From NCBI GenBank assembly GCA_048940375.1, contig JBHLOP010000147.1, positions 1-5,478 of the forward strand: a stretch of DNA of 5,478 nt, given 5' to 3'. This DNA comes from Promethearchaeota archaeon. Its GTDB lineage: Archaea > Asgardarchaeota > Sifarchaeia > Borrarchaeales > Borrarchaeaceae. Each line of letters opens with the position of its first letter. Position 1 is the first letter of the stretch. This document shows, in pieces, positions 1 to 5,478 of this stretch. The notes under the pieces were generated by a model. That model was given only the letters and a program-made list of their open reading frames with translations. It was not told where the DNA came from and ran no database searches. A program made the translations under genes and the position numbers.

Positions 1-533
1 AAAGGCCAATCATCAAGAAACCATTCTACAGGAAACTCAATCAACTTTTTGGCAATATTTGGAAACTGTATAATATAAGGTCGATCATCCGCCATCAGAC
101 TCGAATCATAAATATAACCCATCTCTGAAATCAACTGAAGTGTATTATGAGCCAGTCTCCAATATGGTGCTCTAAACCCCTTTACTGAACCTGAACCTCC
201 AATTTTTTCAAGAGCCTTGTGAGTCCTTTGAAGTGCTTCTTTTTGCTCATAGACTGAGAGGGTGTCAAAATTCTCATGTAGATAGCCATGTGCGGCAATT
301 TCGTGGTTTTGTGAAACGATTTCGCTTACAGTGTCTGAATACTCATCTGCAACCCATCCACAAGTAAAAAATGTTCCTTGAATTTTGTGTTTCTTAAAGA
401 GCTCAAGTATTCTAGACAAGCCTCGATTAACCGCAAATTGTCCTTTTGAGACTCTTACTGCTTCTTCAAGTGCTCGAATTTGGACACTTTCTGCATCATA
501 GTCAAAAGTCAAGCATACAATAATATCTGTCAT
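1..533 (-). CDS. Polysaccharide deacetylase / NodB-homology family protein (HpPgdA-like), partial: C-terminus lies beyond the left edge
   Basis: Reverse-strand translation from ATG at 533-531: MTDIIVCLTFDYDAESVQIRALEEAVRVSKGQFAVNRGLSRILELFKKHKIQGTFFTCGWVADEYSDTVSEIVSQNHEIAAHGYLHENFDTLSVYEQKEALQRTHKALEKIGGSGSVKGFRAPYWRLAHNTLQLISEMGYIYDSSLMADDRPYIIQFPNIAKKLIEFPVEWFLDDWP... Open to the window edge. Contains NodB motif-1 (TFDYDAE), motif-2 (HEIAAHGYLHEN, HxxxH), motif-3 (GFRAPYW) and the late YDSSL and FPVEWFLDDWP segments. GTGAT SD-like site 4 nt upstream of the ATG. Confidence 0.9.
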   Translation of the reverse strand, partial: MTDIIVCLTFDYDAESVQIRALEEAVRVSKGQFAVNRGLSRILELFKKHKIQGTFFTCGWVADEYSDTVSEIVSQNHEIAAHGYLHENFDTLSVYEQKEALQRTHKALEKIGGSGSVKGFRAPYWRLAHNTLQLISEMGYIYDSSLMADDRPYIIQFPNIAKKLIEFPVEWFLDDWP

Positions 534-585
534 ATTTATCACTTTTTAGTTAAAAAAAATTATATAATCCATTATTTTGAGACTA

Positions 586-1116
586 TTATTTTCTTTTGCG
601 CTTTTTCTTCTTCCTTGTGCCAAATAATTCTATTGCAGATACATATGCAAGTGCTACTGCTCCAATACATATTCCTGCAGCCGCAATAATCAGAAATACG
701 GGGTTTTCAGATGTTTCTCTTTCTGGAGGATTAATAATGGTAACACTAGATTGTCCGTAATAGGTATCTCCTCCAGCTTGGACTTCTGCTGTCAAATTCC
801 ACGTTCCAATTGTTAAGGACGAAGTGTTAAAAGTCGTTTTGTAAACACCAGGTTGGAGTTTTGCAAACATTGAAGATTTTACTTCAAACTCTTTTGATAG
901 TTGACTAAAAGTGAGTTTAATTCTAGCGTTTCCGACTGGGTTTCCATTATCAAAAACGGTTACATTGATATCAAGCATAGTACCTTTGACAACTTGATTT
1001 TCAAAGGGGATGATATTGACTGCAACGTCTGCGTGAGTTTCTTTAGGATATATACTTAATGAGATCGTAAGAACAAACAAGATTGAAATTAAAATCCATT
1101 TCCTGTTTCGGTACAC
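586..1116 (-). CDS. Secreted, membrane-anchored protein with one Ig-like/beta-sandwich extracellular domain, C-terminal TM helix and polybasic cytosolic tail
   Basis: 176 aa ORF with GTG start at 1116-1114. N-terminal signal-like helix (WILISILFVLTISLSIYP), beta-rich middle (NITVFDNG-type repeats of hydrophobic strands, 'LQPGVYKTTFNTSSLTIGTWNLTAEVQAGG'), C-terminal hydrophobic segment VFLIIAAAGICIGAVALAYVSAI and tail GTRKKKKRKRK. G-rich SD-like acgggggct upstream. Confidence 0.75.
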   Translation of the reverse strand: MYRNRKWILISILFVLTISLSIYPKETHADVAVNIIPFENQVVKGTMLDINVTVFDNGNPVGNARIKLTFSQLSKEFEVKSSMFAKLQPGVYKTTFNTSSLTIGTWNLTAEVQAGGDTYYGQSSVTIINPPERETSENPVFLIIAAAGICIGAVALAYVSAIELFGTRKKKKRKRK

Positions 1117-1158
1117 ATATAAGCCCCCGTTTTTTAAAGATGGATAAATTTCGCTAAT

Positions 1159-1208
1159 AAGACTTATAAAATCTGCTAAGTCTTTTTAAACTTATCATGT
1201 AAAGTTTA
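1159..1208. repeat. Two adjacent imperfectly spaced inverted repeats in the divergent intergenic region (possible operator)
   Basis: AAGACTTA(1159-1166)-10 nt-TAAGTCTT(1177-1184), then TAAACTT(1187-1193)-8 nt-AAGTTTA(1202-1208). Read directly from the sequence. Confidence 0.4.
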
Positions 1209-1217
1209 TTTGCTTCG

Positions 1218-1225
1218 TTTATATG
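1218..1225 (+). promoter_or_regulatory. Candidate archaeal TATA box (TTTATATG) for the rpoH-like gene
   Basis: TTTATATG at 1218-1225. The expected start site about 25 nt downstream would fall just before the ggagg SD at 1251-1255. Sequence pattern only. Confidence 0.35.
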
Positions 1226-1266
1226 AAATAATATATAGTTGAGTTTTGAGGGAGGCGCTAAATCAA

Positions 1267-1815
1267 TTGCAAACGATGAAACGTGTGAAAGAAGGAGTTT
1301 TACAACTGCTTGAAAACAGAAGATATGAAGTCGAATCGATCGAGGAGACCGAGTCAGAAATTGATATCCTCGCAAAAAAGAAAGAGGATAAAAAAGAACT
1401 AAAGTTTTTAGTACGCATTCCTAGTAAAAATGTTGTCGGCGTTGCATTAGTACGAGCATTAGATAAAGCAATGAAAAAACATAGTGTAGATCAGGCGCTA
1501 CTTGCAACTTTAGAAAGATATACGCCTGCCGCAAAAGCTGAATCAAAAAAGAAGAATATTGAATTACTTCCAACAAAGTATCCCATTTTTAATATTTTTG
1601 AGCATGTTCTTGTTCCAAAACATGAATTATTGTCTGAAAAGGAAGCGAAAGAAGTTTTAAAACACTATAACATTAGCAAATTTCAACTTCCTGCGATTAA
1701 AGCAGCGGATCCCGCAGCAAAAGCTATAGGTGCAAAACCTGGACGAATAGTAAAAATATATCGAGAAAGCCCAACTGCTGGTTTACACATCGTCTATCGA
1801 GTCGTTGTAGAATAG
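1267..1815 (+). CDS. rpoH: DNA-directed RNA polymerase subunit H (RpoH/Rpb5) with an added N-terminal nuclease-fold-like domain, giving full-length Rpb5-like architecture
   Basis: C-terminal ~75 aa ([75 protein letters not shown]) matches the RpoH/Rpb5 assembly domain. N-terminal ~100 aa precede it in one uninterrupted frame. The track start at 1246 (TTG) lies upstream of the ggagg SD at 1251-1255, so TTG at 1267 or ATG at 1276 is more likely. Confidence 0.92.
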
Positions 1816-1855
1816 TCTTTTTTACATTTCCGCGGATTATTGTTTTGTTATTATT

Positions 1856-1863
1856 AGGAGGTG
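1856..1863 (+). promoter_or_regulatory. Strong Shine-Dalgarno sequence AGGAGGTG for cofD
   Basis: aggaggtg at 1856-1863 is complementary to the conserved 16S rRNA 3' end and lies 7 nt before an in-frame ATT at 1871. Confidence 0.7.
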
Positions 1864-1882
1864 CGCAGTAATTCGCATTACG

Positions 1883-2809
1883 TTGTTAAGTGGAGGGACT
1901 GGTACTCCAAAATTACTACAAGGTCTTATAAGGCTTGTTTCTGAGGAAAATTTAACAATAATTTGCAATACTGCAGATGATTACTATTTTTATGGTCTTT
2001 ATGTCTGTCCAGACATTGATTCTGTACTCTACTGCCTAAAAAGTTTTTTAGATGAAGAAAAATGGTGGGGGATAAAAGGCGACACTTTTAACTGTCTTGA
2101 AATGTTAAAACTATATGGTTATGATCCATGGTTTCAATTAGGGGATCGCGATCTTGCGCTTCATATCCATAGAACGCGTTTATTAAATGAAGGTCTTTCT
2201 TTATCTGAGATTATCAATGATGTCTGCATGCGCTTGAATATAGCGCCTCATGTAATTCCCATGACTGATCAGAAAGTCACCACAATGGTCTTCACTGACA
2301 AGGGTAAATTGAATTTTCAAGAGTTTTGGGTACGGGAACATGCAAATGTAAAGGTATTCTCAGTCGAATTTGAAGGAATTAGTAGAGCAGAGCCAACCCA
2401 AGATGTAATTGACTCAATTATAGAAAGTGATGCCATAATTATCGGACCAAGTAATCCTGTTACCTCAATAGGGCCTATTCTGGAAGTACAAGGTGTCAAA
2501 ACAGCCTTAGAAAGGACGCAAGGCATGAAAATCGCGATTTCTCCTATAATCGGAGAACAACCATTGAGCGGTCCTGCAGGTCAACTTATGGAGACTCAAA
2601 ATCTTAGTGTTTCTCCGTATGCTATTGCAAAGATCTATTCGAACTTCTTAGACGTTCTAATTATACATAGTACTGATAAAGGATTGGTTCCTCAAATTGA
2701 AGAACTTGGAATTTCTGTGGTTTTAACTAACATCATAATGAAGAGCCTTGATGATAAAATCAATCTAGCCCAAGAAATCCTTCGTTTAATTGAGGAAAAA
2801 ACATGTTAA
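1883..2809 (+). CDS. cofD: 2-phospho-L-lactate transferase (coenzyme F420 biosynthesis, CofD). The true start is probably upstream, at ATT 1871
   Basis: LSGGTGTPKLLQGL, NTADDYYFYGLYVCPDIDSVLY, WWGIKGDTFNCLEMLKLYG, LGDRDLALHIHRTRLL, IIGPSNPVTSIGPIL and SPIIGEQPLSGPAGQLM are characteristic CofD motifs. Track start is TTG 1883. Confidence 0.95.
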   Translation: MLSGGTGTPKLLQGLIRLVSEENLTIICNTADDYYFYGLYVCPDIDSVLYCLKSFLDEEKWWGIKGDTFNCLEMLKLYGYDPWFQLGDRDLALHIHRTRLLNEGLSLSEIINDVCMRLNIAPHVIPMTDQKVTTMVFTDKGKLNFQEFWVREHANVKVFSVEFEGISRAEPTQDVIDSIIESDAIIIGPSNPVTSIGPILEVQGVKTALERTQGMKIAISPIIGEQPLSGPAGQLMETQNLSVSPYAIAKIYSNFLDVLIIHSTDKGLVPQIEELGISVVLTNIIMKSLDDKINLAQEILRLIEEKTC

Positions 2810-3603
2810 AGTTGCAAAATCCTGCAATACTATCCGCAATAGCAGGAGTTACTAATGGCGATTTTTGTGCACGAGTTGCGAAAGCTGGGGCTGGTATGAT
2901 CACTCTTGGCGGATTTAATTTTGATAAAGCAACGCTTAGCGCAGCAAGACTGATCACAACTAGAGAAAGGCCAGAATTTATTATAGCTCTCGAGGAACTG
3001 CCAGAATATACTGAACGTCAAGTTTCAGTTGCCCGTGAAGGAAAAACTCTCGTAAATATAAATATACGTGTTTCCTCAAGAAATGGATTACTTCTGGCAG
3101 CAAAAATATCACAGGATTCAGGTGCGGATGCTCTTGAACTAAATGCACATTGTAGGCAACCGGAAATTATTGATCTAGGAACTGGACAAGCACTCCTAAA
3201 AAACTCCAAAAAATTGTGTCAGTGGATTAAAATCCTCAAAAATAATGTGAATATCCCTCTAATTGTTAAAATTCGGGCAAACATTGTTGATGAAGTGACT
3301 TTAGTGAAAAAGATAGTTATAGCAGGTGCAGATGCTATTCATGTCGATGCAATGAAACCTGGATATCCTTACGCTGACTTAGACATTATAAAAAGGATAT
3401 CCTACAATGTCGATACATTTTTGATAGGTAATAATTCTGTAAAAGACATTAATTCAGCAATACAAATGCTGAACGCCGGTGCCGATGCATTTTCTATTGC
3501 TAGGGCTGCTATTAATAATCCTGAAATAGTTGGGCAAATTGGGAACGCTATAATGAAAGAATTCAAAGAAAGATTAAAAAAACGTTACATTCTCTTTAAG
3601 TAA
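2803..3603 (+). CDS. Archaeal TIM-barrel protein related to dihydrouridine synthase (NifR3/MJ0144-like family), function uncertain
   Basis: 266 aa from ATG 2803. Contains AILSAIAGVTNGDF.., DALELNAHCRQPEI..GTGQALLKN, PLIVKIRAN, DAIHVDAMKPGYPYADLDII, FLIGNNSVKD and GADAFSIARAAINNPEIVGQI, which follow the DUS/TIM-barrel phosphate-binding pattern. SD tgagg upstream. Start overlaps the cofD stop. Confidence 0.85.
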   Translation: MLKLQNPAILSAIAGVTNGDFCARVAKAGAGMITLGGFNFDKATLSAARLITTRERPEFIIALEELPEYTERQVSVAREGKTLVNINIRVSSRNGLLLAAKISQDSGADALELNAHCRQPEIIDLGTGQALLKNSKKLCQWIKILKNNVNIPLIVKIRANIVDEVTLVKKIVIAGADAIHVDAMKPGYPYADLDIIKRISYNVDTFLIGNNSVKDINSAIQMLNAGADAFSIARAAINNPEIVGQIGNAIMKEFKERLKKRYILFK

Positions 3604-4085
3604 GCTGGGACTTCAAGTACTTCAATGTAAAATTCACATTCAGGGTCTCCTTTTCCATAGCACCTGATCTCGCGCACAAGACATCGTCTGTCTTTTAATC
3701 GTTCAATGACACCTGAAATGAGTCCTGTTTCAAAGCTACATGCAGGCTTTCCTAGATTTGGCAGACCTGCAGATGATAGGGTCTCCAATAATATCAGATT
3801 TCCATTTCCTTTATCTGAATCAAATGAAAATGTTTTTGTTCTTGCAATACCTTTCTTTTCCATCCACTGCAAAAATTCTTCGAATTCCTTAAATTTTGTT
3901 CTCCTACCCAATGCTTTACCACCCGCATAAGCTAGTGTTTTTGACGCATCCTCTCCAACGACATCACGTAGGCTGAATAAACTTAATGCTCTGAATAGTC
4001 GAATGTCGATAGTTGCGCCTAAATTAGGCCGGTCAACAATATCAAGTTCTGGCATTCTAACCTTTTCCAATATTCCCAACTCCAA
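3585..4085 (-). CDS. V4R (4-vinyl reductase) domain-containing protein
   Basis: C-terminus 'CSFETGLISGVIERLKDRRCLVREIRCYGKGDPECEFYIEV' has the typical V4R G.GD..C.F ending. Track start is TTG 4085; an internal ATG at 4055-4053 (MPELDIVDRPNLG...) is a plausible alternative. Confidence 0.8.
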   Translation of the reverse strand: MELGILEKVRMPELDIVDRPNLGATIDIRLFRALSLFSLRDVVGEDASKTLAYAGGKALGRRTKFKEFEEFLQWMEKKGIARTKTFSFDSDKGNGNLILLETLSSAGLPNLGKPACSFETGLISGVIERLKDRRCLVREIRCYGKGDPECEFYIEVLEVPAYLKRM

Positions 4086-4152
4086 AAAGTAAGATAACCA
4101 TTAGTCCTTATGTCATCTCACCTTTCGACCTAGAAAAATCTTTTGGAAGAAA

Positions 4153-5169
4153 TTAAAATCTGGAAAGTAACTCTCTTATGAAGTCGTTCGTAGTATTTTT
4201 ACCGCCAAGATCTGGAGTTCTAATGTTGGTTTCTTCATATATTTGTAAAATAGAGTTTTCAAGATCTTTTGCTGCCTGTTTTGCATCATTTATCGAATAT
4301 TTTTCACTTAGCCAATCTAGCATCATCGAGCAACTTAACAATATTGCAGTAGGATTCGCTATACCCTTTCCTTCAATATCAAAAGCCGCACCATGGACTG
4401 GTTCAAACATAGCAATATCCTGTCCGAGGTTTGCAGAAGGAAGAATGCCCAAACTTCCAGTCACCCCTGCAGCTTCATCGCTTAGAATATCTCCAAACAT
4501 GTTAGTAGTAACTAGGGTATCAAATTGTTGAGGATTAATCACCAGTTGGTATGCTGCGTTATCTACATACATTTCGTTTATATCGATCTCACTAAAATTC
4601 TTTGCAATTTCTATGCAGACATTTCGAAAGAATATGCAACTTATCATCACATTAGCCTTATGAACAATAGTTAGTTTTTTGCGCCTTTCCTTTGCTATTT
4701 TACAAGCAACAGTCATGATACGTTCAGTTGCTTCCTTTGTGATCATTCGAACATTAATCGCACATTCTTTTGTTATATCTTCTATTTTCTTATAGAGCCC
4801 CTCAGTATTTTCTCTAACAATTACCAAGTCAACTCCTGAATGAATACTCGGAATGACAGGAATAGTTTTTGCGGGCCTGATGTTTGCGAAGAGGTTGAGT
4901 TCTTGTCTAAGGGGCAAAACTACGTATCTTGCTGTTTCACCAATCGGTGCTTTCAGGCAACATGAACACTTTTTAATTTCGTCTATGGCATTACTGGGCA
5001 ATGCATGACCAGTTTCCTTTAGAGCCTTGTCACCTGCAAATATCTCCTTAAACCGAAAGGAAAAATTATATTTATCTGATAACATCTCAAGCACTTTGCT
5101 TGTAGCAGTAGTTATCTCAGGTCCAATTCCATCCCCTGAAATAACGGCGATTTCAAATGTCTTTGTCAT
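4153..5169 (-). CDS. Isopropylmalate / homoisocitrate / isocitrate dehydrogenase family protein (decarboxylating, NAD(P)-dependent); substrate not resolvable from sequence alone
   Basis: SGDGIGPEIT, LPLRQELNLFANIRPAK, VDLVIVRENTEGLY, IVHKANVM, YVDNAAYQLV, TTNMFGDILSDEAAGVTGSLGILPSANLG, FEPVHGAAFDIEGKGIANPTA and RTPDLGGKNTT. ATG at 5169-5167 has a GTGAT SD 4 nt upstream. The track GTG start at 5178 overlaps that SD. Confidence 0.93.
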   Translation of the reverse strand: MTKTFEIAVISGDGIGPEITTATSKVLEMLSDKYNFSFRFKEIFAGDKALKETGHALPSNAIDEIKKCSCCLKAPIGETARYVVLPLRQELNLFANIRPAKTIPVIPSIHSGVDLVIVRENTEGLYKKIEDITKECAINVRMITKEATERIMTVACKIAKERRKKLTIVHKANVMISCIFFRNVCIEIAKNFSEIDINEMYVDNAAYQLVINPQQFDTLVTTNMFGDILSDEAAGVTGSLGILPSANLGQDIAMFEPVHGAAFDIEGKGIANPTAILLSCSMMLDWLSEKYSINDAKQAAKDLENSILQIYEETNIRTPDLGGKNTTNDFIRELLSRF

Positions 5170-5214
5170 ACTTATCACATTGAACGATGATAGCTAAAAA
5201 GTGTTAGTGTAATC

Positions 5215-5222
5215 TTTATAAA
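5215..5222 (-). promoter_or_regulatory. Candidate TATA box (TTTATAAA, palindromic) for the dehydrogenase gene
   Basis: tttataaa at 5215-5222. Spacing predicts a minus-strand start near 5190, about 20 nt before the ATG at 5169. Confidence 0.4.
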
Positions 5223-5295
5223 CGTATGTCTTTCCTCGCTATTTACAGAAGACTAAAATTCATAGTGGCATTTGACCTTTGTAAACGGTGATATT

Positions 5296-5478
5296 TTGAA
5301 CATATATGCGCTTATTCCATTGAAAAAATTGGAGAATTCAAAAACACGCATAAGCAATTTATCTCTTGAATCTCGAAAAATGCTTACCAAAGCTATGCTT
5401 TGTGATGTAGTTCAATCAACTTTAGAAGCAAAAAATATCAGCGAAACTTTTGTGATGTCACCAGATCAGGAGATAGTT
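5296..5478 (+). CDS. cofC: 2-phospho-L-lactate guanylyltransferase (coenzyme F420 biosynthesis, CofC), N-terminal part; continues past the right edge
   Basis: Manual translation from TTG 5296: (M)NIYALIPLKKLENSKTRISNLSLESRKMLTKAMLCDVVQSTLEAKNISETFVMSPDQEIV. Matches the CofC N-terminus (IYALIPVKxLxxSKxRLs...L....R..L..AML.DV). SD ggtgat at 5287-5292. Not in the ORF track because it has no stop in the window. Confidence 0.88.
   Translation, partial: MNIYALIPLKKLENSKTRISNLSLESRKMLTKAMLCDVVQSTLEAKNISETFVMSPDQEIV

Follow-up and report, generated by a model that had tools for sequence, protein, structure and literature searches.

A long-form RpoH of a Promethearchaeota archaeon carrying a putative counterpart of the eukaryotic Rpb5 jaw

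Can an archaeal RNA polymerase subunit H carry the N-terminal jaw of eukaryotic Rpb5, the feature that constitutes the largest difference among the polymerase subunits common to archaea and eukaryotes? This question is raised by a stretch of 5,478 nucleotides (36% G+C; contig JBHLOP010000147.1 of assembly GCA_048940375.1, hereafter the window) from a Promethearchaeota archaeon, a group that NCBI taxonomy assigns to the kingdom Promethearchaeati (formerly Asgard). The N-terminal domain has been stated to be absent from archaeal RpoH in every archaeal phylum (PMC3479171, PMC6690254, PMC3906176), a paper from 2014 and a review from 2018 describe RpoH without any N-terminal extension (PMC3906176, PMC6690254), and a survey from 2026 that treats the polymerase subunits of all archaeal phyla covers long forms of Rpo6 as well as Rpo8 and makes no mention of a long Rpo5. 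No account of a long RpoH in archaea was found in the full-text literature, whose coverage leaves out many subscription papers, and an earlier mention is therefore possible. In the window, a single uninterrupted open reading frame on the + strand (1246..1815 in the ORF listing, with the stop codon TAG at 1813-1815) places 104 amino acids N-terminal to the RpoH core as delimited by its Pfam match, in agreement with the initial annotation, which had claimed one uninterrupted reading frame with about 100 amino acids before that core.

Three in-frame start candidates are available to this gene, namely TTG 1246, TTG 1267, where the initial annotation begins, and ATG 1276. As the reference for the start, synteny and dN/dS comparisons we used the locus L043, from a Promethearchaeota metagenome-assembled genome whose RpoH shows 85% protein identity. 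The start at TTG 1246 (189 aa) was ruled out; a 4-nt indel shifts the frame 5' of the TTG/ATG pair in L043, so that the upstream region lies in a different frame there and the extension from TTG 1246 is accordingly noncoding. The product is thus 182 aa long from TTG 1267 or 179 aa long from ATG 1276, and homologues of 179-182 aa start at the same point; residues are numbered here from ATG 1276. Both the TTGCAAAC(G/A)ATG motif at the start and the GGAGG upstream of it are conserved between the window and L043, where GGAGG lies 7 nt 5' of the TTG equivalent to that at 1267. This GGAGG may act as a Shine-Dalgarno-like signal. A TATA-like sequence, TTTATATG, was noticed by eye at 1218-1225. A sigma-70 promoter scan returned nothing useful, the sigma-70 consensus being irrelevant to archaea, and tRNA and Rfam scans produced no match. 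The features of the locus are as follows.

1251..1255, + strand: GGAGG, Shine-Dalgarno-like, 11 nt 5' of TTG 1267 and 20 nt 5' of ATG 1276 (read from the sequence)
1267..1815, + strand: long-form rpoH (rpo5) gene, from TTG 1267 or ATG 1276 to TAG 1813-1815, product 179-182 aa
1276..1566, + strand: N-terminal jaw-like domain, aa 1-97 (Mrr_cat and NA-iREase1 matches, AlphaFold, Foldseek, jaw profiles)
1567..1587, + strand: inter-domain linker LPTKYPI, aa 98-104, with low model confidence extending to about aa 112
1588..1812, + strand: C-terminal RpoH/Rpb5 assembly domain, aa 105-179 (PF01191, NF007129)

[quoted passage not shown] Residues 105-177 matched the Pfam family RNA_pol_Rpb5_C (PF01191; E = 1.8e-30, 105 bits against a cut-off of 23.5), and the NCBIfam equivalog for RpoH, NF007129, scored 107.8 bits against a cut-off of 83. 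The identity of this domain was 61% to Rpo5 of Pyrococcus and Thermococcus, compared with 47-49% to eukaryotic Rpb5. In Foldseek comparisons its predicted fold agreed with the archaeal Rpo5 chains 8cro_H, 9bct_H and 7ok0_H (TMt 0.84-0.91, rmsd 1.3-1.9 Å), the TM-score reaching 0.90 at an rmsd of 1.3-1.4 Å for 8cro_H and 9bct_H. Canonical archaeal RpoH/Rpo5 (NF007129; 8cro_H, 4qiw_H, 7ok0_H; ~80 aa) shares this C domain and is without the N-terminal domain; the protein of the window accordingly departs from the description of archaeal Rpo5 as a single domain of ~80 aa, since it comprises 179-182 aa with a folded N domain of 100 aa. The ratio dN/dS between the window and L043 was 0.055 for the C part and 0.10 for the N part, at a dS of ~0.9-1.0, which shows that purifying selection acts on the N domain.

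The surroundings of the gene allow another reading, namely that the long protein has an accessory or regulatory role, as a paralogue built on an RpoH-like domain, while a short RpoH encoded elsewhere serves the polymerase. The gene stands amid F420-biosynthesis and metabolic genes; the order common to the window and L043 is a deacetylase, a small secreted protein, the long rpoH, cofD, a Dus-like gene, a V4R gene, an isopropylmalate-type dehydrogenase and cofC. The rpoB gene is not adjacent to the long rpoH either in the window or in 42 of 43 related loci, and adjacency to rpoB, being present in only one of these 43, was dropped as a proof of subunit identity. In that one locus (L006, on a Bathyarchaeota chromosome), however, a gene with an Rpb2 domain lies directly downstream of the long rpoH. 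Moreover, only rpoA1-rpoA2-L30e-nusA-S12 are reported to stay together in Asgard genomes, in which rpoH is generally found apart from the rpoA cluster (PMC10833476), so that a dispersed position of rpoH is not unusual. The score of the C domain above the equivalog cut-off, its identity to Rpo5 of Thermococcales and its low dN/dS also speak against a paralogue, as do the 81-aa 'RpoH' entries found in Bathyarchaeota records, which proved to be start-truncated annotations of the same long gene and not a second gene. These entries point to an annotation problem, in which some GenBank records trim the gene to 81 aa to match the short model and thereby hide the N domain. We consider a paralogue of this kind decidedly unlikely, and it is likely that the gene of the window encodes RNA polymerase subunit H (Rpo5) in a long form that is orthologous to full-length eukaryotic Rpb5.

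What, then, is the N-terminal domain? Whereas Mrr_cat (PF04471) matched it with an E-value of 1e-11 (45.4 bits, cut-off 21), the Pfam family of the eukaryotic jaw, RNA_pol_Rpb5_N (PF03871), gave no match to the window RpoH at E ≤ 1; of the two families against which the initial annotation had proposed to search the N-terminus, the nuclease family was thus recovered and the jaw family was not. PF03871 was likewise absent from the precomputed Pfam annotation of the archaeal homologues listed. A further match was obtained with NA-iREase1 (PF22722; E = 3.9e-9, 36.9 bits, cut-off 27). NA-iREase1 denotes an inactive domain of restriction-endonuclease type that accompanies NACHT NTPases; the NACHT context is absent here, and the match probably reflects a common Mrr-like inactivated fold.

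An AlphaFold2 model of the whole RpoH, based on an alignment of 37 sequences, had a pLDDT of 85.7 and a pTM of 0.56, with a pLDDT of 53 in the block 101-110; the orientation of the N domain relative to the C domain is unconstrained in this model, and the full-length rmsd to Rpb5 was ~9 Å. When residues 1-104 were modelled alone, the pLDDT rose to 91.2 and the pTM to 0.82. The modelled N domain comprises a helix at 2-14, strands at 18-24, 28-37 and 40-49, a helix at 56-69, a strand at 73-76, a helix at 84-92 and a strand at 95-97. This order, alpha1-beta1-beta2-beta3-alpha2-beta4-alpha3-beta5, corresponds to the alpha-beta-beta-beta-alpha-beta core of PD-(D/E)XK nucleases. Among its residues we note R15 (in an RGY-type motif), D30, R47-I48-P49, G55 and T83-P84-A85-A86 (TPAA, corresponding to TPSA in eukaryotes), and in the linker P99 and P103 are near-invariant among the long forms.

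To locate the active-site columns, 25 Mrr-like proteins were aligned with the N domain; the majority of them have the canonical E ... D-G-x-D ... Q-C-K. In the window, E6 and D30 are retained, and R47-I48-P49 stands in place of Q-C-K. The active-site aspartate is absent from the N domains of Bathyarchaeia and from human Rpb5, which also has a proline at the position of the catalytic lysine (FFP). With QxK replaced by R-I-P, nuclease activity is not expected, and we interpret the N domain, from these columns, as a catalytically dead Mrr-type PD-(D/E)XK nuclease. Mrr_cat enzymes (PF04471; AF1548, PDB 1y88) and NA-iREase1 resemble the N domain in sequence, above the Pfam cut-offs, and in core fold; unlike the Mrr-type enzymes, the N domain has R-I-P for QxK, and unlike both groups it is joined to a polymerase subunit and not to DNA-recognition or NACHT modules.

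We then asked how this domain relates to the jaw. The initial annotation had proposed a full-length, two-domain architecture like that of Rpb5 from matches made by eye, and the computed comparisons (phmmer, Foldseek, N-only profiles and hhalign) bear this proposal out. Among PDB sequences searched with phmmer, Arabidopsis NRPB5A aligned over its residues 54-205 to residues 29-178 of the window RpoH (E = 5.8e-24) and human RPABC1 over its residues 56-209 to residues 27-177 (E = 1.4e-21), whereas archaeal Rpo5 chains aligned to residues 105-179 only. With the full model, the best 33 PDB matches in Foldseek were all eukaryotic Rpb5, aligned over ~200 columns with E-values of ~4e-15, compared with 75 columns for archaeal Rpo5. 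All three matches made by eye were reproduced: that of the alpha-1 helix and the RGY motif by phmmer and hhalign, that of VGV...TPAAK to VG(V/I)K...TP(S/F)A(K/R) by phmmer and the N-domain profile, and that of a segment of the window RpoH to NI(T/K)EHxLVPEH by phmmer.

Since such whole-protein matches might be carried by the C domain, the N domain was tested alone. A profile built from 21 archaeal N domains was searched against 177,635 PDB sequences, and all matches at E < 1 were Rpb5; the best seven had E-values from 7.7e-6 to 3e-4 (Drosophila 7.7e-6, Arabidopsis 1.3e-4, human 2.2e-4). The N domain of the window taken singly gave only non-significant matches to PDB sequences in phmmer (E = 0.12-0.5), which were Rpb5 with one exception, the lowest-ranking match (E = 0.52), to a signal peptide-binding domain protein. 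A profile of the clade of the window (the window group together with P0106, P0112, P0130 and P0175) scored 39-45 bits against metazoan jaws, 32 bits against that of Arabidopsis and 20 bits against that of yeast, for which the Rpb5 sequence was entered by hand and may deviate; the corresponding profile of Bathyarchaeia N domains scored 24-28 bits against eukaryotic jaws. Reciprocally, a profile of eukaryotic jaws scored 40 bits against P0130, 28-29 bits against Heimdallarchaeota and only 17.9 bits against the N domain of the window, and genuine Mrr-like proteins scored less than 16 bits and ranked below the archaeal RpoH N domains. When the clade of the window was compared with eukaryotic jaws by hhalign, a probability of 97.2% was obtained (E = 3.1e-11, 97 columns), the alignment spanning residues 1-88 of the window and 1-116 of the human protein, first helix included; the human N domain was entered by hand and confirmed by 99%-identical database matches.

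The structural comparison that the initial annotation had suggested gave a similar result: the N-only model superposed on Rpb5 jaws with an rmsd of 1.7-3.1 Å over 59-81 columns (Foldseek, TMq 0.46-0.65), with a single outlying superposition of 5.1 Å over 124 columns. The joint alignment of archaeal and eukaryotic proteins is colinear from end to end, with R15, G55 and T83 invariant. P84 varies among the archaeal long forms (THYA, TQAA), and proline stands at the position of the catalytic lysine (P49 in the window) in Asgard as well as in eukaryotic sequences, a derived character common to the two. Eukaryotic proteins carry an insertion of ~17-20 aa, located between the first helix/strand and beta2, that is missing from all archaeal long forms.

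These comparisons show homology between the N domain and the Rpb5 jaw. It might be argued, however, that the N terminus of RpoH acquired a restriction-endonuclease-like domain separately in archaea and in eukaryotes, so that the archaeal form would be a parallel of the jaw and not its ancestor. It is Mrr_cat and not Rpb5_N that recognizes the archaeal domain, the N-only model fits the Mrr-like AF1548 (1y88) and MspJI about as well as it fits Rpb5 in Foldseek, and tandem and stand-alone copies show that the domain is mobile. A point against the jaw reading itself is that the raw scores of the archaeal N profile are higher for Mrr-like enzymes (40-50 bits) than for eukaryotic jaws (24-29 bits). 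Because Mrr_cat detects the archaeal domain and RNA_pol_Rpb5_N does not, we view the archaeal domain as the less derived, restriction-endonuclease-like form. The profile similarity between archaeal N domains and jaws is both reciprocal and specific, the two families have the same domain order and linker position, and the change from lysine to proline and the invariant R15, G55 and T83 are common to them; all of this argues against convergence. An N-domain phylogeny, which had also been suggested at the outset, bears on the same point. In a neighbor-joining tree of RpoH N domains, eukaryotic jaws and the nearest Mrr-like enzymes (108 trimmed columns, with the hand-entered yeast sequence), the RpoH N domains and eukaryotic jaws were separated from the Mrr-like enzymes in 100 of 100 bootstraps, and this split points to a single fusion that predates eukaryotes; the tree gave no resolved position of eukaryotes among the archaeal N domains. 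We accordingly hold separate fusions to be improbable and favor common descent of the two N domains.

The long form was found well beyond the window. The first homology search retrieved 65 proteins, every one of which was a long form or a fragment of one, nearly all of 160-205 aa and with the same pair of domains; among those named were a protein from a Promethearchaeota archaeon (85% identity) and others from Bathyarchaeota. In total, long forms occurred in more than 100 sequence clusters from Promethearchaeota, Heimdallarchaeota and Bathyarchaeia, the Asgard membership being given by the source names of the sequences. An exhaustive HMMER search of 1.84 billion representatives yielded 355 matches at E ≤ 0.001, and in 34 of the best 149 of these (clusters at 50% identity) the RpoH C domain was also present. 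The N domain of the window clustered with P0355, a clade named Candidatus Heimdallarchaeota, and P0398, named Promethearchaeota, formed a further divergent clade with a protein of 184 aa. We also scanned 185,579 species genomes with the N-domain pattern A[KRE]K[KRS][GNH]IEL[LI]P, which does not fit the sequence of the window itself, and obtained 42 loci, none of them in an Asgard genome and all but three labelled Bathyarchaeota or Bathyarchaeia. The exceptions were two loci with bacterial labels, which are probably mis-binned, and one labelled 'uncultured archaeon'.

The initial annotation had allowed that the long form might be limited to its contig as a result of misassembly; instead, Bathyarchaeia and several Asgard clades carry it widely. 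An artefact, whether a misassembly or a frameshift joining an upstream nuclease gene to rpoH, was considered as the textbook RpoH has 80 aa; no support for it was found, and it is effectively refuted. The same fusion recurs in independent assemblies from NCBI, JGI, ENA and Logan, in the syntenic contig of the metagenome-assembled relative and on two complete Bathyarchaeota chromosomes (two of the 42 loci of the pattern scan), and its reading frame is unbroken and shows purifying selection. Assembly error is thereby dismissed as the source of the long form, which extends over more than one lineage.

This distribution also bears on the possibility that archaea gained a full-length Rpb5 gene from eukaryotes or giant viruses by horizontal transfer. 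Two-domain homologues of Rpb5 do occur in giant viruses and in ASFV (8q3b_E), and three archaeal copies have been labelled RPABC1 by JGI, a name that could be taken in the same sense. However, the C domain resembles archaeal sequences more than eukaryotic ones, as is evident from its identity to Thermococcales Rpo5 given above, and the N domain is without the eukaryotic insertion and has kept more of the Mrr-like sequence. The long forms, furthermore, occur in two archaeal groups at phylum level and are deeply divergent, making up about 30 clusters at 50% identity. Such an import is highly improbable, and the long form is better understood as an archaeal protein.

Compared with eukaryotic Rpb5 (RPABC1/ABC27; PF03871 + PF01191; PDB 1dzf, 5flm_E, 7eu0_E), the window RpoH has the same order of jaw and assembly domain and is colinear throughout; the N domains are homologous at the profile level, superpose at ~2 Å, and have in common the replacement of lysine by proline and the TP(S/A)A motif. 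Unlike Rpb5, it is ~30 aa shorter, without both the insertion of ~17-20 aa and a 4-aa insertion after TPSAK, it goes undetected by PF03871, it retains D30, its C domain is nearer to archaeal Rpo5, and it comes from an archaeon, which has one polymerase only.

The eukaryotic jaw touches downstream DNA via its TPSA motif and has been termed a guard rail for incoming DNA, and in Sulfolobus the place of the jaw is taken by Rpo13 (PMC6690254, PMC2675907, PMC3479171), which has been proposed to lie beside Rpo5 and the clamp head of Rpo1 and to touch the downstream duplex DNA (PMC2675907, PMC3479171). Rpo13 of Sulfolobales (PDB 2waq, 4ayb) would thus share with the N domain only the proposed space and a functional analogy; it is an unrelated helix-turn-helix protein from a separate gene.

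The following course of events and mode of action can be proposed. An Mrr-like domain would have been fused to rpoH and then inactivated in archaea before eukaryotes arose, and eukaryotes would have inherited the long RpoH and subsequently added the insertion. In the present protein, the C-terminal 75 aa, which are the canonical assembly domain, would dock on the largest subunit and tether the N domain at the polymerase site occupied by the Rpb5 jaw, where it would fill the void taken by Rpo13 in Sulfolobales. [quoted passage not shown] The N domain possibly also contacts initiation factors; the initial annotation had likewise raised the possibility that DNA entry or factor contacts are altered in this polymerase.

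We consider it probable that the jaw is an archaeal invention, in which an Mrr-type domain was fused to rpoH and disabled before eukaryotes, persisted as a minimal jaw in Asgard archaea and Bathyarchaeia, and passed into every nuclear polymerase of eukaryotes; it would guide downstream DNA and may dock TFB/TFE as Rpb5 does TFIIB, in the place of Rpo13. The protein of the window is best regarded as a full-length Rpb5 in minimal, archaeal form, in which RpoH is fused to a disabled Mrr-type domain, the likely ancestor of the eukaryotic jaw. The presence of the jaw in Asgard archaea and Bathyarchaeia would place its origin before eukaryogenesis, identify a disabled Mrr-type nuclease domain as its source, and extend the known eukaryote-like traits of Asgard archaea by a feature of transcription. 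The archaeal long RpoH may also provide a small and simple jaw with which the handling of downstream DNA and the contacts with factors can be probed.

In the window, cofD, the dihydrouridine-synthase-like gene after it and a partial cofC form an F420-biosynthesis neighbourhood of an Asgard genome; these genes and the other features around rpoH are as follows.

586-1116, minus strand: gene for a 176-aa protein whose FixH/YtkA/Ig-like hits are weak (E values 2e-4 to 0.05)
1163-1171: TATA-box-like CTTATAAAA in the conserved intergenic region, by eye only
1218-1225: TATA-box-like TTTATATG in the conserved intergenic region, by eye only
1883-2809, plus strand: cofD, 2-phospho-L-lactate transferase (TIGR01819, E 7e-102)
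2803-3603, plus strand: MJ0144-type dihydrouridine-synthase-like gene, next after cofD
3585-4085, minus strand: V4R-domain protein (E 4.5e-14 for PF02830; the MsvR C-terminal hit is weak)
4153-5178, minus strand: isopropylmalate/homoisocitrate-type dehydrogenase, adjoining the V4R gene (PF00180, E 3.4e-99)
about 5300-5478, plus strand: partial cofC at the window end, assigned by synteny with L043, a Promethearchaeota contig with the same gene order

The stop codon of cofD is overlapped by the ATG of the MJ0144-type gene. The dehydrogenase scored under the equivalog cut-off for every NCBIfam model tried. At its N-terminus, the 176-aa protein has a signal sequence or transmembrane segment, and it also has a C-terminal transmembrane helix and a KKKKRKRK tail; its L043 counterpart, at the equivalent position, has 204 aa. 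Between the divergent genes, positions 1117-1275 are well conserved with respect to L043 9850-10000, and within this region both CTTATAAAA and TTTATATG look like archaeal TATA boxes.

In GenBank, some RpoH proteins of Bathyarchaeota are annotated with only 81 or 116 aa (P0371, OGD57471.1; P0372; P0064). We compared P0371 and P0372 with the homologue P0362, and P0064 with P0076. The shortened proteins start with MPPTLPTFDIFEH at the place where the 182-aa versions have IPPTLPTFDIFEH; the N domain is hidden in these records because the start site was picked to match the 80-aa model.

On the Bathyarchaeota chromosome CP070791.1 (L006, 3869-6271), long rpoH is directly followed by a gene of 562 aa that contains Rpb2 domains 6 and 7 only, that is, the C-terminal half of subunit B, unlike the usual arrangement, in which the N-terminal half precedes the C-terminal half. 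Bathyarchaeia-type long rpoH was also observed on two contigs of bacterial MAGs labelled Candidatus Sulfotelmatobacter (L007) and Krumholzibacteriaceae (L019); these contigs are probably binning errors.

Long RpoH forms akin to those of the window's clade can bear extra C-terminal tails, acidic or of low complexity, as in the homologues P0130 (239 aa), P0159 (248 aa) and P0175 (295 aa), among which EEEDEEDEDIDEID and QHQVRQPQNQK repeats were found. In other homologues, two or three dead-nuclease N domains stand in tandem, N-terminal to the RpoH C domain: P0109 (481 aa, NCBI MHA2170936.1), P0135 (436 aa), P0143 (293 aa) and P0164 (378 aa). One internal copy contains FTPSAKKEA, which resembles the eukaryotic TPSAK.

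The RpoH-type N domain was also found in five proteins of 235-283 aa that lack the RpoH C domain (P0148, P0149, P0150, P0185 and P0128). These matched the profile of archaeal RpoH N domains with E values of 1e-17 to 1e-26, and the QxK motif of Mrr-type nucleases is absent from them. They may represent the jaw-like domain in free-standing form or in other fusions.
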